DNA of 64,000 nucleotides from Eledone cirrhosa (taxonomy: Eukaryota): positions 350,176,001 to 350,240,000 of the forward strand of contig OZ024740.1 of the NCBI GenBank assembly GCA_964016885.1, written 5' to 3'. The notes below the pieces were generated by a model, which saw only the letters and a list, made by a program, of their open reading frames with translations, did not search any database and had not been told where the DNA came from. The position numbers and the translations under genes were made by a program. Shown in pieces: positions 1 through 64,000 of this stretch. Position 1 is the first letter of the stretch, and the number at the start of each line of letters is the position of its first letter.

Positions 1-25820: not shown

Positions 25821-27464
25821 ACACCCGTCAACATCTGGCCTTTGCTCTGTTTAGACATGAGTGTCATTCTGTTCTGCTTTTTGTTTACGTTGTCGCCATT
25901 GTTGCTGTTGTAGTTGATGTTGCTTGTGTTGAATACATTTGTTTATTTTAGAGTTATGCTTTACATGTAATCGTGATACATTCATTCCTTAGTACCACGT
26001 TAATATATTTGGTGCTTTATAGCATTGTAATGTTTTTACACAGCATCTGAGGTCTGTTTCACAATCAACATTTTGAATGCATTTTATTAAGAGAGACATG
26101 AGTACGTACATACGATATTGTATAATTACTTCTCTCCTCTAACCCAAAGAGTATGCGAGTATAAGTGACTAGCATAGTGCTAAATAATTTGTAGAAAGGG
26201 TTATATGGTTACACTTGGTATAAAAACATTGAATTTCTTCACCGTCATATAAGCTTGTAGGGCGGCGAATTCGCATATTCGTTAAGACGTTGGAGAGAAT
26301 GCTTTAGTGTATTCTCCCCACCTCATTGCGCGCTCTGAGTTCAAATCCTGCCTTTCATCCTTTTTGAGGTCGATAAAAAAAGTTCCATTACTAGGGTCAA
26401 TTCTTCCTCTACAGTAAAAATCGGCTATGTTCAGACCTGGAGAGGGCTGGGCTCCACCAGATTTAAAAGTGCCCTAGACACGCCGTATGTTTTAATGTTT
26501 TATATTTGAAATTGTGAGGTTTCCAAACGCAGAAATCAACTACAGTAACACTCGATCACTATAATAGTTGAGAAAAATGTGTAAATTACCCTAAAAGACG
26601 GGATAACGTAGTGCAGGGGCTTCTCTAAGTTTAATTTAAGCCAATTCTATCCACTGTTGTTTATAGCGATCGACTGGTATTATATTTTCAAATTTCAAAT
26701 TTTAAACAATCTCAGTGCTTCGATAATGTTTTACTTTGACTTATAATGTAATTGGGTCGATTTTCCCCAATGTCAATTCAACTTTATTTATGCGAAATTT
26801 ACAACGTTTTTTCTGTCTATGCACAAGTGTGGCAATATAAGAAAATTGGAGAGATATCCGACATTATTCGGGTAGCAAATATGTAGACAAATTTTTTGTT
26901 ACATAATTTAATTAAAGGTTTTTATGTAATTCTTTCAGTATGTAATTATATTTGCAAACAATTTTATTATAAAGCTGATACATCTTAAGCTGAAGATTTT
27001 CAGGCTTCTATGATATGCGAAACTTTTGATAATGTGATTACTGATAATTCTAATTTTGTCACTAAAGAACATGTTATCATTATTTCTTATTTTGTATGTT
27101 ATCTTGTAAGTCGCCAATAATATGCAACAGATAAATGACATATTTCTAATAGAGAAGTCTTTTAGTCAGCAAACACATTTCTGTGGTTTGCTGCTCCGAT
27201 AAAAAGATGAATGATTACCCCAAAACGTGAGCATACACAATAATGTTGGCCATAAGTGAAATATATACTCATCATTTCGACTCCAGTGACCTTAACTGAC
27301 TGTCCATGGGACATGTTGATGGTTATAATGACACTATCACAGCAAGCTTAAGGCACTTGGAATGAAAAGTTATAGTTAAGATGAATACGTGGAATAAACA
27401 TATCTTCTTCCCTGACAGACCTATTCATAGTGGTAGCGTTGATTATATAGGATATAAGAATAAT

Positions 27465-27875
27465 AGGATTGCAAATACAAGCTGCTGAAATGGGGTTCCT
27501 ACGAATGGTCGCTGGAATAACGTTACTCAATAGGGTACGTAGTTCGGAGATCAGGGAGTCGCTCCAGGCTGAACCGATACTTCTCCAAATCGAAAGATTA
27601 CACCTCCACTATAACGGATATATATTACGGTTAAAACCAACGGGCAGGAGACCCAGAGGTAGACCACGAACGAGATGGTTGGATAATATCGATGAGCTTG
27701 GTTGGTCTCGCTTGGGTATCTAGCCAGATCAATTGGAGGCGGTTGCTTCTGACAGGACATGTTGGGAGGAGCGTTTGAGGACTCTGTCCCTATGACCATC
27801 TCCGGAATAAGGGGATGAAGAAGAAGGAGGAGGAGGAGAAGGTGAAGGAGAAGGAGAAGGAGAAGGAGAAGAAGA
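27465..27875 (+). mobile_element. RTE-clade LINE 3' fragment with purine-rich tail
   Basis: IQAAEMGFLRMVAGITLLNRVRSSEIRESL...GRRPRGRPRTRWLDNI is typical of the RTE-like ORF C-terminus; a (GAA/GGA)n tail follows. Confidence 0.8.
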
Positions 27876-27997
27876 AAAAAAAAACAAAAAAAAACGTTTC
27901 GTAGATAAAATGAAATAATATAAAATATTTTTAGTTTGACTCTTGCGCAATCAATTGTAAAGAATCCTAAAATATATATATAAAAAAAAAAAGCATG

Positions 27998-28069
27998 TTC
28001 CCATGCCGGGAATCGAACCCGGGCCGCCTGGGTGAAAGCCAGGAATCCTAACCACTAGACCACATGGGA
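27998..28069 (-). tRNA. tRNA-Glu-TTC: tRNA-Glu (TTC)
   Basis: Minus strand TCCCATGTGGTCTAGTGGTTAGGATTCCTGGCTTTCACCCAGGCGGCCCGGGTTCGATTCCCGGCATGGGAA folds into a cloverleaf; a T-run terminator follows. Confidence 0.96.
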
Positions 28070-29964
28070 ACTGACAATAGACTTCAAAATTATACACTAG
28101 TTGTAGTAGTATCGTAACATTTGTTTCTCATGCTGACTAAAATTCGATATATGCTTTTAGCTTATACCACCCTCGCCTTTATATTCAGTCACGCAGAAAT
28201 AGTTTCGTGACAGGGCGTCGAAGTTGTTATTCTCTTAATTTAAGAAAGAAATATTTCATCTGTTGAGGCATTCTAAATTGGAGAAAAAAATGAGGATATT
28301 TTGCTTTAGGCATCTAAAATCGAGGCAAAGAAAATGAAAGTGAATTAAAAATATATATTTACCTGCTTATTCATTATAGATGTTCCCCTTTTTAATTATT
28401 TTTTTCGCTTGTTCAGTTATTTTACGCCAGTCTCGACGACCCTTCCTCTATTAAATATATTTCTAATTTCATTTTTTTGCCTCAATAATATCTGCTTCGG
28501 TTGTTTGTTGCAAATTTAACTTTATTACGGAACAATTATTTCCATGTGTAACCGTAGAACCATGATTTGTTACATAAGTTTTGTGAGCTCGTATTTTAAC
28601 ATTGCTTTATTGCTAACATATTTTGTGATGTTTATAAACAAAGCTGTATTGCTCTCAAGTTTTATTTTCTTCACAGATCTTGAAAATTTTGGATCAGTCA
28701 GTCAGGATGTTTAAAACGTATCTTAGTTTGACATTCTTGTGCTGCATCGAATACTGTTTTAAAATTGTATGAGTGAAGCAGTATCATTAAATAATAGGAG
28801 GAAAGAGAGACTTGTAACAGAATCATTTGGACATGTACTGTCAGCTTTAAAACCCCCAATGAAGCATTCTGACAAAATGAATTTTACCAGGCAATATTCA
28901 AGAGATCGTGAAGCCTCTAAACTGACACCAACACGCAGTAGAATCATGGACAATATAGAGAAAATGTTAAGTATTTTGGCAGATGTTATGTACAGCTTCT
29001 CCTCCCATCCATGAAAATATTTTTCCAGCAAAAATTAAATTTATTTAATTAAGAATAGCTATGAAACACAATAGTTCGTTGCTTGATGATTTAAAAAGTT
29101 AAGGGCGTCAATGTGTACTCCCCTACTACTCTGGAACTTCCAGTGAATATGGACCCGTAACTGATGATGGAGTCAAGGGGTTCTTTAAACCTGGCTAAGC
29201 CCATTCCATCTCCATGTCTGAACACATCCAATTTTTTCCTGAAATGAAAGAGAGAGAGAGAGAGAGAGAGAGATTGAAAGAACGAAAGTCAAAATTGACT
29301 TTGGTGGGATTTGAACTCAGAGACCGCAGAAACCCGGGACGAGTATGAGACTGCATTTTGTCCTACGTTCTAACGACTCTGCCAATTCGGCGTCTGAAGA
29401 GTATTATAGGCGGTAAATTTAGTTATCTCCTAACATTATGTACTACATAAAACCACATTAGCAAGACACCTGTGAAAAGTTCAAAATAGCACTATGACAG
29501 CATCGCATTAAAAATTAAAATCTATTAATATTGTAAATTTCTACAACAATTTTGTATAATATTGACGATACAATACATATTTGAATTAATAATCATTTTT
29601 TTAGTTATTTTTCTCCTAAATAACTATCGGATGTCAAGAATTAATACAGATGAATATGAGGTACTTTGGAAATGTTTATCCTCTAAACTTTCTAACTCTA
29701 AGGAGGAATAAAAGGCATGAGAGCATAAAGCAGTAAAACGCACCTCATTCAAAATGGCTGATTAAGCAAATGCCTGTTTTTCTCTTGTAAAAGGAAATCC
29801 GTTTCTCTTTTTCTTGCTCTCGTTTTTCTTTTTATTTCTTCTATCTCTCATCAAAACTCTTCTAATACTTGAAGTGTTAAACTAATACAGATACCATCAT
29901 TATACTGTATGGTTCTTCTGTGCTGTTTTCCTCGTTGAAGATTTGCATACACACTCATACACCT

Positions 29965-30120
<156 letters not shown>

Positions 30121-30565
30121 TTATATACATACATATATATATATAAATATAAAATTAGCGAGAATCGCATTTCGGCGAGTAGAAATTAGCGAAACGCAAC
30201 CTCCGATTTGTGTTGGCAAGCGCTCCATGGACCAGAAGAGACGAGAGCCATAAACATAAGTTATAAAGGCCATACAAACTGAGACGGCGGTTAAGAAGCT
30301 ATTAACCACCTAAACCCGCCAAAAAGCGAGCAAGCTAATCGGGTCAAACAAAATATGATATGATTGAAATATTTAGCCGGCCCCATGGAAATGATGGTAA
30401 AGTCCAATACAGGGTTTCTGCGACACCTAAATCAATAATACTGTCTGCTTAAAAAAGATAAGCTTTTGGTATAATATCGAACAAGGATATCACGTTCTCA
30501 ACAGTCATTTTGTTCTGCGCCAGGATTAGAATCTCACAGTGTTTTGCAAGCACATACACATATAT

Positions 30566-30659
<94 letters not shown>

Positions 30660-30904
30660 AAAAGGTAAATAGAAATAACAACACAATCGGTACAGTATAT
30701 GGAAGGTATATATTAGGTTAACGCTTGATATAGCATATCTTTGCATATTAAGCAAAGAATCGCTTAATAACGGTTCTTATATATTCGATATATATTTATC
30801 CTTATCGAGCCCTCTTTGGATTTTAGTCTTCAAATTTATTATTATTACTATATATATATATATATATATAAATAGCGATTCTTTGCTTAAACTTTAATCT
30901 GTTA

Positions 30905-30968
<64 letters not shown>

Positions 30969-31033
30969 TATATGACAAGTAAGTTTGTTGTGAAACAGCG
31001 ATCGCAATTTGAAATTTAGTATGTGTGTGTGTG

Positions 31034-31077
<44 letters not shown>

Positions 31078-31080
<3 letters not shown>

Positions 31081-31819
31081 TCTTTAAAGCGATGAAATAC
31101 CAATGATGGTTGGAAGATCACTGATGAAGGACTAACTTTATTCATATGTAACCCATTAGCAACACCACGCAGCACGTTTATTCTCATATTTACACATATT
31201 TTTTCCTCCGCTGTGACCCGTCTATTTCGTTCTTACTGCTTCCTCTATCTCTGTATCTTTACCCTCTCTAACAGTCACGCTCTCTGTTAGCCTCTTCCTC
31301 ACCCTTCACTCACTCACTCTCTGTTACTACCTCTCCTCCTCCTCCTTCTTCCCGTTTGACCTGTGCGTAATTCTTTTCTTTCGCACCCTTGGTGAGGCAG
31401 GTTCGCTTTCTTTCTTTCTCTCGTTTACGATTTCACAGAACTCACGTTCACCGAATTCACAGACTAGATTCCTTCTTCCTCCCGTTAGACCTGTACAGAA
31501 TTCCTTCCTTGCTCACATTCCAACCAGGTTTGATGGTCTTTATTCTTTCTCGTTCACGATTTCACCGAACTTATATTCATAGAAATTTGGGACTTGACTC
31601 CTTTTTCCTCATTTTTCGTTGCTTCACCATCTTTCTTTGTTTACACTCTCGTGTCCCCTTTATTTACGTGTCCCAACAACTTTTTTTAGCCGTTGCTCGC
31701 ACCAACCGGAGGTATATGGTCTTTAAAGCGATGAAATACCAATGATGGTTGGAAGATCACTGATGAAGGACTAACTTTATTCATATGTAACCCATTAGCA
31801 ACCACGCAGCACGTTTATT

Positions 31820-31822
<3 letters not shown>
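31078..31822 (+). repeat. 639-bp monomer plus partial direct copy (family E), (TA)n-flanked
   Basis: tctttaaagcgatgaaatacc... at 31081 and 31720. Confidence 0.85.
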
Positions 31823-31873
<51 letters not shown>

Positions 31874-31903
31874 GACCAAGAGATAAAATGTCCCCATCAG
31901 TAG

Positions 31904-32023
31904 TCTGCTGATTATCGTTGGTATTTCGACGCATTAAAGACTATCTGCTGATTATCGTTGGTATTTCGACGCATTAAAGACTATCTGCTGATTATCGTTG
32001 GTATTTCGACGCATTAAAGACTA
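31904..32023. repeat. 40-bp tandem repeat x3
   Basis: tctgctgattatcgttggtatttcgacgcattaaagacta at 31904, 31944 and 31984. Confidence 0.92.
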
Positions 32024-32599
32024 TATATACACACCAAATGTCATGTCTGCACATTGCCTATTTTGTGATAACTTTATTAACTTAAATACTTTATAGACAT
32101 CATATATAACTAAAGCCAGGCGATCATCTATCTGTTAACCACATAAATATTTTAATGGAAAAAAAAAAGAAAAAACGCAACGATATTAAAGTACATTCAT
32201 AAACATTGTTCTCTCGACAATGGAGTTGAAGTGTCAGTGTATTTGAAATTGTAAACTCAACATAGTGTTCACGTAGATTGTATATACAACGTGTTTCTCG
32301 TTATAATAAAAAAAAAAAAAATGTTTTTAATATATCGTAAATTTTACTACTGTTAACCGCAACTAACACATACAAATTTCTTATAGCCAGCATTTGTATT
32401 GATATTTCCAGTTTCCGAGAGGCATTTGTTTTATTTCTTTTGCAGTAAATTTTCTAGTATATTTTAAAACGTGAATCAACTTTTCATACGCCGATAAAAC
32501 ACTTTGCTTTAACTATATCATATTTTATAAGTTATCACTAAAAGTATACATTAAAACTGTACATTTTTCATTGTCTTACCATTATCTATTTGGAGCATT

Positions 32600-32776
32600 C
32601 ATTATCGGTAGAGGGTCGGACGCCATGCTTTGACGCATTGAGTTACGGCCCTTGCCATTCTGAGTTCAAATCCCACCAAGGTTAACTTTGCCTTTCATCC
32701 TTACGGGGTCGATAAAATAAAATACCAGTAATACACTGTGTAATTGGTGGCCTTGTACCAAAAGTAGAAACAATTA
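32600..32776 (+). mobile_element. Deu/Nin-like SINE
   Basis: Matches the consensus at 46610-46790. Confidence 0.8.
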
Positions 32777-33406
32777 TTCTCTTAATGTCTTTTAACAGAT
32801 TTGCCATCTGTTCATTAATTAGTTCTGCCTCAATAAAATACTTTAAGATGTAACGGCAAACTAAATTTGAGCCTAATTTAGCGAAATCATTGTAATTCTC
32901 TCTCTCTCTTTACCCGCCCTCCCTCTCTTTCCTACTTTCTCACGATATATATATTTATATATTTCCACACAATACAATTAGTTAGCACCCCGAACGTTTA
33001 ATTAGGAATATACTCAGTTATTTCCTAATTGAGTGAGTTGGGATTTGGCCGGAGTATCGCTATTAGCTTTCTCCGATTATGTATTTATATATATATATAT
33101 GTTCCAAGGGCGGTGCCCCAGCATGGCCTCAGCCGGATGGCTGAAACAGGTAAAAGAGTATGTATATATGTATAAGATATATATATATATATATATATTT
33201 GTTTTCGACCACAGCCGAAATCCGATCTCGCTGAAATTATATTTATATGTATATGTATGTATACGTACAAATATATAAAAAACCACAAACCCGCCATCTC
33301 AATTCTGCTTTTGAAAAGCACAAGAACTGCGAAACCTTTAAAGGAACCAAATAAATATATTTAAAAAAAAAAAGTCTCAAGTTGCATTTTCGATTCCATC
33401 TTTTTT

Positions 33407-33442
<36 letters not shown>

Positions 33443-33491
33443 TAAAACATGTCTATAGAATCACCAGATAAAACATATACCATTTCCTCTC

Positions 33492-35527
<2,036 letters not shown>

Positions 35528-35799
35528 GATATATATATAACGGCGAAGAATTTATTTTGCGAGGATTTTGATATGAAATCGTGTGTCGAAACAAATATTG
35601 TTATACTTGGGGAGGCTCATATTGTTGTAGTAATATTGCCAGAAATAATAGAACACACTCACTGTTTGGTTGGTTTTCGCTTCTGCATCTTTTATATCTC
35701 CATAATTTAATTCATTTGGCCATCAATGTTCATCACTCTAACAAAGTTCTTTCGTTGCACATTTGTACCTCAACCTATATATATATATATATATACGTA

Positions 35800-35864
<65 letters not shown>

Positions 35865-35883
35865 ACACACACACACACGCACA

Positions 35884-35992
<109 letters not shown>

Positions 35993-36589
35993 CACACACA
36001 CACTCACATAGCTTATCTCACTATATAGAAATCATTTACAGAACTTTGTAAACGATTAATCATAGTTCTACATTTCAGTTTATCAGAGAATATATAGACT
36101 CATTTATAATTATTTAATAAAAATATTTCACAATAAAACAAAAATGCCCATCGTAATATATTACATTAACAAAGATGGTGATGATGTTAATGATAATGCT
36201 AGTTTATTTTAGGAACTTTAATTACAACACTGTTTGTTTATCTATCATAATTAAAACTACCTTGTTTAAATAAGCATACATAAATTTTACTATATAAAGG
36301 AGTTGAGCCTATATTTCAAACCTCTATCCATTACCGATCTAACAAATATATCTCTTTGATAATAGAAAAAGGGCCCTTAATCCTTGATGGACTCCTAGAT
36401 AGCGGGGGCCTTTCTGAAAAACGGCGTAACTTGGAGGAGCCCATCCCTCTCCTCCAGGTCTCGGAATACACTCAATTACTTCCAATGAATAAGAGAGAGA
36501 GAGAGGGGGCGGAGGGAGAGAGAGAGGGGGAGAGTGAGGGTGCGTGAGAGAGAGAGAGAGAGAGAGGGGGAGAGAGAGAGAGAGAGAGA

Positions 36590-36670
<81 letters not shown>

Positions 36671-36897
36671 AAAAGGGGTTAGAAGCAGGAATGATTCCTC
36701 TATTGAACTGGTATTTTATATATCGACCTGGAAAGTATAGAAGGCAAAAACACTGAGAGCGGAGGAATCTGGTACAAAGGTGGAGTCATTTTAAATCTAA
36801 TATCCGTAACCACTCAGCCAAAATACCATCATAATTTGTTGATTGAAGTGAAAAAATTTCAACGCTGACAATCAGTTAACATAGATTTTAAAATAAC

Positions 36898-36928
<31 letters not shown>

Positions 36929-37116
36929 ATTTATGTATATATATACATACTACTGTGCGTCTGTATACATATATGTATGTACGTGTACATACTTATATTT
37001 AAGTAACAGCCGTACTAAGAGTGGGAAATGAAATTTCGTTTCATTTTTTCCGTTTATCGTTTTCGGTGCACCCGGCCGAATAACCCACTCGATATGCAAA
37101 TTGGGCTACTCACCCG

Positions 37117-37207
<91 letters not shown>

Positions 37208-37212
<5 letters not shown>

Positions 37213-37291
37213 TAAGTTAAAAATGTACATCCACATATGTATACTGAAATACTAGTATGCATATGTGGATGTACATTTTTAACTTAATTGT
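37208..37291. repeat. Inverted repeat (32-bp arms) in a (TA)n-flanked module also present at 11968-12095
   Basis: acaattaagttaaaaatgtacatccacatatg ... catatgtggatgtacatttttaacttaattgt. Confidence 0.8.
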
Positions 37292-37355
37292 TTAAGCGTC
37301 AGTCATACAAAAGTGAGTTACAAACGAAACGAAATTTAATTTCGTTTCGTTATTT

Positions 37356-37443
<88 letters not shown>

Positions 37444-38284
37444 GGCGAGAGAGAGTGTGTGTGTGGGAGAGAAATTCAACATTACAAAAGACCATCTTTA
37501 ATTTCTACGTCCGTTTCAATGCAGTTACAATGGTATATGCATATGTAAACAACTGGAAACAATTAATTATCAATTATTAACACAATACATAATAGCAATA
37601 ACTGCATTTCTTCAGGAAAATGTGAGAAAGAACAAAGTTTACAAGTTCAAATGGTATCATGAATAGACTTCATATCAAACACTGAGTGTAAAAAAACAAG
37701 CAATTAAATTTAAAAGATAAAACATTTTGTACATGGAGCTTTTTCACCTTGCAAAATTATAGGTTGAGGTACTAATCATTACCCCCATTACTATTTCCAG
37801 TGTTATTAATTGATTTTCCTTATACGGTTAGAATAATATTTGTTGTTAGAGTGACTGGAGTGAAAATTATTTAAGAAGCAATAGCAAACAGTCAGCATTT
37901 TACATAAACAATGAATATATATAATATTCGTAAATTACTATTAATATTAATCTGATTTTAATATACTATTTATGTACAGAAGTGAAATGGCTTCATTCAA
38001 ATTAATCTGTTTATAACTGGCATTTTAAAGGAATTAAAATATTAATATATAAACAAGATGCGTCAGAAAAATGACAGGACTTAGTGATGTGTGAGCTATG
38101 AATGCGGTAGAGAATAGTGGGTTCCCTCACCACGTGACGTGATATCCAAGGAGTATATAACTGCGTCCTCAGCCCTCTGCAGCCATAGTATGTTTTTTGG
38201 TCACGTGCTTTCGTTAACAGCTCCTCAATTTTAGGCTGTCGATCGAAAGGAAAGTAAGGAAACGACCTGGAGATTCTGGTCCGG

Positions 38285-38455
38285 TTGTCGACAACACCAT
38301 CAGAAGCACTCGGAATACTACAGCAAGTGTACAAAGATGAGACAATGTCACGTCCACGAGTTGTCGAATGGCACAAAATGTTCAAAGAAAGGCACAAGGA
38401 TGTGGAAGACGACCCCAGGAGCGGAAGCCCTTCAACGAGAAGGACTGAGGCCAAC
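38285..38455 (+). pseudogene. Mariner transposase N-terminal HTH fragment
   Basis: EALGILQQVYKDETMSRPRVVEWHKMFKE...VEDDPRSGSPST matches the Mos1-type HTH and D..RSGRP linker. Confidence 0.82.
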
Positions 38456-38763
38456 TTTTTCGATTATTTTTCAGTTATGAACCTACATTGGAACATTCAA
38501 AATTTATAAATCGCTCAATGATTCTGTAAAAATATCATTGTTTACACACGCACACACACACACACACACACACAGACACACAGAGACACACACACTCACA
38601 TACGCATACATACACACACAGACACACACACGCACATAGACACACACACGCACACAAATAAACACACAAGCAAACACACACACTCACATACACACACACA
38701 CAAACAAACACACACACGCACACAAACAGACACAAAAATACACGCAAACACACACACACGGAC

Positions 38764-38816
<53 letters not shown>

Positions 38817-39153
38817 TATACATACATATATAGGTATATAATATTCTGAGAGGTTTAACTTGATACCTTTCTCTCACTATCCATACACACACTTTCTCTC
38901 CCCCTCCATCCCTCTCTCCCTCTCCCTCTATCTCTTTCTTGATATATTTCTTATTTTCCTACTTTCTCTCGTTCCCTTCACTTTCTTATCTTGTTCGCTC
39001 TTTAATAGTAATTGGATTAACCTCACACATCTACTGTTAACCTAGTCGCATTATACTCTTATTTATCTATTTATTTCATCTTTATTTTTTCTGCACCTGC
39101 AACCAATCAAATGCTTTTTTTTTTGTTTGTTTCTCCGTTTTTTTTTCTGTTCT

Positions 39154-39223
<70 letters not shown>

Positions 39224-39349
39224 ATGTGTGTGTGTGTGTATGTGTGTGTGTGTGTTGAATATTCATATTAAAGGTTTTCTGTTTCGTTCGCCCATTTTTG
39301 TCCGGAGATCGGGGACTGCAAACAACGGAGGTAGGAATTTTATGTATAT

Positions 39350-40390
39350 GATGTCCACAGACTCAACTAAAAACGTAAGAGTGAGTGGCCGATACTTTGA
39401 CGATTTGTTCTCTTCGGCCTGGCTAGTAACAAAGTCTGGGCTGCTAGCTGAATGCATCAGGTTGCCGCCAGAAAAGGTGTTACAACATGCGGCATCCCAC
39501 ATGAGGAGCCTACGCCCGCGGAACAGGAACATCGTTATGCCGTCAGGCTTTTCGCTTTACCCACCGTCCAGTTCCGCTGGCTCGAGCTGGTAAGAGAAGC
39601 CTTCGTCGTCCAGGCCATGCTTTATGATCTCGTCGAGAGCAGCGTGGCGTGTGAGGCGGCCAGCACTTTAACGGTATGACTGTGGGTGGAGACCAAAATA
39701 ATCCACAGTGGAACCGTAGCGGCATAAGTGAGGCGCACAGATCCGGATACCTAGCCTCAGGGAAACAACGATGGACAAGCAGTTGCTGTTAAGATAAGTG
39801 TCAGTCGAAAGTGACGGTACTGAGTTGATCCTGGCGCCACTGTAGGATTGGGAGGCCGAGCGAAAATACGCCAGACGGTGTTGGTCGAGCCAGTGCACCA
39901 GCCACGTTGAGGATATGTTGCACGCTATGGCGTCCCATTTGTTTTTCGGGGGTGGGGGGTGGGGGAGGCTGGCCGTCTACGGAGGGGGGGGGGGGGGTCG
40001 CTGGTTCTATGTCGTGTAGGCTGCCCCACGTTCCCTCATCAGAGTAGATTCAGTTGTGTTGTGGAGAACTTTGTTGATGAGGACACAGCTAGAGGTCACC
40101 GACGAAAGAAAAGCCGACATGGCCAGTGATACTGGCGACTGGAGACCTAGGTCGCCATATTTGACGGGATAGCTCGGATGCAACGTTAAGATCTGTAAAG
40201 AGAGATGTTTGGTTGTAGCAGGGGGCACTTGGGAGGTGTATAGGAGTTTTGTCATGGTGAAGCAGTTCCTTAACACATGTGGCGTATTCCACCGTCTTTC
40301 TTCCTGGGAGTGATGAGGCAGGCTGAAAAGAGGGCCCTCGTGAATAAGGGTCCAGGCTCCGTGAATGAACCTGTTAATGAGGGCCACAAT
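39350..40390 (-). mobile_element. Decayed CRE-like non-LTR retrotransposon (RT thumb region and restriction-like endonuclease)
   Basis: PVKYGDLGL...SAFLSS, SLRLG...C, RHAALDEII, RKPDG...WDAAC...AEENKSSKY across frameshifted frames. Confidence 0.72.
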
Positions 40391-41081
40391 AGTGTTTAGC
40401 AGCCGAAGTTTATATTACATTTATATCTATTTTTTCATGAGTATGTTAAATCTGTACAATACAAGTTGGACCTCAAGGCTAAAAAAGCGTTCGTACTGAT
40501 ATGGCACCCTAGTAGCAACTATATGGGTGTGAGTGTAGTTGAAGCCAACCTACATAAGTCTTTTTATTTGTAAATTTTCTACTCCAACCATAAATTTCAG
40601 TAGCACCACTCCACATAAATTCTTCAATTTAAGAATGACCTGTAGTATCTATTCATACTATTAACCTTAATTGAATATATATCTGACCAGGAATGCTTTT
40701 TGTGAAAATCAGTCATATGGAACTATTGTCATCTTGCCTGATGGTTTGAACTTTACAACACCACCTGCCTACAAACTGACCAACATTAATTTACCCGTCG
40801 AGGTTTACTTTGCCTTTCATCCTTACGAGGTCGATAAAATAAAGTACCAGTAATGCACTGGGTAATTGCTGGCCTTGTGCCTAAAGTAGAAACAATTAAT
40901 TTATTCCTAACAAGCTCATATGTCCCAAGGCTCTGATACCATCAACACTATAAACACAGAGCTGGCATATCTAAGAACTGACTAACTGCCTGATGAGATC
41001 ATAGCCATTCAATGGCTTTCATCGAAATATATATAGAATTAAATAAAAGATTATGAGTTCATGCAATTGACTTATGTTTCG

Positions 41082-41157
<76 letters not shown>

Positions 41158-41349
41158 AAAATGTTCAAGTCCCGACGGCAGAGGTCGAGCCGTTTCGACG
41201 GCTATTTCTGGTCCAGAAATAGCCGTCGAAACGACTCAAGCTCTGCCGTCGGGGTCTTGAACGTTTTCCTATTACCCACTCTACTACCCTAAGTTTTGAG
41301 TACTCTGGTGCGTTATGGTTCACCTGGTTCCTTACCACATTTCCTTCGT

Positions 41350-41472
<123 letters not shown>

Positions 41473-41800
41473 CCATATATTAATCGTATACTTCGGTACA
41501 TAGCAACTTATAATAAGGGCATCTAATGTTTGCAGTAGAGACCATTATTAAAAATACACCTTTTGTTAACTGGTACGTATTTTATCGATCGACTAAGATT
41601 AGAAAATGTCAGTTGAACTCAGAATGTGAAGAAACGTAACTAGATACCACCAGGTATTCCATTCAGCTTTGCTTTTACTCTTTGAATGCCACTTTTCTGC
41701 TTATTTTTCTAACTGTCTTTCATTCACTTTCAGTAGTTTGTGTTCAGAGAGGGAGAGAGGGAGAGAGAGAGGAGGGGAGTGAGAGAGAGAGTGTGTGCGC

Positions 41801-41841
<41 letters not shown>

Positions 41842-42079
41842 TGTGTGTGTGTGTGTGTGTGGTGGGGTGTATGTGTGTGCTCACGTGTATATGTGAGTGT
41901 GTGTGTGCATTACCATATATATCGGCAACCTATACCGTCGCTACTCCACAGATATATGCATGGAAAATTTAGGAGAACACTAGTGTGCAGAAATCCAGGT
42001 GCAAGCTGTGTCATGGTCCCAGGTGACAGAATTGATAAAGCGTTACCTCGGAAAGTAGAGAGCGAAACATGGTGAAATA

Positions 42080-42575
42080 GTCAACCGAATTCGGGGACCT
42101 CACTTCGGTGTGTGTCTAACTCCACTCCTGTAGCAGTGAGTAGGGAGGGGATTCGAGGTCCAAGAACAACAGAAGTCTCCAACACTATAGGCTCAACGAT
42201 ATACGTATTGAAAAGTGGCGGCTACTCCAGGAGCTTGCGATCTTCAATTGGTCGCAATTGCCGCTGGAGAAAGTGTGACAACATGTCGCGGCCCAGATGA
42301 GGATCTTACCACCTTAGATTGTAATGCCACCGCACCTATTGCCGCCCACTCCGTCTAAACCTACCAGCTACAGGTCGCTCTCCGACAGGTTTGCGGTCGT
42401 GCCCCATAGCAGTGGAGACTTCTGGTGTCCTTGGCCCTAGGGCTACCTCCCTACTTACCACCATAGGCGCTGAGCTGGTTATCAGCAGGTGTGAACCTCG
42501 CAAGATGGAATGGCTCTTCCAGCGCATCTCCCTTACCATCCTCCGGGGAAATGCCTTCTCCATTCTGTCCACTGG
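42080..42575. mobile_element. CRE-like element C-terminal fragments in opposite orientations
   Basis: Plus-strand 42391-42575 reads PIAVETSGVLGP...LFQRISLTILRGNA; a related piece lies on the minus strand at 42080-42290. Confidence 0.7.
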
Positions 42576-43912
42576 GACCCCATTTGCTCATAATACCGAG
42601 AGATGGGGAGGGCGAGAGAGATGGAGGCGATGACTTTGGGAATTCGGCTCTTCCGTGTTCGGCCTGGTGTTCATCGTCAGTTGTCCGTAGTGAGATAGTA
42701 GTTTGTACTTAGCGAAGGTTTTTAGAAACTTGTGTTTGCGATTCCTGTATGCATTATGAATAATGGAAAGGTTTTTTTCCTTATAGATGTTACATCAACA
42801 TCTGCAACAACAACCTTACAATCCAGCTAGAGTTGCGATGGGAAGCCAGCATGGCGTGGAAGGTGACCGGCACAGTGACGCAATCACAGTGGATGAAGAC
42901 CGAAAGCCTCAGTGAATGGACTATAACTAAGACATTCAGAGAGTTGCATGAAACCTTTCAGCCAACCTCGTTTCACTGTAAGCACTACTTTAACACTTTC
43001 AATATGAGTGGTTTGTTTTTTCCGTTGCGACTCTTGACAGTGTGATCATTATTTTATTCTTTTACTGCTATGCTGGGGAACATTCTTGATTTAGTCGATT
43101 ACATTGATTACAGAACAGATTTCTTTTTGGTCGAACAGCTAAGTTACGGGGCAGTGACACATTTACAAACGTAAACATTGTCCCTTTCCACACAACCCCC
43201 ACAACCCCCCCATATATATATATATATATATACGACAAGGCAATGATCACACCAATGCTATAGTAGAAGACACTTGCTCAAAGTTCTGCGCAGAGGGAAT
43301 GAACCCAGAACCAGGTGACTGCAAAGTGAACTCCTTAACTACACAACCATGCCTCTGCCTGGTACTTCATTTATCATGTTTGTTTTTATTGCTTAGTCAT
43401 AAGAAAAGGGCAGTCTCCAAATCTAAGACCGTCTTAAATTATATTTGAAGTCCCCTGGCAAAGTGATATACAGAGGCCTTTTACAACAATAATATTATGG
43501 ATATTAAATTTTATTTTTCATGAAGAAGAAGATATCGAATGTCAGAATCCCTGGTCACTGCCCAATGTACCCATCTGATAAGACGACTCTTCTTTCTATC
43601 CTTTGCATTATTTAGACTCCACTAAAGGCATCCAAGGAACAGTGGTCCGTACTTAACAGGGTGACCGATTAAGTATGACTACCACCTAAATAAGCCACCG
43701 TAAAGAGTCGGAACAAATACTACAAAGCATCCTACCTGACCCTCTAACGAGTCCACCAATTCCAGCTGCGAATTGGTACTTTAATTATTGACTCTGCAAA
43801 GATGAAAAGTATAGTTAAACTCGATGAGATTGAACTCAGAACTCAAACTTAGTGTGCCGGAATAAATATTTCCCCATGGTCAGCTCTCGTCGAGTAGACC
43901 GGTGATCAAAAG

Positions 43913-44083
43913 CAGTGTCGGATTTACCATTGTGATTAGGTGTGCACAGGGCCCCGTTGGCAGGAAAGGGCGGGGACATCTTCCTGTCTCCTCCACCCAA
44001 TTTTTATACGATGAATTTTTCAAATGTTTGGGGCCTCTTAACTTAACTAGCACAGGGCCTCATTTGTCCTAAATCCAGCACTG
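43913..44083. mobile_element. hAT-type MITE
   Basis: Imperfect TIRs cagtgtcggattta / taaatccagcactg and an exact 8-bp TSD atcaaaag (43905-43912, 44084-44091). Confidence 0.85.
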
Positions 44084-44156
44084 ATCAAAAGCCTTCTAGC
44101 CACGACCATCCAATTCTTTTCTTAGAGATTGCGCGCCCATAAACACATTATCCAAT

Positions 44157-44463
44157 AATTGTTTCTACTTTTGGCACAAGGCCAGCAATTATCTCAGTGT
44201 ATTACTGGTACTTTATTTTATCGACCCCGTAAGGATGAAAGGCAAAGTTAACCTCGGTGGATTTGAACTCAGACCATAAAAAGCCATAACTCTTCGCTGC
44301 AAAGCATGTCGTCAGATCCTCTACCGATACTGCCAATCCACCGCCCATTATCCAATAATTGTTTCTACTTTTGGCACAAGGCCAGCAATTATTCCAGTGT
44401 ATTACTGGTACTTTATTTTATCGACCCCGTAAGGATTAAAGACAAAGTTAACCTCGGCGGGAT
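44157..44463 (-). mobile_element. Two tandem Deu/Nin-like SINE copies (one near full length, one 5'-truncated)
   Basis: Each copy is bounded by ttatccaataat (~44148, ~44349, ~44463). Confidence 0.85.
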
Positions 44464-44656
44464 TATCCAATAATGCTCTTTTGTAAGACGATAGGGTGTA
44501 GCTTGAGTGAATTTGGCTGTTATTTCTAACAGGTCGAATGTCTGTTAAGAGGTTCCAAACGCGATATCTGAGTACATACAAGTGTAGAGCTTGTATCACT
44601 TCTTTAACAATTTTTCTGCTCGCACATAAACAAACATACAACACAAGCGTAAACAG

Positions 44657-44696
<40 letters not shown>

Positions 44697-45448
44697 ACTT
44701 AAGCGGAAACAGTTAGATATACACTCACACGCACAACGTAAGAGTAAACAGATAGACCCCACACACACAGTGGCACACACAGTGGCACACACACACACAC
44801 ACAGTGGCACACACGCGCACACAGTGACACACACACATAGTGGCACACACACAAAGTGGCACACACACATACACAGTGGCACACACTTACCAACAATTGC
44901 ATAGTATTTGTATTGGAGTAAAAAATCGTAAAAATGAAGTTTCATAACTTAAGCTGTAAAAGTTGTCATAGTATCATGTATTTAAAGTATCATTTGCCTG
45001 CATATCTGAATAGATACGTGCCACACACGCACTCTCTCGCACACTCGCACACACACACACACACACAGACACACACTCACACACACATACACTCACACAC
45101 GTACACACATGCGCCCACACCCACGTATATATTAAAGGAGTAGGTGTGACAGAGTAAAAGAAAAGAGAGAAAAAAGAAGTGAGATAAAGCGAGAGAGAAA
45201 GAATGAGGGAGACAGATCATACAGAGAGAATGGGTTGGGGGCGGAGACAAGTAAGTATATCTAATTATCAGCACACAAACACATATATATGTAATGTTTG
45301 TGTGTTTTCGAGTGAAAGCATGCTTGTTTGTATGTGTGTGTGTGCGTGCGTGACTGTGCGTATAGCCAATATACTTACAAATAAGTTAGTCAACTATGCG
45401 CTCTCCTTTTATAACTATAACGGTTATTTGAAAGCCGGTAGACAAGCT

Positions 45449-45521
45449 GGCCGCGTGGCCTAATGGATAAGGCGTCTGACTTCGAATCAGAAGATTGCGA
45501 GTTCGAGTCTCGTCGTGGTCG
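45449..45521 (+). tRNA. tRNA-Arg-TCG: tRNA-Arg (TCG)
   Basis: GGCCGCGTGGCCTAATGGATAAGGCGTCTGACTTCGAATCAGAAGATTGCGAGTTCGAGTCTCGTCGTGGTCG; T-run terminator downstream. Confidence 0.96.
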
Positions 45522-46438
45522 AAGCTAAATTTTTTTTGGAAGTTGTAAAATGTTTTGATATCTATATTGTTTATTAGTTCAAAAGCACTATTTTGTTTTG
45601 CTTTTTCCAGAGTTGTATTTTTCTGATTAATTTGAAGGCGCTGGGATTATTGTGTTAGGCTTAAGATCGTAAGTTCGTGAGATCGATTTACGGACTGGGC
45701 GGCGCGTTGAGTCCTTGAGCAAGACATTTTATTTCACGTTGCTCCTGACCACTCAGATGGCGAAATTCAAGCGTCCAGCCACGTCCCACATTATGTCACG
45801 CTAAATCTCTCAGCTACCGACACACTAATTTCAAGAGCAGATAGTTCCGTCGATTTAATCAAATGGAACACTCGTCGTTAGAAAAGACAGATGCCAAACA
45901 TTTTCTTTTAAATTATATACTAGAATTTTCATTCTATTCATGGTTTTAATTTTTATGTTATGAATTGTTCAAGCTTTTGAATTTCTGTCTATGATTAGTA
46001 GAACAGCTGTTGATGCTGAGAGGGTGGTGGATTGGCAGAACCTTTAGAGTCTGGGACAAGTTGCCTTGCGGTATTTGTGTCAGTTCTTTACGTTCAGAAT
46101 CTAAATGTCACCAAGGTCAATTTTGCCTTTTATCATTCTTTTGGGGTCGGTAAAATAAAGTACCAGTAAACTTCTAGGATCGAATTAACTGACTTCCCCT
46201 CTCCTCGAAATACTGGTTCTCTGCAAAAATTAAAAACCACAGTTATACAGAGATAGGATAAAAAATGTTCCAGCCACCAATACCTTTTCTTTAATTCCGA
46301 CACTCTATCGTAACAATGTTTTTTCCTAATTTTTGTTGTAGTTCTTAGAGAGTTTGCCGAGATTCCATGGAGATTTACAGATCAAATGACCACATAAAAA
46401 CTCCCATGTCACGGATTAAAACAAAAAGTGCATGTATT

Positions 46439-46511
46439 TGACCACAACGAGACTCGAACTCGCAATCTTCTGATTCGAAGTCAGACGCCTTATCCATTAG
46501 GCCACGCGGCC
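46439..46511 (-). tRNA. tRNA-Arg-TCG: tRNA-Arg (TCG), second copy, convergent
   Basis: Reverse complement of 45449-45521 with two substitutions near the 3' end; TTTTT lies downstream on the minus strand. Confidence 0.88.
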
Positions 46512-46609
46512 AATCGGTTTAGCTATCGTTAAATAATCCTTATATTTGTTAAACCGGATAATGTTCGTAGATGGCGTTGTTTGTGTAGCAGCCGAGTGAA
46601 ATACTGCCC

Positions 46610-46791
46610 GATGGCAGTATCGGTAGAGGGTTGGACGCCATGCTTTGATGCATAGAGTTACGGCCCTTGCCATTCTGAGTTCAAATCCCGCCTAGGTTAA
46701 CTTTGCCTTTCATCCTTACGGGGTCGATAAAATAAAGTACCAGTAATGCACTGGGATAATTGCTGGCCTTGTGCCAAAAGTAGAAACAATT
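46610..46791 (+). mobile_element. Deu/Nin-like SINE, near full length
   Basis: A-box-like tggcagtatcgg, B-box gagttcaaatccc, and conserved gcctttcatccttacggggtcgataaa. Confidence 0.85.
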
Positions 46792-47373
46792 ATATAGACA
46801 CCATCTCTGTCCAGGAGAAGAGTTTAAGGCTATATTTACTGTTTCCTTCGGCATAATAACTTAGGGGAATTTTTCTATGACAGGGAAATTAAGCACCACA
46901 CCGCTTATTGATACACGTACCTCAGGTGACGTCATTTCCATGTTGTCTTGGTATAGTGAGATCTACCAGAATGAAGAGCTCCAACACCTCAGTACCTCCT
47001 TTTTCTACATCAAACTACACAGCGGCCATACCTATTACAAACCAAGCCTCAACAACACCTTTCACTAATACTATATAAATACATAGAAGAGATTTCGCCA
47101 TTAAGACTTCCGGGTTTCTCGGTTTCCGGAATACCGCATTCATTAACGAATTCGGATAAGGGCATCGCCTCCATGGAAGAAGCCCTGCGAGGTGGATTGA
47201 CTGATGCAGCGTTGTTGTCCGTGGCAATGCTTTTCTCCATTTTGTCCGTGCAGCGTAGCTATGACTTTCCGTCTGGCCAAGGGTGTTGACTTTGCACTCC
47301 TCTCACTTTCTTCCACATTTCTATATTTCTGAGAGAGAGCAAACGAGAGAGAGCTATATACATACATACATAT

Positions 47374-47495
<122 letters not shown>

Positions 47496-47496
47496 G

Positions 47497-47562
<66 letters not shown>

Positions 47563-47958
47563 CACATATATATATATATATACATATACATATATGATAT
47601 AATAATAATACAAAGACGAGTGGTTACTCTTTCGTTACGTTTATTGGTTGTTGACACGCGTTTCGCTACTGATCAGCTCAAGGTTCGATCTGGCGCGACT
47701 CTGGAATCAAAAGCTCGTCGGACCTCTGTAGTAGTAATGTAGGAGTCAATGTATTGTATTACACTCTGTCTAGCTCTGCACCTCGATACTGAGGTGAACC
47801 TAAAACATTGAGTGCTCAGCCGTGTGAACCTACAGTAACTCCGCGTTACACTCCCTGGATAGAGATGTCAACATGAATGGACCTGTTATTTTTATCTAAA
47901 GACATTTTTTTCCAATTCCAACCCGCTCGTCCCCTCAATCTATCTTATTTCTCATTCT

Positions 47959-47996
47959 TTCTTCTAATGAAGGACTAACGTCCTAAACGTTAAGAA
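47959..47996 (+). ncRNA. Degenerate minimal hammerhead (two core substitutions)
   Basis: ttctt-CTAATGA-a-ggac-taac-gtcc-TAAA-cg-TT-aagaa; stems intact, core mutated. Confidence 0.6.
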
Positions 47997-48099
47997 CCTC
48001 TTCCTGCTATATCAAGCATTAACCTAATATATCCCTTCCATATACTGTACCGATTGTGTTGTTATTTCTGTTTACCTTTTACATATACATATATATATA

Positions 48100-48886
<787 letters not shown>

Positions 48887-48917
48887 AATATATATATATA
48901 TATATATATATATTTAA

Positions 48918-48952
<35 letters not shown>

Positions 48953-48984
48953 TAAATATATATATGTATATATATATATATATT

Positions 48985-49218
<234 letters not shown>

Positions 49219-49260
49219 TAGAATTCACATGAATCAAAGTTCTGTTCAAACCATTTATTA

Positions 49261-49305
49261 GCTTACAATTGTTTCGTCCAAACCGAGGTTTGGAGTCTTC
49301 GGAGC
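49261..49305 (-). ncRNA. Type I hammerhead-like motif (CCGAAGA variant) downstream of the PLE at 50759-52380
   Basis: Minus strand: gct-CCGAAGA-c-tccaaac-ctcg-gtttgga-c-GAAA-caattg-TA-agc. Confidence 0.68.
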
Positions 49306-50758
49306 AATTTTTCAATGATTGTTTACATACATGACCTCCTTTCCAACACAAGAGACATACATATACATATGTATATATTGATGCACAGTGGGGTGACATC
49401 CATTATAATATTTTTACATGGCAATTTAAATTCAAAAATTAAAATCATATTAGAACAAAATTAAAGTTAAAATAAAACATCGGCAGTTTATGAAGATAAT
49501 ACAAGAGGATAGTTTGTTAGTCAGTTGAAGTAGTTAGTGCATGCAATAGTTACACGTGGGGCATGCATATATAAGATTATTGTGCGGCAAGGTGTTATAT
49601 GCAATACAAGCACTTTAAGCGGGTAATCAAGAGTATTATGGAGGTTGTAGTGGTAAAGTATTTTTAGTGTATGATAAAGAAGCTTGTGTGCATAGAAATA
49701 TTATAAATGAGAAGCAAAATAATGTTATGGTTTTTGTATACACCACCATTTTCACAATCCAGGAAACGTAATATATAGTTTATATGTCCTTTACATAATT
49801 AACGATGATTCAGTATTGGATGTTTGATGTATTAAGTTAAATTATAACAGCTTGTTGCGGCTCAGTGTTCTTTAATCCAATTTTATAGAGCAGGTTGTTT
49901 CTGTTGCGAGAATTTACATCGTTTTATTTTCCGGAAGTATGTGTGTGATTAAGGAGAGTTAAGGCGTGAGGGGAGGTAACTAGCTGATTTCTATAACTAA
50001 ATTTATTATTCCAATGTACATTAAAAGGTGTCTCAATTGAGTCCCTTATATATATGGTTATATACAGTTTCCAAATTTAAGTATCCTATCTTTAAATTAC
50101 AGTCTACTCTATCAAGAAGTACTAAAGGTATCTATATTAGGATGATTACTCCCTATCATAGAGTGCTACAACTGAATATTCCATACGAAGAGTCAGATCT
50201 CCATATCAATGTTCTTTGTAAATGTAGTCTACTCACAGAACCTGACAGGGTCTTATTAGAACCACGTCTATATATAACCCCTGGTAAGCTCTGGGTCAGC
50301 GCATGGCTGATTTCATGGCAAACTTAAATATCTCTAGGGTAGACAAAAGAGCAATTCTCACTTACAATGTCATTAATCTGTCTATCAAGTTATACATGTA
50401 TGTATAACTCATACATAATTCATTGTACTCAACATATAGGTTATATAGCTCTTTTATTTTAATAAATTAATCTTCTATTTATCTAATGATAGCACTCCAT
50501 ACATACAACAACATTTGCACAAATAATTCATTGTATAAAGTTTACATATAATTATATAGTGATATAATGTAGTCTAAGTAATTGAAGGTTATTATACTAA
50601 AAGTAGGTGTACATGGGGATATTTCTAGGGTATAAGGTTTTAGACAGATGTCACGAATTGTGTTAAGGTAGGGTGGATCATTGAGTGTGGAGTTGCGGTG
50701 TAAGGTGTGCCCTTGAGGTGTGTTGCCAGAAATGGTGATGGGTTCAAGTCTGACATTG

Positions 50759-52385
50759 CTATATATTGGGTTTAAAGTTTTGGAAGGAGTGTCGGAAGCG
50801 GTGCTGGCATGACGCGAACACTTCTGATTTTTTATTAAGGAGATTATGGTTTGAGAAGATAATAGTATGGGTCTCTAGTAGACAGAAGTTACACAATTTA
50901 TTAGGTGGTTTGTATGATGTCGCCTTACCTATCACTTCCCATTTAAGTGTATAAGATCTATTTTTAGTTTTTAGATAGTGTATGTAGCTAGATAGTGAAG
51001 TGGAGTTGGCTAGACTGTGTTTTTTTAAAGAATGGAGGTGCGAATTGTATCTGGTTTTGAAGCAGTTTGAAGTAGAGCCTATATAGGTTTCAGAAGAGTT
51101 GCTAGTTGTGACGGTGAATGAGTATATGATATCCTTGATTAAGCATTTTTTATCTAAAGGGCAGGTACTATTAGATCTACAGTTACAATTATTTTGGATG
51201 TTAGCCTGCCGGTTATTATGTTGTGTAGAAGTCTGGATGGTAGCTGTAGGATTATGGTTATGGAGATTGTCGTTCCCAGCGTTATTGCTTACACTAGTGC
51301 TATTACTATTATTACTATTGTTATGGTTAGTTGATATAATGTTATTTTGAAGGTTTACCCCTTGTTGTGGTTTAGTTTGTTGGAAGTAAGAATTAATTTT
51401 TCTTTTATTGCTACTAGCTATGTGGTATGCTATGTTAGGCGTGGTAGAGTAGGAGATTTTAATTGTGTTTTTGTTTAAAAGGCTATGGTACTTGTGGCCA
51501 GATGGGAAGTTTTTATCTAGGAGTGAGAGGAAAGCCTTAGGTAGGTTGGTAGAGACGTTTAGATTGAAAGGAGGGTTGAAAAAAGTATTATTTCTTCTTC
51601 TATTTTTGTTTTTTATGTCTGGTGAGTTGTTTCCGTTTATGGTACTATGGTAACTTCTGTGGTGTGGGTTACGTTTGTTGGCATCCTTCGTATTAGTGTG
51701 TGTGTGGTTGCTATTCTTATTACTAATTTTCCTCATGGACATATTGTGCGAAATAATGTTGTAGCTATGTGTTTTTGTAGGTAGGAAGTCGATCTCCCTT
51801 ATGGCCTGATCTAGCTAATGCCTGATTATAATATTGCGATTTTTTGCTAAATATGTTTACGTCATAGGATAGATTAGAGATTCTATTGGATACTCCCTTA
51901 GAGATAGAGTTTAATATTGATCTAGGGTGGGTTAAACTTGGTATCTACGTAAATCAGTTTTTCGTTAGGTTTATGGAAAGGTGTATATATCCTTGAGTCT
52001 AGGTAGAGGGTGGCGTCTAGGAAGTTAAAGTTTTTAGTGTTTTTGTCTATGGTGATACTTAGGTTATAGTTTTTGAAAGTCTTGTGCAATAGTTTTCTAG
52101 TTCTTTCTATATTGAATTTTTTATAGTGTATAAGTAGAAGTGCATCATCGCGGTACAAACCACCGTTGAGGTATGGAAGGTCCTTATGGATTTCGTTAAG
52201 TAAATATAGGCCGTCCAAATCAGTGACCTGCGCCGAGTCACTAGATCCCATGGTTATGTCGAAGTTGTTTTGCATATCTTTGCGGGTCCATAATTTGTCT
52301 TCAAAGGTGATTACGGTTTTACGGGCCGCAAGTATGACATCAATCTGGGGTCTAATCAGGCCACTATTGTTCATGGCCATGATTA
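50759..52385 (-). mobile_element. 5'-truncated PLE: RT C-terminal half plus GIY-YIG
   Basis: FDITMGSSDSAQV, GLYRDD, NFLDATL, FNPPFNLNVSTN, CNCRSNSTCPL, YIGSTSNCFKTRYNSH, CNFCLLE. Confidence 0.92.
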
Positions 52386-53400
52386 GTGCCTTATTTAGGA
52401 GCAAATTTTGGAATAGAATAGAAAGAACTAGGAATAAGGTTAATAGAATAAACTCATGGTATAATAGCAATCAATACCAGAGTTTAATGTTCATCAATAC
52501 AACCCCTAGAAGTGAATTAGCTTACAAATTTAGAAGGGCCCTAGATACTAACTTAATATTAAGATAGTAGAAAGACCAGGTATCTCCATAAAAACGCTTA
52601 TTAGCAATACATACCCTTTTCAAAGACCTCCCTGTATAGATGAGAAATGCATAATCTGTAAACTAAGCCCCCATATTAACTGTAAAACTAGAAATGTAGT
52701 ATATAGCATAAGATGTACTGAAGGACAATGTAAAGATAAGAATATAGTGTACATAGGTGAGACAGCTCGTAGCATAGAAGAACGATTAAATGAACACTGG
52801 CGAGAACTTCAAGATAAAAAAGAATCATCAATACTCCACCAACATGCTAAAATAGAACATAAGGGCAAATTAGAGAACATGGAAATAAAAATAGAATCTA
52901 GACACAGAAAAGACGCAATGTTTAGACAAATCACAGAGGCAATAAACATAAATGAACTCCAACCAAAATTAAATAGAAAACATGAATGGAATAGCAACAT
53001 CACAGCTTACAATTAAGGACAAAATGAAAATACACACACACATAGAACAAACAACTAACCAGTAACATGTAAATAAACAAATAAAAACACACACAGACAC
53101 CCGGATGTAACACATGCGCAAAATAAGCACACAACACGCACAAAAACAAGATAGCGTAGGACAGAACAAAAGAGAGGCATAAAACAAAGAAAAGAATCCC
53201 CAGTTACTGAAGAGGTCACAGAATGTGTGACGAAAGAACTTTGACAATATATGAACAACCGTCCGGTTATGAAACCAACCAACAAACCGGAAATTTATAA
53301 ATTTAAGAATTTATAAATTTAATTTATAATAAATTGGAGTGAAAGAAACTGGTGCGTGTGTTTCTTATTGGCAACATGACCCGCCCAAAGCATAACAGTA
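52386..53400 (+). mobile_element. 3' fragment of the PLE family seen at 598-1962, with pLTR
   Basis: CKTRNVVYSIRCTEG..., YIGETARSIEERLNEH...RQITEAININELQPKLNRKHEW. Confidence 0.88.
53203..53245 (+). ncRNA. Minimal type I hammerhead in PLE 3' pLTR
   Basis: gtta-CTGAAGA-g-gtcaca-gaatg-tgtgac-GAAA-gaac-TT-tgac. Confidence 0.7.
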
Positions 53401-53507
53401 TATTTATATATTCATATTTATATATATATTTATATATATATATATATATAGTGGTGGAACACTGGAAGGTAATATCCGTAGTGGTAGAGCACTCAGTCCA
53501 AGGGACG

Positions 53508-53656
53508 AGTTAGGTAGAAGTGGTTACACAACAGTTAGTTCACCATACCGAGAACAATTGTTTCACGTTCGCGGATCTTCAGCTGAAGATCCGCGAAGGT
53601 GAAACAGTTGTTCTCGGTATGTTGAACTAACTGTTGTGTAACCACTTCTACCTAAC

Positions 53657-53657
<1 letters not shown>
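53508..53657. repeat. 150-bp near-perfect loopless palindrome with back-to-back HHR cores
   Basis: Centre tcttcag|ctgaaga at 53582/53583; the right arm reads CTGAAGA-t-cc-gcgaa-gg-t-GAAA-cagttg-TT-ct. Confidence 0.88.
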
Positions 53658-53732
<75 letters not shown>

Positions 53733-53736
<4 letters not shown>

Positions 53737-54575
53737 GGAATAGAATGAAATGAAATTTCATTTCTCACTCTAAGTACGGCAGTTACTTAAATGTAAGTAT
53801 GTATGTATGTATACGTACATACATATATGTATACAGACGTACAGTAGTATGTATATATATACATACATGCACACATATATATATATGCACGCGTCGGTTT
53901 ACCGAACATTTATTATAATGCTCGGTTTGTTTGTAAACAAACAGCCCGAATTACGCCGTACAGTGTTTAGGCGACCACGTCACCTTTTTGTTCAACACTG
54001 ACACAGGAACGATGTACTAGTTTCAAGCTTATTAGCTATCGTCAGCATCGTATACCTTCCTGCCAGATGGTTGAACGTCTGAAAGTATATACTTTCCTTA
54101 TGCATATTAATGGCTGAGCAGCCTAATTTGCATATCGAGTGAGTTTAGTCGGCTGGGCGCACCGAAAACGATAAATGGAATAGAATGAAACGAAATTTCA
54201 TTTCTCACTCTTAGTACGGCAGTTACTTAAATGTAAGTATGTATGTATGTATACGTACATACATATATGTATACAGACGTACAGTAGTATGTATATAGAT
54301 ACATACATGCACACATATATATATGCACGTATCGGTTTACCGAACATTTATTATAATGCTCGGTTTGTTTGTAAACAAACAAACAACCCGAATTTCGCCG
54401 TACAGCGTTTAGGCGACCACGTCACCTTTTTGTTCAACACTGACACAGGAACGATGTACTAGTTTCAAGCTGATTAGCTATCGGCAGCATCGTATACCTT
54501 CCTGCCAGATGGTTGAACGTCTGAAAGTATATTCTTTCCTCATGCATATTAACTGTTGAGCAGCCTAATTTGTAT
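53733..54575 (-). repeat. Head-to-tail dimer of the family A HHR repeat (~442-bp period)
   Basis: HHRs at 54009-54051 and 54451-54493, 442 bp apart. Confidence 0.9.
54009..54051 (-). ncRNA. Type I hammerhead ribozyme (family A subfamily), intact core
   Basis: Minus strand: acgatg-CTGACGA-t-agct-aata-agct-t-GAAA-ctag-TA-catcgt. The second copy (54451-54493) has CTGCCGA. Confidence 0.87.
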
Positions 54576-54699
54576 ATATTTATATATATATATATTATTT
54601 CCGTATATGATTCTTTGCCTGTGTTCTTACAATTTTATTTCTATGATTTTTTGTTCACAATTGCCTGTGTTTTTACCTTTATGATATTTTGTCTTTAAT

Positions 54700-59250
<4,551 letters not shown>

Positions 59251-59355
59251 TATATATATATATATGTATATCTATATATATATATATAAATATGCTGCTA
59301 CCTTGATTATTTTTGCGCCGACGCAGCGGATTTCTCTAATTCTGGATGTTATTCT

Positions 59356-59431
<76 letters not shown>

Positions 59432-59524
59432 GTATATATATATATATAAATATATATATATAAATGTATATATAAATATATATATATTATATATATATAT
59501 ATATAAATATATATATATAAATGT

Positions 59525-59555
<31 letters not shown>

Positions 59556-59558
59556 AAT

Positions 59559-59627
<69 letters not shown>

Positions 59628-59638
59628 AATATATATAA

Positions 59639-59690
<52 letters not shown>

Positions 59691-59702
59691 ATATTTATAT
59701 AT

Positions 59703-62220
<2,518 letters not shown>

Positions 62221-62233
62221 ATATATATATATT

Positions 62234-62268
<35 letters not shown>

Positions 62269-62271
62269 ATT

Positions 62272-62324
<53 letters not shown>

Positions 62325-62347
62325 ATATATTCATATATATATATATT

Positions 62348-62398
<51 letters not shown>

Positions 62399-62399
62399 T

Positions 62400-62438
<39 letters not shown>

Positions 62439-62447
62439 ATATATATT

Positions 62448-62526
<79 letters not shown>

Positions 62527-62597
62527 ATACATATATTTATATATATATATATATATATTTATATATAGATATATATATATTTATATATATATATATA

Positions 62598-62695
<98 letters not shown>

Positions 62696-62720
62696 ATATA
62701 TTTATATATATTTATATATA

Positions 62721-63200
62721 AGTTGAAAAAAGTGAAAACGAAATTTCTTTTCTCACTCTTAGTATGGCACTGTACGTCTGTATACATATATGTATGTACG
62801 TATACATACATACTTACATTTAAGTAAGTGCCATACTAAGAGTGAGAAATGAAATTTCGTTTTCATTTTTTTCAACTTATCGTTTTCGGTATGCCTGACC
62901 GATTTAACTCACTCAATATGCAAATTAGGCTGCTCAGACGTTAATTTTCATAAGGAAAGTATATACTTTCGAACGTTCAACTATCTGGCAGATGGGTATA
63001 CGGTGCTGATGATAGCTAACAAGCTTGGAACTAGTACGTCGTTCCTGTGTCAGTGTTGTACAAAAAGGTGACGTGGTTGCCTTAACACCGTATGGCATAA
63101 ATTCAGGCTGTTCAGTTTGTTTACAAACGAACAAAGCGGCGCTATAATAAGCGTCCGCTAAACTCATGCGTGCATATATGTATGTGTACCTGTATGTATA
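62721..63200 (+). repeat. Family A HHR repeat monomer with short inverted head; HHR at 63000-63042 has GAAA changed to GGAA
   Basis: Near-identical to 9180-9610. Confidence 0.88.
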
Positions 63201-63296
63201 TATATGTATATATATATATATTTATATATATATATTTATATATTTATATATATATATATATTTATATATATATTTATATATATATATTTATATATA

Positions 63297-63341
<45 letters not shown>

Positions 63342-63499
63342 TTATATATATGTATATATTTATATATATATATATATTTATATATTTATATATATATATA
63401 TAAATATAAGTATGTGTTTCGTTTTCATTTTATTTCAACTTATATAAATATATATATATATATATATATAAATATAAATATATATATATATATTTATAT

Positions 63500-63549
<50 letters not shown>

Positions 63550-63639
63550 CTCTAGTCGATCGACTTTCGTCAAATCGGACCAAGGAAACAATGTTTCCGT
63601 TGGTCTTTCCAGTTGCTAGTACTATCTATCGGTCGCAAC

Positions 63640-63776
63640 TCCAGGTAGAAGGAGCAAGGTGAAATAAAGTGTCTTGCTCAAGGACATAACGCATCGCCTG
63701 GTCCAGGAATCGAACTCACAACCTCAACATCCTCAACATTGTGAATCCAATTCTCTAACCATTCAGCTACACGCCT

Positions 63777-63778
<2 letters not shown>
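63640..63778 (-). mobile_element. Second tRNA-derived SINE family
   Basis: Minus strand has a tRNA-like head followed by ccttgagcaagacactttatttcac; related copies at ~43255-43355 and ~45655-45745. Confidence 0.65.
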
Positions 63779-63864
<86 letters not shown>

Positions 63865-63885
63865 AATATATATATATTTATATAT

Positions 63886-63933
<48 letters not shown>

Positions 63934-63934
63934 T

Positions 63935-63996
<62 letters not shown>

Positions 63997-64000
63997 TATA

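What the first reader, a model, noticed from the sequence alone, without database searches (positions are those of the whole stretch)
53733..54575. Dispersed ~440-485-nt non-coding HHR monomer (family A) in tandem and permuted copies: retrozyme-like family
Seen: head-to-tail dimer here (HHRs 442 bp apart), further copies at 8201-9716 and 62721-63200, and a partial copy at 36950-37120. Copies start at different phases of the unit and have no real ORF. Stem I pairing is kept between subfamilies (acggtg/catcgt with G-U versus acgatg/catcgt) and loop II varies (aaca/aata) while the flanks diverge. Inference: a non-autonomous element copied from a circular or multimeric RNA by PLE machinery. The palindromic ACTAGT stem III fits the dimer-dependent minimal HHRs described in PLEs.
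Basis: partly seen in the sequence, partly recalled or inferred. Interest (0 to 1): 0.78.

Follow-up and report, generated by a model that had tools for sequence, protein, structure and literature searches.

The report
Hammerhead repeat spread by Penelope elements
A 442-base non-coding repeat carrying a hammerhead ribozyme motif is scattered in well over a thousand copies through this 3-Gb animal genome, and the shape of its insertions indicates that it is likely copied by the enzymes of Penelope-like retrotransposons, which makes it a clean example of an animal 'retrozyme' but not a new kind of element.

Summary
53731-54577 is a 1.9-copy head-to-tail array of a 442-bp unit (94% alike). Each unit carries a type-I hammerhead (HHR) motif on the minus strand, and related copies lie at 8213-9717, 36998-37123 and 62736-63264. 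One of the two HHRs in the dimer has a core mutation (CUGCCGA).

The exact 43-nt HHR occurs 1,663 times in the genome and 0 times in the reversed control. Stems I and II covary between this family and a diverged sister element in the window.

Junctions in 57 sources show these features:
- The 3' end is fixed at one of two 'CAUUUA' sites and is followed by a (TA)n tail, as in the genome's autonomous Penelope-like elements (PLEs).
- The 5' ends are variable.
- Many copies are longer than one unit, always with the same unit-to-unit junction.
- Inverted neighbours lie head-to-head 31 times against 2 tail-to-tail.

These are the published hallmarks of PLE insertion. No copy is attached to a PLE ORF.

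Best reading: a non-autonomous, PLE-mobilised HHR element, that is, an animal non-LTR retrozyme, copied from a repeating RNA template. Whether that template is circular could not be tested, and no RNA-labelled runs were listed. This is a new member of a known kind, of moderate interest.

The parts
53731..54577 (-). Family-A array of 1.92 units. In RNA sense it runs u322-442, then u1-442, then u1-286.
   Evidence: TRF; BLAST mapping to the unit
54009..54051 (-). Intact type-I hammerhead motif (stem I, CUGACGA, stem II with loop AAUA, GAA, ACUAGU, A). Predicted cleavage is after A at 54015.
   Evidence: the exact 43-mer occurs 1,663 times in the genome and 0 times reversed
54451..54493 (-). Second hammerhead of the dimer, with a core change (CUGCCGA) and loop II AAUC. 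Probably inactive.
53660..53733 (.). (TA)37 tail abutting the fixed 3' end ...TTCCATTTAT of the array.
54232..54326 (-). TA/TG-rich, quasi-palindromic low-complexity segment of the unit (u131-225). A second copy lies at 53792-53886.
8213..8547 (-). Subfamily copy, 5'-truncated inside the HHR, lying head-to-head with the next copy. Its 3' end faces the (AT)51 at 8099-8201.
8552..9031 (+). Subfamily copy (u305 to the 3' end ...AACTTA) followed by a (TA)n tail at 9031-9067. Intact HHR at 8653-8695.
9141..9717 (+). Subfamily copy of about 1.2 units, ending at the second 3' site ...CTTACATTTA(TA)n. Intact HHR at 9412-9454.
36998..37123 (+). Internal fragment (u226-353) that spans the unit-to-unit junction.
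62736..63264 (+). Subfamily copy with a short inverted piece at its 5' end (62736-62769, minus strand). The HHR at 63000-63042 is mutated (GGA for GAA).
11967..12330 (-). Sister element A', collinear with family A from the HHR to the 3' hairpin and (TA)n tail. Its HHR at 12259-12301 has compensatory changes in stems I and II.

Best explanation
Family A is a 442-nt non-coding repeat with a type-I hammerhead motif, and it is likely a non-autonomous retroelement (an animal non-LTR 'retrozyme') that the enzymes of Penelope-like elements would copy into (TA)n sites by target-primed reverse transcription from a repeating RNA template, either a multimer or, as predicted but untested, a circle.

Shown directly:
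- the motif, its genome-wide copy number and its covariation;
- the fixed 3' junctions at two 'CAUUUA' sites (unit positions about 286 and about 225) followed by (TA)n tails of 4-84 nt;
- the variable 5' ends, and copies of 0.1 to 2.7 or more units that always share the same unit junction;
- the head-to-head inverted partners;
- the same (TA)n-type tails on autonomous PLEs of this genome.

Inferred:
- a PLE reverse transcriptase with GIY-YIG endonuclease nicks a (TA)n-rich target;
- the (TA)n DNA end primes at a U/A-rich site inside the RNA;
- cDNA synthesis runs round or along the repeating template and stops at variable points, preferentially where the unit's own (UA)n run begins;
- priming on both strands gives the inverted pairs.

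The fixed end lies 3' on the hammerhead strand, so the hammerhead is on the template RNA. Its predicted role is to cut multimeric transcripts to unit length, acting as a pair through the palindromic ACUAGU, with a host ligase closing the circle. I put the circle step at about 0.4.
For: HHR motif:
- 3 window matches against 0 in shuffles; 16 against 0 in the reversed control for the wider detector.
- The exact 43-mer occurs 847+816 times in the genome and 0 times reversed.
- 54 of 73 sampled instances keep core and stems.
- Between A and the sister element A', 12 of the 14 differences are six double compensatory changes in stems I and II. The other two fall at N7 and H17.
- On 4 sequences, 8 of 12 pairs change on both sides and 89.6% of cells pair, against 67.4% in shuffles (0 of 500) and 23-48% when the partners are slid.

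Dispersal: at least 1,887 and 1,089 first-look candidates on all large contigs, with the best copies 95-100% identical.

3' ends:
- Every terminal copy reads ...CCATTTAT(AT)n and then unique DNA, whereas internal junctions read ...CCATTTATCGTTTTCGG.
- A second class ends at ...CTTACA(TTTA)(TA)n: 36 ends against 56 that continue.

Lengths: 9 of 26 anchor-sampled copies exceed one unit. 14 of 78 5' ends fall in u118-136 where 3.4 are expected (p=6e-6).

Inverted neighbours: 31 head-to-head against 2 tail-to-tail (p=1e-7). Some pairs are co-inserted: 98-100% alike in L009 and 99.3-99.6% at 8.2-9.7 kb, against a between-locus median of 95.9%.

PLEs in this genome:
- 10,596, 76,203 and 34,680 first-look candidates.
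- Intact RT+GIY-YIG ORFs.
- Tails of (TA)n or TG/TA type.
- Their own minimal HHR with a palindromic AGUACU about 390 nt after the stop codon.

Published PLE hallmarks match (PMC8557442 passages). The published retrozyme model matches (PMC7229834 sections 15 and 17; preprint sections 11 and 16).
Against: - No RNA evidence of any kind was obtained, so cleavage, unit-length RNA and circles are all untested.
- Rfam reports no hammerhead here at its gathering score or at E<=10. It also nearly misses the 78-bp tandem HHR of the window, so this silence weighs little.
- No consistent target-site duplication in 18 insertions.
- No autonomous PLE with a homologous 3' end was found. My first candidate was withdrawn.
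- Between the two subfamilies the HHR is not significantly more conserved than the rest: 3 of 43 against 44 of 304 differences, p=0.13.
- The two units of this dimer are no more alike (95.5%) than random family members (95.9%).
- 5' ends are not enriched at the HHR cleavage site: 5 in u1-21 where 3.7 are expected. Nothing therefore shows that cleaved RNA is the template.
- The loci were the best-scoring matches, so they sample the youngest subfamily only.
Confidence: 0.75

Rival explanations
1. The element is a PLE-dependent parasite, but the hammerhead plays no part in its copying. On this reading the multi-unit copies arise only from the tandem-forming habit of PLE integration, or from linear read-through transcripts of genomic arrays, and no circular RNA is involved.
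For: Autonomous PLEs make partial tandems without any need for circles (PMC8557442 passages). 5' ends are not enriched at the cleavage site. Most copies hold a single HHR, and 19 of 73 HHRs are decayed. The units of the dimer are no more alike than background.
Against: The HHR core is intact in the family consensus, in the subfamily and in sister element A', with six double compensatory stem changes. That argues for selection on the fold in the master lineages. Copies of up to 2.7 units or more with 98-100% identical units (L009) need a long homogeneous template.
Confidence: 0.3
2. The copies are simply 5'-truncated tail ends (pLTRs) of an autonomous PLE whose body was not sampled, not a separate element.
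For: The 3' end is fixed and the insertion form is the PLE one. Earlier notes of this scan on other genomes reached that verdict for look-alikes (unchecked). The preprint finds retrozymes related to PLE pLTRs.
Against: Going upstream from the 3' end, the sequence re-enters the same 442-nt unit. 50 of 53 instances continue through the unit junction and 3 are truncations, and none leads into another recurrent sequence. Of 52 PLE-ORF loci of five families, 51 have no unit-like sequence, and L055 has it on the opposite strand. tblastn of PLE proteins on 58 family loci finds only scattered, unlinked hits.
Confidence: 0.08
3. The family is mobilised by another reverse transcriptase (a LINE or other non-LTR element), not by PLEs.
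For: No partner with a shared 3' sequence was identified, and TPRT with 5' truncation is common to LINEs.
Against: Head-to-head inverted partners at 31:2 and partial tandems are PLE signatures. The (TA)n-type tail is shared with four PLE families here. The HHR has the PLE/retrozyme type of helix III. LINEs of this genome were not examined.
Confidence: 0.07
4. The family is a satellite or segmental duplication with a chance hammerhead-like motif.
For: It is tandem, AT-rich and embedded in microsatellites, and Rfam is silent.
Against: There are 1,663 exact motif copies on many contigs with unique flanks. One end is fixed and the other variable. The stems covary, and reversed and shuffled controls give 0.
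Confidence: 0.02

Closest known systems
Animal non-LTR retrozymes (Cervera & de la Pena 2020, PMC7229834: abstract, sections 15 and 17 and found passages read)
   Same: Short, low-GC (38%), non-coding tandem unit of a few hundred bases, with one type-I HHR per unit. It occurs as dimers to multimers in thousands of dispersed copies and coexists with PLEs. Helix III is a single base pair capped by a palindromic tetraloop, as described for axolotl HHR_Amex1. There is a U.U mismatch at the base of helix II, as described for HHR_Amex2.
   Different: Expression as linear and circular RNA, which defines the class experimentally, is untested here. Most copies here are 0.1-1.5 units with a fixed 3' end and a (TA)n tail, not long arrays. 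The unit (442 nt) is slightly above the 170-400 nt reported in that paper.
Non-LTR retrozymes as PLE derivatives (Li, Clavereau & Pollet 2026 preprint, 10.64898/2026.07.22.740005: abstract and sections 11 and 16 read; supplements closed)
   Same: Co-occurrence with PLEs and a mix of monomers, dimers and multimers. The unit length lies inside their 51-972 bp range.
   Different: They argue from phylogeny of pLTRs and propose local amplification. Here the argument comes from insertion junctions, and no homologous PLE tail was found.
Minimal hammerheads in PLE pseudo-LTRs (cited in PMC7229834 and PMC8557442; dimer-dependent cleavage recalled from Lunse et al. 2017, not read)
   Same: Type-I HHR with a one-base-pair helix III and a palindromic loop that could pair between two copies. 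PLEs of this genome carry such a motif (AGUACU) about 390 nt after the ORF.
   Different: Family A has no ORF. Its helix I is long (6 bp, an internal loop, then further pairs in the fold), not minimal.
Non-autonomous PLE derivatives such as MRC1 of Chlamydomonas (PMC8557442 passage)
   Same: [quoted passage not shown]
   Different: Those share 3' sequence with an autonomous family and have no HHR. Here the HHR is present and a shared 3' sequence was not found.
Plant LTR retrozymes (PMC4918200, search listing and abstract only)
   Same: Non-autonomous HHR element thought to pass through a circular RNA.
   Different: Plant retrozymes have type-III HHRs in LTRs, a PBS and PPT, 4-bp TSDs and Gypsy-type mobilisation. 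None of these is present here.

Membership tests
Animal non-LTR retrozyme | Type-I hammerhead in every unit | tested here: met
   Motif with all core positions. Compensatory stem changes. 54 of 73 instances are intact. Catalysis was not assayed.
Animal non-LTR retrozyme | Short non-coding unit in head-to-tail tandem, low GC | tested here: met
   442-bp unit, 1.9 copies here. Up to 2.7 units or more in L009 and a 4-copy array of a 285-bp derivative in L121. GC is 38%. The longest frame is 92 codons.
Animal non-LTR retrozyme | Transcribed and present as unit-length linear and circular RNA | not testable with these tools
   No run on record as RNA was listed, and contigs cannot show ends or circles.
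Animal non-LTR retrozyme | Coexistence with PLEs in the genome | tested here: met
Rfam hammerhead families (Hammerhead_1, _3, _II, HH9, HH10) | Score at or above the gathering threshold of the covariance model | tested here: not met
   No hammerhead hit at gathering or at E<=10 over 53700-54600. As a control, the 78-bp tandem HHR scores only 16.5 and 12.9 bits, so the models are insensitive to these variants.
PLE-type insertion (Craig et al. 2021) | Frequent 5' truncation with a fixed 3' end | tested here: met
PLE-type insertion (Craig et al. 2021) | Partial tandems (pseudo-LTR) | tested here: met
   Copies of 1.03-1.64 units are common. 14 of 78 5' ends lie at u118-136, which gives terminal direct repeats of about 160 nt.
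PLE-type insertion (Craig et al. 2021) | Inverted 5'-truncated copy adjacent to the 5' end | tested here: met
   31 head-to-head against 2 tail-to-tail in 57 sources.
PLE-type insertion (Craig et al. 2021) | Microsatellite association | tested here: met
   (TA)n tails on family A and on PLE families. Whether the (TA)n is target or added tail is not resolved.
Autonomous Penelope-like element | ORF with RT and GIY-YIG endonuclease | tested here: not met
   No ORF in the unit and no ORF joined to it.
Dimer-dependent minimal HHR | Cleavage requires two motifs paired through a palindromic helix III | not testable with these tools
   The sequence has the palindrome ACUAGU. A cofold run was uninformative.

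The most novel reading that the evidence does not exclude
The genomic copies are footprints of rolling-circle reverse transcription. On this reading a PLE enzyme, primed by a nicked (TA)n target, starts at a fixed 'CAUUUA' site on a hammerhead-made circular RNA and runs round it up to three times or more. That would be the first junction-level evidence for the retrozyme life cycle in animals. The same route would explain how PLEs themselves make pseudo-LTRs and seed (TA)n microsatellites.
Probability: 0.35. Interest if true: 0.6.

Novelty: new member of a known kind. Interest (0 to 1): 0.4.

Why it matters
How animal retrozymes move is still stated as open in the two papers read. This family is young, abundant (about 1,700 exact ribozyme copies) and has unusually legible junctions. 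It has two fixed start sites, (TA)n tails shared with autonomous PLEs, copies longer than one unit and a 31:2 head-to-head bias.

It is therefore a good system in which to test whether PLE enzymes copy circular ribozyme RNAs. It could also show whether such insertions contribute to the many (TA)n arrays of this genome. It does not change the known picture.

Tried and rejected
- Rfam at gathering and at E<=10 gave no hammerhead. The control on the 78-bp HHR array was almost as blind. PLE loci also gave none.
- RNA evidence: no RNA holder was listed. Contigs of four runs of unknown kind cover the unit with thousands of variant pieces, but cannot show ends, strand, circles or expression. I draw nothing from their depth.
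- I first read the HHR-bearing stretch 12330->11967 as the 3' tail of the neighbouring PLE remnant, and hence as family A's parent. Comparison with 19 other copies of that PLE showed that the PLE ends at about 12329. The stretch is a separate sister element, and the claim was withdrawn.
- Search for an autonomous partner: 30 GIY-YIG loci, 10 long-ORF loci, 19 copies of the 12-13 kb PLE family and 11 copies of the 54.7-59.1 kb PLE family showed no unit-like tail.
- Target-site duplications: none above shuffled controls in 18 insertions.
- Intra-array versus inter-array identity as a test for circles: uninformative for old copies.
- 5' ends at the cleavage site: not enriched.
- RNAcofold of two HHR domains: uninformative.
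- Protein atlas: confirmed a PLE-type protein family only and gave no host taxon.
- This scan's notes: none on this genome or on look-alike stretches.
- A degenerate 43-place pattern to count stem-I pair variants genome-wide was not accepted and was not pursued.
- The class-b end scan was polluted by the palindromic low-complexity segment. Rows under 0.3 units were dropped (105 of 133), and L110 was dropped as a duplicate of L008.

Full report
**What is there.** The window is G000:C1:350176001-350240000 of a 3.0-Gb, 1,796-contig animal-type genome. Tandem Repeats Finder reports 53731-54577 as 1.9 copies of a 442-bp unit with 94% matches.

The hammerhead (HHR) motif lies on the minus strand: ACGAUG-CUGACGA-UAGCU AAUA AGCUU-GAA-ACUAGU-A, followed by CAUCGU (54051->54009). 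Cleavage is predicted after the A at 54015. I define the RNA-sense unit U as the reverse complement of 54015-54456, with u1 the base after the predicted cut.

The second HHR of the dimer (54493->54451) reads CUGCCGA with loop AAUC. By recalled HHR biochemistry a change at A6 should inactivate it, so this locus has only one intact ribozyme motif.

- 8213-8547 (-)
- 8552-9031 (+)
- about 9141-9717 (+)
- 36998-37123 (a fragment across the unit junction)
- 62736-63264

The unit has no long frame: at most 92 codons stop-to-stop in the dimer. Its GC content is 38%. It folds well below shuffles (-148 kcal/mol, z=-7.7), with stem I closing the molecule and stem II formed, although a long TA/TG palindrome (u131-225) contributes much of that energy.

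**Is the hammerhead more than chance?**
- The pattern CTGANGA..GAAACTAGTA matches 3 times in the window against 0 in 100 shuffles.
- A broader type-I detector of my own finds 16 sites in the window and 0 in the reversed window.
- The exact 43-mer occurs 847+816 times in the genome and 0 times when read backwards.
- Of 73 instances in the DNA I held, 35 are exact and 54 keep core and stems. The rest carry scattered single hits, as expected for decaying dead copies.
- The window subfamily at 8-9.7 kb, about 86% identical overall, differs in the HHR only at N7, in loop II and by A-U to G.U in stem I. That is 3 of 43 against 44 of 304 elsewhere, which is not significant (p=0.13).
- The stronger evidence comes from a sister element A' at 12330->11967 (-). 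It is collinear with family A from the HHR to the 3' end (alignment score 264 against 98+-8.5 for shuffles). Of its 14 HHR differences, 12 form six double compensatory changes in stems I and II, and the other two fall at N7 and H17. The core, loop II and ACUAGU are identical.
- On four sequences (A, the subfamily, A' and a PLE hammerhead), 8 of 12 pairs change on both sides and 89.6% of cells pair, against 67.4% in shuffles (0 of 500) and 23-48% with slid partners. Four sequences is a small sample.
- Rfam finds no hammerhead at gathering or at E<=10. It gives only 16.5 and 12.9 bits to the plain 78-bp tandem hammerhead at 24253-24842, so its silence says little.

**How the copies sit in the genome.** A 288-nt probe gave at least 1,887 first-look candidates, with the 40 scored at 95-100% identity. 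A 61-nt probe gave at least 1,089, with 40 scored at 100%. I studied 28 loci from the first search and 27 from the second, plus the window. L001 and L103 are the window itself. L109 and L110 duplicate L008.

1. *The 3' end in RNA sense is fixed.* Terminal copies read ...TTCCATTTAT(AT)n and then unique DNA, while internal junctions read ...CCATTTAT|CGTTTTCGG. A second class ends at ...CTTACA(TTTA)(TA)n near u225 (36 ends against 56 that continue). Both sites share CAUUUA. Tails in 18 measured copies are 4-84 nt.

2. *The 5' ends are variable.* In the anchor-sampled set, 26 copies ending at u286 span 0.09-1.54 units, and 9 of 26 exceed one unit. L009 reaches 2.7 units or more. The first set is biased towards copies of more than one unit by its probe, so I do not use it for this share. 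Among 78 5' ends from both sets, 14 lie at u118-136, the start of the unit's own (UA)n run, where 3.4 are expected (p=6e-6). Five lie at u1-21 where 3.7 are expected, so there is no excess at the cleavage site. Before that count, 105 of 133 class-b rows under 0.3 units were dropped as palindrome artefacts.

3. *Inverted neighbours are head-to-head.* Copies on opposite strands within 250 bp lie head-to-head with their 3' ends outward 31 times, against 2 tail-to-tail, in 57 sources (p=1e-7). Some such groups are co-inserted: 98.2-100% alike in L009 and 99.3-99.6% for the three copies at 8.2-9.7 kb, against a between-locus median of 95.9%.

4. *No target-site duplication.* None stands out in 18 insertions.

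5. *The fixed end lies 3' on the hammerhead strand.* The motif is therefore on the RNA that is copied.

**Link to Penelope-like elements.** The genome is full of PLEs. There are 10,596 GIY-YIG first-look candidates and intact RT+GIY-YIG frames of up to 938 aa. Two families that have remnants in this window give 76,203 and 34,680 candidates.

Their 3' ends carry the same kind of tail:
- ...CTTTCTAA(TA)n in 5 of 5 loci of one family
- ...TTAATA(TA)n or similar in 2 of 3 loci of another
- TG/TA-rich ends in the 12-13 kb family
- ...TTTTTACA(TA)n for the window PLE at 54694-59133

One family has its own minimal hammerhead with palindromic AGUACU about 390 nt after the stop codon.

Craig et al. 2021 (passages) list 5' truncation, partial tandems, an adjacent inverted 5'-truncated copy and microsatellite bias as PLE insertion features. 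They also describe non-autonomous derivatives that make head-to-tail insertions. Family A shows all four features.

Family A is nevertheless not a PLE tail. In 50 of 53 cases the sequence upstream of u297 is the preceding unit, 3 cases are truncations, and none leads elsewhere. No unit-like sequence sits beside the PLE ORFs sampled, apart from one copy on the opposite strand in L055. tblastn of PLE proteins against 58 family loci gives only scattered hits. In this window the dimer's 5' end faces the 5' end of the decayed PLE at 54694-59133 across a short TA-rich spacer. That could be one double-primed event or simple nesting, and I could not tell which.

**Mechanism.** Shown directly: the motif, its covariation, and the junction anatomy.

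Inferred:
- a PLE RT with GIY-YIG enzyme nicks (TA)n-rich DNA;
- the DNA end primes at an internal CAUUUA site of the RNA;
- synthesis continues for 0.1 to about 3 unit lengths on a template that repeats;
- the 5' junction often forms where the cDNA again offers TA repeats;
- priming on both strands gives the head-to-head pairs.

Because starts are internal and copies exceed one unit with an invariant junction, the template must be either a multimeric transcript or a circle.

The published model for animal retrozymes has HHR cleavage of oligomeric transcripts, ligation by a host tRNA ligase, and target-primed copying of the circle into tandem cDNA (PMC7229834 section 17). That model fits, but nothing here separates it from linear multimers. 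I put the circle at about 0.4. The one-pair helix III with palindromic loop and the U.U at the base of helix II match features that the same paper describes for axolotl ribozymes, which cleave well only as dimers. By analogy only, paired action is predicted here.

**Comparison and novelty.** The family meets every sequence-level criterion of an animal non-LTR retrozyme. The experimental criterion, linear and circular RNA, could not be tested. No RNA-labelled run was listed, and contigs of runs of unknown kind cannot show it.

A 2026 preprint already argues from pLTR phylogeny that such elements derive from PLEs, and states that mobilisation remains to be characterised.

Unchecked notes of this scan on other genomes describe similar PLE-pattern repeats in TA microsatellites, and also cases that turned out to be plain PLE tails. 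The latter prompted the test.

Verdict: a new member of a known kind, with unusually clear insertion junctions. Interest 0.4.

Noticed in passing
window 24253-24842 (+); single units at 13240 (+) and 9794 (-): A 78-bp unit repeated 7.6 times (96% alike), each unit with a complete type-I hammerhead motif that has a longer helix III (ACAG..CUGU). The same unit lies inverted against the 5' end of the truncated PLE at 13232 and recurs near PLE copies elsewhere (L061, L066, L070). It may be a very small retrozyme or a PLE terminal module.
   Followed up: partly
window 12329-13232 (-): 5'-truncated remnant of a PLE family with 76,203 first-look candidates in the genome. It has a GIY-YIG-like frame at 12644-13287 and ends in TG/TA-rich low complexity.
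   Followed up: partly
window 54694-59133 (+): Decayed, frameshifted PLE of another family (34,680 first-look candidates; 27-30% identical to the other PLE ORFs). It lies head-to-head with the family-A dimer and ends ...TTTTTACA(TA)285. By eye there is a possible minimal hammerhead, CTGAGGA..GAAACGTC, at about 59017-59052.
   Followed up: partly
window 18640 (+), 23396 (-), 59854 (+), 62118 (+): Four further hammerhead-like sites of three other sequence types. Together with the sites described in the items above and in the main finding, the window holds 16 detector hits against 0 in the reversed control.
   Followed up: no
window 53507-53665: A near-perfect inverted repeat with arms of about 75 bp, directly beside the (TA)37 tail of the dimer. 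It could be a hairpin-forming element of unknown kind.
   Followed up: no
window-wide, e.g. 8099-8201, 9031-9067, 11760-11966, 53660-53733, 59134-59703, 62218-62720: Many of the window's (TA)n arrays abut the 3' ends of PLE-type insertions, so PLE or retrozyme insertion may seed or target a good part of this genome's TA microsatellites.
   Followed up: partly
L121:4602-5741 (G000:C3:304583601-304584740): Four tandem copies (97% alike) of a 285-bp deletion derivative of the unit, which lacks most of the low-complexity segment.
   Followed up: partly
window 27998-28069 (-), 45449-45521 (+), 46439-46511 (-): Three tRNA genes. The last two are near-identical copies on opposite strands about 1 kb apart.
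   Followed up: no
run X5 (organism B): Five contigs, 90-99% alike to part of the unit, occur in a run labelled as a different organism from the main holders. A related species may carry the family.
   Followed up: no
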